Assembly (NCBI GenBank): GCA_964587565.1
Contig: CAZPLK010000001.1
Location: forward strand, 120,088 to 184,087
Reading direction: 5' to 3'
From: an uncultured Muribaculaceae bacterium
Lineage (GTDB): Bacteria; Bacillota_I; Bacilli_A; RF39; UBA660
Length of the DNA stretch: 64,000 nt
Part shown: piece by piece, positions 1-64,000 of the stretch
How the letters are laid out: each line of letters starts with the position of its first letter
Position numbering within the stretch: the stretch's first letter is position 1
The notes under the pieces: model-generated
Seen by the model: only the letters and a program-made list of their open reading frames with translations
What the model was told of the DNA's origin: nothing
Database searches by the model: none
Translations under genes and position numbers: made by a program

Positions 1-41
1 TTTTTAATGTGTTATACTATTAATATTAAGGGAGGTAGCAA

Positions 42-1721
42 GTGATTAAAGAAAATAAAAAATATTTTGTAATAGTTGTTTTTTTAATAATTGTTGTAAT
101 TGTTATTAAAAGTATTAATTTCAATTTTGAAAAACAATCTAAGATAAAAGAGTATTATGTTGCTAGTTTAAATAATGAAATAGAAACATATGATTTTGAG
201 TTTAAAAATGTTGGTACACTTCCTAGAGGTTCTAAAGTAACAGCAACTTCAAAAGAAATAGTTAATGAAAAAGAACAAGTGTTTTATAAAGTAAATTTTA
301 ACGATAATATATATTTAGTGGAAAAACTTAATTTAGTTAATGATGCGGAAGAAGTGGTTTTAGAAAAAACTCTTTATGTCCGAACACCTGTAACCGTTTT
401 AAAAGATAAAAATTCAAGCAAAATCTTATCTATGATTAAAAAAGGCGAGAGAGTAGAAGTATTAGGTTTTGATGAAGTTAAAAAAGATGGAACAGTTAAT
501 AAGTATTATATTAAACATGGTGATACTAAAGGATATGTTTATGGTAAATATTTAGTAAATGAAGAAAAGGATGCTAAACTTAATTATAATCATAAAGAAA
601 CATATGAAAAACATTTAAAAAGAACAGATACACAAGGTGGCGGTAGTGCTAGTAACTTAGATTATTATCCACGAATAAAACCGAAATTTAAAGATAATGA
701 AATGCCAGAAGAAGTCCGTTCACTTTACTTAAACAGTGTAGTTGTTAGAAGTGTAGATGAGTATATAAAAATTGCAAAACAGGCCAATATTAATGCTTTT
801 GTTGTAGATATAAAAGATAATACATCCCCAGCATATGCATCTTTAGTTATGGAGCAATATTCGCCTACTAATTTTAAATATGCACATAATTCATTTGAAA
901 ATTATAAAAAGTCCATTAAAAAGTTAAAGGACGAAGGTTTTTATTTAATTGGTAGAATTACAGTTTTCAAAGATTCATATTTTGTAAATGATCATCCCGA
1001 AAGTGCTATTGTGGATAAAAAAACAAAAAAACCATTTAATCATAACGGTTCATTTTGGCCAACAGCATATAATCGCTTAGTGTGGGAGTTTAATGTGGAA
1101 TTAGCAAAAGAAGCAGTTAAAGAAATGGGGTTTAATGAAATTCAATTTGACTATGTTAGATTTCCAGATCGAACGTACAAACTAGAACAAGAAGGAACAA
1201 TTGATATGAAAAATGTGTTCCATGAAGAAAAAGCACAAGCAATTCAAGCGTTTTTAATGTATGCAACTGATGAAATACATCAATTGGGTGCTTATGTATC
1301 AGCAGATGTATTTGGAGAAGCAGCCCACCCTTATGTAACGGGTTATGGTCAGTATTGGCCTGCAATATCTAATATAGTTGATGTAATAAGTGCAATGCCA
1401 TATCCTGACCATTTTAATGCTTATGAATACGGATTTAATGAAATAGTTTGGACAGTACCTTATAAATTATTAAAATTTTGGGGTGGTAATTACGTAGTTA
1501 ATCGTCAACAGGAAACACCATCACCAGCTATTGTGAGGACTTGGATACAAGCTTACGATGCTATAAGAGCACCCCGTATTGAGTATGGTCCAACACAAAT
1601 ATCTGAGCAAATAAAAGCATTATACGATGTAGGGCTTAGTGGTGGTTTTATGACATGGAATTCTGCTTCAAGTTTAAGTAAATATAAAGAAATAATTCCA
1701 GCTTTAAACAAAAAATATTGA
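42..1721 (+). CDS. Membrane-anchored SH3-like / putative glycoside-hydrolase-like TIM-barrel protein (DUF4015-like)
   Basis: 559-aa ORF with a GTG start after a GGGAGG SD. N-terminal TM helix (FVIVVFLIIVVIVI). The C-terminal half shows NAFVVDIKD...GRITVFKD...QFDYVRFPD, the pattern I associate with the DUF4015 putative glycosyl hydrolase family. Confidence 0.5.
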   Translation: MIKENKKYFVIVVFLIIVVIVIKSINFNFEKQSKIKEYYVASLNNEIETYDFEFKNVGTLPRGSKVTATSKEIVNEKEQVFYKVNFNDNIYLVEKLNLVNDAEEVVLEKTLYVRTPVTVLKDKNSSKILSMIKKGERVEVLGFDEVKKDGTVNKYYIKHGDTKGYVYGKYLVNEEKDAKLNYNHKETYEKHLKRTDTQGGGSASNLDYYPRIKPKFKDNEMPEEVRSLYLNSVVVRSVDEYIKIAKQANINAFVVDIKDNTSPAYASLVMEQYSPTNFKYAHNSFENYKKSIKKLKDEGFYLIGRITVFKDSYFVNDHPESAIVDKKTKKPFNHNGSFWPTAYNRLVWEFNVELAKEAVKEMGFNEIQFDYVRFPDRTYKLEQEGTIDMKNVFHEEKAQAIQAFLMYATDEIHQLGAYVSADVFGEAAHPYVTGYGQYWPAISNIVDVISAMPYPDHFNAYEYGFNEIVWTVPYKLLKFWGGNYVVNRQQETPSPAIVRTWIQAYDAIRAPRIEYGPTQISEQIKALYDVGLSGGFMTWNSASSLSKYKEIIPALNKKY

Positions 1722-1729
1722 GGTGTGTT

Positions 1730-2011
1730 ATGAAAAAAATAAAAATTAATAACAATGTTTACGAGCTTATAGAAAATTATAAAGAAGGCTTTGATTTAGA
1801 TGTATTAAAAGAAATAATGACTGATTATTTTGATAGTTTTGATTATATTATAGGAGATTGGTCTTATGGGAAGCTAAGACTTAAAGGTTTTTGTAATAAA
1901 AGTAATCCGCGTTATAAAAAAATAAATGACTTTAAATTAAGAGCCGATTATATAAAACACAACTGTGCTTATGACTGTCGCTATTTTATTTTGCAAAAAA
2001 CGAGTAAATAA
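1730..2011 (+). CDS. yutD: YutD-like protein (DUF1027)
   Basis: ATG at 1730 follows a GAGGTG SD; the track ORF begins 12 nt earlier. The motif GDWSYGKLRLKGF resembles the conserved YutD core. Confidence 0.55.
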   Translation: MKKIKINNNVYELIENYKEGFDLDVLKEIMTDYFDSFDYIIGDWSYGKLRLKGFCNKSNPRYKKINDFKLRADYIKHNCAYDCRYFILQKTSK

Positions 2012-2030
2012 AACACTCGTTTTAATTTAG
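1997..2030 (+). terminator. Rho-independent terminator after yutD
   Basis: AAAACGAGT (1997-2005) pairs with ACTCGTTTT (2015-2023), with a 9-nt loop and a T-rich tail. It overlaps the stop codon. Confidence 0.6.
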
Positions 2031-2112
2031 CATAATAACATTATATTAATTCTTTTTTTGACTAGAAAACACCACCAATATTTGATATAATAATAACGTT
2101 AGGAGAGATAAA

Positions 2113-3226
2113 ATGGAATTGAATGAATTGTTAAAAGTTTCCATCAATCTTTTAAAAAAAGTAAATGAATTATGGAGGATTCTTTGACATAGAACCTAAA
2201 ATTAATAGAGTAAATGAATTAGAAGGCATAATAAATTCCCCTAATTTTTGGTCTAATGAATCAAATAACAAAATAATTATACAAGAATATAATGAACTTA
2301 AAAAGACTATTGAAGAGTTAACTAATATAAAAGAAACAATAACTACGAATATAGAGTTAATAGAATTATTAAAAGAAAATGAAGATAAAGAGATAAAAGA
2401 TAGTTTAAATGAATCATCAAAAGTTTTAGATAAAAAAATAAATGATTTAGAAATCCAATTACTATTAAATGGGCCTTACGATAATTATAATGCAATATTT
2501 GAAATTCATTCTGGTGCTGGTGGTACCGAAGCAAATGATTGGGCATCCATGTTATACAGGATGTACTTGCGTTATTTTGAAAGAAAAAATTATAAAGTAG
2601 AAGTTTTATATGAGCAAAAAGGTGATGAAGTTGGCTTTAAAACAATATCTATGCTAGTAAAAGGAGATAATGCTTATGGATATTTAGTCAATGAAGTTGG
2701 GGTGCATAGATTAGTTAGAATATCACCTTTTGATTCAAATGCTAAAAGGCACACTTCATTTGCCTCAGTTGATGTCGCCCCTTATTTTAATCAAAATATT
2801 AATGTAGAAATAAAAGAATCTGATTTATCTATTGATGCGTACAAAAGTAGTGGTGCAGGAGGTCAATCGGTAAATACAACAGATAGTGCCGTTAGAATCA
2901 CGCATATACCAACAGGTATTGTAGTAACTTGTCAAAATGAGCGAAGTCAAATTCAAAATAGGGAAAAGGCTCTGGAAATATTGAAAAACAAACTATATAA
3001 AATTGAATTAGAAAAACAAGAAGAACAATTAAGAGAAATAAAAGGGGGACCAGTAGATATTAACTTTGGTTCTCAAATAAGAAGTTATGTGTTACATCCA
3101 TACGCAATGGTAAAAGATCATCGTAATAATCTTGATGTAAGTAATGTTAATAAAATACTTGATGGCCATTTAGATATATTTATAAACGCTAATTTAAAAA
3201 ATAAACGAAATACGAAAGAGGTGTAA
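2113..3226 (+). CDS. prfB: Peptide chain release factor 2, expressed through a programmed +1 frameshift
   Basis: ATG 2113 opens a 24-codon frame that ends at in-frame TGA 2185-2187. The +1 frame continues into the 353-aa track ORF, which carries SPF (RISPFDS) and GGQ (SGAGGQSVN) motifs. Confidence 0.93.
2174..2188 (+). other. RF2 autoregulatory +1 frameshift site
   Basis: Internal SD-like GGAGG (2174-2178), a 3-nt spacer, then CTT TGA C (2182-2188). This is the canonical prfB recoding cassette. Confidence 0.9.
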
Positions 3227-3924
3227 TGATGCATTTAATTAATATGCGGAGAGTTAAAAAACAATATGATACTGGTGTTACAGCTATATATGACTTAAAC
3301 TTAAATATTAAAAAAGGTGAATTTGTTTTTGTTATTGGTTCGACTGGTTGTGGTAAATCTACCTTAATTAAAATGTTATATCGTGAGGAAAAACCAACAA
3401 GTGGTCAAATAATTGTAGGTGGGATTGATGTTGCTAAGCTTAGAAATAATAAAATTTATAAGTTGCGCAGGCAAATAGGAGTTGTATTCCAAGACTTCCG
3501 CTTATTAGAACGTTCCACAGTTTATGAAAATGTTGCATTTGCCTTAGAAATTTTTGGGGCACCAAAAGATGAAATACATCAAAAGGTAATAAAAGTACTG
3601 GATTTAGTTGGTTTGAAAAACAGAATAAGAAGCTATCCAGACCAATTATCAGGTGGTGAACAACAAAGAGTGGCAATAGCGCGCGCTATCGTGAATGGCC
3701 CTAAATTATTAATTTGTGATGAGCCTACTGGTAATCTAGATGAAGATACAAGTGCCGAAATAATGGAATTATTAAATGAAATAAATAAACTTGGCACAAC
3801 AATAATAATGGTAACCCATGATAGAAACATAGTAGAGAGAATGGGGAAAAGAGTTATATTATTAGATGCAGGAAGAATATTAAAAGATTATGAAGAAGGG
3901 ACTTATAAAAATGAAGGTATTTAG
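3226..3924 (+). CDS. ftsE: Cell-division ABC ATPase FtsE
   Basis: Walker [10 protein letters not shown], signature LSGGEQQR, Walker B LLICDEPT. Its end overlaps the ftsX start. Confidence 0.9.
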
Positions 3925-4810
3925 AATTTTAAGTAGAAATGTTAGGGATTCATTTAGAAGTGTTTTTAGGAACTTTTCATTATCAATGGCATCTATTTCA
4001 TCAATAACTATAACTCTATTAGTAGTATCAATTTCCATGATCTTATCTTATAACGTTAATAATTTTGCTGTTTTAGTAGAAAAAGACGTAACAATTGTTG
4101 CTTTTATTGATAATGAAGCAACAGATGAGGAAATCGTAAACATTGAACAAGAAATAAATAAAATGACTAATGTAGAAACTTATGAATTTCAATCTAAAGA
4201 AGATATTACAGATGATATGATGAAATCATCCGATATATTTAAAAATATAATGGGTAGTTGGTCATTAGATGAGAACCCCATTCAAAATACATTTTTAATA
4301 AAAGTAATTAATATAGAAGAAATAGGAGAAACAGCAAATAAAATAAAGGGACTCCCAAACATATCTGTTGTTAAATACGGTGAAGGAATGGTAGAGCAAC
4401 TTATTAAAATATTCCAAATTGTAGAGAAAGTAAGTGTTGTCGTTGTTGTATCTTTAATATTAGTAACAGCATTCTTAATATCAAATACTATTAAAATTAC
4501 AATTTTTTCCAGACGAACAGAAATTGGTATTATGCGATTAGTTGGAGCTTCTAACATAAATATTAAAATACCATTTATATTAGAAGGATTAATTTTAGGA
4601 CTAATTGGTTCAATTGTACCAATAATAATTACAACTTATGGATATACATCTTTTTATAACAACTTTGATGGACAATTATTTTCACCATTTATAAAATTAA
4701 TAAAACCAAATCCTTTTATTTATTTTATATCTAGTATATTAATATTAATAGGTATTATAGTAGGTATGTTTGGTAGTTGGCGTGCGGTAAAAAAACATTT
4801 AAAAGTATAA
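3911..4810 (+). CDS. ftsX: Cell-division permease-like protein FtsX
   Basis: Start is likely ATG 3911 ([15 protein letters not shown]...). One N-terminal TM helix, an extracellular domain, then 3 C-terminal TM helices. Adjacent to ftsE. Confidence 0.85.
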   Translation: MKVFRILSRNVRDSFRSVFRNFSLSMASISSITITLLVVSISMILSYNVNNFAVLVEKDVTIVAFIDNEATDEEIVNIEQEINKMTNVETYEFQSKEDITDDMMKSSDIFKNIMGSWSLDENPIQNTFLIKVINIEEIGETANKIKGLPNISVVKYGEGMVEQLIKIFQIVEKVSVVVVVSLILVTAFLISNTIKITIFSRRTEIGIMRLVGASNINIKIPFILEGLILGLIGSIVPIIITTYGYTSFYNNFDGQLFSPFIKLIKPNPFIYFISSILILIGIIVGMFGSWRAVKKHLKV

Positions 4811-4838
4811 AAGAAGTAGTAATAACTACTTTTTTTTA
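4811..4838 (+). terminator. Rho-independent terminator after ftsX
   Basis: AAGTAGT-aata-ACTACTT hairpin followed by T8. Confidence 0.7.
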
Positions 4839-4857
4839 TTACAATATTAAATTAGTG

Positions 4858-4913
4858 CAATTGTTATTTAATATAATATAACAATTGTAATGATCAATTT
4901 ATGGTGTTATAAT
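4858..4913 (+). promoter_or_regulatory. SigmaA-type promoter with a candidate operator for the P-type ATPase gene
   Basis: TTGTAA (4885-4890), 17-nt spacer, TGtTATAAT (4905-4913). A perfect inverted repeat CAATTGTTAT (4858-4867) / ATAACAATTG (4878-4887) overlaps the -35. Confidence 0.5.
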
Positions 4914-4935
4914 TAATAAGAATAGAGGTAATGCA

Positions 4936-7272
4936 ATGAGTGATTATAAAACTGATATTAAAAAGGGATTAACTTCTTTAGAAGTTCAAAATAGGATTAT
5001 TAATAATAAAGTTAATTACGATTCTTCCCCACCTACCAAAACTATTTTGGAAATTATTAACACAAATTTATTTACTTTATTTAATTTGTTAAATTTTGGT
5101 TTAGCAGTAGCGGTTATATTAACAGGTTCATATAAAAACGCTACTTTTATGGGGGTTGTAATATGCAATACATTAATTGGTATATTACAAGAAATAAATG
5201 CAAAACGAATTACAGATAAACTATCTTTAATATCAGCATCAACGACAACTGTTATTAGAGATTCTTTAGAAAAGGAAATAGGATTAGATAATATAGTAAT
5301 TGATGACTTAGTAAAACTTAAAAGGGGTAATCAAATAATTTGTGATGCGATTATACTAGATGGAAATTGCGAAGTAGATGAATCGTTAATAACTGGTGAA
5401 TCAGATCCAATCTTTAAAAAGAAAGGTGAAAAAATTTTATCAGGTAGTTTTATTGTTAGTGGCAATATAAAAGCACAAGTAATTAATGTTGGTATGGATA
5501 ATTATAGTGCAAAAATAACAAAAGAAGCTAAAATAATGAAAAACAAAAAATCAGAATTAATGTATTCTCTTAATAAAATAATTAAATTAGTATCTATAGT
5601 TATTTTGCCCCTTGGAACTATTTTGTTTTTAAAGCAAATATCAATTGATAACAATAGTATTGAAAAAGCTGTTATTAATACAGTCGCAGCATTAATAGGG
5701 ATGATACCCGAGGGTTTAATATTGTTGACAAGCACAGTATTAGCAGTAAGCATTATTAGATTATCACGATATAAGGTTTTAATACAGCAACTTTATAGTG
5801 TTGAAACTTTAGCACGAATAAATACTATTTGTTTAGATAAAACAGGTACGTTAACAGATGGAAAAGTTGAATTTGTTAAATATAAGGAAATCAAAAAAAT
5901 AAATGAAATTGATTTGATTATATCGGCACTTGTTCACAATTTAGATTCAAACAATACAATATCAACTTTAAAAAAACACTATAATAAAAAGATAAATTGG
6001 CAAGTTGATAAAACAATTCAATTTTCATCTATAAGAAAATGGTCAGGAATTACCTTTGTGAATAAAGGCACTTATATTTTAGGAGCACCTGAATTTGTTA
6101 TTAAAAATGAATATAATAAAATTAAAAATATAGTTGATCATTATTCAAAAGATTATAGGGTATTAATTTTAGCTAAAAGTAATTATAGTTTTAAAGGCAA
6201 TGATTTGCCCAAAAACATAGAACCTTTAGGTCTAATTCTTTTGCAAGATGGTATTCGGAAAGAGGTTAGTGAAACATTAAAATATTTTAAAAAACAAAAT
6301 GTTGATATTAAAATAATATCTGGTGATAATGTTTTAACTGTTGCAAACATCGCTAAAAGATTAAATGTTGAAACAAAAAATAAATACATAGATGCCTCTT
6401 TACTCACAACTGATGAAAAACTTGAAACCGCAGTATTAAAATATGATATATTTGGACGTGTAAGTCCACAACAAAAGAAAAAAATGGTAGAAATACTACA
6501 AGCGAACAATAAAGTAGTTGGATTTGTAGGTGATGGTGTTAATGATGTATTAGCTTTGAAAAGTTCGGATTGTGGAATTGCTATGGCTAATGGAAGTGAT
6601 GCCGCAAAAAATGTATCAGAATTAATTTTGTTAGATTCTAATTTTGCAGCTATGCCTCATGTTGTTCAAGAAGGACGACGAACAATTAATAATATAGAAA
6701 GATCAGCAACACTTTTTTTAGTGAAGACTATATATTCAATGGTATTGGCAATCTTATTCTTATTTATTAATAGCCCATTTCCATTTGAACCAATTCAATT
6801 AAGTTTAACAAGCGTATTTACAATTGGAATCCCATCCTTTATATTAGCCATAGAACCTAACAACGATGAAATTAGTGGTAAGTTTTTAACTAACGTCATT
6901 AGTAAAGCTATGCCAACTGCTTTAACAAATGTTATTAATGTTATTTTAATTATGATAATAAGTAAGTTATTAAATTTTACATTTGAACAATCTTCAACAT
7001 TAGCAGTTATTTTAAGTGCCTTTGTTGGATTCATGTTATTATTTAAAATATCAACACCATTTAACACAGTTCGATTAGGATTAATGGTTTTTGGAATATC
7101 CGGATTTTTAATCGGTGTTTTAGGACTTCCCGACTTATTTTCCTTATCACAAATTACATTAACATTATGGGTTGTAATGCTTATTTTAATGTCGGTATCA
7201 ATATATAATTTTAATAAATTAACAACATTCTATTATAAATTAAAAAAGAAATATCCTAAATATTTAGATTAG
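4936..7272 (+). CDS. Cation-translocating P-type ATPase (P2-like; Ca2+/Mg2+ type likely)
   Basis: TGES (LITGESDP), phosphorylation motif CLDKTGTLT and hinge GDGVNDV. About 10 TM helices. No CPx metal motif seen. Confidence 0.8.
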   Translation: MSDYKTDIKKGLTSLEVQNRIINNKVNYDSSPPTKTILEIINTNLFTLFNLLNFGLAVAVILTGSYKNATFMGVVICNTLIGILQEINAKRITDKLSLISASTTTVIRDSLEKEIGLDNIVIDDLVKLKRGNQIICDAIILDGNCEVDESLITGESDPIFKKKGEKILSGSFIVSGNIKAQVINVGMDNYSAKITKEAKIMKNKKSELMYSLNKIIKLVSIVILPLGTILFLKQISIDNNSIEKAVINTVAALIGMIPEGLILLTSTVLAVSIIRLSRYKVLIQQLYSVETLARINTICLDKTGTLTDGKVEFVKYKEIKKINEIDLIISALVHNLDSNNTISTLKKHYNKKINWQVDKTIQFSSIRKWSGITFVNKGTYILGAPEFVIKNEYNKIKNIVDHYSKDYRVLILAKSNYSFKGNDLPKNIEPLGLILLQDGIRKEVSETLKYFKKQNVDIKIISGDNVLTVANIAKRLNVETKNKYIDASLLTTDEKLETAVLKYDIFGRVSPQQKKKMVEILQANNKVVGFVGDGVNDVLALKSSDCGIAMANGSDAAKNVSELILLDSNFAAMPHVVQEGRRTINNIERSATLFLVKTIYSMVLAILFLFINSPFPFEPIQLSLTSVFTIGIPSFILAIEPNNDEISGKFLTNVISKAMPTALTNVINVILIMIISKLLNFTFEQSSTLAVILSAFVGFMLLFKISTPFNTVRLGLMVFGISGFLIGVLGLPDLFSLSQITLTLWVVMLILMSVSIYNFNKLTTFYYKLKKKYPKYLD

Positions 7273-7283
7273 AGGGAGAAAAA

Positions 7284-8033
7284 ATGAATAATTTTATAGC
7301 GCTAATATTTACATTAGTAATAGGACTTTTTATTTTGCTAGGAGCATTAATCGTTAAAATCACAAATAATAATGATAAATTTGTTGATTTTTCTATTAGT
7401 ATCGCATTAGGGGTAATAGTATCATTAATAATATTTGAATTAATTCCAGAGTCTTATGGTATGTTAATAAATAAATATAATAAAAACATCACAATTATTA
7501 TAATTTTAGGTTTTAATATTTTAGGACTACTTTTATTAATGTTATTAGAAAACTGGATACCACATCATGGACACGATCACGGAAAAGACCTGCTTCATCT
7601 TGGTATAGTATCAAGTGTTGCCATCCTTTTGCACAACATCATTGAAGGTATGGCAATATACGCCACCGCAACACAATCAACTTCTATGGGAATGTTAATG
7701 GGATTAGGAGTAAGTCTTCACAATATTCCTTTAGGAATGGTAGTAGCATCGGTTGTAGATAAATCAAATACGAATTTTTATAAAAAAATATTAATTATTA
7801 CATCTATATCTATTTCTACTTTTATAGGTGGTCTAATTATGTATTTTAATAATAATATTTTATTGAACCAAACATTATTAGGAATTATTTTATCTATAAC
7901 ACAAGGTATGCTTAGTTATATAGTAATATTTGAATTACTCCCCCATATCAAACACTGTCCTAATAAGAAAAACAGCATTACAGGAATATTGTTAGGAATA
8001 ATTATTTTGGTTATAAGTACATTTTTCAACTAA
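7284..8033 (+). CDS. ZIP-family divalent metal transporter
   Basis: Polytopic membrane protein with a His-rich loop (HHGHDHGKD) and a HNIxEGMA motif typical of ZupT/ZIP. Confidence 0.75.
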   Translation: MNNFIALIFTLVIGLFILLGALIVKITNNNDKFVDFSISIALGVIVSLIIFELIPESYGMLINKYNKNITIIIILGFNILGLLLLMLLENWIPHHGHDHGKDLLHLGIVSSVAILLHNIIEGMAIYATATQSTSMGMLMGLGVSLHNIPLGMVVASVVDKSNTNFYKKILIITSISISTFIGGLIMYFNNNILLNQTLLGIILSITQGMLSYIVIFELLPHIKHCPNKKNSITGILLGIIILVISTFFN

Positions 8034-8123
8034 TATAAGCCATTTAATAGTTAAATATATGGTTTTTTTAATATTATATTTTGTTGTTGAATATATAATT
8101 TGGAAACAATTTTCATCTTTACG

Positions 8124-8146
8124 CAAACGTTGGTTCGTGATATAAT
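8124..8146 (+). promoter_or_regulatory. LexA (Cheo) box overlapping an extended -10 promoter of the polymerase gene
   Basis: CAAACGTTGGTTCG (8124-8137) reads CGAACCAACGTTTG on the other strand, i.e. GAAC-N4-GTTT. It is immediately followed by TGaTATAAT (8138-8146). Confidence 0.6.
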
Positions 8147-8161
8147 TTAAGTGGTGATAAG

Positions 8162-9355
8162 ATGAAAAGAATTATACTTCATATAGATGTTAACAATGCT
8201 TTTTTATCTTGGACTGCAGTATCATTATTAAAAAAAGGTTTTAAGTATGATATCCGCAACAGTTATGCTGTTATAGGTGGAGATGAGAAAAGGAGAGCCG
8301 GAGTAGTTTTAGCACGGTCAATTCCTAGTAAAAAAGCAGGTGTAATTACAGGAGAACCATTATATTTAGCACGTAAAAAATGCCCTGCATTAAAGTCATA
8401 TTCACCTAATTATAAATTGTACGATGAAATGTCAAAAAGTCTATTTAAATATTTAAGTAAATATACACCCGATATAGAAGTTTATTCAATAGATGAATGT
8501 TTTATTGATTATACAAAAGTGAAAAAATTATATGGTAATGAAATATTATTTGCTAACAATTTAAAAGAGCAAATAAAAAAAGAATTAGGTTTTACTGTTA
8601 ATATAGGAATTGGTAACAATAAATTATGTGCGAAAATGGCATCAGAATTTAAAAAACCTGATTTAGTGCACACATTATATGACTATGAGATACAAAAGAA
8701 ATTGTGGCCATTACCAATTGAAGAACTGTTTGGAATAGGTAAAAAAACTGCCCCTAAAATGAGACAATTAGGAATAAAAACAATTTATGACTTAGCACAT
8801 ACTGATTCTAGTTTTTTATACAAATATTTTAAAAATCAAGCAATTAAATATATTGAAAGTGCTAATGGAATAGATAATAGTGAAGTTATTAGTGAACCTA
8901 TTGAACCGAAAGGAATTAGTAATTCTGTAACGTTAGAGAGAGACTATACTAATAAATTAGAAATATATAAAGTGCTCAATAAATTAGCAGGAAATGTTTC
9001 AAAAAAGTTAAGAGAACAAAATAAATATGCGAGAGTAGTTGTAGTTATCATAAGAGACACTCACTTTAATAATAAAACACATCAACAAAAGTTAAATAAT
9101 GCGACTAATTTAACATTGGAAATTAGTAAAGTAGCTAGAAAATTATTTGATGAAGCGTGGAATAATAAGCCTATACGTTTACTAGGTATTAGGGTAGAAT
9201 CGTTAACTAATTGTTGTTCATATCAAATGTCTTTGTTTGAAGATATAAATAAACGTGATATAAAAATGAAACTAGAAGAAACAGTTGATGACTTAAATGA
9301 AAGATTCGGTGAAAAAATAATAAAAAGAGCTGCATTTGTTGAAACAAAAGAATAA
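8162..9355 (+). CDS. dinB: Y-family DNA polymerase (Pol IV / UvrX-like)
   Basis: N-terminal HIDVNNAF motif, catalytic SIDECFID, and a HhH region (GIGKKTAPKMRQLGIKT). Confidence 0.85.
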   Translation: MKRIILHIDVNNAFLSWTAVSLLKKGFKYDIRNSYAVIGGDEKRRAGVVLARSIPSKKAGVITGEPLYLARKKCPALKSYSPNYKLYDEMSKSLFKYLSKYTPDIEVYSIDECFIDYTKVKKLYGNEILFANNLKEQIKKELGFTVNIGIGNNKLCAKMASEFKKPDLVHTLYDYEIQKKLWPLPIEELFGIGKKTAPKMRQLGIKTIYDLAHTDSSFLYKYFKNQAIKYIESANGIDNSEVISEPIEPKGISNSVTLERDYTNKLEIYKVLNKLAGNVSKKLREQNKYARVVVVIIRDTHFNNKTHQQKLNNATNLTLEISKVARKLFDEAWNNKPIRLLGIRVESLTNCCSYQMSLFEDINKRDIKMKLEETVDDLNERFGEKIIKRAAFVETKE

Positions 9356-9396
9356 AGATATGTTATAATAATTATGCATAGTTGGGAGACAAAAAA

Positions 9397-11544
9397 ATGA
9401 ATGAATTAATTATTAATGAAATAGGACAAAATTTAAAATTGAAAAACGAATATATAATAGCCACCCTGAAATTATTGAGTGAGGGAAACACTATACCTTT
9501 TATTGCGAGGTATAGAAAAGAGCAAACAGGAAATTTAGATGAAGAACAAATACGGGCAATTAATGATGTTTATGAATATGAAGTTAATTTGTTGAACAAA
9601 AAAGAAGATGTAATAAGACTGATAGAAGAAAAGGATATGATGACAGCTGAGTTACATCAAAAAATAATGCAAGCAAAAAAACTAATTGAAGTTGAAGATT
9701 TATATAGACCATACCGAGAAAAACGCAAAACAAAAGCAACAGAAGCGATAAAAAAAGGTTTAGAACCATTAGCAAAATTAATTATGCAATTTCCAACACA
9801 AGGTAGTTTTGATGAATTAGCTAAACCATTTGTAAAAGATGAAGTTGAATCACTTGAAGAAGCTTTAGAAGGTGCTAGTTATATAATAGCAGAAACTATT
9901 AGTGATAATGCTAATTACCGCAAATGGATTAGAAATAAAACATATAACACCGGGGTAATCACTAGTAAATTAAGAAAAAATGCAAATGATGATAAAAAAA
10001 CTTATGAGATGTATTATGAGTATGAAGAAAATGTTAAAAACATAAAACCTCATCGTGTGTTGGCAATAAATAGAGGTGAAAAAGAAAAAATATTAAATGT
10101 GAAAATTAATGTTGATGAAAATAGTATTATAAGTTATTTAAATAAACAACTTATTGAAAATAGTGAATCATTTGTTGTATCTATTGTAACTGAAACTATA
10201 AAAGACAGTTATAAACGGTTAATAGCACCGAGCATAGAAAGAGAGATTAGGGCTGAATTATCATCAGTAGCAGAAGATGTAGCGATAAATAATTTTAGTA
10301 AAAATTTAGAAAAATTATTGTTACAACCCCCATTAAGAGACAAAATTATTTTGGCACTTGATCCAGCATATAGAACTGGATGTAAATTAGCTGTTATTGA
10401 TTATACTGGCAAAAAATTAGATGTAAAAGTTATTTTCCCACATGAACCAAAACTAGAAACAGAAAAAAGTAAAACAATAATGAAAGATTTAATTGAAAAA
10501 TATAAAGTTGACGTAATTGCAATTGGTAACGGTACAGCATCAAGAGAAAGTGAAGCTTTTGTTGCATCATTGATAAAAGAATTAAATAAAAAAGTTGAAT
10601 ATATAATAGTTAATGAAGCTGGTGCTAGTGTTTATTCAGCTAGTAAACTAGCAGCTGAAGAGTTTCCAAATTTAAATGTAGAAGAAAGAAGTGCCATCAG
10701 TATAGGGAGAAGATTGCAAGATCCATTATCTGAATTAGTTAAAATTGATCCTAAAAGTATTGGAGTCGGTTTATATCAACATGATGTATCTAATAAAAAA
10801 CTCACTGAATCATTAGATTTTGTAGTAGTTAAGGCTGTTAATCAAGTAGGTGTTAATATTAATACAGCATCACCTTATTTATTGAAATATGTGTCAGGAT
10901 TAAATAGAAGAAATATTAATAAAATTATTAATTATAGAAATATTCACGGTAAAATAAAATCAAGGGACGAACTTATAAATGAAAAATTATTAACTGATAA
11001 TGCTTATGTACAAGCAGGAGGATTTTTGCGAGTAATTAATGGAAATAACCCACTCGATTCTACAGACATCCATCCTGAAAGTTATAATATAGCAGAGCAA
11101 TTATTGACCAATTTAGGAATGGATCAAACTTCCATTGGTACCAAGGAGTTAATTGAAAAATTAAATAAACTGCATATTAATGAATATATCGAAAAACTTC
11201 AAACGGATAAATATACACTAGAAGATATTGTTAAATCTTTAATAAAACCTAATAGGGATCCAAGGGATTTAATGGAAAAACCATTATTAAAAAGTGACAT
11301 ATTAAAAATAGAAGATTTAACAGAAGGATTAAAATTACAAGGAACAGTTAGAAATGTTGTTGATTTTGGTGTGTTTATTGATATTGGTTTAGATAATGAT
11401 GCCTTAGCACATATATCTAGATTAACAGATAGATATATAAACCATCCTGATGAAGTTGTTAGTGTTGGGGATATTGTTGATTGTTACGTATATGAAATAG
11501 ATAGTGATAAAAAAAGGGTATCACTATCATTAATTAAAAAATAA
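9397..11544 (+). CDS. tex: Tex-like transcription accessory protein (YqgF/HhH/S1 domains)
   Basis: ATG 9397 follows a GGGAGA SD. IPFIARYRKEQTG N-terminus, a YqgF-like core (DPAYRTGCKLAVID) and a C-terminal S1 domain (GTVRNVVDFGVFIDIG). Confidence 0.9.
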   Translation: MNELIINEIGQNLKLKNEYIIATLKLLSEGNTIPFIARYRKEQTGNLDEEQIRAINDVYEYEVNLLNKKEDVIRLIEEKDMMTAELHQKIMQAKKLIEVEDLYRPYREKRKTKATEAIKKGLEPLAKLIMQFPTQGSFDELAKPFVKDEVESLEEALEGASYIIAETISDNANYRKWIRNKTYNTGVITSKLRKNANDDKKTYEMYYEYEENVKNIKPHRVLAINRGEKEKILNVKINVDENSIISYLNKQLIENSESFVVSIVTETIKDSYKRLIAPSIEREIRAELSSVAEDVAINNFSKNLEKLLLQPPLRDKIILALDPAYRTGCKLAVIDYTGKKLDVKVIFPHEPKLETEKSKTIMKDLIEKYKVDVIAIGNGTASRESEAFVASLIKELNKKVEYIIVNEAGASVYSASKLAAEEFPNLNVEERSAISIGRRLQDPLSELVKIDPKSIGVGLYQHDVSNKKLTESLDFVVVKAVNQVGVNINTASPYLLKYVSGLNRRNINKIINYRNIHGKIKSRDELINEKLLTDNAYVQAGGFLRVINGNNPLDSTDIHPESYNIAEQLLTNLGMDQTSIGTKELIEKLNKLHINEYIEKLQTDKYTLEDIVKSLIKPNRDPRDLMEKPLLKSDILKIEDLTEGLKLQGTVRNVVDFGVFIDIGLDNDALAHISRLTDRYINHPDEVVSVGDIVDCYVYEIDSDKKRVSLSLIKK

Positions 11545-11558
11545 GTAATGGTGGTAAT

Positions 11559-12332
11559 ATGAAAGTTAAAAAGTTTTTAATTTTCTTGATAATTATTTTA
11601 CTAGTAAGTTTATCGTTTTTGTTAAAAGCTTCTCAAAGTAATTACATAAAAGGATTCTTTAATGAAACAATTAAAATTAAGAGTAATAACAGCCTTAAAA
11701 AAATAGAGAAACCAAAAGAAAGAAAAACAATATTAAGTGATTATGATTGTAACAATAATGGTATAGATGATTTTACTGACTTTGTAATAGGAGCTAGAAA
11801 AGAAGTAGAAGCAAACACACAGTATGTTGAAGATAGAGGATATTATTTTGACATAAATGGCAATGATATGGGAGGATATCCTCCAGAAGGTGTTGGTGTT
11901 TGCGCTGATACAATTTGGCGCGTTTTTCTTGAAGCCGGATATATTTTCAGGGATATGGTTGACGAAGACATTGCTAATAATATTCATTTATATCCAGGGG
12001 TAAACGAAAGGGAAGAAGGAAGAGACAAATATATTGATTTTAGAAGAGTAAGAAATTTAAAAGTGTTTTTAGACCGACATTTTACTTCATTAACATTAGA
12101 TCCGTATGATGTTTTGGAATGGAACCCGGATGATATAGTTATATTTGGTGAAACTTATGATCACATAGGTATTATATCCGACAAATTTAATGAAGAAGGA
12201 ATACCTTATTTAATACATAATTCCGATGAGCTTCCTGGTGAACAAGATATAATGATATATCGTTATGAAAAAGATGGAATTACAGGACATTACCGTTTTG
12301 ATGATCCAAAGGATCATTGTAAAATAAAATGA
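11559..12332 (+). CDS. DUF1287-family secreted/membrane-anchored protein
   Basis: N-terminal signal/anchor. GVCADTIWRVFLEAGY and HIGIIS motifs resemble DUF1287. Confidence 0.5.
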   Translation: MKVKKFLIFLIIILLVSLSFLLKASQSNYIKGFFNETIKIKSNNSLKKIEKPKERKTILSDYDCNNNGIDDFTDFVIGARKEVEANTQYVEDRGYYFDINGNDMGGYPPEGVGVCADTIWRVFLEAGYIFRDMVDEDIANNIHLYPGVNEREEGRDKYIDFRRVRNLKVFLDRHFTSLTLDPYDVLEWNPDDIVIFGETYDHIGIISDKFNEEGIPYLIHNSDELPGEQDIMIYRYEKDGITGHYRFDDPKDHCKIK

Positions 12333-12399
12333 ATTTAACATTATAGGGTAATTAATTAAATAACTTACCTTTTTAGTTTGTATAGAAAGTAGCGACGTT

Positions 12400-13563
12400 A
12401 TGAAAAGATTATTTGTAGTAATTATTATGTTTTTAATATTTATCTCTAATACATATTCATTAGAATTGTATAGTGAAAATATAGTTTTATATAATTTAAA
12501 TGATGATATTGTTATATTTGAAAATAAAAAAGATGAATTGACGAGTATAGCAAGCCTTACCAAAATAATGACTGTATTAGTTGCAATCGAAAACATAGAT
12601 AATATATATGAAGAAATTATTATTGATACTAACATGTTTGAAGGTTTAATAGAAGCTGATGCCGCAATTATGTATTTAAACGATGGAGAAAGGGTTACTT
12701 ATAAGGATTTACTTTACAGTACCCTTTTAGCAAGTGCTGCCGATGCAACTAGGGCACTTACTATTAATGTAGCAGGTAGTGAAAAAGAATTTGTTAAATT
12801 AATGAATAAAAGAGCAACTAAATTGGGCCTATCAAAAACTGTGTTTAAAAATCCAATTGGATTAGATGAAAAAGGTCAATATTCAACTGTTGATGATGTT
12901 GCCGTAATATTAAAAGAAGCACTTAGTAATAAGCTTTTTAAAGAAATATTTGAATGTAAACAATACTCGTTTGTAAACGGTACTAGGACAATACGCAGTA
13001 CAACTGCTTGGTATGATTCAGACATAATTAAAGGTTCAAAAACAGGATATACAGATGAAGCCGGTTTAGCACTTGCTAGCACCGCATATGATGAAGATAA
13101 TGATATACACTATTTGTTAATAACTACAAAAGCCCCAATAACTGAAAAAAGGTCATCACATATTTTAGATGCAATTAGCATTTACAATTATTATTTTGAC
13201 AATTATAAATACTATAATTTAATTGATAAAGGTGATAGTTTAATAGATTTAAATATTAAAAATAGTAAAATTAAAAGTATTAATTTAAAGTCAATTGAAG
13301 ATGTAAAATATTTTACGGATCATTCTTTTGATAAATCAAAAGTTGAATTAAAATATAATGGAAAAGAAGTTATAAAAGCACCAATAAAAGAAGGTAGTAA
13401 AATCGGGGTAATTGATATTTTTTATAATGGTGTTAAAGTTGATGAAGTAAATGCAGTAATTCAAGAAAAAATACCGCTATCATATTTACAATTTATTAAA
13501 AACAATATATTAGTTATTATTATAATAACTTTTGCGATTCAAAAATTAATGCCGAAAGGGTGA
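12400..13563 (+). CDS. Serine-type D-Ala-D-Ala carboxypeptidase (PBP5 family)
   Basis: Signal peptide, SxxK (SLTKIMT), SxN-like region, KTG (GSKTGYT), and a C-terminal membrane anchor. Confidence 0.8.
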   Translation: MKRLFVVIIMFLIFISNTYSLELYSENIVLYNLNDDIVIFENKKDELTSIASLTKIMTVLVAIENIDNIYEEIIIDTNMFEGLIEADAAIMYLNDGERVTYKDLLYSTLLASAADATRALTINVAGSEKEFVKLMNKRATKLGLSKTVFKNPIGLDEKGQYSTVDDVAVILKEALSNKLFKEIFECKQYSFVNGTRTIRSTTAWYDSDIIKGSKTGYTDEAGLALASTAYDEDNDIHYLLITTKAPITEKRSSHILDAISIYNYYFDNYKYYNLIDKGDSLIDLNIKNSKIKSINLKSIEDVKYFTDHSFDKSKVELKYNGKEVIKAPIKEGSKIGVIDIFYNGVKVDEVNAVIQEKIPLSYLQFIKNNILVIIIITFAIQKLMPKG

Positions 13564-13567
13564 TAAG

Positions 13568-15187
13568 ATGATTGAAGTAAATAATTTAAGTTTAGTTTTT
13601 CCTAACAAAAAACTTTTTGAAAATGTAAATTTAAAATTCTCATTAGGGAATTGTTATGGCGTTATTGGTGCTAATGGAGCGGGTAAATCAACATTTTTAA
13701 AAATATTAGCGGGTGAAATGGAACCAACAACAGGTAATGTTTATGTAGAACCTAATAATAGGATGGCTGTTTTAAAACAAAATCATTATGAGTTTGATGA
13801 ATACAATGTTATAGAAACAGTTATAATGGGACATAAACATCTTTACGATATTATGAAAGAAAGAGAAAAAATATATAGCAAAAATGAATTTACTGAAGCA
13901 GATGGAATTAAAGCTGGTGAACTAGAAATGGAATTTTCTGATTTAAATGGATGGGAAGCAGAATCAGAGGCCAGTCGCTTATTAAATAATTTGGGACTAA
14001 ATAGTCAGTTGTTTGATAAAAAAATGAATGAAATTGGTGGGAAAGAAAAAGTAAAAGTATTATTGGCACAAGCACTATTTGCTAATCCTGATATATTAAT
14101 AATGGATGAACCAACTAACCAACTTGATTTTAATGCGATAGCATGGTTAGAAGATTTTTTAATTGAATATGATAAAACTGTAATAGTCGTTTCCCATGAT
14201 AGGCACTTTTTAAATAAAGTATGTACCCATATGGTTGATATTGATTTTGGTTCTGCCAAATTATATCCTGGAAATTATGATTTTTGGTATCAATCTAGCC
14301 AACTAGCCCTTCAATTAGCGAAAGATGCTAACAAGAAAAAAGAAAAAAAGATCCAAGAACTAGAAGCTTTTATTGCACGTTTCAGTGCAAATGCTTCAAA
14401 ATCTAGACAAGCAACATCAAGAAAAAAGAGTTTAGAAAAAATTCAGTTAGAAGATATAAAACCTTCAAGTCGTAAATATCCTTATATTGGCTTTACTTTA
14501 AATAGAGAACTAGGTAAAGATATTTTAACTGTTGAAAACTTATCAAAGAACATTAATGGCGTTCAAGTGTTAAACAATATATCTTTTACAGTTAATAGAA
14601 ATGATAAAGTTGTAATTTTAGGTAGAGATGATTTTGTAAAAAGCATTTTACTTAAAATATTAGCGGGTGAAATGGAACCAGATTCAGGAACAATTAGATG
14701 GGGTACAACTGTTGAATATGATTACTTACCCCAAGATAATGATAGTTATTTTAATAATGAATTAAATTTAATTGAGTGGTTATCTCAATACTCTGATGAT
14801 CAATCAGAAAACTTTATTAGAAGTTTTTTAGGAAGAATGTTGTTTTCAGGAGAGGAAACTTTAAAAAAAGTAAAAGTTTTATCTGGCGGTGAAAAGGTAA
14901 GGTGTATGTTTTCAAAATTAATGATAAAAGGATCCAACTTTTTAATATTAGATCAACCAACTAATCACTTGGATTTGGAATCGATTCAAGCTGTAAATGA
15001 TGGTTTAATTAATTATAAAGGTTCAATTATATTTACATCTCATGATCATAACTTTGTTAATACAACAGCAAATAAAATTGTCGAAATCACGCCATCAGGA
15101 GCATTTTATACAGAAATGAAGTTTAGTGATTATTTAAAAGATGAAAAAATACAAAAAAGAATTAATAAAATGTATGAAATAAAATAA
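13568..15187 (+). CDS. ABC-F family ATPase (YbiT/YkpA-like) with a degenerate second ATP site
   Basis: Two NBDs with no TM domain and an inter-domain Lys-rich linker. NBD1 has GANGAGKST / IMDEPT. NBD2 has GRDDFVKS / ILDQPT. Confidence 0.85.
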   Translation: MIEVNNLSLVFPNKKLFENVNLKFSLGNCYGVIGANGAGKSTFLKILAGEMEPTTGNVYVEPNNRMAVLKQNHYEFDEYNVIETVIMGHKHLYDIMKEREKIYSKNEFTEADGIKAGELEMEFSDLNGWEAESEASRLLNNLGLNSQLFDKKMNEIGGKEKVKVLLAQALFANPDILIMDEPTNQLDFNAIAWLEDFLIEYDKTVIVVSHDRHFLNKVCTHMVDIDFGSAKLYPGNYDFWYQSSQLALQLAKDANKKKEKKIQELEAFIARFSANASKSRQATSRKKSLEKIQLEDIKPSSRKYPYIGFTLNRELGKDILTVENLSKNINGVQVLNNISFTVNRNDKVVILGRDDFVKSILLKILAGEMEPDSGTIRWGTTVEYDYLPQDNDSYFNNELNLIEWLSQYSDDQSENFIRSFLGRMLFSGEETLKKVKVLSGGEKVRCMFSKLMIKGSNFLILDQPTNHLDLESIQAVNDGLINYKGSIIFTSHDHNFVNTTANKIVEITPSGAFYTEMKFSDYLKDEKIQKRINKMYEIK

Positions 15188-15207
15188 AAATATATGTAAA
15201 TAGTAGA

Positions 15208-15246
15208 GGATATAGTTATAATTTACAATTATATCCTTTTTTTTTA
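15208..15246 (+). terminator. Rho-independent terminator after the ABC-F gene
   Basis: GGATATAgTT...AATTATATCC hairpin followed by T10. Confidence 0.7.
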
Positions 15247-15288
15247 TTATTAAAAGATGTATAATGTTATTAGGATGGAGGGTACTTT

Positions 15289-16566
15289 ATGATCAAAGGT
15301 GTAAAAATACCTAAATATAAAAATAAATCGATTACTAATAAAATAATAAAATTTTCTAAACCAAAACATGTTTACATACCACTTATTTCACAAAATGATA
15401 CTAATATTACTGTTTTAGTTAAAGTTGGTGATTATGTTTGTAAAAATGATATAATCGCTCGACGAAGAGGAAGTTTTAGAATCCCCATTCATGCAAGTGT
15501 TAGTGGTACTGTAACATCCATTATTGAAAAACCCTATTTAAACGGGGAATTAATTAAATGTGTTGTAATTGAAAATGATTTTAAAGAAAAGGTTTCTAAT
15601 AAAACAGAACCAAGAAAACATATTAACAATTTTACAAAAAAAGAATTTATAGAAAAAATAAGAGACGCTGGAATTGTTGGTTTAGGCGGTGGTGGATTTC
15701 CGACATTTGCCAAATATGATACCGATATTAAAATAAACACACTTATTATAAATGCTATAGAATGTGAACCGTATATAACTGCCGATTATATGTTAATGCA
15801 AGAAAAATGTGAAGAAATTTTAGAAGCTATTGACGCTGTAATTGAAATTAATGATATTCCAGAAGCGTTTATTGCTATTAATCGCGGTGATGTAAAAACA
15901 AAAGAAATAATTAATACTTTCATAGGTACTTATTTAAAAATAAAATTAGTAGAAGTTCCTAACTTATATCCAATGGGATGGGAGAGAACACTAATTAAAG
16001 AGGTCAAAGGTGTATCTTATAATAACTTACCTTCTGAACGCGGTATTATCGTAAATAATATATCAACAATGTATGCAATATACGAAGCTTTAAAATATAA
16101 TAAGCCTCTTATTGAAAGAGTAATTACAATAACAGGTGACATGATTAAAGAACCACAAAATATACTTGTTAAAACCGGAACAGAAATTAAAGAAATCATC
16201 AGTAGTATGGATGGTTATAAACGTTACAAAGATATCCTTTTCATTGCTGGTGGTCCTATGATGGGGAGAACAGTAAATACAGATGAATTAATTACATCTC
16301 CTAGTTTAACTGGTGTTTTAGTATTAAGAGATAATATAAAAGAAATATTAAATGAGTGTATAAGGTGTGGTAAATGTATAGATGTTTGTCCTGCTCAATT
16401 ATCACCAGTATTAATTATGGATAATATAGCTAATTGTGAAAAATTAAAAAAATTAAAACCTGAAAAATGCGTTGAATGTGGATTATGTACTTATATATGT
16501 CCATCGAAGATAAAAGTACGTGATCACGTAATAAAAGCAAAAGCAAACATTAAAGAAGAAAGGTGA
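15289..16566 (+). CDS. rnfC: Rnf complex subunit C
   Basis: GLGGGGFPT nucleotide-binding motif and two CxxCxxCxxxCP ferredoxin motifs at the C-terminus. First gene of the rnf cluster. Confidence 0.9.
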   Translation: MIKGVKIPKYKNKSITNKIIKFSKPKHVYIPLISQNDTNITVLVKVGDYVCKNDIIARRRGSFRIPIHASVSGTVTSIIEKPYLNGELIKCVVIENDFKEKVSNKTEPRKHINNFTKKEFIEKIRDAGIVGLGGGGFPTFAKYDTDIKINTLIINAIECEPYITADYMLMQEKCEEILEAIDAVIEINDIPEAFIAINRGDVKTKEIINTFIGTYLKIKLVEVPNLYPMGWERTLIKEVKGVSYNNLPSERGIIVNNISTMYAIYEALKYNKPLIERVITITGDMIKEPQNILVKTGTEIKEIISSMDGYKRYKDILFIAGGPMMGRTVNTDELITSPSLTGVLVLRDNIKEILNECIRCGKCIDVCPAQLSPVLIMDNIANCEKLKKLKPEKCVECGLCTYICPSKIKVRDHVIKAKANIKEER

Positions 16567-16570
16567 TATA

Positions 16571-18004
16571 ATGAAAGAATTTCATTTAGATAGTGGAACA
16601 TTTGTAAAAGATAAAAATAGTACACCTAAAATAATGATGCACTTATTAGTTTCATTAATTCCAATAATATTATTTAGTTTTTTTAAAAATGGCATATTAC
16701 CTTATACGAGTGGGAAAATAAAATTACTTGGAATGTTTTATCCATTATTTTTTATTACTTTAGGACCAATATTTACTTATATAATTGAAAGAATTTATGT
16801 GAAAATATTTTATAAATACGAAAAGACTAAATTAAAGCAATATATGAAGTCATCTTATAGTATTTTCCCAGGTTTATTTTTATCATTAGTGTTACCGATC
16901 AATACTCCAATTTCTGTATTGTTTTTCGGTTCATTTATAGCAACAGTAGTTGGCAAAATGTTATTTGGTGGTTTTGGTAATAATGTATTTAATCCTGCAC
17001 TTATTGGTTATTTGTTTGTAATTTTAATATATGGACCAATGATTGCAGCAAATGGTGGGTATTTAAATCCTTTAGAAATGGACGCTGTCACTACTGCAAC
17101 ACCATTATCTAATATTGCAACAGTAGAAGGAATTGGTACATATGAAACTTTAATTAAGCCGTATGGAAGTTTATTTGAGTTTTTTGTAGGTATAATCCCT
17201 GGAACTATTGGTGAAACAAGTGCATTTTTATGTATCGTAGCATTTATTTATTTAACCTTTTTCAAAGTTATAAAATGGAAAATTCCAGCAGTATATATTG
17301 CTACTGTTTTTGGTATGACTTATGTTATTGGCACATTTAATAATTTAGGAATATGGTATCCACTATTTCAAATTATGAGTGGTGGATTAATGTTTGGTGC
17401 TGTATTTATGGCAACAGATCCTGTAACTAGCCCAACAACACCAATCGGACAAGTTTTATATGGTTTATTTTTAGGTATATTAACAGTAATGATTAGATAT
17501 TTAACTCCATACCCAGAAGGTGTGATGACAAGTATTTTAACTTTAAATATGTTTGTATTTATATTGGATAATATAGGTTCAAAATCAAGATTTAATTTTA
17601 ACAAATCAGTAGCTAGTTTCTTATTTTCATGGATACTAATATTAAGTTTAAGTTTATATATTGGCAACAGCTTTAAAACCATACCGGGAACTGTTGATAA
17701 AGCGTTTAATATAGTTTCAAAAGAGGTGGTGGAAAAAGGCGCAACTTATGTAGTAACTCAAAAAGGTTTTAGTGGTAATATAGAAGCTGAAATTATAATA
17801 GAAAATAATATAATAAAAAGCATAGATATACTATCTATAAATGATGATTATTATCCTAGAATTGAAAGAGAAAATTATGTTGGATATTTAATAGATGGTC
17901 AATTAAAAATAGAAGATTTAGATACAATAAGCGGCGCAACTATAACAACTGCAGCTATGAAAAATTTAGTTATAAATACATTGAAAGATTATAGGGGTGA
18001 GTAA
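16571..18004 (+). CDS. rnfD: Rnf subunit D fused to an RnfG-like FMN-binding domain
   Basis: The polytopic RnfD/NqrB-like part carries DAVTTATPL and MATDPVTSP. An extra TM helix (FLFSWILILSLSLYIG) follows, then a ~120-aa domain ending in the flavinylation motif LDTISGATITTAA. Confidence 0.8.
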   Translation: MKEFHLDSGTFVKDKNSTPKIMMHLLVSLIPIILFSFFKNGILPYTSGKIKLLGMFYPLFFITLGPIFTYIIERIYVKIFYKYEKTKLKQYMKSSYSIFPGLFLSLVLPINTPISVLFFGSFIATVVGKMLFGGFGNNVFNPALIGYLFVILIYGPMIAANGGYLNPLEMDAVTTATPLSNIATVEGIGTYETLIKPYGSLFEFFVGIIPGTIGETSAFLCIVAFIYLTFFKVIKWKIPAVYIATVFGMTYVIGTFNNLGIWYPLFQIMSGGLMFGAVFMATDPVTSPTTPIGQVLYGLFLGILTVMIRYLTPYPEGVMTSILTLNMFVFILDNIGSKSRFNFNKSVASFLFSWILILSLSLYIGNSFKTIPGTVDKAFNIVSKEVVEKGATYVVTQKGFSGNIEAEIIIENNIIKSIDILSINDDYYPRIERENYVGYLIDGQLKIEDLDTISGATITTAAMKNLVINTLKDYRGE

Positions 18005-18100
18005 ATGAATAAAGAAAAGATTAAAAGTCTTATAGCATTAACAATCACAGGACTTATTTGCTCAACAATAATATATTTTTTATACAAGGTTACAAAATAG
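18005..18100 (+). CDS. 31-aa single-TM micro-protein inside the rnf operon
   Basis: Its ATG immediately follows the rnfD-G TAA stop (gTAAATG; stop 18002-18004, ATG 18005-18007). Sequence MNKEKIKSLIALTITGLICSTIIYFLYKVTK. It ends 12 nt before rnfE and is absent from the ORF track because it is short. Confidence 0.4.
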   Translation: MNKEKIKSLIALTITGLICSTIIYFLYKVTK

Positions 18101-18112
18101 AGAGGTGTTAAT

Positions 18113-18748
18113 ATGAAAGCAATAAAAAAAGGCATATTTGAAGAAAATCCGATTTTTATATTAATGTTAGGATTATGTCCAACACTTGCTGTAACAACTA
18201 CCTTTGAAGGTGCTTACATAATGGGTTTATCAGTTTTAATTGTTTTGATTATTTCAAATTTTATAGTATCAATAATAAAAAAACTTGTACCTGATAATGT
18301 AAGAACACCAATATATATTTTAATAATTGCAACAGCCGTTACAGCACTAGATCTAACATTACAAAAATTTGTTCCAGCATTACATGTAACATTAGGAATA
18401 TATCTGCCATTAATAGCTGTTAATTGTATTGTTTTAGGGAGAGCCTTATCAGTAGCATCAGTGTCTTCTGTTAAAGATAGTGTATTAGATGCAATTGGTA
18501 TAGGACTTGGATTTACTTTTTCATTAATGTTAATCGGACTAACTAGAGAAGTTTTAGGTTCGAATATGATTACGGTTATGGATGGTATAAGTTCATTAAC
18601 TGGTTACCGTGCTGTTTATAGAGTGTTGCCAAACACAAATATATTACCAATTACAGTATTTAAAGAACCAGCAGGTGCCTTTCTTACATTAGGGTTTCTA
18701 TTAGCCTTTTTCAATTTTATTAAAGAAAAGAGGAGTGAAACAAAATGA
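18113..18748 (+). CDS. rnfE: Rnf complex subunit E
   Basis: ENPIFILMLGLCPTLAVTT N-terminus typical of RnfE/NqrD. Overlaps rnfA by 4 nt. Confidence 0.9.
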   Translation: MKAIKKGIFEENPIFILMLGLCPTLAVTTTFEGAYIMGLSVLIVLIISNFIVSIIKKLVPDNVRTPIYILIIATAVTALDLTLQKFVPALHVTLGIYLPLIAVNCIVLGRALSVASVSSVKDSVLDAIGIGLGFTFSLMLIGLTREVLGSNMITVMDGISSLTGYRAVYRVLPNTNILPITVFKEPAGAFLTLGFLLAFFNFIKEKRSETK

Positions 18749-19311
18749 CATTATTTCAAATTTTTATAACAAGTATGTTAACTGAAAACATTATATTGAC
18801 AAAATTTTTAGGAATATGTCCTTTTATTGGCACATCAAAAACTGAAACAGGTGCTCTTGGAATGGGAGTATCCGTAACAATTGTAATGCTATTATCTAGT
18901 ATAATTACATATTTAATATATAATTACATATTAATACCAACAGACACCATTTATTTAAGAACATTACTTTTTATATTAGTAATATCATCAATGGTTCAAA
19001 TATTGGAAATAATTGTGAAAAAATTCTTTCCAAAATTAAATAATTTACTAGGGCTTTTTTTACCACTTATTGCAACAAACTGTGCTATTTTAGGTACTGC
19101 ACTTTTGAACGTCAACAACAATTATAATTTTATACAAATGTTTGTTTTCACATTAGGAAGTGGTTTAGGATTTACATTAATTATTTATATTTTTTCAACA
19201 ATAAGAGAGAGAATGGAACAAATCAATATTCCTAATAGTTTCAAAGGAGCACCAATTGCATTAATTACAGCCTCAATTATGGCTTTAGTGTTTAGTAGGT
19301 ATTTAGGATGA
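18745..19311 (+). CDS. rnfA: Rnf complex subunit A
   Basis: ENIILTKFLGICPFIG and LPLIATNCAILG motifs typical of RnfA/NqrE. Confidence 0.9.
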   Translation: MTLFQIFITSMLTENIILTKFLGICPFIGTSKTETGALGMGVSVTIVMLLSSIITYLIYNYILIPTDTIYLRTLLFILVISSMVQILEIIVKKFFPKLNNLLGLFLPLIATNCAILGTALLNVNNNYNFIQMFVFTLGSGLGFTLIIYIFSTIRERMEQINIPNSFKGAPIALITASIMALVFSRYLG

Positions 19312-19421
19312 TTGCCTATATTATATTATTTATATTAATTACATTAACACTGTATTTATACAGTAAAAACGATAATTGTTCATTACAAAAATGTAATAAT
19401 TGCAAGGGGTGTGACAAATGA
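19308..19421 (+). CDS. 37-aa TM plus Cys-rich micro-protein (architecture like FeoB-associated Cys-rich membrane proteins)
   Basis: ATGA overlaps at both ends: with the rnfA stop at 19308-19311 and with the rnfB start at 19418-19421. Sequence MIAYIILFILITLTLYLYSKNDNCSLQKCNNCKGCDK. Not in the ORF track. Confidence 0.45.
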   Translation: MIAYIILFILITLTLYLYSKNDNCSLQKCNNCKGCDK

Positions 19422-19690
19422 TTGGAATATTGATAATGACTGTTTCCGCCTTTATTTTAGGTGTAATACTACTAGTAATAGAAACAAAAATAGGGGGTGG
19501 AGATGATTTAGAAAAAGAATTTGAAAAACTATTACCTAATTATAATTGTGGTGTTTGTGGTTATAATACTTGTTTAGGAATGAGTAAAGCGATGGTTGAA
19601 GATCCAATTAATTACAAAAAATGTAAACCACTTCGCGGTGAGAAATTAAAAGAAATGGAAGCATATTTAAAAATAAATAAATTAATATAA
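19418..19690 (+). CDS. rnfB: Truncated RnfB-like subunit (TM helix plus N-terminal Fe-S domain only)
   Basis: TM helix, then LPNYNCGVCGYNTCLGMSKAM...C, the RnfB N-terminal Fe-S motif. Only 90 aa, with no CxxCxxCxxxCP ferredoxin repeats. Confidence 0.7.
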   Translation: MIGILIMTVSAFILGVILLVIETKIGGGDDLEKEFEKLLPNYNCGVCGYNTCLGMSKAMVEDPINYKKCKPLRGEKLKEMEAYLKINKLI

Positions 19691-19705
19691 TTAGAAGGAG
19701 CTAAT

Positions 19706-20401
19706 ATGAAAAAGATAAAATATTTGATTACAGTATTATGTTTATCAGTAGTACTTACAGGTTGCTTAGGAGTAGATGTTGATATAACTGTTAAGAATGA
19801 TGATACAGGGAAGATTACTTTTAAAACTGGTTATGAAGAATCGTATTTAAAAGAATTAGACGAAAAAAAAGACGACGTTAAACTGGATATTAATAGTGAT
19901 ATGGAATTAGATATACCGTATGAAGATGCTGTTGCAAAGGATGTTACTTTTACCAAAGGAGATAACAACTATATTGGGAAAGAAGTAACAGTTGAATTTA
20001 ATTCTTTAGAACAATTAACTGAAAGATTCAATGAATTGTTTGAGTCTGAAGAAGAAAATAAAATGAAAAATACAACTTTTACACGAGAAGGAAATAAAGT
20101 AATTGTACATCAAGAAGCAAATGAAGAGTATTATGAAGAAAGTAAAATGATGTTTAACTATGTAGATTACACAATTAAATTTAATATAGATGGCAAAATA
20201 TTAAGTAATAATGCCGATAAATTTAATGAAGATGATAATACATTAGAATGGGATATTAAAACAGTATTGAAAAATGGTATACAATTTGAATACACTACAA
20301 GTAAAAGCAATATAATTAAACCAATATATATTATTGGAGCAGTAACACTTATTGTAGCAATTGGTGTTCCGATTGTAATTTTCAAACGAAAAGATGATTA
20401 A
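19706..20401 (+). CDS. Lipoprotein of unknown function with a C-terminal TM anchor
   Basis: Lipobox VLTGC after a hydrophobic signal, an acidic body, and a C-terminal helix (IIGAVTLIVAIGVPIVIF). Confidence 0.6.
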   Translation: MKKIKYLITVLCLSVVLTGCLGVDVDITVKNDDTGKITFKTGYEESYLKELDEKKDDVKLDINSDMELDIPYEDAVAKDVTFTKGDNNYIGKEVTVEFNSLEQLTERFNELFESEEENKMKNTTFTREGNKVIVHQEANEEYYEESKMMFNYVDYTIKFNIDGKILSNNADKFNEDDNTLEWDIKTVLKNGIQFEYTTSKSNIIKPIYIIGAVTLIVAIGVPIVIFKRKDD

Positions 20402-20439
20402 ATTTGATATTTATACAAAATTTGTTATAATAATATTAT

Positions 20440-20636
20440 AAAAAAAACAATGACGAAGAAATAGTAATAAATGTAATTATTTAAAGAGAGCTAGTGGCTG
20501 GTGTAAACTAGTAATAATTGTTTTATGAATTCACCTTCTAGTTTTTTCGGTAACGCGTTATAGTTTTGAGAGCATAAACACATGAATTAAGGTGGTACCG
20601 CGAGCATTCGTCCTTAAATATTAAGGACTTTTTTTA
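20440..20636 (+). promoter_or_regulatory. T-box leader (Phe specifier) controlling pheST
   Basis: Lies downstream of TGtTATAAT (20423-20431). AGAGAG bulge, GGUGUAA distal loop, UUC-A specifier (20530-20533), T-box AATTAAGGTGGTACCGCG (20586-20603). Terminator GTCCTTAA/TTAAGGAC plus T7 (20610-20635). Confidence 0.9.
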
Positions 20637-20649
20637 TTGGAGGGATATA

Positions 20650-21711
20650 ATGGAAGAAAATGTAAAATTGTTAAAAGACGAAATAAAAGATGAAATAAAA
20701 GAAGTTAAAAACATAAAACAATTAAATGATTTAAGAGTAAGATTTTTGGGTAAAAAAGGTAAAATTCATGAGTTAGGTAATTTAATGAAAACAATTGAAA
20801 AAGAGAAAAAACGGGATGCGGGAATTTTATTAAATAAATGTAGAAATTATATTGAAACTATAATTTCTGAAAAACAAGAAAATTTAGAAAATCAATTAAT
20901 GATACAAAAATTAAATGAAGAGTGGATTGATATTACACTACCAAGTACAAAAATAAAAGTTGGTACAATCCACCCTTTAACAAAAATAGTTGATGAAATA
21001 GAAGAATTGTTTGTAAGTATGGGCTATGATGTTGTAGAGGGTCCAGAAATTGAAAGTGATTTATATAATTTTGAAAAACTAAATTTGCCCAAAGACCATC
21101 CAGCGCGTGATATGCAAGATAGTTTTTATATAACAAAAGAAATGTTATTAAGAACTCAAACATCACCAGTTCAAGCTAGAGTAATGGATTCAAATATAGA
21201 AAAAGGTCCAATTAGAATAATTTGCCCAGGGAAAGTATATAGAAAAGATGAGGACGACATGACACACTCTCATCAATTTACTCAAATAGAAGGTTTAGTA
21301 ATAGATGAAGGAATAAGTGTCGCACATTTAAAAGGTACTTTAGAAATACTTGTTAAAAAAATGTTTGGTAATAATTTGGAAATAAGATATAGACCAAGTT
21401 ATTTCCCATTTACTGAACCTAGTTTAGAAGTTGATGTCTCATGTTTTAAATGTAATGGCAAAGGCTGTTCAATATGTAAAAGAACTGGTTGGATTGAAAT
21501 TCTCGGTTCTGGTATGGTACATCCAAATGTATTAAGAGCATGTGGTTATGATCCTAACAAATACAGTGGCTTTGCATTTGGAATGGGACCAGAGCGAATT
21601 GCAATGCTTAAATATGGAGTTAATGACATAAGGCATTTTTATACAAATCATATAGATTTCTTAAACAATTTTGATAAACTTGAAAAGGAGGATATGAATG
21701 AAACTAAGTAA
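20650..21711 (+). CDS. pheS: Phenylalanine-tRNA ligase alpha subunit
   Basis: [11 protein letters not shown], class II motifs (FRxD-like [21 protein letters not shown]), and operon context with pheT. Confidence 0.95.
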
Positions 21712-24085
21712 AAACTTTTTAAATGATTATATTGACATTAATGATAAGGATTTTAAAGAGGTAGCTGAAAAAATGTTATTCATGGGTAATGAATATGATT
21801 TTATTAAACCCATCAGTACTGCCACGAATTTAGTAATTGGTAAAGTTTTAACAAGGGTAGATCATCCTAACTCAAATAAACTAAATATTTGTGAAGTAGA
21901 TATCGGTGATAATAAAACACATCAAATTGTTTGTGGTGCAAATAATGTAGATGCTGGACAAAACGTAATTGTTGCGAAGGTCGGTGCTACATTACCTGGT
22001 GATTTAACAATTAAAAAAACTAATATTAGAGGAGAAGAATCAAATGGAATGATATGTTCATTATCTGAATTAGGAATTGATAATAAGTTTCTAACTAAAG
22101 AAGATATTGAAGGAATTCATATATTAGATCCTAATGCACCACTTGGGAAAGATGCAATTAAATATTTAGGCTATGACGATGAAGTAATTCATTTTGATTT
22201 AACTACTAATAGAAGCGATTTATTAAGTATGATTGGCATGGCTTATGAAGTTGGTGCTATATATGATTTAGATGTAAATTATCCTAAAACATCATATAAA
22301 GAAATAAATAAAAATGTTGAAGATAATTTTGAATTAACAATAAAAACAAATAATTGTGAAAAATTTTTAATAAAAAAGGCTTCTAATATTCAAATAAAAG
22401 AGAGTCCACAATTTATTAAAAATAGATTAATAGCAAATGGCATTAGGCCCATAAATAACATTGTTGATATTAGCAACTATGTAATGTTGGAAACAGGTCA
22501 ACCACTTCATTTTTATGATGCTAATAAACTAGGAAATAAAATTTTAGTAAGAATGGCTAATGAAAATGAAAAAATTATTACTCTAGATAAAAAGGAAAGA
22601 AACTTAACAAATAATGATATAGTTATTACAAATGGAAAAAATGTAGTAGGAATTGCAGGAGTAATGGGTGGGTTTGATACAGAGGTATCAAAAGAAACAA
22701 CTGATATCATTATTGAATCAGCAATATTTAACCCTGTAAACATAAGAAATACTGCTAAAAAAGCGGTGAGAAGTGAAGCGAGTACACGTTTTGAAAAGGG
22801 AATTAATAAAGAAATGACTGAGTTTGCTCTTAAACGTGCATGCTATTTACTAGAAAAATATGCAAATGCAAACATTTGGGGTGGAATTGTATCACATGAT
22901 AAAACCACTAATAAAACAATTGAAATTGAAGTAGCATTAAATCACATTAATAAAATTTTAGGTACTAAACTATCAAATGACGAAGTAAAGAATGTATTTA
23001 ATAAATTAAAATTCAATTATTATATGGAAAATGATATATACTACGTTACTATACCTTCAAGGAGATTGGATTTAAACATAGCTGAAGATTTAATAGAAGA
23101 AGTAGGTAGAGTAATTGGTTTTAATAATATAGAAGGTATTCTTCCAAAATTAACTGTTAAAAAAGGTTCGTATTCTAACAAAATATTATATTTAAAAAAT
23201 GTGAGAAAGAGATTAGAATCCTTAGGATTACAACAAGTTATTACTTATTCATTAGTTAGTAAAGAAATGAATAAAATGTTTGTTAATCATAAGTTTGAAC
23301 AAGTTAAGTTAAAAGAACCGATTAGTGTCGATAAATCAATTATGAGAACTTCTTTAATACCATCACTTTTAAATGTGTTCAACTATAATAATGCCAGAAA
23401 TATTGAAAATATAAATATATTTGAAATAGGTTCAATATATTATAAAGAAAATGATAAATATATTGAAAAAAGTATGTTAGCTGGTTTATTAAGTGGAACT
23501 TACATAACAAATGATTGGCAAAAAAAACACTTAAAGGTTGATTTTTATTTAGCAAAAGGCATAATTGAAAATATATTACAATATTTAGGACTAACAAATA
23601 GGTATAGTTTTGTAGCCAAACAACTAAATGATATGCATCCAAATAGATGTGCAGTTATAAAGGTTGGAATGGATGAAGTAGGATATATAGGTGAAGTTCA
23701 TCCGGGTATTTCTAATAAAAGAATATATATTTTCGAGTTAAATTTAGATAAACTTATATGCTTAAAAACTAGAAATATTAAATTTAAGGAAATTTCTAAG
23801 TATCCTACTATTACCAAAGATGTTGCATTTGTTGTAAATAAACAAACTATATCAGATGATATTGTTAAGGTAATAAGGAAATCAGGTGGCCGTTTATTAA
23901 CGAACATCGATGTGTTTGATGTTTATGAAGGTACAAATATTGAAAATAATAAAAAATCAATTGCATACACTTTACAATTTAGCGACATGAATAGAACTTT
24001 AATTGATGAAGAAGTTAATATTATTTTTGAAAAAATAATTAAAGATGTAGAAAATAAAATAGGGGCGAAACTAAGAGATAGATAA
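21698..24085 (+). CDS. pheT: Phenylalanine-tRNA ligase beta subunit
   Basis: 795 aa. N-terminal tRNA-binding OB domain ([15 protein letters not shown]), B3/4 and B5 regions, and a C-terminal FDX-ACB-like domain. Confidence 0.95.
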
Positions 24086-24105
24086 GTCAGTATCTATCTT
24101 TTTTA
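24076..24105 (+). terminator. Rho-independent terminator after pheT
   Basis: AGATAGATA-agtcag-TATCTATCT followed by a T run. Overlaps the pheT stop. Confidence 0.7.
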
Positions 24106-24140
24106 GTACTGTGTGTTATAATATAAATAACGGTGGTATT

Positions 24141-25010
24141 ATGAAATTAATTAAAACAACATTTACTTTTCTTTTTTTCTTTTTATTATTAATTTTAATT
24201 ATTAGTAACCGATTATTGACAATTAATAAATATGTGATAGAGTATAATAACTTACCAGCCAATTTTGATGGATATAAAATTGTTCACTTGTCTGATTTGC
24301 ATAGTAAAACATTTGGCAAAAACAATAAAAAATTATTAAAAAAAATTAATAAAATAAACCCCAATATTATAGTTATGACTGGTGATATGGTTAATACAAC
24401 AGATGAAAACTTCAATGTGTTTATTAATTTATCAAACGCATTAGCGCATAATTATGATGTTTATTATATTGTTGGTAATCATGAACAAAATTTAAAAATA
24501 AAAGAATTAAAAAAATTATATAAAAATTTAAAAAATGTTGGAATTAACGTTTTAGATAATGAAAAATTAATACTAAAACAAGGAACAGATACAATAAATA
24601 TTTATGGTCTTTGGTTTAATCTCCGCTATTATAGCGATCAAACAAATGAAGCAATTAAAAATAACCCACAAGATTATTATTTTTCAAAAAATATAATGGA
24701 TAAAATTATTACAAAAGAAGATGGGAGTTTCACTGTATTATTGACACACAATCCCATGTATTTTAACACTTATATTGAGTGGGGTGCTGATTTAATACTT
24801 ACTGGCCATGTTCATGGTGGAATGATTAGGATACCTTTTGTTGGGGGAATATTTTCACCAGAAAAAACATATTTTCCGGAATATGATTCTGGTATATATA
24901 TAAAAAACAATCAAAAAATGATAATTAGTAGAGGGTTAGGGAATGGTAATGATGGAATCCGTTTTTGGAATGCCCCTGAAATTATTTCAATTGAACTTAA
25001 AAGACAGTAA
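24141..25010 (+). CDS. Membrane-anchored metallophosphoesterase (YkuE-like)
   Basis: ATG 24141 follows a GGTGG SD; the track start lies inside a TGtTATAAT promoter. Motifs HLSDLH, GDMV, GNHE and GHVHGG. Confidence 0.75.
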   Translation: MKLIKTTFTFLFFFLLLILIISNRLLTINKYVIEYNNLPANFDGYKIVHLSDLHSKTFGKNNKKLLKKINKINPNIIVMTGDMVNTTDENFNVFINLSNALAHNYDVYYIVGNHEQNLKIKELKKLYKNLKNVGINVLDNEKLILKQGTDTINIYGLWFNLRYYSDQTNEAIKNNPQDYYFSKNIMDKIITKEDGSFTVLLTHNPMYFNTYIEWGADLILTGHVHGGMIRIPFVGGIFSPEKTYFPEYDSGIYIKNNQKMIISRGLGNGNDGIRFWNAPEIISIELKRQ

Positions 25011-25019
25011 GGAGGTAAC

Positions 25020-25424
25020 ATGGCTTTTAATCCAAGTAAATATAATAAAGGTGAAATTAAACACGAAAACTGTGAACATGAAATATTGTTAGGTAATGGA
25101 ATTGAAAAAGGAACTAATGGTTTTACTTTTGAGTGTATCATTTGTGGGGACAAATTAAAGTATTTTAATTTAGATGATAACTTGTATTCAAAATTTGTAA
25201 AGTATGACTATAATATCATTACCCCCAATATTAAAGGTGTTATGAAAAATGTATTAAACATAATATCATTAAATAATGATAATAAAAACTATATTGATAT
25301 AATTCAAATTTTCACTAAATTAGAACCTTATATTGATAAGTGTGTTGAAAGAAATCTTGCAAATTTTGTTGATGTTAATTTTCAACCTAAAGTATTAAAA
25401 TTTACACAAAAAAGGATCAACTAA
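25020..25424 (+). CDS. Hypothetical protein, 134 aa
   Basis: GGAGG SD upstream. CEHE...CIICGD may form a small zinc-binding motif. No family recognised. Confidence 0.4.
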   Translation: MAFNPSKYNKGEIKHENCEHEILLGNGIEKGTNGFTFECIICGDKLKYFNLDDNLYSKFVKYDYNIITPNIKGVMKNVLNIISLNNDNKNYIDIIQIFTKLEPYIDKCVERNLANFVDVNFQPKVLKFTQKRIN

Positions 25425-25438
25425 TATGTTGATCCTTT
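25411..25438. terminator. Bidirectional terminator between convergent genes
   Basis: AAAGGATCAAC-taatat-GTTGATCCTTT perfect 11-bp hairpin flanked by A and T runs. Overlaps both stop codons. Confidence 0.7.
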
Positions 25439-26163
25439 TAAACTGAAATGTTTTCAAATCTTTTTTCAATAAAATTTTTATGAGCTTTTGTTTCCAAGAC
25501 TAAATCCATTTTTTCTAAATCAATTTTTTTGTTTTTGCCCTCTATTAATTGTTTTACAATAAATTTTAAAAAATGAGGATTTCTAGCCAACAATGGTCCT
25601 AATAAATATGTACCATAAAAACCTTTATAATTAAAGCCTTCTATTTTACTATTCGGATAGCTACCGACTCCATTAATTACTTCAAAAAATGGTTGTTTAA
25701 TATTTGATATTACTCCATATTGATTTTGAAAGCCAATAAAAGGCTCTTCAAACATATTAGATTTAAAAAATGCATCATCAACCATACGAAAATCTTCTAC
25801 TCTTGTATGATATTGAAATATATTCAATGTTTTCCATTTCTTTTTGTTGTGATCAAGTATGTGTTTACCAAAAAGTTCAATTGAGTTACCTGTTGCTAAA
25901 AATAAATTATTATTTTCTATATAGTTTTTAATATCATCTCTATACTTTAATAAATGTTTAAGAGCGATTTTTTGATTGTTTTCAGTTCCGGCACCAATAT
26001 AGACAAAGTCATATTTATCAAATTCTAAATTATCATCTACTGTTAAAAACTTTATTGTTACATCAATATCTTGATTTTCTAATTGTTTTTTTAACACTTT
26101 TACATTTCCATTTTCACCATATAAATTTAATAAATCATAATATAAATACGCTATTGTCATCAT
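25438..26163 (-). CDS. gatD: Lipid II isoglutaminyl synthase, glutaminase subunit GatD (CobQ-type amidotransferase)
   Basis: 241 aa with the LYGENGN N-terminus typical of GatD. Immediately downstream of murT. Confidence 0.8.
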   Translation of the reverse strand: MMTIAYLYYDLLNLYGENGNVKVLKKQLENQDIDVTIKFLTVDDNLEFDKYDFVYIGAGTENNQKIALKHLLKYRDDIKNYIENNNLFLATGNSIELFGKHILDHNKKKWKTLNIFQYHTRVEDFRMVDDAFFKSNMFEEPFIGFQNQYGVISNIKQPFFEVINGVGSYPNSKIEGFNYKGFYGTYLLGPLLARNPHFLKFIVKQLIEGKNKKIDLEKMDLVLETKAHKNFIEKRFENISV

Positions 26164-27483
26164 TTATTTATCCTCCTTTAATAATTTTTTTAAAGTAGTT
26201 TCCATTTCAAAACAAATTACACAATAAATGATATTTTGACCATGTTCTTTAATAGTGTTTAATAATTCATTAGAATTTTCACAAATAATTAATTTATCTT
26301 CTTTTATATTAGCATATTTTAATCTTGTAGCAATATCATAAGCAAAATTACCGGCACAAATAATCTTATTAATAGTGTTATCATTTAACTTTTCAAAATT
26401 AATATCCCAAAGCCAAGAAAGATCTTGTAAATCATATCTTCTGCTAACATTATTAAAACCAATTATTATTGTCTTTTCATTTTTTTGATTTTTAATGTAA
26501 TTTAATGACTGATTATAAGAAACAGAATTTTCATTTTTACTAAGTAATAAAACACATTCCGTGTCCCCTATTTGTAATGTTTCTAATCTTTTATAATTTA
26601 ACGTTAAATTGTTTAAAGCATGAAAAACTTTATCTTCCGGCAGGCCATCTTTAACAGCCAAAGTAAAGCATGCTAATAAATTATAAACATTATATAAAGT
26701 TGAATGTTCCATAGTTATTAAATCATTGCCAATTTTAAAAGAAAAATCATCAATCATATTAGCTGAAAAATCCGGTTTAACTCTTTTAAAACTACAACTA
26801 GAACATTTGAAAGATCCCACATTTCCAAAATGAAAATAATCAAAAATTAATTTCTTATTACATTTGGGACAGTAAGCCATATCAAGATTAAAAGAATTGA
26901 TTTCAGTTGTTGAATAATTTGTTTTATTTAAACCATAATATGATTTTTCCCCTTTATGGTTTAATCCAAATTTGGTAACTAGTGGGTCGTCACTATTTAA
27001 GATTAAATGCATATCATTAGTAATTTGTTTTTGAATATCATTAAATACTATATCAACGTGTCCATTTCTTGTAGGTTGGTCTCGTGATAAACTATTTATT
27101 ATTAAATAATTCGGTTTAATATCGTTAATAACCTTTTTAATATATCTTTCGTCAACTTCTAAAATTAAAACATTAGATTGAATTTCCCCTTTTAAATTAC
27201 TATTGTTAATCAAACAAGTTAAAATTCCATACTCTAAATTTGAACCTTCTTTGTTTGTTGCTACTAAGAAACCGTTTTGTTCATATACACTTGTAAGAAT
27301 TCCAGTAATGGAAGTTTTCCCATTTGTTCCAGTTACAAAAATTACTTTTGATGGTAATTTAAAATAGGACTTTATATTCTTATTTAACATAAGTGCTATT
27401 TCCCCTGGAAAAGCAGAACCTCTACCAAATTTATTCAATATTTTACCAATTATTTTTGTTATAAAAATTATTAAGGAATTCAT
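26164..27483 (-). CDS. murT: Lipid II isoglutaminyl synthase, Mur-ligase-like subunit MurT
   Basis: Likely start is MNSLIIF at 27483, after an AGGTGA SD. GTNGKTS P-loop, Cys4 ribbon (CPKC...CSSC), and a DUF1727-like C-terminus. Confidence 0.85.
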   Translation of the reverse strand: MNSLIIFITKIIGKILNKFGRGSAFPGEIALMLNKNIKSYFKLPSKVIFVTGTNGKTSITGILTSVYEQNGFLVATNKEGSNLEYGILTCLINNSNLKGEIQSNVLILEVDERYIKKVINDIKPNYLIINSLSRDQPTRNGHVDIVFNDIQKQITNDMHLILNSDDPLVTKFGLNHKGEKSYYGLNKTNYSTTEINSFNLDMAYCPKCNKKLIFDYFHFGNVGSFKCSSCSFKRVKPDFSANMIDDFSFKIGNDLITMEHSTLYNVYNLLACFTLAVKDGLPEDKVFHALNNLTLNYKRLETLQIGDTECVLLLSKNENSVSYNQSLNYIKNQKNEKTIIIGFNNVSRRYDLQDLSWLWDINFEKLNDNTINKIICAGNFAYDIATRLKYANIKEDKLIICENSNELLNTIKEHGQNIIYCVICFEMETTLKKLLKEDK

Positions 27484-27523
27484 AATATCACCTAATAAAA
27501 GTATAACATAATTTTGTGTATAA

Positions 27524-27599
27524 TTCGACAATTTTAAAAACAAAAATGTTTTTCTACTTTTGTCGAAAGCATATAAATAAAGTTAATATATGTTATATT
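27524..27599 (+). promoter_or_regulatory. Two candidate Spo0A boxes and a promoter upstream of a STAS-like gene
   Basis: TTCGACA (27524-27530, inverted) and TGTCGAA (27561-27567) match the 0A-box TGNCGAA. TGtTATATT extended -10 at 27591-27599. Confidence 0.4.
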
Positions 27600-27614
27600 G
27601 GAAGCGGTGATAAC

Positions 27615-27854
27615 ATGTTTAAAACAGAACTTGAATTTTCTAAAAATACATTGTATGTAAATGTATTTGGCGATTTAAATCATAACAATTTAATAAAGTT
27701 AAGAAGAAAGTTATACTATATTATTGATGAGTATAATATTTTTGATATAGTGATTAATATTAAAAATAGTGAGTACTTCGATCAAGAAGCATTCTATAAT
27801 TTTTTAGACGAATATGATATAAGATATGGCGGCAATTTATTAGTGATTGAATAA
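27615..27854 (+). CDS. Small STAS-like (anti-sigma-factor-antagonist-like) protein
   Basis: 79 aa from ATG 27615. The spacing of LYVNVFGDLNHNNLIKLRRKL...IVINIKNSEYFDQEAF mirrors the SpoIIAA beta-alpha pattern. Shorter than canonical STAS. Confidence 0.3.
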   Translation: MFKTELEFSKNTLYVNVFGDLNHNNLIKLRRKLYYIIDEYNIFDIVINIKNSEYFDQEAFYNFLDEYDIRYGGNLLVIE

Positions 27855-27913
27855 ATCAAAATGATAACTCATAAAAGGGTTATCTTTTTAATAATATTAA
27901 AAGAGGTGATAGT

Positions 27914-28153
27914 ATGAAAATGATCGATAAAATGAGAACATATTTATTAGAAGAAGAATTTTGCATAAATATTTATAAAAACAAAATTAATATTATTAAT
28001 TATGAAAACATTGATCATTTTGATATTAATACTGTAATTATTAGATATAAGGAAGGTACAATAAAAATTAGCGGTAATAATTTAGTTGCATCAAAATTAT
28101 TAAATGATGAAATTTTAATAGTAGGAGACATTAAAAATATAGAATTGAGGTAA
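27914..28153 (+). CDS. yqfC: Sporulation protein YqfC
   Basis: 79 aa with the conserved ...IKISGNNLVASKLLNDEILIVGDIKNIEL C-terminus. Followed by yqfD. Confidence 0.8.
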   Translation: MKMIDKMRTYLLEEEFCINIYKNKINIINYENIDHFDINTVIIRYKEGTIKISGNNLVASKLLNDEILIVGDIKNIELR

Positions 28154-28158
28154 TTTAT

Positions 28159-29340
28159 TTGAAAAATCAATTTATATTATTGTTTGAAAAAAAACTTGAT
28201 TTAAAAATTGAAGGGAAAAACATTAATCGTTTTCTTAAGAGGTTAGTAGTTAATGAAATAAACGTATATAACATTAAATATATAAATGATAATGAAGCAA
28301 TTATTAAAGTCAGGGCTATTGATTATAGTAAAATAAAGGAAATAAAAACGATTTATAATATATATATAATAGAGGTACGTGGCATATTAAAAATTAAAAA
28401 AATTATAAAAAAAAATATAGTTCTATTTTCTGCTTTTCTTATAGGAATTTCATTTTTAATTATTTTATCAAAAGTTATTTTTAATATAGAAATAATCCAC
28501 ACTAATAAAGAATTGCGCGAATTATTATTAATGGAATTAAAAGAGGACGGTATATATAAATATAAATTACAAAAAAATTATGACCAATTACAAATTATAA
28601 AATCGAGAATATTAAATTTGTACAAAGATCAAATTGAATGGCTTGAAATAGAAAAAAGAGGTACTAAATATTTAGTACGAGTTGAGGAAAGAAAATTACA
28701 ACAACCTAAACTTAAAGTTGAAAATAGACATGTAGTAGCTAAAAAAAGTGCTGTAATTAAAAAAATTGAAGCTGAATCTGGTGAAGTTATAAGAGAAATA
28801 AATGAATTTGTAAAAAAAGGAGATATAATTATATCGGGAGAAATTAAACTACATGATGAAGTAAAAGATAAAATAGGGGCAGTAGGAAAAGTATACGGTG
28901 AAGTATGGTATCAAACGAAAGTATCATACCCACTTACAAGGAGAGTGGAACGTAAATTAAATAAACTAAAAAGGGTAATCGTAATTAATTTTTTAAATTT
29001 GAATTTTGAAATTTTAAATAATAAAACTAATGCAAAAAAACATGTAAAACGTTATAATATTTTTAAACATCCATTGTTACCGATGAACGTATATTATGAA
29101 AAACAAAATGAAGTGGAAATAATTGAAGAAATCAATACAATAGATGAAGCGATTGTTAAAGCAATAAATAAAGGAACTGAAAAAATGAATGAACGTTTAA
29201 ATGACGATGAATATATTATAACTCAAAGTAATTTGAAAGTTGACATAAAAAGTAGTAAAATAGAACTAGATGTATTTTATGTAGTTTATGAAAATATAAC
29301 AGACTATGCTGAAATTATAGAACAAGAAGAAGTAGAATAG
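28159..29340 (+). CDS. yqfD: Sporulation protein YqfD
   Basis: TTG start after a GAGGTAA SD. 393 aa with a single central TM helix. Synteny with yqfC. Confidence 0.75.
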   Translation: MKNQFILLFEKKLDLKIEGKNINRFLKRLVVNEINVYNIKYINDNEAIIKVRAIDYSKIKEIKTIYNIYIIEVRGILKIKKIIKKNIVLFSAFLIGISFLIILSKVIFNIEIIHTNKELRELLLMELKEDGIYKYKLQKNYDQLQIIKSRILNLYKDQIEWLEIEKRGTKYLVRVEERKLQQPKLKVENRHVVAKKSAVIKKIEAESGEVIREINEFVKKGDIIISGEIKLHDEVKDKIGAVGKVYGEVWYQTKVSYPLTRRVERKLNKLKRVIVINFLNLNFEILNNKTNAKKHVKRYNIFKHPLLPMNVYYEKQNEVEIIEEINTIDEAIVKAINKGTEKMNERLNDDEYIITQSNLKVDIKSSKIELDVFYVVYENITDYAEIIEQEEVE

Positions 29341-29349
29341 AGGTAAATT

Positions 29350-29946
29350 ATGGAAAAAGCAATATTTATAAATTTATTTTCAAAAGTATGGCCTATGATA
29401 TTAATCTTTTCTGTTGTACTTGTATCCCTAAGATTAACTTATATATTAAAGCATAAAAAAAAGCTAATATTATACCAAGAACTATTTTATTTAGCATTTT
29501 TAATTTACATAATGCTTTTATTTCATATAGTCACCTTTAAAGATGTACCTTGGTCAACATCTAATTTTACACCATTTAAAGAAATTTTTAGGCACTCTTT
29601 TGGTAGTAAAGCATTTTATAGAAACGTTATAGGCAACATGGTTATGTTTATGCCATATGGTTTTTTTGTTTCATATTTTTTAAATTTAAGAAAACCTTAT
29701 ATTGTATTGTTTTTATCTTTAATTGTTTCTATTACAATTGAAACAACACAAATGATTATTGGACGAGTTTTTGATGTGGATGATATATTTTTAAATGTAA
29801 TAGGAGCACTATTTGGTTACTATATATATAAGAACTTTATGTATATAGTAAATAGACTTCCCCAATTCTTGAAAAAAGATTATATTTATAATATAATAAT
29901 CATATTGATAATTTTATTAGTTATGATCACATTTATAATAATATAG
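29350..29946 (+). CDS. VanZ-family membrane protein
   Basis: Four to five TM helices. NVIGNMVMFMPYGFF and ETTQMIIGRVFDVDDIFLNVIGALFG match VanZ-like motifs. Confidence 0.7.
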   Translation: MEKAIFINLFSKVWPMILIFSVVLVSLRLTYILKHKKKLILYQELFYLAFLIYIMLLFHIVTFKDVPWSTSNFTPFKEIFRHSFGSKAFYRNVIGNMVMFMPYGFFVSYFLNLRKPYIVLFLSLIVSITIETTQMIIGRVFDVDDIFLNVIGALFGYYIYKNFMYIVNRLPQFLKKDYIYNIIIILIILLVMITFIII

Positions 29947-29959
29947 TAAGGGTGAAAAC

Positions 29960-30406
29960 GTGAATAGTGTAGGGATGTTTAATGAAACAAAAGAAGAAAT
30001 TAAAGAAATGGAAGAAATAGAAAAACTAATTCATTACACGTTGAACAAAAAGAAACTAAAATACACTGTGTTTAATGTTATATTTGTAAATGATTTATTC
30101 ATAACTTCATTAAATCAAGATTACCGGGGACAAAACAAACCAACTGATGTAATATCATTTGCTTTGGAAGATGATTTGCCTCTAGATTTGGGCAAATACA
30201 GATTGCTAGGCGACATTTACATATCCGTAGACACTGCTAAGAGACAAGCTAACGAATACGGCCACAGCTTATTAAGAGAGTTATCATTTTTAACAATACA
30301 TGGTCTTTTACATTTGTTAGGATATGATCATAAAAATAAAGAAGAAGAAAAAATAATGTTTGAGAAACAGGAGTGGATTTTAGATGGATATGGAATTAAG
30401 AGATAA
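29960..30406 (+). CDS. ybeY: rRNA maturation endoribonuclease YbeY
   Basis: HGLLHLLGYDH zinc motif and PTDVISF. Confidence 0.9.
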   Translation: MNSVGMFNETKEEIKEMEEIEKLIHYTLNKKKLKYTVFNVIFVNDLFITSLNQDYRGQNKPTDVISFALEDDLPLDLGKYRLLGDIYISVDTAKRQANEYGHSLLRELSFLTIHGLLHLLGYDHKNKEEEKIMFEKQEWILDGYGIKR

Positions 30407-30791
30407 ACAAAAAAGAAGAGGATTTAAAAGATTTGTGAATAGTTTTAAATATTCATTTGATGGTCTTAAATATGCCTATAAACACGAGCAAAGTTTAACT
30501 ATACATTTTGGTGTTGCGATTATCGTAATCATTAGTGGTGTTGTTTTAAAGATAAGTTTAATGGAATGGTTATTATGTTTTATATTAATGGGATTAGTAA
30601 TGGCAACTGAGCTTATAAACACTTCTATTGAAGCAGTTATTGATTTAACTTGTCCGGAAATTCATCCGTTAGCTAAAATTGCTAAAGATACCGCATCAGC
30701 TGCTGTTTTTGTTTTTTCTATAGTTGCTTTTTTTAGTGGATTAATTATATTTGGTCCTAAAATCGCGCTATTAATTGAAAGTATAATTTAG
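30384..30791 (+). CDS. dgkA: Diacylglycerol/undecaprenol kinase DgkA
   Basis: 135 aa, 3 TM helices, ELINTSIEAVIDL motif. Confidence 0.85.
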   Translation: MDMELRDKQKRRGFKRFVNSFKYSFDGLKYAYKHEQSLTIHFGVAIIVIISGVVLKISLMEWLLCFILMGLVMATELINTSIEAVIDLTCPEIHPLAKIAKDTASAAVFVFSIVAFFSGLIIFGPKIALLIESII

Positions 30792-30800
30792 GAGGGTATT

Positions 30801-31184
30801 ATGGAAAAAAAATTAAAAAAAATATTAGAAAATGCTTATGCACCTTATTCAAACTATAAAGTTGCAGCGATCGTTGTGACAACAGATGGCAATCACTTTA
30901 GTGGTGTTAATGTTGAAAATGCATCATATGGTGCTACTATATGTGCAGAAAGAAATGCTATTAATAATGCTATAGCAAATGGATATAAAAAAGGAGATTT
31001 TAAAGAACTATATGTTATGGTAGCTAGTGATAAATTAGCATTTCCATGCAATATATGCCGACAAGTAATAGTTGAATTTTTTGATATGAATGATAAACTA
31101 TATTTAATAAATGAAGATTATAATGAAAGTTATTTAATGAGTGATATAATTGTTCATCCATTTTCAGTAGAGGATTTACAATGA
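30801..31184 (+). CDS. cdd: Cytidine deaminase
   Basis: CAERNAI and PCNICRQ zinc motifs. 127 aa. Confidence 0.9.
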   Translation: MEKKLKKILENAYAPYSNYKVAAIVVTTDGNHFSGVNVENASYGATICAERNAINNAIANGYKKGDFKELYVMVASDKLAFPCNICRQVIVEFFDMNDKLYLINEDYNESYLMSDIIVHPFSVEDLQ

Positions 31185-32065
31185 GATCCGGATTTATATC
31201 TGTTGTTGGACGCCCTAATGTTGGTAAATCAACTTTAATAAACAACATAATAGGTCATAAAGTAGCAATTACATCTAATAAACCTCAAACTACTAGAAAT
31301 ATTATCCACGGTATTTATAACGAAAAGGATCTTCAAATTGTTTTTTTAGACACTCCAGGCATTCATAAACCAAAACATAAATTAGGTGAATATTTAAATA
31401 AGCAAGCTTATTACAGCATGAATGATGTTGATGCCATAATAATGTTGGTTGATGCTAGTACGAGTTTGGGACCAGGTGATAAATTTATTATTGAATCATT
31501 AAAGGAGGTACAAACACCTGTTATTTTAGTTTTAAATAAAATTGACAAATTAAATAAAGAAGAATTATTGCCTATTATAGATAATTATAATAAATTGTAT
31601 AATTTTACTGAAATAATACCAGTATCAGCCTTAAAAAAAGAAAACATTAATAATTTAATAAATGTCTTAAAAAAATATTTAGTTGATAATATAAAATATT
31701 ATCCAGATAATCAATTGACAAACAGAACTACAGAATTTTTAGTTTCGGAAATAATTAGGGAAAAGGTTTTTAATTTAACGGAAGAAGAAATACCCCATTC
31801 TATTACATGTATCGTCGAACAAATTAAAAAAGATAAAAACAAATATATAATTAATGCTGTTATTATAGTAGATCGTGAATCATTGAAAAAAATCATAATA
31901 GGTAAGCAAGGAAAAATGATTAAAGCAATAGGTATACAAGCTAGAAAAGATATAGAAAAATTATTAGGTGAAAAAGTTTATTTAGAACTTTTCGTTAAAA
32001 CAGTTAAAAAGTGGCGCCAAAAAGAAAGGTATTTGTCAGAATTTGGATTTACTAATTTTGAATAA
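31181..32065 (+). CDS. era: GTPase Era
   Basis: GRPNVGKST, DTPG and NKID G-motifs plus a C-terminal KH domain (IIGKQGKMIK). Confidence 0.95.
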   Translation: MRSGFISVVGRPNVGKSTLINNIIGHKVAITSNKPQTTRNIIHGIYNEKDLQIVFLDTPGIHKPKHKLGEYLNKQAYYSMNDVDAIIMLVDASTSLGPGDKFIIESLKEVQTPVILVLNKIDKLNKEELLPIIDNYNKLYNFTEIIPVSALKKENINNLINVLKKYLVDNIKYYPDNQLTNRTTEFLVSEIIREKVFNLTEEEIPHSITCIVEQIKKDKNKYIINAVIIVDRESLKKIIIGKQGKMIKAIGIQARKDIEKLLGEKVYLELFVKTVKKWRQKERYLSEFGFTNFE

Positions 32066-32100
32066 TTAAAGTGGGAAATAATCATCATATTAATAAAGAG

Positions 32101-32217
32101 GTGATTATAATTAAAAAACAATTATTATGGAATTTGTTTAATAAAACAGGAAAAATCGAATATTACTTAAAATATAAAGAGGCTTTAAATGTTGATAACA
32201 AAAATAGGGAAACTTGA
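32101..32217 (+). CDS. yqzL: YqzL-like small protein (start uncertain)
   Basis: The unannotated frame ...KQLLWNLFNKTGKIEYYLKYKEAL... resembles YqzL (W..F..TG.IE.YL) and occupies the era-recO gap, as yqzL does in Bacillus. No ATG is present; the start may be GTG 32101 or a nearby ATT/ATA. Confidence 0.5.
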   Translation: MIIIKKQLLWNLFNKTGKIEYYLKYKEALNVDNKNRET

Positions 32218-32283
32218 AAATGCACAAATATTTTAAAAGCCAAAATATTGTCATTAATTAGTTTAAGTACTGGAGGTTTTATT

Positions 32284-33018
32284 ATGATAGAAAAAGTTGA
32301 AGGAATTATTGTAAGTGAAAGAAATTACAGTGAAAGTAGTAAAATACTAAATGTGCTTACTAAAAAACATGGTATGATTGGTGTCATTGCTAAAGGTTGT
32401 CGCACTATGAAAAGTGACTTAAGAAGTGTGAGTGAAAAATTAATATACGGCGATTTTAATTTATATTATAAACAAGATAAACTATCTACATTAATAAGTG
32501 TAGATGTTTTAAATAGTTTTAAAAACATGAGAAAAGATATAGTTAAAATAAGTTATGCATCTTTTTTGTTGGAACTATCTGAACAAGTGTATAGACAAAA
32601 TAATGATAAGCGTATATATGAATTACTAATTGCTAGTTTAATTAAAATAGAAGAAGGACTTGATCCTGTAGTTATAACAAATATTTTAGAATTAAAATAT
32701 TTAGATTTCTTAGGTGTGACCCCAATTTTAAATAGTTGTGCGGTATGTGGTACAACAAATTCAATCGTTAGTTTATCTATAATTAAAGGTGGTTATGTGT
32801 GTAAGAATTGTCAAACCACCGAAATTATTAATAGTAATAAGACAATTAAAATGATTAGAATGTTTTATTATGTTGATATATCTAAAATATCCAAAATAGA
32901 TATTAGTGATAAAGTGAAAAATGAAATAGATTTTTTCCTAAATGAATATTATGATGAATATACAGGTTTATATTTAAATGGTAAAGATTTTTTAAAAGAT
33001 TTATGTCAAATATGTTAA
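32284..33018 (+). CDS. recO: DNA repair protein RecO
   Basis: ATG 32284 follows a GGAGG SD. OB-fold N-terminus and a zinc motif (CAVCG...CKNC). Confidence 0.85.
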   Translation: MIEKVEGIIVSERNYSESSKILNVLTKKHGMIGVIAKGCRTMKSDLRSVSEKLIYGDFNLYYKQDKLSTLISVDVLNSFKNMRKDIVKISYASFLLELSEQVYRQNNDKRIYELLIASLIKIEEGLDPVVITNILELKYLDFLGVTPILNSCAVCGTTNSIVSLSIIKGGYVCKNCQTTEIINSNKTIKMIRMFYYVDISKISKIDISDKVKNEIDFFLNEYYDEYTGLYLNGKDFLKDLCQIC

Positions 33019-33028
33019 GAGGTGAAAT

Positions 33029-33469
33029 ATGGAATATAAGTACTTAATAGTCCCGTTTGTAACTTTAATAATTGCACAAATAATAAAGTTTATAATTGAA
33101 TCAATAAAAGATAAAGAATTAAAGTGGGGACGGTTTTTTAACGGTAGTGGTGGCATGCCTAGTTCACATTTTTCTTTTTCTTTTTCCTTAGCAATGATGC
33201 TGGGTTTAAACGAAGGATTTAATAGTTCATCTTTTGCTATTGCATTAGTGTTTTCATTAATAGTTGCATATGATGCAATGGGTGTTAGATTAGAAAGTGA
33301 AAAACACGCCCAAATGTTAAATCAAATTGTAGACGAAATTTTTTCTAAAAATTATAAAGAAGGATTTGCACATTTTAAAGAAGAATTGGGCCATGAATTT
33401 ATCGAAGTAATAGGAGCTTTTATATTAGCAACGTTAAGTGCCTTAATGTTTACATATATAATATTTTAA
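33029..33469 (+). CDS. Divergent PAP2 / DUF212 membrane protein (YuiD-like)
   Basis: GGMPSSHFS and AYDAMGVR motifs. 146 aa with 3-4 TM helices. Confidence 0.75.
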   Translation: MEYKYLIVPFVTLIIAQIIKFIIESIKDKELKWGRFFNGSGGMPSSHFSFSFSLAMMLGLNEGFNSSSFAIALVFSLIVAYDAMGVRLESEKHAQMLNQIVDEIFSKNYKEGFAHFKEELGHEFIEVIGAFILATLSALMFTYIIF

Positions 33470-33621
33470 CTAAAAGAAGTATTAAAAATGTTCCTTGTTT
33501 CACTACAAATAAAGTAAGAACTATATGTAAACTCATTTTGTTATAAATTTGGAAAGTGTGTCACTTTTTAATAATATTAGACACAAATGTGTACAATTTA
33601 TTTAAATTTTGTTTTTGTTTA

Positions 33622-33650
33622 TTGACAACAATTAACTAATAATATATATT
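33622..33650 (+). promoter_or_regulatory. SigmaA-type promoter for the Gly T-box leader
   Basis: TTGACA (33622-33627), 17-nt spacer, TATATT (33645-33650). Confidence 0.55.
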
Positions 33651-33675
33651 ATTTATATAACAAATATATTTAAAT

Positions 33676-33784
33676 GTAATGATGAGGTTGGAATCTCGGA
33701 GCATTTTTGAAAGTGATTCTTTTAGAATAAGTAAGGTGGAACCGCGGGGTAACTCGTCCTTACAATGATTCTAAAGGTTTTTTT
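33676..33784 (+). promoter_or_regulatory. Compact T-box leader (Gly)
   Basis: Antiterminator GTAAGG-TGGAACC-GCGGG(GTAA)CTCGT-CCTTAC (33731-33763) with a UGGA bulge, which fits the U73 discriminator of tRNA-Gly. U-tract at 33778-33784. The upstream part is unusually short. Confidence 0.7.
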
Positions 33785-33800
33785 ATTATAGGAGGAAAAC

Positions 33801-34355
33801 ATGAATGTATTAATTATTTCGTCTGCAAACGAAAACATAAACAATTACTATAAAGATATAGCTAATAAAATATCATCTTTTTTAGCACAAAACAATTGTG
33901 ATTTAATTTTTGGCTCTTCATCAAAATCAATGATGGGGGAATGCTATAAATCATTCATTAAAAATAAGCGCAAAGTATATGCTTTTACTAATGAGGAATA
34001 TGCAGAATGTTTAAAAGATTTAAGTGATGCTGAACATTGTGTTGTAACAACTACTTTTGATTTGAAAAAAGTAATGTATCAAAAAGCTGATTGTATTATT
34101 TGTTTGGCAGGTGGTATAGGGACATTATCAGAACTTTTAGCTTTTATTGAAGAAAACAGATCTAACAATAAAAAAATTCCTATTATTATTTATGATGAAA
34201 CAGAATATTATGATTATTTATTAATTCAACTTGGTAAAATGAATGAATTTGGATTTGTCAACAACAATATTTTTTCATCATTTAAATTAATAAGTAATTT
34301 TGAGAAATTTCAAAATGAATTTCATAAAATAAAGGAGAGTGTTAAAAATGAATAA
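33801..34355 (+). CDS. LOG-family (TIGR00730-like) Rossmann-fold protein
   Basis: [10 protein letters not shown] matches the PGGxGTxxE motif. The upstream GGG motif is degenerate ([10 protein letters not shown]). 184 aa. Its stop overlaps the glyQS start. Confidence 0.55.
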
Positions 34356-35727
34356 GGTAACAATGGAAAAAATTATTAGCTTGTGCAAACAATATGGTTT
34401 TATTTTTCAAGGTAGTGAAATTTATGGTGGATTAGCTAATACTTGGGATTATGGACCATTAGGTAATGAATTAAAGAAAAACATAAAAAATGCTTGGTTT
34501 AAAAAATTTATTCAAGAAAATGAATATAACGTAGGGATGGATAGTGCGATTTTAATGAATCCAAAAGTTTGGGAAGCTAGTGGTCATGTTTCGGGATTCA
34601 ATGATCCATTAATTGATTGTAGAAATTGTAAATCAAGATATAGGGCTGATAAATTAATAGAAGAACATACAAAAGGAGAAATACAAGCAGATGGTTGGTC
34701 AAATGAAAAAATGTATAATTATATTGAAGATAACAATATTAAATGTCCTAAATGTAAAGCATTAAATTATACAAGTATTAGAAAATTTAATATGATGTTT
34801 AAAACAAATCAAGGAGTAACTGAAGATGGAACAAGTACAGTTTATTTAAGACCAGAAACAGCCCAAGGTATATTTGTTAACTTTTTAAATGTACAAAGAA
34901 GTATGAGACTAAAAATACCATTTGGTATAGGTCAAATAGGTAAAAGTTTTCGTAATGAAATAACACCTGGAAATTTTATTTTTAGAACAAGAGAATTTGA
35001 GCAAATGGAATTACAATTTTTCTGCAAGCCAGGTACAGAAATGGTATGGTTTAATTATTGGAAAGAATTTTGCTATAACTGGTTAATTAGTTTGGGAATA
35101 AGTAATAAAAACATTAGATTAAGGGATCATAGTGAAGATGAGTTGAGTCACTATAGTAATGCTACAACAGATTTTGAATATAAATTTCCATTTGGTTGGG
35201 GTGAATTATGGGGTATAGCTTCTAGAACTGATTATGATTTACAACAGCACCAATTACATTCGAAACAAAGTTTAGAGTATTTAGATCCGATGACACATGA
35301 AAAATATATTCCATATGTTATAGAGCCTAGCTTAGGGGCTGATAGAATTTTGTTAGCATTTTTAGTGGAAGCTTACTGTGAAGAGGCATTAGAAAACGGA
35401 GATACAAGAGAAGTTATGAAATTTCACCCAGCGCTTTCCCCAATTAAAGTAGCAGTTTTTCCATTAGTTAAAAAAAGACATAGTGATCAAGCCATGACTA
35501 TTTATAAAGAGTTAAGTAAGCAATTTATGGTTAGTTACGATGATTCAGGAAATATCGGAAGACGTTATAGAAGGGCAGATATATCTGGAACACCGTTTGC
35601 TATTACTATTGACGATGATACTTTAAACAATAATACAGTAACAGTTAGAAATCGTGATACAATGGAACAAATAACATTAAACTTAGAAAATTTAGCACAG
35701 TATATTCAAAAGCAAATTGATTTTTAG
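34348..35727 (+). CDS. glyQS: Glycine-tRNA ligase (alpha2 GlyQS type)
   Basis: [24 protein letters not shown]-terminus and class II motifs ([13 protein letters not shown]). ATG 34348 lies 10 nt after AAGGAG. Confidence 0.95.
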
Positions 35728-35829
35728 GAAAATAAGTGTTTAGACAGCTTTTTTTCTTTAATTTGTTAAACACTTGAAAAGATTATATATAAATAGTATA
35801 ATTAGAATATAATTATATAGGTGGTAAAT

Positions 35830-36246
35830 ATGTATTTGTTTTGGTTAATGCTGACAATATTTTTGATTTTTATTGAAATGATAACTATTAATTTAACTAC
35901 TATTTGGTTTATAGTAAGTTCTTTGGTTGTATTGTTTTTGTCATTTTTTATTGATAGTTTTACAATCCAAGTTGCGCTTTTTATAATATTAGGACTTATA
36001 TTATTAGTAAAAAGCAGACCAATACTTGTAAAATATCTAAACAAAAACAAAGAGAAAACTAATATTGATCGGATTATCGGTATGCGTGGTGTTGTTATAG
36101 ACGATATTTTATTAAAAAGTTATGGTTCTGTTAAAGTTGATGGAAAAATATGGACAGCTTATAGTGATAAAGAATTAAAAAAGGACACTTTTGTAAAAAT
36201 ACTTAAAATAAATGGAAACAAATTAGAAGTAGAGGAGGAAAATTGA
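35830..36246 (+). CDS. NfeD-family membrane protein
   Basis: Three TM helices followed by a C-terminal OB-like domain (GMRGVVIDD...VKVDGKIWTAYSD). Directly upstream of the SPFH gene. Confidence 0.8.
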   Translation: MYLFWLMLTIFLIFIEMITINLTTIWFIVSSLVVLFLSFFIDSFTIQVALFIILGLILLVKSRPILVKYLNKNKEKTNIDRIIGMRGVVIDDILLKSYGSVKVDGKIWTAYSDKELKKDTFVKILKINGNKLEVEEEN

Positions 36247-36247
36247 T

Positions 36248-37138
36248 ATGGATTTACTTATAATTTTATTAATTTTAGTAGGGATTTTAGTCATTCCTAA
36301 TGTTAAAATAGTACCCCAAGCAAGAGTATATGTAATAGAAAGAATAGGTTCTTATTATGTAACTTGGTCTAATGGATTACATTTCAAAATTCCGTTTATT
36401 GACCGAATTGCGAATAATGTCTCATTAAAAGAAAGAGTTGAAGATTTCCCGCCACAACCCGTAATTACAAAGGATAATGTTACAATGCAAATTGATACAG
36501 TTGTTTATTATCAAATTACTGATGCTAAATTGTATACATATGGTGTTGAGAATCCAATAAATGCAATCGAAAACTTAACTGCAACGACATTAAGGAATAT
36601 AATAGGAGAATTAGAGCTAGATCAAACACTAACATCAAGAGATGTTATTAATACTAAAATGCGTACTATTTTAGATGAAGCAACTGATCCATGGGGAATT
36701 AAAGTTAACCGTGTTGAAGTGAAAAATATAATCCCACCACGTGATATTCAAGATGCAATGGAAAAACAAATGAGAGCAGAGCGCGAAAGAAGAGAAGCAA
36801 TATTAAGAGCGGAAGGTTTAAAACGCGCTAGTATACTAACAGCTGAAGGTGAAAAAGAAAGCTCTATATTAAGAGCAGAAGCCGAAAAGGAAGCACAAAT
36901 AAAAATCGCAGAAGGTGAAGCAGAAGCACTTTTGGTTATTAAGAAAGCCGAGGCTGAAGGAATTAGAACATTAAAAGAGGCAAAACCAGACCAAGCTATA
37001 ATAACGATGAAAAGTTTAGATACAATGGCACTTGTTGCAGATGGTAAAGCGTCTAAAATTATAATTCCATCAGATTTACAAAACATCGCTACTATTGGAA
37101 CAACTATTAATGAAATGTTAAAAAATGATAATAAGTAG
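36248..37138 (+). CDS. SPFH/band-7 (stomatin/QmcA-like) protein
   Basis: N-terminal anchor, SPFH core (VPQARVYVIERIGSY...TKDNVTMQIDTVVYYQI), and a coiled-coil AEGEKE repeat tail. Confidence 0.85.
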   Translation: MDLLIILLILVGILVIPNVKIVPQARVYVIERIGSYYVTWSNGLHFKIPFIDRIANNVSLKERVEDFPPQPVITKDNVTMQIDTVVYYQITDAKLYTYGVENPINAIENLTATTLRNIIGELELDQTLTSRDVINTKMRTILDEATDPWGIKVNRVEVKNIIPPRDIQDAMEKQMRAERERREAILRAEGLKRASILTAEGEKESSILRAEAEKEAQIKIAEGEAEALLVIKKAEAEGIRTLKEAKPDQAIITMKSLDTMALVADGKASKIIIPSDLQNIATIGTTINEMLKNDNK

Positions 37139-37234
37139 TGCAAAAGTGTTTAAAAGATAAAAAAACATTTATTTTTAATTAAAATTGTGATAAACTTATA
37201 ATAGTTATTAAATTGTCACTTAGGAGGAATATAA

Positions 37235-37645
37235 ATGGGTTTTTTTAAAAAATTATTTGAAGGTGGGGAACACGACAGTTATTCTAGTCACGATATAATG
37301 TCGGATGAATATTATAATTTAACTGCCGAGGAAGTATTAGAAGAGAATGGTAGCAAAATGATTTTGCTAGAACCAAGAGCATATTCAGAAGCACAACAAA
37401 TAGCAGATTATTTAAGAGATAGAAATACTGTTGTAGTAAATTTGAAAAGAGTTACACCAGAACAAGCAAAAAGAATTATTGACTTTTTAGGTGGTGCGAT
37501 TTACTCAATTCAAGGAGAAATACAAAAAATTGGAGGAGGCATATTTTTATGTACTCCAAACAATATAAATGTTCAGGGGAAAATAACGGATGATACCGAT
37601 GGTAAAGGTATTCATGATAATGACGATATTAATGTTGAATGGTAA
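37235..37645 (+). CDS. sepF: Cell division protein SepF
   Basis: Conserved core VVVNLKRVTPEQAKRIIDFLGGAIYSIQGEIQKIG. Upstream of divIVA. Confidence 0.85.
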   Translation: MGFFKKLFEGGEHDSYSSHDIMSDEYYNLTAEEVLEENGSKMILLEPRAYSEAQQIADYLRDRNTVVVNLKRVTPEQAKRIIDFLGGAIYSIQGEIQKIGGGIFLCTPNNINVQGKITDDTDGKGIHDNDDINVEW

Positions 37646-37680
37646 TCAGTTTTAGTTTTAAGTAGTGCAAGAGGTGAAAT

Positions 37681-38139
37681 ATGGAAAAATTTAAAAGAGC
37701 ACTTCGTGGTTATGATCCCAATGAAGTTAATAGGTTTTTAGATCAAATAATTAAACAAGTAGAAAATATGATTGAAGATATTAAAGAACGAGATGAAAAA
37801 ATAATTGAGTTAGAAACAGTGGCTATTGAAAATGTTCGTTTAAAGGACAAACTTGAACAATACGAACGTATGGAAAAAACGTTAAACAAAGCTCTTTTCA
37901 TGGCTCAAAAAACATCGGAACAAATTAAATTATCTGCCCATCAAGAAAGTACGATTCTACTTGAAGAAGCAAAACAAAACGCTAGTAGAATTATAAATGA
38001 TGCATTACTTAGAGCTGAAAAAACTGAATTAGAAGTTAATATGTTAAAAAGAAATGTTAATATTTTCAAAAGAAGATTAAAAGATATAATAGAAACTCAA
38101 CTTGAAATAGTAGATGATATTGAAAAAATAGAATTATAA
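37681..38139 (+). CDS. divIVA: DivIVA-domain protein
   Basis: FKRALRGYDPNEVNRFLDQI N-terminus followed by coiled coil. Confidence 0.85.
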   Translation: MEKFKRALRGYDPNEVNRFLDQIIKQVENMIEDIKERDEKIIELETVAIENVRLKDKLEQYERMEKTLNKALFMAQKTSEQIKLSAHQESTILLEEAKQNASRIINDALLRAEKTELEVNMLKRNVNIFKRRLKDIIETQLEIVDDIEKIEL

Positions 38140-38149
38140 TTAAAACAAT

Positions 38150-38346
38150 TGATGGAGACGGTATATTACATAAGTTTGAAGAGAGTTGGTGCTAGGTGAA
38201 AACCAATAACTTAGTAATATATAGATCACTCCTGATGTTTTTTATGGATAAGATAAAAACGGTAACGCGTTATAGTTTTGAGTGTATACATAAATTAAGG
38301 TGGTACCGCGGGTAAAACTCGTCCTTATAAGGATGAGTTTTTTTTA
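38150..38346 (+). promoter_or_regulatory. T-box leader (Ile specifier) controlling ileS
   Basis: GAUGGAG K-turn strand, AGAGAG bulge, GGUGAAA distal loop, AUC-A specifier (38225-38228), T-box AATTAAGGTGGTACCGCG (38294-38311). Terminator AAACTCGTCCTTA/TAAGGATGAGTTT plus T8. Confidence 0.9.
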
Positions 38347-38365
38347 TATAAAAAGGAGAGATAAT

Positions 38366-41089
38366 ATGGAATATAAAGATACTTTATTAATGCCAAAAAC
38401 TGAATTTAAAATGAGGGGTAATTTACCAGTTAATGAAAAAATTCAAAGTGAAAAATGGGAAAAAATACAATTATATAATAAAATTATGCACAAAAATGAA
38501 CAAGGTGAACTATTTGTACTACATGATGGACCACCGTATGCTAATGGGGATATTCATATAGGACATGCACTTAACAAAATTTTAAAAGATTTTATTAATA
38601 GATATAAGATGCTAGAAGGATATAAAGTTGTTTATATACCTGGTTGGGATGTTCATGGTTTGCCAATTGAAACAGCAGTAACAAATACAGGTATAAATAG
38701 AAAAGAAATGAATAAAACTGATTTCAGAAAACTTTGTGAAAGTTATGCTAAGAAACAAATTGAAAATCAAAAATTACAATTTAAAGCATTAAATGTAATA
38801 GGAGATTTTGAAAATCCATATATTACAATGTCAAAAGAATATGAAGCAAAACAAATAGAAGTATTTGCAGAAATGGCAAAAAAGGGTCTTATCTTCAAAG
38901 GTTTGCGCCCAGTATATTGGAGTCCAAGTAGTGAATCAGCTTTAGCTGAAGCCGAAATAGAATATAAAGATAGAAGGGATGCGTCTCTTTATGTAACATT
39001 TCCTATTGTTCATGGTAATGAATATGTAGATGAAGGAGATAATTTAGTAATTTGGACAACAACAGCATGGACATTGCCTGGAAATTTAGGTATAGCAGTA
39101 AATAGAGATATTGAATATGCAAAAGTTAGTGCAAATAATAAAAATTATATTATCGCAAAAGAATTACTAAATAAATTAAGTGAATTATTTGATTGGGGAA
39201 AATATGAAATATTACAAACATTTTTAGGAAGTGAACTTGAAAATGTTAAATATAGACATGTTTTTATGGACCGTATATCACCTGTAATATTAGGGGAGCA
39301 TGTCACTATTGAAGCGGGAACAGGATTAGTTCATATTGCACCTGGTTATGGAGCAGAAGATTTTGAAGTAGGCAAAAAATATAACTTAGGTATGATAAAT
39401 GGTGTTAATGATCAAGGTGTATTAAATGAACAATCTGGAAAATACAAAGGTTTATATTTTGAAAAAGCTAATAAAGTAATAGCGGATGATTTGGATAATA
39501 CTGGTCATTTATTAAAGTTAGAAATGATTACGCACTCTTATCCACATGATTGGCGAACAAAAGGACCTGTAATATTTAGGGCAACATCACAATGGTTTTG
39601 CAGTATTGATAAAATACGCGAACAACTATTAGATGAAATCCAAAACAATGTTAACTGGTTGCCTGAGTGGGGTCAATTAAGAATGCATAATATGATCAAA
39701 GATAGAGGTGATTGGTGCATATCACGTCAAAGAGTTTGGGGCGTTCCAATACCTATATTTTATAACGAAGATGGCAGTGAAATAATTGATTATGATGTTA
39801 TGATGCATATTGCTAAATTATTTAAAAAGCATGGCTCAAATATTTGGTTTTCTAAATCTGCAAAAGAATTATTACCACAAGGTTATTCTAATCCAGCAAG
39901 TCCAAATGGTGAATTTAAAAAAGAAGAGGATATTATGGATGTTTGGTTTGATTCTGGTTCTAGTCACACTGGAGTTTTAATAAATCGTAATTTAAATTAT
40001 CCAGCAGATATATATATAGAAGGATCAGATCAATATCGTGGTTGGTTTAACTCATCATTAATTTGTGGTGTTTCTGTTCACGGAAAAGCACCATATAAAA
40101 AAGTTATATCTCATGGGTTTGTATTAGATGGAAAAGGTCATAAAATGAGCAAAAGCTTAGGAAATGTTATTGATCCATTAAAAATGATAAAAAGAGATGG
40201 TTCTGACATATTAAGGCTTTGGGTAGCGAGTGTTGATTATAAAGAAGATGTAAGAATTAGTGATAACTTGATTAATCAAGTAAAAGAAAGCTATCGTAAA
40301 ATTAGAAATACCTATCGCTTTATGTTAGGAAATTTATTTGATTTTGATCCAAATACAAATAAAATAGAATTTAATAACATGCCATATTATGATCAATATA
40401 TAATGGTGAAACTAAATGAACTTATTAAAGATATAAAAAATGCATATGAACAATATAACTTTCAAGAAGTATATAGATTATCTAATAATTTTATTACATT
40501 TATGTTATCTAACTTTTATTTGGATTTTACTAAAGATATTTTATATATTGAAAAACAAGATAGTTTAAAAAGACGTAGTGTCCAAACAGTGCTATATGAA
40601 ACGTTAAGTTCTTTAATAAGATTATTAGCACCTATATTACCTTATACGAGTGAAGAAGTATACGCCTTAATGCCTAGTCCAAAATTAGAAAGTGTTCATT
40701 TAGAAAATAATCCTATTGTTAAAAATTATGCGAATAGTGAGGAAATATTGAAAGAATGGAAAATATTTTTTGATATTAAAGATGATGTTTATAAAGCATT
40801 AGAAGAAGCTAGAAACGAAAAATTAATTGGTAAAGGATTAGAAGCAAAGGTGTATATTAATGCTTCGGGAAAACATTTAGAAATTATTGAAAAAATAAAA
40901 GACGATTTAAAATTATTACTAATTGTATCTGAAGTAGTTATTACAGATGAATCATTAAAAAAATATGACACAATAGGCGTTAGGGTTGAACGTTTTGAAG
41001 GTGAAAAATGTGAAAGATGTTGGAATTATTTTACTGATGACAATATGGTAAAAGAAATTTGCAAGCGCTGTTTTGAGGTGATAAATTAA
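38366..41089 (+). CDS. ileS: Isoleucine-tRNA ligase
   Basis: ATG 38366 follows an AAGGAGAG SD; the track start at 38300 lies inside the T-box. HIGH (GDIHIGHALNK), KMSKS, and a C-terminal zinc motif (CERC...CKRC). Confidence 0.95.
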   Translation: MEYKDTLLMPKTEFKMRGNLPVNEKIQSEKWEKIQLYNKIMHKNEQGELFVLHDGPPYANGDIHIGHALNKILKDFINRYKMLEGYKVVYIPGWDVHGLPIETAVTNTGINRKEMNKTDFRKLCESYAKKQIENQKLQFKALNVIGDFENPYITMSKEYEAKQIEVFAEMAKKGLIFKGLRPVYWSPSSESALAEAEIEYKDRRDASLYVTFPIVHGNEYVDEGDNLVIWTTTAWTLPGNLGIAVNRDIEYAKVSANNKNYIIAKELLNKLSELFDWGKYEILQTFLGSELENVKYRHVFMDRISPVILGEHVTIEAGTGLVHIAPGYGAEDFEVGKKYNLGMINGVNDQGVLNEQSGKYKGLYFEKANKVIADDLDNTGHLLKLEMITHSYPHDWRTKGPVIFRATSQWFCSIDKIREQLLDEIQNNVNWLPEWGQLRMHNMIKDRGDWCISRQRVWGVPIPIFYNEDGSEIIDYDVMMHIAKLFKKHGSNIWFSKSAKELLPQGYSNPASPNGEFKKEEDIMDVWFDSGSSHTGVLINRNLNYPADIYIEGSDQYRGWFNSSLICGVSVHGKAPYKKVISHGFVLDGKGHKMSKSLGNVIDPLKMIKRDGSDILRLWVASVDYKEDVRISDNLINQVKESYRKIRNTYRFMLGNLFDFDPNTNKIEFNNMPYYDQYIMVKLNELIKDIKNAYEQYNFQEVYRLSNNFITFMLSNFYLDFTKDILYIEKQDSLKRRSVQTVLYETLSSLIRLLAPILPYTSEEVYALMPSPKLESVHLENNPIVKNYANSEEILKEWKIFFDIKDDVYKALEEARNEKLIGKGLEAKVYINASGKHLEIIEKIKDDLKLLLIVSEVVITDESLKKYDTIGVRVERFEGEKCERCWNYFTDDNMVKEICKRCFEVIN

Positions 41090-41117
41090 AAAGTATATTT
41101 AAAATATACTTTTTTTG
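41088..41117 (+). terminator. Rho-independent terminator after ileS
   Basis: AAAGTATATTT / AAATATACTTT palindrome followed by a T run. Confidence 0.6.
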
Positions 41118-41155
41118 TCAAATTGTGTTATAATTTAATATATAGGAGTGACTTA

Positions 41156-42205
41156 ATGATGTGTAATAATAAAGGATTTACATTAATCGAATTATTAGCA
41201 GTAATAGTAATACTTGCAATCATCATGTTAATCACAACACCAACAGTATTAAATATAATAGAAAATGCAAGGGTCGAATCATTTAAAACATCCGTTTATG
41301 GAATAATAAACACTGTTGAACAAAGTTATGCCAAAGAAACTCTAACAAAATCTTTTCCAACGGTAGTAACATACATATATAAAAATGGGAAAGAGATATC
41401 TAGTAATAAAAAGGAGTTAAAATTTAAAGGCAAAAAACCTGAATCAGGAATGATTATAATAAATAATAATGGTGTAGTTTCATTAGCTTTATACAATAGA
41501 GTATATTGCGCAGTTAAAGATAGTACAACTAACGAGGTAGAGGTTGAAAAAACATCAAGTTCAGAGTGTGAGTTATCATATCCATGTGGGACTGATTTAT
41601 TTGATTTTCGGGATGGGGAATTATATAGAACACTAAAAATAGGAGATCAGTGTTGGATGGCCGAAGATTTAAGATATGATTGCTCCAAATCCGGGTATAA
41701 CAATATTGGTTCCGCAAATAGTTGGAGTGGAAGTAATAATTGTGGTGATGGCGAATATAATACAATTTTATACCAGTGGCCAGTTGCTATGGATGGAAGT
41801 ACAGAAGAGAGTTCACAGGGCTTATGTCCAAGTGGTTGGCATATACCTAGTGATGATGAGTGGAAAAAGTTGGAACAACATCTAGGTATGACAGTGGACG
41901 AAGTTAATAAACCAGATTGGAGAGGTAATGATCAAGGTGATCAATTAAAATCCCTTCAATATAATTGGTGTTTAGAAGCAAACAGTTGTGGCACTTCGGG
42001 ATTCGACGCTATGCCAGTGGGCGGAAGGCAAATAGATGGTAAGTTTTATAATGTAGATTCAACTAGTTATTGGTGGACATCCACCATTTCAGATACATCA
42101 GCCTGGGTAAGACGAATTAATAATATAAATACTAATATTTATAGAAACAATCCAACCCAATTGTATGGTAGAGGAGTGCGTTGCATTATAAATATAAATA
42201 ATTAA
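41156..42205 (+). CDS. Type IV pilin-like protein fused to a FISUMP (TIGR02145-like) lectin-fold domain
   Basis: Own TGtTATAAT promoter (41126-41134). Class III signal MMCNNKG|FTLIELLAVIVILAII with Glu at +5. C-terminal FRDGELYRTLKIGDQCWMAEDL...CPSGWHIPSDDEWKKL...YWWTST...GRGVRCI matches the Fibrobacter succinogenes major paralogous domain pattern. Confidence 0.75.
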   Translation: MMCNNKGFTLIELLAVIVILAIIMLITTPTVLNIIENARVESFKTSVYGIINTVEQSYAKETLTKSFPTVVTYIYKNGKEISSNKKELKFKGKKPESGMIIINNNGVVSLALYNRVYCAVKDSTTNEVEVEKTSSSECELSYPCGTDLFDFRDGELYRTLKIGDQCWMAEDLRYDCSKSGYNNIGSANSWSGSNNCGDGEYNTILYQWPVAMDGSTEESSQGLCPSGWHIPSDDEWKKLEQHLGMTVDEVNKPDWRGNDQGDQLKSLQYNWCLEANSCGTSGFDAMPVGGRQIDGKFYNVDSTSYWWTSTISDTSAWVRRINNINTNIYRNNPTQLYGRGVRCIININN

Positions 42206-42287
42206 ATGTTCCACATAATTACTTTTTGTAAATGTATAATAATAATTTATTGTGTTTAATGAAAAAAACTATATTTAATAATTACAA

Positions 42288-42326
42288 TAAACCAAGTGAA
42301 ATAATTTCATTTGGTTTATTTTTTTT
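42288..42326 (+). terminator. Rho-independent terminator
   Basis: AAACCAAGTGAAA / TTTCATTTGGTTT stem (one G-U pair) followed by aT9. Confidence 0.7.
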
Positions 42327-42424
42327 CAAACATTATTAATAATATGGTTTTTTATCAATATATTAAAAATTTATTTACATTTATTTTAATACGTAATTAC
42401 ATATAATCTAATAGGAGTGATTTT

Positions 42425-43123
42425 ATGATTTTAAAATTTTTAAAAAAATTGTTTAAAGATTTTTATTTATTAACAGCATCATATTCAAATAAGGTTTTTC
42501 CAGAACCACTACCTAGGGATGAGGAAGCAATATACATTAAAAAAGCTAAAGAAGGAGATATGAATGCAAGAAGTAAATTAATAGAACACAACTTGCGTTT
42601 AGTAGCACACATAGTTAAAAAATATGATTATAACAGAGATGAATTAGATGATTTGATAAGTATTGGTACAATCGGACTTATAAAAGGAATTGATAGTTAC
42701 TCAGAAAAACACGGTACTAGAATAACTACATATTGTGCCAGATGTATAGAAAATGAAATACTAATGCATTTTAGAGGTGATAAGAAAAACAACAGAAATA
42801 TGAGTATTAATGAATCAATCGGATATGACAAAGATGGAAATGAAATTACTTTTTTAGATATTTTAAAAACACCTAAACCAGATTATGCTCTAGAAATTCA
42901 TAAAAAAGATAATATACAATTATTAAAAAAATATTTTAATGTATTAACTGAACGTGAACAAGATATAGTAATAAAAAGATATGGTTTAAATAATACAAAA
43001 GAAATAACACAAAAAGATATAGCAGAAGAACTAGGAATATCAAGAAGTTATGTTTCTAGAATAGAAAAAAGAGCGCTAACTAAAATTTTAAGAGAATTTT
43101 TAAAAAATGATATGGATATATAA
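42425..43123 (+). CDS. sigK: Pro-sigma-K, uninterrupted
   Basis: The pro-sequence junction ...LLTA|SYSNKVFPEPLPRDEE parallels B. subtilis ...FLV|SYVKNNAFPQPLSSSEE. Also IEHNLRLVAHIVKKY, ISIGTIGLIKG and GISRSYVSRIEKRAL. Confidence 0.85.
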   Translation: MILKFLKKLFKDFYLLTASYSNKVFPEPLPRDEEAIYIKKAKEGDMNARSKLIEHNLRLVAHIVKKYDYNRDELDDLISIGTIGLIKGIDSYSEKHGTRITTYCARCIENEILMHFRGDKKNNRNMSINESIGYDKDGNEITFLDILKTPKPDYALEIHKKDNIQLLKKYFNVLTEREQDIVIKRYGLNNTKEITQKDIAEELGISRSYVSRIEKRALTKILREFLKNDMDI

Positions 43124-43185
43124 AAAATATATAATTCTTTTGTTTGGGTGTTAAAATAAAAAAGCTACAACTCAAATCTTAGTAC

Positions 43186-43214
43186 TTGACAATGTAAGAT
43201 ACTTGGGATACAAT
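43186..43214 (+). promoter_or_regulatory. SigmaA-type promoter of the padR operon
   Basis: TTGACA (43186-43191), 17-nt spacer, TACAAT (43209-43214). Confidence 0.6.
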
Positions 43215-43230
43215 TATATTGAGGTGAGTT

Positions 43231-43554
43231 ATGAATATACAATTTAAAAAAGGTGTATTAGAATTAATAGTGTTAGTATCAGTAAGTGAAAAGGATATGT
43301 ACGGCTATGAATTAATTGCACTCGTATCTGAAATAATAGATATAAACGAAGGAAGTATATATCCATTATTAAAAAGAATGACAAATGAAAAATATTTTGA
43401 TACTTATTTAGCAGAATCAAACGAGGGGCCACCTAGAAAGTATTATAAAATAACTAATCTTGGGAAAGAAAGAATGGTTGATTTAGTAGAAGCTTGGAAA
43501 ACATTTTCAACATCTGTTAATGCGTTTATAGAAGGGAGCAATATAAATGAATAA
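43231..43554 (+). CDS. PadR-family transcriptional regulator
   Basis: 107-aa winged helix. MYGYELI, GSIYPLLKRM and PRKYYKIT motifs. Confidence 0.85.
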   Translation: MNIQFKKGVLELIVLVSVSEKDMYGYELIALVSEIIDINEGSIYPLLKRMTNEKYFDTYLAESNEGPPRKYYKITNLGKERMVDLVEAWKTFSTSVNAFIEGSNINE

Positions 43555-44890
43555 AAAGCAATTTTTAAATATATTAAAAGAAAAATTATCAATCTTAAAT
43601 AAAGATGAAAAACAAGATATTATTAACGAATATAGTGACATAATCGATGAAAAAATTAAAAATGGAAAAAGTGTTAAAGAAGCTATAAATGATTTTGGAG
43701 ATATAGATGAATTAACAACAGAAATATTAAAAGCTTATAAAATAGATCCTAGTTATAATTCTTTCAAAAGTAAAGAAGAAATGGGTTTTTTTGAAGGTAT
43801 AGAAATAGCAATCAATGTTATTGCAACTAAAATGGCTGAAATAACCAAAAAAACAATTGAAAAAATTCAAAATTATGATAATGATATTACAATTGAAAAA
43901 GTATTTGAAATAATAATAAAATTTTTCATATTAATGATCATTATAATGATACTTAAAATACCTTTCCATATATTACAAGAAATAGGTATTGGGATTTTAC
44001 ATTTTGGAAATAATCCAATTTCACAAATGATTAAATTTTTATGGAAAACTTTTGTTTGGGCAATATACTTTATCTCTTGTTTTGTTTTATTATTTATATT
44101 TTTTAAAACTCAATTAGATAAATCAACTAATAATAACGAAGTGAAAATTCCAAAAGATTTAGAAATCAAAAAAAAAGAAAAAGAAAAACAACAACAAAAT
44201 AAAAAAGAATCATTTTTAAAAACAGTAGTAATCATATTTTTGACAGTACCAATAGTTTTAATAAATATACCCTTATATGTTGCACTATCTGTAATAATAT
44301 ACGCGTTAATTAAAGGCATTAGTATATATGGATTATTAATGGTATTTTTAGGCCTAATTATAATATTTAGTAATTTATATAATATGGTTATATCAATTTT
44401 CCACAATAAAAATAAAATATATTTGTTTCCCTATATAGTTGGAATGATATTAATTATAATTGGTAGTTTGTTCACATTTGAATATATAAATAAAATCACA
44501 TATTATGATAAATTGCCTGAAACAAACTTAACTATTGAAACGGATATATATAAAGATAAAATAAAAGGTAAATTAATAATTCAACATGATAACAGCAGAA
44601 CTACTTTAAAAGTTGATAATAGTATGAAGGATAATGAAATTAAAATAGTTACTAAATATTATGATGGCTATGTAGATTTTTCTAAAAATATATATTTTAA
44701 TGAAACTTCTAATATCGCGTATTTGAATTTTCATTATAAGGATACAAGCCCCAAATATAAAGATTTAATTCATGTAATAATTAATAACTTAAAAGATAAT
44801 AAAATATATAACTATTCTCAAATATATAAATTATTTGTTGAAGTACATGGTAATGATAATACATTAAAAAATGTAAAGGTGGATTGGTAA
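43547..44890 (+). CDS. DUF1700 (HAAS)-type membrane protein with an extended C-terminal extracytoplasmic domain
   Basis: N-terminal MNKKQFLNILKEKLSILNKDEKQDIINEYSDIIDEK matches the DUF1700 partner of PadR regulators. Several TM helices. Overlaps the padR stop. Confidence 0.7.
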   Translation: MNKKQFLNILKEKLSILNKDEKQDIINEYSDIIDEKIKNGKSVKEAINDFGDIDELTTEILKAYKIDPSYNSFKSKEEMGFFEGIEIAINVIATKMAEITKKTIEKIQNYDNDITIEKVFEIIIKFFILMIIIMILKIPFHILQEIGIGILHFGNNPISQMIKFLWKTFVWAIYFISCFVLLFIFFKTQLDKSTNNNEVKIPKDLEIKKKEKEKQQQNKKESFLKTVVIIFLTVPIVLINIPLYVALSVIIYALIKGISIYGLLMVFLGLIIIFSNLYNMVISIFHNKNKIYLFPYIVGMILIIIGSLFTFEYINKITYYDKLPETNLTIETDIYKDKIKGKLIIQHDNSRTTLKVDNSMKDNEIKIVTKYYDGYVDFSKNIYFNETSNIAYLNFHYKDTSPKYKDLIHVIINNLKDNKIYNYSQIYKLFVEVHGNDNTLKNVKVDW

Positions 44891-44955
44891 AACAATTCAC
44901 CTTTTTTAAAAGGAAAAACATATAAATTACCATATATTATTTATGAGGTGATTTT

Positions 44956-46482
44956 ATGAGAAGATTTTTAATGTTTATACTAATGATATTATTATTTAGA
45001 AATAATGTGAATGCAAAAGAAGAGGTGTATTATTCAGATTACAGTGATTTCGGAGAATATACTGAACAAAAAATATTGGGAAGTGATGTTATTGATGTTA
45101 AAGAAGTTTATAAATACAAGTATTATAAAGAAGTCAAAGAATTTGGCGATTATTATATAGAAGGGCATAACGAAGAACAATTTCCTTATATTGATAGAAG
45201 TGATTTTATAATTAGTGATTACACACCTTTTAGTGATGAAAAACCATTAGAAGAAAAGGGACGTGAGCTTAAAACAAGAAATGTTTATCATTATTCAAAT
45301 ATGAAAAAAATAAGATATATTCATTTAACAGACTTTTGGGGTACTCGTGATCAATTAAACATCAATGAAATTATTATAAGATCGAATAGTGAATATTTAC
45401 CATATAATTTATATTGCGAAGGATGCAGTGAAGGATTTTATGAAAAAGTTAGTAATAAAGAAGTCAAAACTGAAAATTCATATGTTTTACATGGTGGTTA
45501 CATTAGGATTGATTTAAGAAATTATTATGATTTATCTGATTTAGAAATTAGAATTTATATTACTGATTTAGGAACGAGTGAAAAAGGGTTTCAAATAAGC
45601 ACAAGTCGGGAACAAGATTTAAACCATAAAATTTTTAATACAATAAAGGAAAGGCAATTTTTCACTAATGAAAATATTTCCGATTTTAAAACTGTTGTTT
45701 ATAAACTTGATCAATTACAGTGGGTTGAACCAGAATGGGAAGAAACACTAAAAACTTACGACGAGATGCTTCCTTCAAGTACGAGAATGGTTGACAAAAA
45801 AGAAGAATATAGTTATAGAGATACTTACTATAAATATTATAATTTAAACAAAAAATATGCCGATGGTTATTATTTGGATTCGCCCATTGATTATCCTCTA
45901 AAAGATGTTGATTATAAAAAAACTTATTACCAATTCAGGGAAAGAGATAAAGTGGTAATTTCATCGTCAATTATTATAAGTGATAAAAACCAAAAATTGG
46001 AAGAGTTTATTATATCAAATTCAACAAATAAATATATAGTTAATAGTAATATAAACTATAATAAAAATGGTAAATATACTGCTTTATATGAATTCCCATT
46101 TATTACTGTAGAAAAGGAAATAATTGTCGATATTCCTAATAATCATAATGAAAACACCAAAAATATTAATACTAGTAAAGTTGTTAATCAAGAACTAAAA
46201 AATCTTAATAAAAATGAAGGAGGTAATCATACAAATAAAGTTAAATTACAAAATAAAGAAACCATCGATAATAATGAAATAAAAGTTAACATTCCAAGTA
46301 TTGAAAAAACAGATACAATAAACATAACAAAACCAATCGCTCAAACGAATGTAAAAGAACAATTAAAAATTGAAGATAAAGAAAAAGTAAATAAAAATTA
46401 TTTGTTAGTTCCATTGTCAATAATAATTATTATTACTGCAATACAAATAATAAAATTAAGCACAAATCAAAAAAAGTCGTAA
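44956..46482 (+). CDS. Secreted Tyr/Lys-rich surface protein with a C-terminal TM anchor, unknown family
   Basis: Signal peptide ending NVNA|KEE. C-terminal helix LLVPLSIIIIITAIQIIKL followed by a basic tail. Recurrent Y-x-Y-(K/R)-x-x-Y-Y-K motifs. Confidence 0.55.
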   Translation: MRRFLMFILMILLFRNNVNAKEEVYYSDYSDFGEYTEQKILGSDVIDVKEVYKYKYYKEVKEFGDYYIEGHNEEQFPYIDRSDFIISDYTPFSDEKPLEEKGRELKTRNVYHYSNMKKIRYIHLTDFWGTRDQLNINEIIIRSNSEYLPYNLYCEGCSEGFYEKVSNKEVKTENSYVLHGGYIRIDLRNYYDLSDLEIRIYITDLGTSEKGFQISTSREQDLNHKIFNTIKERQFFTNENISDFKTVVYKLDQLQWVEPEWEETLKTYDEMLPSSTRMVDKKEEYSYRDTYYKYYNLNKKYADGYYLDSPIDYPLKDVDYKKTYYQFRERDKVVISSSIIISDKNQKLEEFIISNSTNKYIVNSNINYNKNGKYTALYEFPFITVEKEIIVDIPNNHNENTKNINTSKVVNQELKNLNKNEGGNHTNKVKLQNKETIDNNEIKVNIPSIEKTDTINITKPIAQTNVKEQLKIEDKEKVNKNYLLVPLSIIIIITAIQIIKLSTNQKKS

Positions 46483-46497
46483 TAAATATAATTCTAG

Positions 46498-46528
46498 TTT
46501 TGTCGAAATTGTATAAGATTAATATGAT
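46498..46528 (+). promoter_or_regulatory. Candidate Spo0A box and promoter of the spoIIA-like operon
   Basis: TGTCGAA (46501-46507) sits within TTTTGTCGAAA, the same 11-mer found at 27558-27568. TTGTCG, 17-nt spacer, TATGAT (46523-46528). Confidence 0.45.
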
Positions 46529-46556
46529 GTGTGCTAAATTATTGTAACGAGGTGAT

Positions 46557-46952
46557 ATTATTTTAAATATTAGCACTGAATGCCATAAAGGCGTGTTTTT
46601 TGTAAGACTAATTGGTCAATTAACTAAAGATACTGTTACTAAACTAAATGATGAAGTTACAATGTTAGTTTTAGATAATGGTATTAAAAATGTAGTTTTT
46701 AACATCGAAAAATTAAAAGTAATTGATATGATTGGAATAAATGCATTATTGTATAATTATGAAATAATAAAAAACAATAAAGGATATGGTTGTTTGTGTG
46801 GGTTAGAAAATAATTTAGTAAGACAAAGAATAGAAAATAGCAGGTTATTAAAATATATGTATGAAACGAGCGATGAAATTGGTGCTTTAAATATAATTAA
46901 TTTACATAAGGAGCAAAGTTATGACAGAAAATATAACAGCAATAATCGATGA
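46557..46952 (+). CDS. spoIIAA: SpoIIAA-like STAS protein (anti-sigma-F antagonist homologue) lacking the phospho-serine
   Basis: Aligns by eye with B. subtilis SpoIIAA (VFFVRLIGQLTKDTVTKLNDEV vs [22 protein letters not shown]). The frame is open from 46548. The GAGGTGAT SD (46549-46556) suggests a non-ATG start (ATT 46557/46560); the track start GTG 46593 would truncate beta-1. Confidence 0.65.
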   Translation: MILNISTECHKGVFFVRLIGQLTKDTVTKLNDEVTMLVLDNGIKNVVFNIEKLKVIDMIGINALLYNYEIIKNNKGYGCLCGLENNLVRQRIENSRLLKYMYETSDEIGALNIINLHKEQSYDRKYNSNNR

Positions 46953-47589
46953 AAATAAAAATTTAATATACTCAATATCTCATTATTTTAAAAATTACCC
47001 TAATAAAGAAGACTTGTTTCAAGTAGGATGTATAGGGGTAATTAATGCATATAAAAATTTTAACAATAATTTAGGTGTTAAATTTACGACTTATGCATAT
47101 CCTTATATATTAGGTGAAATGAAAAGATATGTAAACTATGATCGTGGTATAAAAATTAGTAGAAAAATATTATCATTAAACTTGAGAATAGAAAAAGCAA
47201 AAGCATTATTAACACAAAAGCTTATGAGAGAGCCTACAATAGAAGAAGTTGCGAATTTTTTAAATGTTTCAGAAGATTTGATTATTCAATCATTAAATAG
47301 CATTTTAACTATAAATAGCTTTGATGAACCGATTACTGCTAGTGATGGTAAAGATTTAAATTTATATGATGTTGTAAGTTCGATTGATAATTTGGATTAT
47401 GATAGTTTAATAATGCTGAAAAAGGAACTAAACAAATTAAATGAATGTGACAAAAACATTATAAAAATGCGTTATTTTGATGATTTAACTCAAACTGAAA
47501 CAGCAAATATACTTGGAATAAATCAAGTTCAAGTTTCAAGAAAAGAACAAAAAATCTTACAAAAGTTAAGAACAGAACTTATTAATTAA
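46921..47589 (+). CDS. sigF: Sporulation sigma factor of the SigF/SigG family (SigF by synteny)
   Basis: DLFQVGCIGVINAYKNF, FTTYAYPYILGEMKRY and GINQVQVSRKEQKIL compare with B. subtilis DLFQIGCIGLLKS / GISQVQVSRLEKKIL. It lies between spoIIAA and spoVA. Confidence 0.8.
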   Translation: MTENITAIIDENKNLIYSISHYFKNYPNKEDLFQVGCIGVINAYKNFNNNLGVKFTTYAYPYILGEMKRYVNYDRGIKISRKILSLNLRIEKAKALLTQKLMREPTIEEVANFLNVSEDLIIQSLNSILTINSFDEPITASDGKDLNLYDVVSSIDNLDYDSLIMLKKELNKLNECDKNIIKMRYFDDLTQTETANILGINQVQVSRKEQKILQKLRTELIN

Positions 47590-47613
47590 AACTACTTATT
47601 AAAGTAGTTTTTT
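47589..47613 (+). terminator. Rho-independent terminator after sigF
   Basis: AAACTACTT-atta-AAGTAGTTT followed by TTT. Confidence 0.65.
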
Positions 47614-47642
47614 GTATATTAAAAATTATATATTACATAATA
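47614..47642 (+). promoter_or_regulatory. SigmaG/F-type forespore promoter of the spoVA operon
   Basis: GTATA (47614-47618), 17-nt spacer, CATAATA (47636-47642). This fits the sigmaG consensus GHATR-N17/18-CATxHTA. Confidence 0.55.
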
Positions 47643-47658
47643 ATATTGGAGGTAATTT

Positions 47659-48099
47659 ATGGAGAAAAAACAGTATAAACAAATAGTCGATAACAATACA
47701 CCAATGGAAAACAGACTATATAATGGAATGGTAGCTTTTATTGTCGGTGGTTTTATGGGAGCGATAGGGGAATTATTAATCCAGATTTATTCTTATTTTT
47801 TTAACATATCCAGTTCCGAAGCTTCTGTGTTAATGATTATGACACTTATATTTTTAGGATGCTTGTTTACTGCTTTAGGTTTTTTTGATAATTTAGTTAA
47901 TTTCGCCAAAGCAGGATTAATTATACCGATAACAGGTTTCGCCCATGCTACTATGAGTGCAGCGTTAGAACATAGGGAAGAAGGGTTAGTTACTGGAGTA
48001 GGTGCTAATATATTTAAATTATCTGGTACTGTAATTGTGTTTGGTATTGTTAGTGCTTATATTGTAGGACTAATTAGATTAATGTTTTTAGGAGGATAA
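47659..48099 (+). CDS. spoVAC: Stage V sporulation protein AC
   Basis: 146 aa, 4 TM helices, conserved PITGFAHA and GANIFKL motifs. Confidence 0.85.
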   Translation: MEKKQYKQIVDNNTPMENRLYNGMVAFIVGGFMGAIGELLIQIYSYFFNISSSEASVLMIMTLIFLGCLFTALGFFDNLVNFAKAGLIIPITGFAHATMSAALEHREEGLVTGVGANIFKLSGTVIVFGIVSAYIVGLIRLMFLGG

Positions 48100-48100
48100 T

Positions 48101-49087
48101 ATGACTTTTACATATAAAAATGTATATATAAATGATGTTAGTACAATTGTAGGCCCTTATGAAAAAAAAGGACCAATTGGAAATTTATTTGATAAATATT
48201 ACGATGATTTGTATTTTGGTGAAAAAACATGGGAACAAGCAGAAGTGAAATTAATTGTTGAAAGTGTTGAATTATTATTAAAAAAATTAAATAAAAATAA
48301 ACTAGATATTGATGTACATTTGTCTGGTGATTTGTTAAATCAAATTGTAGCAACAAATTATGCCTCGGCAAAATTAGGTATTCCATTACTAGGGCTTTAT
48401 AGTGCTTGTGCAACTAGTGTTGAGGCTCTTATTATAGGAGCAAATATGATTGAATCAAGCCAAATTAATAATTGTATTTGTAGTGTTTCTTCTCATAATA
48501 ATGCAGCGGAAAAACAATTTAGATATCCTATTGAATATGGTGGTCCTAAACCAAAAACAGCAACTTTTACAACAACTGGTTGTGCTAGTGCATATTTAAG
48601 TAAACAACTAAAAGGTATAAAAATAGAAAGTGGCACGATTGGTACTGTTAGTGAGTTAGGTATTACTGATCCTTATCATATGGGTGCTATTATGGCTTCA
48701 TCAGCAGGTGATACAATAAATAAGCATTTAAATGATTTAAATAGAACCTTTGATTATTACGATTTAATTATTACAGGAGATTTAGGAAAGTATGGTTCAA
48801 AAATTTTAATAGATTATATGAAAACGAAATACGGTATTAATTTAACTAATCATCAAGATGCTGGTGTTATGATATACGATTTAAAAACACAACCCGTTTA
48901 CTCTGGTGGAAGTGGGACAGCGTGTGCCCCGTTAGTAACATATACACATGTTTTTAAACTAATGCAAAAAAAGGAAATCAAAAAAGTATTATTAGTTGCA
49001 ACAGGTGCATTACTATCATCGACAATGGCTTTACAAAAACTTGGAATACCATCAATATCACACGCAATTAGTTTGGAGGTATTGTAA
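48101..49087 (+). CDS. spoVAD: Stage V sporulation protein AD (thiolase-like fold)
   Basis: 328 aa. YFGEKTWEQAE, GLYSACATS and SGGSGTACAP motifs typical of SpoVAD. Confidence 0.85.
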   Translation: MTFTYKNVYINDVSTIVGPYEKKGPIGNLFDKYYDDLYFGEKTWEQAEVKLIVESVELLLKKLNKNKLDIDVHLSGDLLNQIVATNYASAKLGIPLLGLYSACATSVEALIIGANMIESSQINNCICSVSSHNNAAEKQFRYPIEYGGPKPKTATFTTTGCASAYLSKQLKGIKIESGTIGTVSELGITDPYHMGAIMASSAGDTINKHLNDLNRTFDYYDLIITGDLGKYGSKILIDYMKTKYGINLTNHQDAGVMIYDLKTQPVYSGGSGTACAPLVTYTHVFKLMQKKEIKKVLLVATGALLSSTMALQKLGIPSISHAISLEVL

Positions 49088-49437
49088 TGATATACATAAA
49101 TGCATTTATATTTTGTGGAACAATTTGTTTAATTGGACAAATAATTTTAGACAACACTAAATTAACACCAGGCCACGTTACTGCTATTTTAGTTACAATT
49201 GGTACCTTTCTTGATTTATTCCACATATACGATCGCTTTGTATTGTGGGCAGGTGGTGGGGCATTAGTACCAATAACTAGTTTTGGTCATTTATTAATTC
49301 ATGGAGCACTAGCTAAAGCTAGCAACCTTGGACCGATGGGGTTAGTAATGGGGATGTTTGATTTAACAGCCGCTGGAATTGTTTCAGTAATCTTTTTCTC
49401 TTTTATATTAGCTTTAATATTTAAACCTAAAGATTAA
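49087..49437 (+). CDS. spoVAEb: Stage V sporulation protein AE(b)
   Basis: 116 aa, 3-4 TM helices, GGGALVPITSFGH motif. ATGA-type coupling to spoVAD. Confidence 0.8.
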   Translation: MIYINAFIFCGTICLIGQIILDNTKLTPGHVTAILVTIGTFLDLFHIYDRFVLWAGGGALVPITSFGHLLIHGALAKASNLGPMGLVMGMFDLTAAGIVSVIFFSFILALIFKPKD

Positions 49438-49479
49438 AAATGTAAATATGCTTTAAAAATGATTTTAAATGGTGATAAT

Positions 49480-52344
49480 ATGAAGAAAAATAATAAAAAA
49501 GCATTTACATTAGTAGAGTTATTAGCAGTAATATTTATTATTGGCATTTTATCTGTAATTACTATACCTACCATTAACAAATTAACTTTGCAAAGTAAAG
49601 AACAATTATATAAAAATCAAATAGATAACATAAAACATGGTGCTAAAAACTGGGCTGCTAGTAATTTTTACATGTTGCCAGAAAGTGAAGGAGAACAAAT
49701 TACACTTACATTAGGACAGTTACAAATAGGAGGATTTGTTGCATCTGATATTAAAGATCCGAGAAATAAAAAACCATTTCCAAGAGATATGGAAATAATA
49801 ATCAAAAGAATTATGAATAGTTATCGCTATGAAGTAATAGAAGGTAGTGGTGGTGAAAATGGTAACTTAGATTTTGATTCTCCAACTATAATTTTAAATG
49901 GTTCAGCTCATGAAATTGTGGAAATTAATACAAATTATGTTGAAAAAGGTGCACTAGCAAAAGATCCAAGTGGTAGTCTAATAGATGATATTAATATTTT
50001 AATTCAATCTAACAATAAAGAAGTAGATAAAGTAGATACTAGTAAATTAGTACAATATAAAATAACTTATAGTGCTGTTTATAATAATAATACGGCAACT
50101 GCAATAAGAACAGTTACTATTAAAGATACAATACCCCCGAATTTAAATGTACCTGGTAATATAATAATATCATCCGATGAGGTATTAAATTACGATTTTA
50201 TGGAAGGGGTTAGTGCAACAGATAACTCTCTTGAAAATGTAAATATTACAATAAAAGGAACAGTAAGTGTACTTCCAGGAAAGTACTTGCTAACTTATAT
50301 TGCGACAGATTCATCTTCCAATAAAACAGAAAAAACAAGGCACATTACAGTAGTAAGTGCTACATATCCAACAATATCAATAATAGGTAGTAGTATAGTA
50401 AATATAAATGTGGAAGAACCATATAAAGACATGGGAGCAACTGCTAGTGATTTATTAGATGGTGATTTAACTAATAAAATTATTGTTAGTGGTACAGTTA
50501 ATGTTAATATACCTGGAAATTATAATATTACTTATGAAGTTACTAATAGCATAGGTAAAACTACAACTGTAATAAGGGAAGTAAAAGTAATTGATAATAT
50601 ACCACCTGTTATAGTTTTTGGGACAAATGGAAACAGTACTTATGCAAGAAATTATAATACCAAAATAACAGTAAATGATATACATTCATTGGTAAATAAA
50701 AATTCACTAAAATATTTATGGTCAACAACTACTACAACTCCTAGTGAAAGTTCTTTTACTAATAAATTCACAAGTGGTGATATAATATCAACGCCAAATG
50801 ATTTAAGTGGTAGTTATTATTTATGGATAATAGCAAAAGACACCGTTGGGAATACTGCAATTAAAAGAACAAATGCATTTAACTTGGATAATACTAATCC
50901 TAGTGTTACAAACATAGTTAGTAATGTAACAAATATAACAGAAACAGGTTTTACTATAACAAGAAGCGGAAATGCAACTGATGCCCATAGTGGATTAGCT
51001 AGCATTCCATATATGTATCAAATAAGTACAAACAATGTAAGTTGGATTACAAATTGTACTAGTAGTGCTACAACTTGTGTTGTAACTGGGTTAGACCTTG
51101 AAACAAAATACTATTATAGAATATGTGCATCGGATAAAGTTGGTAATCAATCGTGTGTAGCAAGTAAAAACACTACAACCGAAGGCGGTGATTATAGTAT
51201 TGTTAAAAACGTTAACAGACCAGTATTGTTGCCAGGTATGACGCCAATTAAATGGAATGGTATGACAGAGGTGATTACTACTACAAATGATACATCTTGG
51301 TATGATTATACTAATAAAATGTGGGCTAATGCAAAAACAAAAGACGGATCTTATTGGGTGTGGGTACCAAGATATGCATATCAAATTTCAAGTGGTTATC
51401 ATACTAAAAGTGCTGGTAATATAAATATAAAATTTTTACAAGGTAATACTAATGTTGCATCTGATAATACAACAGTGGCAACAACCCCTACTTATAGTGG
51501 TTCTAGGCAAACTAATTATATAAGACATCCCGCTTTCCAATTTGGAACAGAAGAAATCCTAGGATTTTGGGTAGCAAAATTCGAACCAAGTGGTACTTTA
51601 AGCAATATAAATATTTTACCAAACGCATCAACATTAACAAATATAAATGTTAAAGATATGTTTAATGCAAGTTTAAATATGAAATCCAATTCAAAGTATG
51701 GTTGGGGTACCAATACTGTTGATACCCACATGGCTAAAAATACAGAATGGGGAGCAATAGCTTATTTAAGTAAATCCATATATGGGGCGAATAGTGAAGT
51801 GTGGATTAATAATAGTAACAATTATACGACTGGTTGTGCTGGAAGTAGTATATCAGCTAGTAGTTATTCTGGTTGTCAAAACGCTTATAATACAACAATT
51901 GGTGTTAGAGCTAGTACAACACATAATATATATGGTGTGTACGATATGAGTGGTGGCGCGAATGAATATGTAACAGGAAATTTAAATCGTACAACAGCAA
52001 GTAGTGGTTTTTCTATAACTGAACTTAGAGGAATAGATTCAAAGTATATTGATGTATATAGTGGTTATAATAGTACGATATTTGGTGATGCTATTTATGA
52101 AACGAGTTTAACTCAAAAAATGAGTGATTTTGGCAATGCTAACAAATTAAATGAATCATGGCACAATCAGAGATCAACTTTAATCGGTACTTATAGTATA
52201 GCTGGAAGAAGTATATCAGCACCATGGTATATTAGAGGTGATGATTATGCGGGGAGAGAATTAGCAGGATTATTTTCATTTAGACCCGATGCTGGAAATG
52301 CTTCATCAAGTTATTCTTTTAGACCAATAGCAATACCTCAATAA
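49480..52344 (+). CDS. 954-aa modular type IV pilin-like protein (pilin module, 3 Ig-like DUF5011-type repeats, Fn3-like domain, FGE/SUMF1-like lectin-fold domain)
   Basis: ATG 49480 follows a GGTGA SD. Class III signal MKKNNKKA|FTLVELLAVIFIIGIL. Repeats of the P.I.L.G....pY.d.Ga.A.D..dG.l...I...G.V....pG.Y.itY...D..gN pattern, DxHSGL Fn3-like segment. The C-terminus has GFWVAKFEPS...NTEWGAIAYL...GVYDMSGGANEYV...WYIRGDD...SFRP. Confidence 0.7.
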   Translation: MKKNNKKAFTLVELLAVIFIIGILSVITIPTINKLTLQSKEQLYKNQIDNIKHGAKNWAASNFYMLPESEGEQITLTLGQLQIGGFVASDIKDPRNKKPFPRDMEIIIKRIMNSYRYEVIEGSGGENGNLDFDSPTIILNGSAHEIVEINTNYVEKGALAKDPSGSLIDDINILIQSNNKEVDKVDTSKLVQYKITYSAVYNNNTATAIRTVTIKDTIPPNLNVPGNIIISSDEVLNYDFMEGVSATDNSLENVNITIKGTVSVLPGKYLLTYIATDSSSNKTEKTRHITVVSATYPTISIIGSSIVNINVEEPYKDMGATASDLLDGDLTNKIIVSGTVNVNIPGNYNITYEVTNSIGKTTTVIREVKVIDNIPPVIVFGTNGNSTYARNYNTKITVNDIHSLVNKNSLKYLWSTTTTTPSESSFTNKFTSGDIISTPNDLSGSYYLWIIAKDTVGNTAIKRTNAFNLDNTNPSVTNIVSNVTNITETGFTITRSGNATDAHSGLASIPYMYQISTNNVSWITNCTSSATTCVVTGLDLETKYYYRICASDKVGNQSCVASKNTTTEGGDYSIVKNVNRPVLLPGMTPIKWNGMTEVITTTNDTSWYDYTNKMWANAKTKDGSYWVWVPRYAYQISSGYHTKSAGNINIKFLQGNTNVASDNTTVATTPTYSGSRQTNYIRHPAFQFGTEEILGFWVAKFEPSGTLSNINILPNASTLTNINVKDMFNASLNMKSNSKYGWGTNTVDTHMAKNTEWGAIAYLSKSIYGANSEVWINNSNNYTTGCAGSSISASSYSGCQNAYNTTIGVRASTTHNIYGVYDMSGGANEYVTGNLNRTTASSGFSITELRGIDSKYIDVYSGYNSTIFGDAIYETSLTQKMSDFGNANKLNESWHNQRSTLIGTYSIAGRSISAPWYIRGDDYAGRELAGLFSFRPDAGNASSSYSFRPIAIPQ

Positions 52345-52374
52345 GAACAAATAACATTTATTTGTTCTTTTATT
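52344..52374 (+). terminator. Rho-independent terminator after the 954-aa pilin-like gene
   Basis: AGAACAAATAA-cat-TTATTTGTTCT perfect 11-bp stem followed by a T run. Confidence 0.75.
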
Positions 52375-52417
52375 ATATATTCCAACAATTAGTCCATAAT
52401 AAAAAAGAGGTAATATT

Positions 52418-54082
52418 ATGATTCAAAATAAAAACAAAGGTTTTACATTGATCGAATTATTAAGTGTAATTGTAGTTTTTGTTATTATAATGCTTATAGT
52501 AAGTCCAGTAGTTATAAACATAATAAAAAGTGCTAATAAAGGTGCTTTTAAAAACAGTGTTAACGGGATAGTGAAAAGTGCTATATTAGAACAATCTAAA
52601 AATGTATTAACCGGTAAAGAAGTGAATGAACTTATTTTTACATATGAAAACGGTGTTGAAAAATCAAATATTATTGGGGCAAAACTTAATTATAAAGGTA
52701 AAAGTCCAAGTGAAGGTGTTATTATTGTCAATAAAAAAGGACAAGTTTCACTTGCTCTTTTCGATTCAATGTGTGCTATTAAATCATTCGAAGGCAATGT
52801 GGAAATTAAACCAAATAGTAAAGAAGATTGTCAATTAAAATTATTAATACCTACTATTGAATTAATTGGAAATAATACAATAGATATAGAAATAAATACT
52901 AAATATGAAGAACTAGGTGTAATTGCAAAAAAATATAACGGAGATGTTATTAAAAATGTTGATATTAAAATTAAATATAATGGCATAATACAAAAAACTG
53001 TTGATACTAGTAAATTAGGAACATATGAATTAATATATTCAGTACAAGAAGATAATCAAAGGGTAGAGATATTAAGAATTATACATATTGTAGATACAAT
53101 CCCTCCTGTTTTAAACATTCCAAAAGATATAGTTATTGACATCAAAAATTTTAATGATTTTGATTTTATGGATGGTGTTAGTGCCACGGATAATAGCAAT
53201 GAAAAAATTAATATAATTACAACTAGTAACATTGTTCCAATACCAGGTAATTATTATATTAAATATGAAGCATTTGATTCATCAGGGAACAAAACGGAAA
53301 AGATAAGGCAAATTAACATAATAGATACAACACCACCTAATATAAATAAATTAGTTATATCAACTAAAAATGTAACATCTAATTCATTTGTCATTATAAT
53401 GGAAGGAGAAGTTTTTGACGAACACAGTGACTTAGCACAAAAACCATTTATTTATCAAACAAGTACTGATAACGTTAATTGGCAAACAAAATGTACAACA
53501 AGTAATAAAGATTGTTTAGTTGAAAATTTAAATAATAACACAACATATTATTACCGTTTATGTGTCATAGATATATATGATAATAAAGCGTGTTCTAATA
53601 ATAAAAGTATAACAACTAGTAATCCGCTTTATTACTACGATAAATATAGGGTAGGTATTAATTACTATAATTACCGAAATCCTTCATCAAATTTTTCTTA
53701 TAGTTATACAACATCTGAAAAATCATTATCAAGTGGTAGTACCATATCAATTGCAGGTACAACGAGTTATGGTTTTAATAGTACATCTGGTTTTTATGGT
53801 ACTGGCTCATCTGTAACATTGACTCAATCAACAATTTCAAACGGATATACTAGATACTATGCAAGCGGAAGTTCAATTTCACAACATAAAATAGTTAATA
53901 AAAGAACATCAGGCTCAACAGTATATTGGAAAGAAGAAGTTTATGTTATGAGTTGTCAATATGATACAAGTTATACGAGAGGAGCGTTTATAGAAACTGT
54001 GACAGCTATTACTGGTCAGTATCCTAATAACGGTAGACATACAGATGGTTATTGGTATGTCAGAAGAGAATTGGTTAGTTAA
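52418..54082 (+). CDS. 554-aa modular type IV pilin-like protein (pilin module, 2 Ig-like repeats, Fn3-like domain, Tyr/Ser/Gly-rich C-terminal domain)
   Basis: Class III signal MIQNKNKG|FTLIELLSVIVVFVII. The pilin module is paralogous to 41156-42205 (LNYKGKSPSEGVIIVNKKGQVSLALF vs LKFKGKKPESGMIIINNNGVVSLALY). The Ig/Fn3 part is paralogous to 49480-52344 (DFMDGVSATDNS / DFMEGVSATDNS). Confidence 0.7.
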   Translation: MIQNKNKGFTLIELLSVIVVFVIIMLIVSPVVINIIKSANKGAFKNSVNGIVKSAILEQSKNVLTGKEVNELIFTYENGVEKSNIIGAKLNYKGKSPSEGVIIVNKKGQVSLALFDSMCAIKSFEGNVEIKPNSKEDCQLKLLIPTIELIGNNTIDIEINTKYEELGVIAKKYNGDVIKNVDIKIKYNGIIQKTVDTSKLGTYELIYSVQEDNQRVEILRIIHIVDTIPPVLNIPKDIVIDIKNFNDFDFMDGVSATDNSNEKINIITTSNIVPIPGNYYIKYEAFDSSGNKTEKIRQINIIDTTPPNINKLVISTKNVTSNSFVIIMEGEVFDEHSDLAQKPFIYQTSTDNVNWQTKCTTSNKDCLVENLNNNTTYYYRLCVIDIYDNKACSNNKSITTSNPLYYYDKYRVGINYYNYRNPSSNFSYSYTTSEKSLSSGSTISIAGTTSYGFNSTSGFYGTGSSVTLTQSTISNGYTRYYASGSSISQHKIVNKRTSGSTVYWKEEVYVMSCQYDTSYTRGAFIETVTAITGQYPNNGRHTDGYWYVRRELVS

Positions 54083-54104
54083 AAGGGCGTTATACCCCTT
54101 TTTC
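54081..54104 (+). terminator. Rho-independent terminator
   Basis: AAAAGGG-cgttatac-CCCTTTT followed by TC. Confidence 0.55.
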
Positions 54105-54180
54105 TTATTAATAATTTACTTTAAATATAACTTAATATATAGTATAATATACATATAGTATAATAGAAAAGGGGAGTTAT

Positions 54181-57100
54181 ATGAAGAAAAAATTAACAAT
54201 TGATGGTAATGAAGCTTGTACTATAAGTGCTTATGCCTTTACTGAAGTTGCAGGTATATATCCTATTACTCCATCGAGTCCTATGGCGGAATTAATGGAT
54301 ACTTGGAGTAATGAGGGGAAATTAAATTTATTTAATGACACTGTTAAAGTTGTAGAAATGCAGAGTGAAGCTGGGGCTGCAGGTATGGTACACGGTTCTT
54401 TACAAGCAGGCCTTTTAACAACAACATTTACGTCTAGTCAAGGCTTACTTTTAATGATACCAAACATATACAAAATGGTTGGGGAAATGCTACCCGGCGT
54501 GATTCATGTAGCAGCAAGATCAATCTCGACTCAAGCACTTAGTATTTTTGGTGATCATCAAGATATTTATGCAACAAGGCAAACAGGTATAACAATGCTA
54601 GCTTCTTCATCTGTTCAAGATGTAGCATATTTATCAGCTATCGCCCATTTAGTAGCGATAAAATCGTCTCTACCAGTAATGCACTTTTTTGATGGTTTTA
54701 GAACAAGTCATGAATTACAAAAAATAGATACATTAGATGTGGGAACTTATTGTAAATTAATCGATAAAGAAGCGGTGAGAAAATTTAGGCAAAGGGCGCT
54801 GAAACCAAATAAGGCAATTACAAGAGGTACTGCCCAAAATGATGATATTTATTTCCAAGCTGTGGAAGTAAGAAATAAATTTCACGATAAAGTTCCATTT
54901 ATTGTAAATGAATATATGGAAAAAATTAATGAAATAGCAGGTACAAATTATTTACCATTTAATTATTATGGAAGTGAGAATGCTGAAAATATTATTGTTG
55001 CTATGGGTTCTGTAACTGAAACAATTAAGGAAACAATAGATTATCTAAATAACTTAGATTATAATATCGGTTTAATCGAAGTACATTTATATAGACCATT
55101 TAGTTCAAAACATTTATTAAACGTACTACCTAAAACAGTTAAGAAAATCGCAGTTTTGGATAGAACAAAAGAACCAGGTAGTATAGGAGAACCGCTATAT
55201 TTAGATGTAGTTGCTGCATTAAAAGGAAAAGATATTTCCATTGTTGGTGGTCGCTATGGATTGTCAAGTAAAAATACAACACCACGTCAAATAAAAGCAG
55301 TTTACGATATGTTAAGTGCTGAATTAAAACATAACTTTACAATCGGCATCGAAGATGATGTTACTAACTTAAGCTTAGAAGTTGAAGAAGATTTTACAAT
55401 AACAAATGCTAGAGAATTTGTAATATATGGTTACGGTAGTGATGGTATGGTAACAGCAGCCCAATCAATTATAAAAATTGTTGGTGATAATACAAATAAA
55501 TATGTTCAAGGTTATTTTCAATATGATTCCAAAAAATCAGGTGGAGTCACAGTAGGACACTTAAGGTTTTGTGACAACTCAATTCGTGCCACTTATTATG
55601 TTGAAAAACCAGAATTGGTAGTAGTAACAAAAGATAGTTATTTAAATGATTTTAAAGTTATTCACAACATAGCTAATGATGGAACATTTATATTAGCTAC
55701 ATCTAAAACTGATGAAGATGTCCAAAAATTACTTACAAAAGAAATGAAACAAATAATTAATGAAAGAAATATTAAATTTTATATTATAAACGCGTACGAA
55801 CTAGCGCGTAAAGTGGGACTTCAAAATAGAATAAGCACTATTATGCAAACTGCTATTATGAAAGTAACTAATATTGTTGATTACAATTTAGCTATAAAGG
55901 AAATGAAACAAATGGTAGCAGATACCTTTGCATTAAGAGGTAATAATATTGTTGAAGCCAACTATGATGCAATTGATAGTGTTGAACAATATTTGAAAAA
56001 AATAGAAGTAAATATGGATAACAATAGGGAAGAGAAAAATCATGTTTTTGACGGTGTTTTCGAGGCAATGTCAAGAAGAGAAGGTGATTTATTACCAACA
56101 TCAGCATTTTTAACTAACCCTGATGGAACATTTGAAGGTGGAACAACAGCTTTTGAAAAAAGAGCAATTAGTGATGTAGTCCCAAGGTGGATTAGTAATA
56201 ATTGTATACAATGTGCTCAGTGCTCATTCGTTTGTCCACATGCTGTTATAAGACCATTTCATTTAAGTGAAGAAGAATATGAAAAAGCTCCTGACTATAT
56301 TAAGGAAAGGTGTATTAAACCTATTGAGAAACATTTACAAGAATATTATTTCATAATAAGTGTATCCGTAAAAGATTGTACAGGATGCCGCTTGTGCATT
56401 AACGTCTGTCCAGGTCGTGGTGGCCAAAAAGCTTTAGTTCCAAAAGATTTAACTGGGGAAATAAAAAACTATGAACAAGATATAGCAGATTATTTATTTA
56501 ACAACATTAGTGATAAAAATTTACTGCCTAACACATCAATAAAAGGTACTCAATTAAAAGAACCTAAATTTAGCTTTAGTGGAGCTTGTGCAGGATGTGG
56601 AGAAACCGCTTATATTAAATTGTTAACACAACTGTTTGGTGATCAAATGATTATCGCTAACGCCACTGGATGTTCATCAATATATGGTGCTAGTGCACCT
56701 AGTATGCCATACACGGTTCCTTGGGCGAGTTCTTTATTTGAAGATAATGCAGAATATGGTTATGGTATACTTGTTGCTTCTGATGTAATGAGAAATAGAA
56801 TAAGAAAAATAATGACAGATAATCTAGATGGTGTTAATAAAGAATGGTTTTCAAAGTGGCTTGAAAATTATGATGATTTTAAAATTACAAAAGAAGTTTA
56901 TGAAAATATAAATTATGATAAAGCTCCAAAAGAGTTAATCGAATTAAAAGATTATATAAAAAGTAGAGTTATTTGGACAATAGGCGGTGATGGCTGGGCA
57001 TATGACATTGGTTTTGGCGGAATAGATCATGTTTTGGCAAGTAATGACAATGTTAATATATTAGTATTAGATTCACAAGTTTATTCGAATACTGGTGGGC

Positions 57101-57615
57101 AATCATCTAAAGCTAGTCCAAGAGGAAGTGTTGCACCATTTACCGCAAGTGGAAAACAAGTGGCGAGAAAAGATTTAGCAAGAATGGCACTCGCTTATCC
57201 ACATGTTTATGTTGCGCAAGTAAGTTTGGCAGCAAATCCAATGCAACTAATTCGGGCTTTTAACGAAGCAGCACAGCATAATGGACCATCAATAGTTATT
57301 GCTTATACGCCATGTATAGCACATGGAATTAAAGGTGGAATGTCAAATAGTTTAGAAAATGAAAAAGCAGCGACAAAATCAGGTTATTTTCCAATTTTCA
57401 GATATAACCCTAAAACTGAAGTATTTACTTTAGATAGCAAGAATGTTGACTTTGATATGTATGAGGATTTCTTAAATACACAAAGGAGATACACAGTTTT
57501 AAAAAAAGTAAATCCAAAACAGGCCCAAGAATTACTAACTGCCCAAAAAGAAGATTCTATTAAAAAATTTGAATATTATAAAAATCTTTCAAAATTAGAA
57601 AAAACTATCGAATGA
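54181..57615 (+). CDS. nifJ: Pyruvate:ferredoxin (flavodoxin) oxidoreductase, single-polypeptide type
   Basis: 1144 aa. N-terminal IDGNEA...YPITPSS, two CxxCxxCxxxCP motifs, and a TPP-binding GGDGWAYDIG...NTGGQ region. Confidence 0.95.
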   Translation: MKKKLTIDGNEACTISAYAFTEVAGIYPITPSSPMAELMDTWSNEGKLNLFNDTVKVVEMQSEAGAAGMVHGSLQAGLLTTTFTSSQGLLLMIPNIYKMVGEMLPGVIHVAARSISTQALSIFGDHQDIYATRQTGITMLASSSVQDVAYLSAIAHLVAIKSSLPVMHFFDGFRTSHELQKIDTLDVGTYCKLIDKEAVRKFRQRALKPNKAITRGTAQNDDIYFQAVEVRNKFHDKVPFIVNEYMEKINEIAGTNYLPFNYYGSENAENIIVAMGSVTETIKETIDYLNNLDYNIGLIEVHLYRPFSSKHLLNVLPKTVKKIAVLDRTKEPGSIGEPLYLDVVAALKGKDISIVGGRYGLSSKNTTPRQIKAVYDMLSAELKHNFTIGIEDDVTNLSLEVEEDFTITNAREFVIYGYGSDGMVTAAQSIIKIVGDNTNKYVQGYFQYDSKKSGGVTVGHLRFCDNSIRATYYVEKPELVVVTKDSYLNDFKVIHNIANDGTFILATSKTDEDVQKLLTKEMKQIINERNIKFYIINAYELARKVGLQNRISTIMQTAIMKVTNIVDYNLAIKEMKQMVADTFALRGNNIVEANYDAIDSVEQYLKKIEVNMDNNREEKNHVFDGVFEAMSRREGDLLPTSAFLTNPDGTFEGGTTAFEKRAISDVVPRWISNNCIQCAQCSFVCPHAVIRPFHLSEEEYEKAPDYIKERCIKPIEKHLQEYYFIISVSVKDCTGCRLCINVCPGRGGQKALVPKDLTGEIKNYEQDIADYLFNNISDKNLLPNTSIKGTQLKEPKFSFSGACAGCGETAYIKLLTQLFGDQMIIANATGCSSIYGASAPSMPYTVPWASSLFEDNAEYGYGILVASDVMRNRIRKIMTDNLDGVNKEWFSKWLENYDDFKITKEVYENINYDKAPKELIELKDYIKSRVIWTIGGDGWAYDIGFGGIDHVLASNDNVNILVLDSQVYSNTGGQSSKASPRGSVAPFTASGKQVARKDLARMALAYPHVYVAQVSLAANPMQLIRAFNEAAQHNGPSIVIAYTPCIAHGIKGGMSNSLENEKAATKSGYFPIFRYNPKTEVFTLDSKNVDFDMYEDFLNTQRRYTVLKKVNPKQAQELLTAQKEDSIKKFEYYKNLSKLEKTIE

Positions 57616-57626
57616 TAGTTTTTTTG
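57601..57626 (+). terminator. Rho-independent terminator after PFOR
   Basis: AAAACTATC-gaat-GATAGTTTT followed by a T run. Overlaps the stop codon. Confidence 0.7.
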
Positions 57627-57672
57627 TTTAAAAATGTCATATTAGGACAAAATAAAAACACGGAGGATTAAT

Positions 57673-58143
57673 ATGACTAAAAAAATAATTTCAATATTTT
57701 TAATCTTTATTTTAATAAATATATTAATTGTTTTTAAAAATAATAAAAACACTGAAACTGTATTTTCAGAAATAACTACTAATAATTATGATATATACAA
57801 TCTTGATGTAAACGAATTATACATAAGTACAAAAAATTTAACAAACGTAATATATAATCCTAATATAAAAATAATAGGAATTACTCCAAAAATAAATAAT
57901 ATATTAGATAAAAAAATTTTAAGACAAAACAATTATTATTCATTCAAAAAACATGAAATAAAAGAAAATGTTTTAGATTTTGAAAAACAATTTAAAATTT
58001 TATTACAAAAAAAAGGGCTAAGCGACGAGATAGAAAAAATCAACTTAAATGGTGTAAAACTAAGCAAAATAAAAATATATTCATCGCATAGTGATGTTAA
58101 GGCTTTAGTAAAACAACATCCCAAAATAAAAATAAACAGTTGA
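57673..58143 (+). CDS. Hypothetical membrane-anchored protein, 156 aa
   Basis: GGAGGA SD and an N-terminal TM helix. No family recognised. Confidence 0.4.
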   Translation: MTKKIISIFLIFILINILIVFKNNKNTETVFSEITTNNYDIYNLDVNELYISTKNLTNVIYNPNIKIIGITPKINNILDKKILRQNNYYSFKKHEIKENVLDFEKQFKILLQKKGLSDEIEKINLNGVKLSKIKIYSSHSDVKALVKQHPKIKINS

Positions 58144-58194
58144 AGTAGTTGTCAAATAATTTAAATAATAGTATAATGAATTTGGGTGATTTGT

Positions 58195-58611
58195 ATGATG
58201 TATATTTGGCTTGCAATAGTTATTTTATTAATAGTTGTTGAAATAATGACTGTTGATTTAACTACTATTTGGTTTGTTACAAGTGCCTTAATTTCATTAA
58301 TTTTAACTTTTTTCATAAAAAGTTTTGCCATTCAAGTAATTGTTTTTCTAATACTTGGTGTTATACTTTTAATAACGACACGTTCAACTTTAGTAAAATT
58401 AATTACTAATATTAGGCATAAAAAAGATGTGAACTATTTAGTTGGTATGCGTGGGCAAGTTATTTCTTTAGTTAGTCAAGATCAAATTGGTGAAGTAAAA
58501 ATAGATGGAAAAATTTGGTTGGCTTATGCTGATGAATTAATTGATATAAACACTTATGTAACAGTAGTTGAAATAAATGAAAATAAAATTAAAGTTTCGA
58601 AAGATGATTAA
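58195..58611 (+). CDS. NfeD-family membrane protein, orphan paralogue
   Basis: Clear paralogue of 35830-36246 (VDLTTIWFVTSALISL / INLTTIWFIVSSLVVL; GMRGQVIS...VKIDGKIWLAYAD). No SPFH gene is adjacent. Confidence 0.75.
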   Translation: MMYIWLAIVILLIVVEIMTVDLTTIWFVTSALISLILTFFIKSFAIQVIVFLILGVILLITTRSTLVKLITNIRHKKDVNYLVGMRGQVISLVSQDQIGEVKIDGKIWLAYADELIDINTYVTVVEINENKIKVSKDD

Positions 58612-58711
58612 AAAGGATCAATTAATATTGGTCATTTTTTGTTTACATTAAACCTCTATAAAAACTTTACTATATAACGAAAAAAAGATATAATAAAGGC
58701 ATGGTGATTTT

Positions 58712-59446
58712 ATGAAAATAAAAAACATAAATATAAATTATACTATATATGGCAATGAATTAGGCCAGTCAATAGTTTTTCTACACGGGTGGGGCCAAAA
58801 TATTGAAATGATGAAGCCACTTGCTAACTTATTAAAAAAAGATTATAAAATTATAATAATTGATTTGCCAGGTCATGGTAAGAGTGATGAACCTAATTAT
58901 CCATGGACTGTAAATGACTATAAAGAAGCAATTAAAGAATTGTTAACAAAGTTAAATATAAATAAGCCAACACTAGTAGGACATTCATTTGGTGGTAAAA
59001 TCAGTTTACTTTATGCAAGTGAGTATGAAATTAACAAATTAATTGTATTAGGTAGTCCATTTAAAGCTAACACTAAAAATAAGACGCTTAAAACAAAAGT
59101 TTTAAAATTTTTAAAAAAAGTTCCTATTATCAATAAATTTGAAGAATTTGCAAAAAAAAGAATAGGCTCAACAGATTACAAAAATGCTACACCGATTATG
59201 AGACAAGTACTTGTAAACACTGTCAATCATGATATAACAGAAAACATTAAAAAAATAAAAAATCCAACATTAATTATTTGGGGTAATTTAGACGAAGCTG
59301 TCCCTTTAAACGACGCTTATGAGTTAGAAAGTTTGATAGATGATTCAGCAGTAGTTGTATTAGAAAATGGGAGTCATTACGCATATTTAGAAAATGTTAA
59401 TCAAGTAGCAAACATGATAAAAAGTTTAGTAGGAGGCAATTTATGA
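58712..59446 (+). CDS. Alpha/beta-fold hydrolase
   Basis: HGWG oxyanion region, nucleophile elbow GHSFGG, and a C-terminal His (GSHYAYLE). Confidence 0.75.
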   Translation: MKIKNININYTIYGNELGQSIVFLHGWGQNIEMMKPLANLLKKDYKIIIIDLPGHGKSDEPNYPWTVNDYKEAIKELLTKLNINKPTLVGHSFGGKISLLYASEYEINKLIVLGSPFKANTKNKTLKTKVLKFLKKVPIINKFEEFAKKRIGSTDYKNATPIMRQVLVNTVNHDITENIKKIKNPTLIIWGNLDEAVPLNDAYELESLIDDSAVVVLENGSHYAYLENVNQVANMIKSLVGGNL

Positions 59447-61044
59447 ATACTATAACTTTCATAATATTAAATGTACCTATAATGTTTTATTTAATATTAA
59501 GAACAAAAACATCACTTCATATGTTGCAACAAAATTGGTATAACGAAGCAAATAGATATGTAACGTGGATTAAAAACAACATTAATAAAGCGTTTAATTT
59601 TAATGAATTATTAATTGTTGCATTGTTAATAATTGGATTTTACATAAATAAATTAAATGTGTTAATAATTTATTCATTTATATATTTATTAATTGGAATA
59701 ATATATTTTAATGAATTAAAACATGAACAAACTAAAAAACCATTAGTAATTACTAAACGAATTAGAAGGTTAATTTGTACTATATTAATTTTATATTGTA
59801 TCCCATATTTAATTTATATTTTAAAGTTTAAAGATGTGCTAAAATTTTTAACATTTTATAAATTTACAACATTCATAATGGTTTTTGTAAATTTCCTTAT
59901 AATTTGGTTAGCTAATATAATAAATAAACCTATAGAAAAACAAGTTTTCTTTTATTATAAAAGACAAGCTATTAAAAAGTTAAAAAACATGAACAAAATG
60001 AAAGTTATAGGTATAACAGGTAGTTATGGTAAAACTAGTAGTAAAAATATATTAAACGATATATTAAATGTTAAGTTTAACTCTTTTGCTACACCTCAAA
60101 ATTTTAATACAACTTATGGTTTAATTAATTCAGTAAACAATTATTTAGACAAATTTAGTGATGTGTTTATAGCAGAAATGGGTGCCTTTCGTATAGGTGA
60201 TATTGAAGAAATTTGTGATTTGATGAAACCCCAATATGGTATATTAACTAAAATAGGAGTTGCTCATTTAGAAACTTTTGGAAATATTGAAAATGTTGCT
60301 AAAGGAAAATTTGAATTAATTGAATCATTACCTAAAGATGGTATTGCTGTATTAAATATGGATGACGAGTATCAAGTAAATTATAATTTAAAAAATACAT
60401 GTAAAACATTATGGTTAGGTATTGATAATAAGAATGGAGATATTTACGCTGATAATATAAAGCTATCTCACAAAGGAACATCATTTGATGTTTATTTCAA
60501 AGATGATAAAAAAGCATATAAATTTGAAACAAAATTATTAGGAAAAGCTAATATATATAATGTTTTGGCAGCTATATTGCTTGGTAAAGAATTAGGACTC
60601 ACAGTTGAACAGCTTCAATTAGGGGTAAAGTTAGTTAATACAATACCTCATCGTTTAGAATTAAAGAAATATGGTAATATTAATATTATAGATGATGCAT
60701 ATAATTCAAATCCAATTGGAGCACAGATGGCACTTGAAGTATTAAATATGATGCCTGGTAAAAAAATAATTATAACACCTGGTATGGTTGATTTAGGAAA
60801 AGAGCAATACAACTTAAACAAACAATTTGGAAAAAGTATTGCATCTGTTGCTGATGAAGTAATATTAATTGGTGAAGAACAAACAAAACCAATTTATGAG
60901 GGATTAATTAAAAAAAGGTATAATAAAAAGAAAATTCATATATTAAACGATATAAAAGATGCATTTAAATTGCTCAATAAATTGCAAGATAAAGAAACTT
61001 ATGTTTTAATAGAAAACGATTTACCTGATATATTTAACGAATAG
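59443..61044 (+). CDS. murF: MurF-like Mur ligase with an N-terminal polytopic membrane domain
   Basis: The first ~190 aa are hydrophobic helices (TM-like). They are followed by the Mur ligase core GITGSYGKTSSK, a central domain, and a C-terminal DDAYNSNP motif. Followed by ddl. Confidence 0.7.
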   Translation: MNTITFIILNVPIMFYLILRTKTSLHMLQQNWYNEANRYVTWIKNNINKAFNFNELLIVALLIIGFYINKLNVLIIYSFIYLLIGIIYFNELKHEQTKKPLVITKRIRRLICTILILYCIPYLIYILKFKDVLKFLTFYKFTTFIMVFVNFLIIWLANIINKPIEKQVFFYYKRQAIKKLKNMNKMKVIGITGSYGKTSSKNILNDILNVKFNSFATPQNFNTTYGLINSVNNYLDKFSDVFIAEMGAFRIGDIEEICDLMKPQYGILTKIGVAHLETFGNIENVAKGKFELIESLPKDGIAVLNMDDEYQVNYNLKNTCKTLWLGIDNKNGDIYADNIKLSHKGTSFDVYFKDDKKAYKFETKLLGKANIYNVLAAILLGKELGLTVEQLQLGVKLVNTIPHRLELKKYGNINIIDDAYNSNPIGAQMALEVLNMMPGKKIIITPGMVDLGKEQYNLNKQFGKSIASVADEVILIGEEQTKPIYEGLIKKRYNKKKIHILNDIKDAFKLLNKLQDKETYVLIENDLPDIFNE

Positions 61045-61054
61045 GAGTGGTATT

Positions 61055-62239
61055 ATGAAAATAAAGTTAGGTGTTATTTTTGGTGGTGAAACTGTTGAAC
61101 ATGAAATAAGTATAATTTCTGCTGTTCAGGCAATGAAACATATTGATACTGAAAAATATGAAATTATACCAATATATATTACTAAAGATCGCACATGGTA
61201 TACTGGTAAAATGTTAATGGATATAAGTGTATATAATGATTTTGATTTTTTAAAAAGATATGCTAAAAAAGTTGTATTGTACAATAAAAAGGGGCGCTTT
61301 ATTTTACAAACATTAGGAATTTTCAAACGTGAATTAGTAGAGTTAGATATTGTGTTCCCAATAATGCATGGTAATAATACTGAAGATGGTTCAATACAAG
61401 GCTATTTACAAACAGTTGGTATTCCTTATGTAGGCAGTAAAGTTTTAGGTTCAGCAATTGGTCAAGACAAAGTTATAATAAAAAAGTTATTAAATTCTGC
61501 TAAATTACCAACAGTACCATACACATGGTTTTATGATATGAGTTATTATAGTGAAAAAGATAAAATTATAAAAGCAATTAAAAATTTAGGATATCCCGTA
61601 ATAGTGAAGCCTGCAACATTAGGTAGTAGTGTTGGAATTTCAATCGCTAAATCCGAAAATGAAATTGAACAGGCTATAAGTGAAGCTATTAAATACGATA
61701 CTAAAATATTAGTTGAAAAAGTAGTTGAAAACTTAACAGAAGTTAATTGTAGTGTATTAGGAGATCATAATTATCAAGAAACGAGTATCATCGAAGAAGT
61801 AATAAGTACAGAAGAATTTTTATCGTATACTGATAAATACATTGGTAAAGGTAAAGGGAAATCAACTAAAGGAATGGTGGCAATGAATAGAATAATACCT
61901 GCTAGAATCGATAATGAAATATTTGTTGAAGTTCAACATTTAGCAAAAGAAACTTTTAAAATTTTGAATTTAAGTGGTGTTGCACGAATTGACTTTTTAA
62001 TTGACAATAAAACAAATAACATATATATTAACGAACCAAATACGATCCCGGGATCATTATCATTTTATTTATGGGAAAAAACAAATAAGACATATGCACA
62101 GTTACTAGATGATATGATATCTCTTGCAATTAAAGATTTTAAGGCAAGAAACAAAAAAATATATTCATTTGAAACAAACATTTTGAGCAGTTTCAATGGT
62201 TTAAAAGGTGGAAAAGGAATTAAGGGAATTAAAGGATAA
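61055..62239 (+). CDS. ddl: D-alanine-D-alanine ligase
   Basis: GVIFGGETVEHEISIISA N-terminus, ATP-grasp motifs (GYPVIVKPATLGSSVGIS, ARIDFLI, INEPNTIPG). Gly/Lys-rich C-terminal tail. Confidence 0.9.
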   Translation: MKIKLGVIFGGETVEHEISIISAVQAMKHIDTEKYEIIPIYITKDRTWYTGKMLMDISVYNDFDFLKRYAKKVVLYNKKGRFILQTLGIFKRELVELDIVFPIMHGNNTEDGSIQGYLQTVGIPYVGSKVLGSAIGQDKVIIKKLLNSAKLPTVPYTWFYDMSYYSEKDKIIKAIKNLGYPVIVKPATLGSSVGISIAKSENEIEQAISEAIKYDTKILVEKVVENLTEVNCSVLGDHNYQETSIIEEVISTEEFLSYTDKYIGKGKGKSTKGMVAMNRIIPARIDNEIFVEVQHLAKETFKILNLSGVARIDFLIDNKTNNIYINEPNTIPGSLSFYLWEKTNKTYAQLLDDMISLAIKDFKARNKKIYSFETNILSSFNGLKGGKGIKGIKG

Positions 62240-62294
62240 CATTCCCTTTTTTATTGCGTTTTTTAAAATATTATTGTATAATATTATTACATTT

Positions 62295-62371
62295 GGACGA
62301 TTAGCTCAGTTGGTTAGAGTGCTACGTTGACATCGTAGAGGTCACAGGTTCAAGTCCTGTATTGTCCACCA
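62295..62371 (+). tRNA. tRNA-Val (anticodon GAC), CCA encoded
   Basis: The cloverleaf folds by hand. Acceptor GGACGAT/ATTGTCC, D-arm GCTC/GAGT, anticodon stem CTACG/CGTAG with loop TTGACAT, T-arm ACAGG-TTCAAGT-CCTGT, then A-CCA. Confidence 0.9.
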
Positions 62372-62381
62372 TTATAAAAAC

Positions 62382-62408
62382 AAACCCTTGATTTACAAGG
62401 GTTTTATT
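62382..62408 (+). terminator. Rho-independent terminator after tRNA-Val
   Basis: AAACCCTTG-attta-CAAGGGTTT followed by TATT. Confidence 0.7.
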
Positions 62409-62630
62409 ATTCGCAAGTGTAATTAGATACTAAATTATCCATTGTTTCTTTTTATTGTATTTGTGTTATGAACCATTTTTAGTATATTGCTTAACAATAA
62501 AATGTATTATGTTATAAATTATTTATATGAGCGATTTTGAAAAAACAAATAATATACTATCAATAAAGTGTGAATTTGTAACACTTTATTTTTAACAATT
62601 TTCATGTTATATTTATAGTGGTGATAATTA

Positions 62631-63326
62631 ATGAAAAAGGAATATATTAGTATTGATGATAAAGTAATTATTTCAAAAGATAATGAAATTTTAGAAATGA
62701 AAAAATATAATAATAATATAAAAAAAATTATAAACACCGAAAATAAAATAGACGGATTAAAAAGAGATATAAAACACACACAAGAACAAATAAATTCTGC
62801 TATAAGTGTTGTAAAGAGATTAAGTAAAGTACTGCCTTTTGCCTTCCTTTTTTGGACATCATTACTTTTAATTTCATATGTCGCAGGTAGTACTGTTGCT
62901 ACATCCATCAAAGATTGTTTTTTAATTGGTTTTTTATATTCAAGCATTACTAATATAACAGGTGCTGTTTTAAGTTTTTACGCTAACCAAGAAATAAAAA
63001 AATATAAACAATTATTAAACAAACAGAAAATGGAATTACAATATAATAAAGATTTTAAAATTGAACTAGAAAAAATTAATAACAAATATAATACGAAACA
63101 AGATAATATTGAAGTTTTAGATTTAGACCAATTAAAAAGATATCGTGCAAAAATAATTGCTGAACATCATTATGAAATAAATAAAGAAAAAATAAATAAA
63201 TTACATAAGAAGAATAAATTAAGAAAAAATTATTTAATTGATGAAATTCATAAAGAATATGTATACGAAGAATTGGAAAGTTTGGTAAATAAACCTAAAA
63301 TTAAAGTGAAAACAATAAACAATTAA
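62631..63326 (+). CDS. Hypothetical coiled-coil / two-TM membrane protein
   Basis: GGTGAT SD. 231 aa with two central TM helices flanked by Lys-rich coiled-coil-like segments. Preferred over the overlapping antisense ORF 62519-62947. Confidence 0.5.
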   Translation: MKKEYISIDDKVIISKDNEILEMKKYNNNIKKIINTENKIDGLKRDIKHTQEQINSAISVVKRLSKVLPFAFLFWTSLLLISYVAGSTVATSIKDCFLIGFLYSSITNITGAVLSFYANQEIKKYKQLLNKQKMELQYNKDFKIELEKINNKYNTKQDNIEVLDLDQLKRYRAKIIAEHHYEINKEKINKLHKKNKLRKNYLIDEIHKEYVYEELESLVNKPKIKVKTINN

Positions 63327-63348
63327 ACATTACTTAGTAATGTTTTTT
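63325..63348 (+). terminator. Rho-independent terminator
   Basis: AAACATTAC-tta-GTAATGTTT followed by a T run. Confidence 0.65.
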
Positions 63349-63396
63349 ATTGACAAAAAAAGTAATAAACAATATAATTAGTTATGTTGTCAATAA
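63347..63396 (+). promoter_or_regulatory. SigmaA-type promoter bracketed by a perfect 10-bp inverted repeat
   Basis: TTGACA (63350-63355), 17-nt spacer, TATAAT (63373-63378). TTATTGACAA (63347-63356) / TTGTCAATAA (63387-63396). Confidence 0.5.
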
Positions 63397-63465
63397 TAAG
63401 GAATAACACTACTTTTTTCTTAATACATTTAAAAAGATATAAACAATGTAACTAAGGAGGTTTAT

Positions 63466-64000
63466 ATGTTAGAATTAATAAAAATAAATAAAAGTTATAA
63501 GACGGGTGATTTTAAGCAAGAAGCACTTAAAAATTTAACATTGAAATTTAGAGAGAAAGAATTTGTAGCAATATTAGGTCCAAGCGGTAGTGGTAAAACA
63601 ACTTTGTTAAACATAATAGGTGGTTTAGATAGATACAATAGTGGCGATTTAATAATTAATGGTAAATCAACTAAAATGTTTAAAGAAGTAGAATGGGACG
63701 CATACAGAAATAATTGCATTGGTTTTGTATTTCAAAATTATAATTTGATTAGCCATATATCAGTGCTACAAAATGTTGAAATGGGAATGACTTTAAGTGG
63801 GGTTTCATCTAAAAAAAGACGTAAAAAAGCTATTGAATTGCTTGAAAAAGTTGGTTTGAAAGAGCATATGAATAAAAAACCAAATCAATTATCTGGTGGT
63901 CAAATGCAAAGAGTAGCCATAGCAAGAGCACTTGCAAATAATCCAGATATTATTTTGGCAGATGAACCTACCGGGGCACTAGATTCAACTACAAGTATTC
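63466..64000 (+). CDS. ABC transporter ATP-binding protein (MacB/FtsE-like class), 3' end outside the window
   Basis: ATG 63466 follows an [32 protein letters not shown] and ILADEPTGALD. The frame is still open at the window end, so it is absent from the track. Confidence 0.85.
   Translation, partial: MLELIKINKSYKTGDFKQEALKNLTLKFREKEFVAILGPSGSGKTTLLNIIGGLDRYNSGDLIINGKSTKMFKEVEWDAYRNNCIGFVFQNYNLISHISVLQNVEMGMTLSGVSSKKRRKKAIELLEKVGLKEHMNKKPNQLSGGQMQRVAIARALANNPDIILADEPTGALDSTTSI

Follow-up and report, generated by a model that had tools for sequence, protein, structure and literature searches.

Modular pilins, in which a pilin module is joined to domains foreign to type IV pili (T4P), have a published frame as adhesins (PMC8179133) and are a recognised route to sticky type IV pili, although the number studied so far is small and includes none of the architecture described below. 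The closest described examples are PilB and PilC of S. sanguinis, which carry a vWA and a ConA-like lectin domain, respectively, as C-terminal adhesive grafts on a small pilin module with a class III signal (PMC8179133; PMC9934059), and the large minor pilin CofB of ETEC, a tip-exposed adapter (PMC8179133). A second body of work concerns the variable proteins of diversity-generating retroelements (DGRs), known as lipoproteins or phage fibres; the cellular DGR targets were described by Roux et al. as membrane-anchored binders (PMC8144416). In Bacteroides, type V pilus tip proteins are diversified by DGRs (Macadangdang et al. 2024, bioRxiv 10.1101/2024.11.15.621889). A literature search found no report of DUF5011 with a pilin, nor of a DGR with a type IV pilin.

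The gene considered here lies within the window, the whole 64-kb stretch of DNA that was analysed, and its product is best explained, on balance and with moderate confidence, as a modular type IV pilin or pseudopilin serving as a surface adhesin or receptor. A single unbroken open reading frame occupies 49459..52344 on the plus strand, with its stop at 52344. The ATG at 49480 is most likely the start, as in the initial annotation; it is preferred over the ATG at 49459 because a Shine-Dalgarno-like motif sits just before it, and reading of the sequence found no such motif preceding 49459. Our search for RNA-seq runs containing the gene found none, and nothing could be read from a promoter scan, in which 55 sites turned up where chance would give 60. 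The features of the gene, all on the plus strand, are as follows.

49470..49475, +, Shine-Dalgarno-like GGTGAT, 4 nt 5' of the ATG at 49480 (sequence reading)
49480..49503, +, prepilin leader MKKNNKKA (8 aa, 4 Lys), with predicted cleavage after Ala(-1) (HMMs and motif)
49504..49863, +, pilin module: hydrophobic alpha1N FTLVELLAVIFIIGILSVITIP, long alpha1 helix and small beta-sheet (HMMs, AF2, profile)
49885-50127, +, first DUF5011/Bact_surface_Ig-like domain, Ig1 (PF16403, AF2)
50134-50358, +, second DUF5011/Bact_surface_Ig-like domain, Ig2 (PF16403, AF2)
50368-50595, +, third DUF5011/Bact_surface_Ig-like domain, Ig3 (PF16403, AF2)
50605..50889, +, fourth Ig-like beta-sandwich (AF2 pLDDT above 90; a conserved block in the family consensus)
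50899..51180, +, Fn3-like beta-sandwich (AF2 strands at aa 475-566, pLDDT 82-91)
51190..52341, +, head with the FGE-sulfatase/C-type-lectin fold (AF2, Foldseek, profile match)
52228..52341, +, last 38 aa of the head (YIRGDDYAGRELAGLFSFRPDAGNASSSYSFRPIAIPQ), the positional counterpart of the homologues' DGR variable region

The order is thus a prepilin signal and pilin module, three DUF5011 domains, a fourth beta-sandwich, an Fn3-like beta-sandwich and a head of about 385 aa. The intact reading frame, Pfam, NCBIfam and AlphaFold all agree with the module stack originally read from the sequence, and the N_methyl match, three PF16403 domains, two further beta-sandwiches and C-type-lectin head place the protein among modular pilins as Raynaud et al. 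(2021) delimit them, that is, a pilin module with non-T4P domains.

With regard to the N-terminus, the Pfam N_methyl model (PF07963) scores 26.3 bits against a cut-off of 21.2, NCBIfam TIGR02532 passes with 22.4 bits against 16.3, and FTLVELLAVIFIIGILSVITIP carries Phe1, Glu5, Gly14 and Pro22. In the AF2 model, numbered from the Met of the ATG at 49480, the alpha1 helix is predicted at aa 11-61, with pilin strands and sheet extending to about aa 119-128, and the family profile matches PilE1 of S. sanguinis (8pfb) at 3e-11. The proposal of a pilin-like N-terminus (KKA/FTLVE) is therefore upheld: judged from its basic 8-aa leader, its conserved residues and both HMM matches, it is a prepilin signal of class III and not the plain Sec signal anchor that had been named as the outcome speaking against a pilin. 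The Ala at -1, which had been noted in place of Gly, is ordinary: about a quarter of the homologues' prepilin N-termini (21 of about 82) share it, and according to a review of type IV filaments the last residue of the leader is by definition Gly or Ala (PMC10191384).

The stalk that follows was modelled with high confidence throughout the full-length AF2 run, as five beta-sandwiches at aa 136-216, 219-293, 297-372, 376-470 and 474-567, and it resembles strings of Ig/Fn3 ectodomains in the PDB. The first three correspond to the expected DUF5011 repeats: PF16403 scores 126.2 bits against a gathering threshold of 27, in three stretches (49885..50595), and the AF2 sandwiches have pLDDT values of 85-95. 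Pairwise identity among these repeats ranges from 18/74 to 29/85 aligned positions. The D(T/N)IPP boundary that the initial annotation placed at the end of every repeat is present in two of the three (aa 216 and 372), whereas repeat 2 ends in ...VVSATYPTISI. A segment of about 80 aa that had been left unassigned turns out to be the well-predicted fourth Ig-like sandwich, conserved across the family, for which Pfam offers only a weak Big_3_4 match (E 0.027). The Fn3-like segment likewise has a weak match, to NDNF Fn3 (E 0.062), and a sandwich topology compatible with either Fn3 or Ig.

The head was modelled badly in the full-length run (pLDDT about 30-60), because few alignment rows reached it, and its structure was taken from a separate head-only AF2 model with a pLDDT of 89.2 and a pTM of 0.90. 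When this model was compared with the PDB by Foldseek, the top matches all had the FGE/C-type-lectin fold: TaqVP (8.8e-10), PvdO (5.7e-5) and Mtd (1e-4), with PorK, TvpA, CarF, FGE (8e-3) and EgtB as further matches, the likeness to known structures of this fold being moderate (TM about 0.3-0.45). A direct phmmer search of the head against PDB sequences returned only noise. The head-only sequence profile gave a sole significant match, TaqVP at E 1e-4, with the motifs HPAF, WVgKFE, KNxEWGA and YDMSGG in common. The FGE-sulfatase family PF03781 falls below threshold at aa 778-843 (E 0.018, 15.1 bits against 23.3) and against the head alone (16.9 bits, under the same gathering score), with weak matches in 7 of 25 family members (best E 2e-4). 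The fold assigned to this domain from its lined-up motifs accordingly holds in structure prediction, Foldseek and profile comparison. These models and alignments also take the matter further, in that the modelled head is closest to DGR variable proteins and not to the FGE enzyme.

One would then ask whether the head could nevertheless be an extracellular enzyme of the FGE/EgtB/PvdO type that modifies a substrate, as the fold is common to FGE, EgtB, OvoA and PvdO, PF03781 does give its weak matches, and several His, Glu and Asp residues are invariant in the family. FGE requires a catalytic, copper-binding Cys pair. No conserved pair is present among 77 family sequences, where the head's only two Cys residues reach 39% and 26% conservation; these lie in an insertion and not after the RGG motif. 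Because the conserved pair is absent, the head is taken to be a binding module, and with the sub-threshold Pfam scores and with non-enzymatic DGR variable proteins and phage fibres as the best structural and profile matches, an enzymatic role is highly improbable.

By sequence clustering, the head is a member of a large family without annotation, new here, which comprises 3620, 2720 and 756 clusters at E 1e-3, 1e-10 and 1e-30, respectively. Its hosts are uncultured Bacilli and Clostridia, and it is almost wholly cellular, with only 2 relatives among 2.9 million viral contigs. This scarcity bears on the notion that the gene is what is left, within a prophage, of a tail-fibre or receptor-binding protein of a phage, a notion suggested by BFVD matches between the head and fibre proteins of the tail collar and crAss-like kinds. 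The neighbours of the gene in the window are the housekeeping genes spoVA, sigF and PFOR, with phage genes absent, and the N-terminus is a prepilin signal, so that a phage origin of this kind is exceedingly improbable. In many proteins the head is found on pilin modules of about 130 aa and elsewhere after other N-terminal membrane anchors, a recurrence that fits the surface display of a binding head as a conserved theme. A pilin-like N-terminus was found in 29 of 91 family ORFs (drawn from the window and from 80 loci of representative genomes), only 10 of the 29 having Glu5, and a canonical pilin N-terminus in 50 of the 146 closest cluster representatives. Since many members do without a canonical pilin, polymerisation is evidently not required for the function of the head.

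The gene is one of three pilin fusions within one 13-kb stretch; its two companions and a hairpin are given below.

41156..42205, +, companion gene 1: prepilin (KG/FTLIELL) fused directly to FISUMP (PF09603 115 bits, N_methyl 33.9 bits, motif scan)
52418..54082, +, companion gene 3: prepilin (KG/FTLIELL), 2 DUF5011 domains, Fn3-like domain and a Tyr/Ser/Gly-rich C-terminal module (HMMs)
54081..54102, +, terminator-like hairpin, the only one downstream of the spoVA-pilin-pilin run

The pilin-FISUMP gene mentioned in the initial annotation is real by its HMM scores, while companion gene 3 starts 73 nt downstream of the pilin-head gene. A lectin-like fold had also been suggested for FISUMP; comparison of the FISUMP and head alignments by hhalign gave no similarity (probability 0.15), and a search of FISUMP against PDB sequences found no relative. 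Neighbour clustering of 80 homologous loci revealed no conserved partner except DGR RTs in 6 loci. Neither a prepilin peptidase, an assembly ATPase, a platform protein nor a small major pilin was found across the 64 kb of the window or in the +/-10 kb around the 80 homologous loci; the candidates raised there by a GspE-type Walker A or an A24 peptidase motif were FtsK/SpoIIIE-like proteins only. As the window holds no pilus machinery, filament assembly is something that we infer.

The protein might then be a surface receptor that stays anchored in the membrane and never enters a filament, its prepilin-like N-terminus serving, processed or not, only as a signal-anchor and its Ig stalk crossing the cell wall. 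Pilus machinery near none of the 81 loci, the scattering of the family genes among housekeeping operons, the plain hydrophobic anchor or 'GITLIALV...' N-terminus without Glu5 of most family members, and the membrane-anchored binders of Roux et al. (PMC8144416) all point that way. Set against this is the retention of every pilin-specific feature, none of them of use to a simple anchor: the Ala-ended basic leader, then Phe1, Glu5, Gly14 and Pro22, the last being present in 126 of 140 canonical family N-termini (90%), and a folded beta-sheet module of the pilin type that spans about 120 aa. A receptor of this sort is a serious alternative but a rather unlikely one, and a modular pilin remains the preferred reading.

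The resemblance of the head to DGR variable proteins is matched by the genetics of its relatives. Judged from their sequences, homologues of the head in MAGs of some related bacteria are genuine DGR targets, one of them (L063) on a canonical pilin. This pilin (N_methyl 31 bits) bears the head in a locus with bAvd (70 bits) and RVT_1 (60 bits), and the mismatches of its VR/TR pair lie at template adenines in 16 of 16 cases. The corresponding counts are 17 of 18 in L024 and 16 of 17 in L035. A DGR RT and Avd are present in these three loci and in L045, where they adjoin a GC-rich VR-like tail, no TR turning up in the part of that contig which was covered. The last 38 aa of the head in the window align with VR and TR of L063, L024 and L035, the scaffold RG..AGLF..GNA..FR being kept.

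It is conceivable, then, that a DGR beyond the window, which covers 64 kb of a 221-kb source contig, continues to hypermutate the head in trans. The retained VR scaffold and the DGR-targeted homologues would be compatible with this, as would the 19 of 58 family genes whose 3' tails are GC-rich although no TR lies in the surrounding +/-10 kb, a finding that suggests that DGRs act on the family from a distance or did so in the past. Yet no TR matching the 3' end of the gene lies within the 64-kb window, nor did tblastn with the L063 RT and Avd detect either protein there, and the GC excess of the 3' tail is +0.07, under the family median of 0.086 and well short of the +0.17 to +0.26 of the three proven targets. 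Contigs of two bioreactor metagenomes span 51414-53753 with 0 differences, at a depth of only about 7x and in contigs that drop rare variants. Diversification in trans is thus very unlikely. Since TR, RT and Avd are lacking in 64 kb and the sequence is identical in two metagenomes, the window copy appears to be fixed, and its head appears to be a fixed-sequence member of the family. Variety in this genome seems instead to come from several pilin genes with differing heads, namely FISUMP, the FGE-like head and a third module.

How a modular pilin of this kind might operate can be outlined from its motifs and predicted structure. The basic 8-residue leader would be cut off after Ala(-1) by a prepilin peptidase whose gene lies at another place in the genome, whereupon alpha1N, with Phe1, Glu5, Gly14 and Pro22, would act as the membrane anchor and allow the protein to enter a type IV filament, whether Com-like or T4P. 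Given a bulk of roughly 100 kDa, the protein would most likely be a low-abundance or tip subunit of the filament. The five tandem beta-sandwiches are predicted to form a stalk of roughly 20 nm that, by structure prediction and homology, would hold out the non-enzymatic C-type-lectin-fold head. By analogy, the head may bind an extracellular ligand (a glycan, a protein or the surface of another cell) via the face of its last 40 or so residues, this putative binding face being the one rewritten by DGRs in homologues of related bacteria.

More tentatively, and as a possibility that we hold with low confidence, the head family may mark type IV filament subunits of uncultured Bacillota with tip heads resembling phage receptor-binding proteins, some of them rewritten by cellular DGRs, with the window organism swapping at least three fixed heads on one machinery. 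If true, these would be hypervariable type IV pili, analogous to the DGR-diversified type V tips. Domain databases miss the head, yet in uncultured Bacilli of guts and digesters it ranks with the cargoes most often borne by pilin-like N-termini. Judged from its VR/TR pair, at least one fusion to a canonical pilin is a live DGR target, which would join type IV filaments with retroelement hypermutation in Gram-positive bacteria. The family also shows concretely what the cellular variable proteins of Bacillota called 'phage-RBP-like' are, and it offers expressible candidates for learning what these little-known bacteria attach to.

This returns us to the described systems. The protein shares with the modular pilins of S. 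sanguinis a class III signal, a small pilin module, a C-terminal graft, a monoderm host and predicted ligand binding at the pilus tip. Unlike PilB and PilC, it has a five-domain Ig/Fn3 stalk between pilin and head, the head has an FGE-like C-type-lectin fold in place of a vWA or ConA-like domain, and the genes lie outside any pil operon and are known here from sequence alone. CofB is also a large minor pilin with extra beta-rich domains extending from the pilin module; CofB, however, is type IVb, from a diderm, trimeric, and composed of a pilin, a beta-repeat and a beta-sandwich at the pilus tip, the domains being unrelated to those described here. The head has in common with FGE/SUMF1 (PF03781), PvdO and the EgtB C-domain its overall fold and motif order, but it differs from FGE/SUMF1 in its sub-threshold Pfam score, its missing catalytic Cys pair, its larger size by about 100 residues with extra N-terminal beta-strands, its extracellular location and its fusion to a stalk. 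With the DGR variable proteins TaqVP (5vf4), Mtd (1yu0-4) and TvpA (2y3c) it shares the scaffold HPAF / KNxEWGA / YDMxGxxWEy / RGG...FR and a variable face encoded at the extreme C-terminus, and its homologues own true VR/TR/RT cassettes, whereas the window gene is without TR, RT and Avd in 64 kb and without a compositional footprint, and is a pilin fusion, not a lipoprotein or phage fibre. Finally, as in the type V pilus tips of Bacteroides, a C-type-lectin head ends a pilus-type stalk; those pili are FimA-like and assembled by strand exchange, whereas the chemistry here is that of a type IV pilin, so that at the level of the head family the two would represent parallel solutions in different phyla.

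The best-supported reading of the target ORF (49459..52344), which we consider reasonably probable, is that it encodes a modular type IV pilin or pseudopilin adhesin; it draws on direct analysis of sequence features, predicted folds, homology to DGR variable proteins, family architecture and the DGR targeting of homologues. A GGTGAT motif at 49470-49475 points to ATG 49480, the start chosen in the initial annotation, which gives a 954-aa product with the N-terminus MKKNNKKA|FTLVELLAVIFIIGILSVITIP. Its pilin-like character was borne out by the Pfam N_methyl and NCBIfam prepilin-domain models, both above cut-off, and it also carries Glu5, Gly14 and Pro22, the last shared by 126 of the family's 140 canonical N-termini. 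The Ala at -1 that had been singled out is present but not unusual, being shared by 21 of about 82 homologue prepilin N-termini, and by the definition in a T4F review the leader's last residue is either Gly or Ala (PMC10191384). The full-length AlphaFold model, with a 63-sequence alignment as input, is confident over residues 9-567 and contains a pilin module, built from an alpha1 helix of 50 residues and a small beta-sheet, and five beta-sandwiches (residues 136-216, 219-293, 297-372, 376-470 and 474-567). The DUF5011 repeats noticed earlier were recovered by Pfam (PF16403, 126 bits in three stretches), although the D(T/N)IPP boundary ascribed to each holds after repeats 1 and 3 and not after repeat 2. 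The segment of about 80 aa previously left unassigned is conserved in the family consensus and, since it forms a beta-sandwich in the model, is a fourth Ig-like domain. In Foldseek the stalk resembles strings of Ig/Fn3/cadherin ectodomains as well as bacterial adhesins, among them SiiE and InlK.

The head was modelled separately from the last 406 aa with an alignment of 24 homologues (pLDDT 89.2, pTM 0.90), and its top PDB matches in Foldseek are exclusively FGE/C-type-lectin-fold proteins. DGR variable proteins lead these structural matches, with TaqVP best (5vf4, E 8.8e-10, TM 0.42-0.45), followed by PvdO, Mtd, PorK, TvpA, CarF, FGE and EgtB; similar predicted viral structures are phage tail (collar) fibres, those of crAss-like phages included, and SUMF1-like domains. 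A head-only profile of 49 sequences also matched TaqVP by sequence (E 1e-4 over 160 residues), with PvdO and SUMF2 as weak matches ranking below it, and the alignment spans HPAF, iWvgKFE, HmmKNsEWGAvaYL and GvYDMSGGawEyv, exactly the head motifs listed at the outset. PF03781 (FGE-sulfatase) is sub-threshold on the target (E 0.018) and in 7 of 25 relatives. As these three independent routes agree, the proposed FGE/C-type-lectin fold is supported. The head as an FGE-type enzyme is unsupported: its two cysteines lie in an insertion, and their conservation across 77 family members is just 39% and 26%, so that there is no FGE-type Cys pair.

Self-comparison of 80 fetched loci encoding head homologues uncovered a repeat of 116-156 nt in three of them (L063, L024, L035), with one copy over the 3' end of the head gene and the second just downstream. 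The mismatches fall at adenines of the downstream copy in 16 of 16, 17 of 18 and 16 of 17 cases, respectively. An RT adjoins the repeat in all three, that of L035 being cut by the contig end, and Avd is present in L063 and L024.

DGR-linked loci
L063, 9524-13497: complete cellular cassette with VR 11052-11167, TR 11419-11534, then bAvd (70 bits) and RT (RVT_1, 60 bits)
L024, 9503-13146: repeat, RT and Avd
L035, 302-3123: repeat and truncated RT
L045, 9665-13294: RT and Avd, GC-rich VR-like tail

The L063 template translates to an Asn-rich string, as is typical of TRs, and its target is a canonical prepilin (MREEKG|FTLIELLAV...P22, N_methyl 31 bits) flanked by ribosomal-protein genes, a setting that is not a prophage. 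The L045 target is likewise a canonical pilin fusion, and no TR was found within its fetched sequence. Proven VRs have a GC content of 0.52-0.62 versus 0.32-0.37 for their genes, and a 3' GC spike of +0.15 to +0.30 (last 120 nt) occurs in 19 of 58 family genes of the 80 loci (for example L038:9941-11317, L003:1009-2889 and L066:9434-11422). No TR lies within +/-10 kb of these 19 genes; the spikes hint at wider DGR action, present or past and maybe remote. In published surveys, pilin domains of the GspG type figure only as an uncommon VR-holder, and FISUMP is listed as the domain that holds the VR in 43 targets (PMC11661182). Roux et al. describe cellular DGR targets as membrane-anchored binders (PMC8144416), and for the cellular variable proteins of Bacillota Macadangdang et al. 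go no further than calling them phage-RBP-like (bioRxiv 10.1101/2024.11.15.621889). Literature searches for DGRs together with type IV pilins returned nothing.

The window gene itself is probably not diversified in this way. Its 3' end is not repeated within the 64 kb, tblastn with the L063 RT and Avd found neither in the window, and its last 120 nt exceed the rest in GC by only 0.07 (family median 0.086). Its last 38 residues align to the VR scaffold RG..AGLF..GNA..FR and differ at DGR-varied positions. The sequence is present in two bioreactor metagenomes, and contigs of the two samples cross its region with 0 differences, which at a depth of about 7x is weak evidence. We regard it as very unlikely that a DGR on another part of the 221-kb contig acts on it. 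The same metagenomes (X1/X2) hold many short contigs 85-95% similar to parts of window 49000-54200 (pilin N-terminus, Ig repeats, head), which suggests that the community holds related strains or additional paralogues.

Scanned in full with HMMER, 1.84 billion cluster representatives yielded 3,620 head relatives at E<=1e-3, 2,720 at E<=1e-10 and 756 at E<=1e-30. A search of 2.9 million viral contigs found just 2 relatives, which argues that the family is cellular. At least 162 loci encode relatives in one-genome-per-species data; of the 80 that were fetched, nearly all belong to MAGs with the label uncultured Bacilli, Clostridium/Clostridia or Tenericutes, and many come from gut samples of animals or humans. 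The commonest form joins the head directly to a pilin module of about 130 aa (about 540 aa overall).

N-termini of the 146 closest representatives
Canonical Glu5 prepilin signal: 50
Pilin-like without Glu5: 31
Plain hydrophobic anchor: 31
Other or partial: 34

That the target's pilin-like N-terminus serves as a membrane anchor only is the main rival explanation. Plain anchors in many family members and the lack of linked pilus machinery speak for it (no type IV pilus or Com genes were found in the window or near family genes of the fetched loci), but the target keeps Glu5, Gly14, Pro22 and a folded pilin module, and we regard an anchor-only role as rather unlikely.

Another type of N-terminus, K(G)ITLIALVITIIVLLILA, resembles that of a pilin but lacks Glu5; it precedes the head in Clostridia-labelled MAGs (L061:5822-12809, L002, L007, L008, L013, L018, L024, L035). 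Paralogues are often several per genome, with the four L061 genes in tandem. Giant proteins hold up to nine head copies (P0121, 4516 aa; P0124, 4340 aa), and P0062 (1153 aa) combines FISUMP (aa 140-351) with an FGE-like head (aa 780-1151). In MAGs syntenic with window 2165-57615 (50-67% protein identity), family genes occupy differing housekeeping junctions (after pheT in L006, before prfB in L012, before ftsEX in L030 and L062, immediately upstream of the PFOR gene in L049), which indicates rapid gain and loss and frequent insertion.

The window has a GC content of about 27% and codes almost wholly on one strand, with housekeeping and sporulation genes: prfB, ftsEX, rnf, pheST, era, recO, glyQS, sepF/divIVA, ileS, a sigma factor, spoIIAA-like/sigF, spoVAC/AD/AEB and pyruvate:ferredoxin oxidoreductase. 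A six-frame motif scan found three prepilin-type N-termini, the target's and two others.

41156..42205: pilin fused to FISUMP (PF09603, 115 bits)
52418..54082: third pilin gene, with pilin, two DUF5011, an Fn3-like domain and an unassigned Tyr/Ser/Gly-rich module

The C-terminal module of the latter (about 53603-54079; 160 aa, Tyr/Ser/Gly/Thr-rich) has no Pfam match, and its sole relative is a 33-aa C-terminal match in one protein, P0104. The spoVAC-spoVAD-spoVAEB genes directly precede the two large pilin genes (region 47659-54102), with a 42-nt gap to ATG 49480, and the first terminator-like hairpin comes only after the run, at 54081-54102; it would be odd for pilin genes to be transcribed together with a forespore operon. 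The stretch 43231-46482 encodes a PadR regulator, a HAAS-domain membrane protein and, after them, a secreted protein of 508 aa that is anchored at its C-terminus and has no Pfam match.

As a pilin adhesin, the target would have its class III signal cut by a peptidase encoded elsewhere, and its alpha1N could enter a filament, perhaps at the tip. The predicted five-domain stalk would then carry the non-enzymatic lectin-fold head at its end, where the C-terminal face may bind an external ligand. Overall, the initial observation was confirmed and its interpretation supported. The family-level tie of type IV pilins to DGRs in Gram-positive bacteria outweighs the single gene in interest; the target is a new architectural variant of known modular pilins, and its head belongs to a large, unannotated lectin-fold family associated with DGRs.
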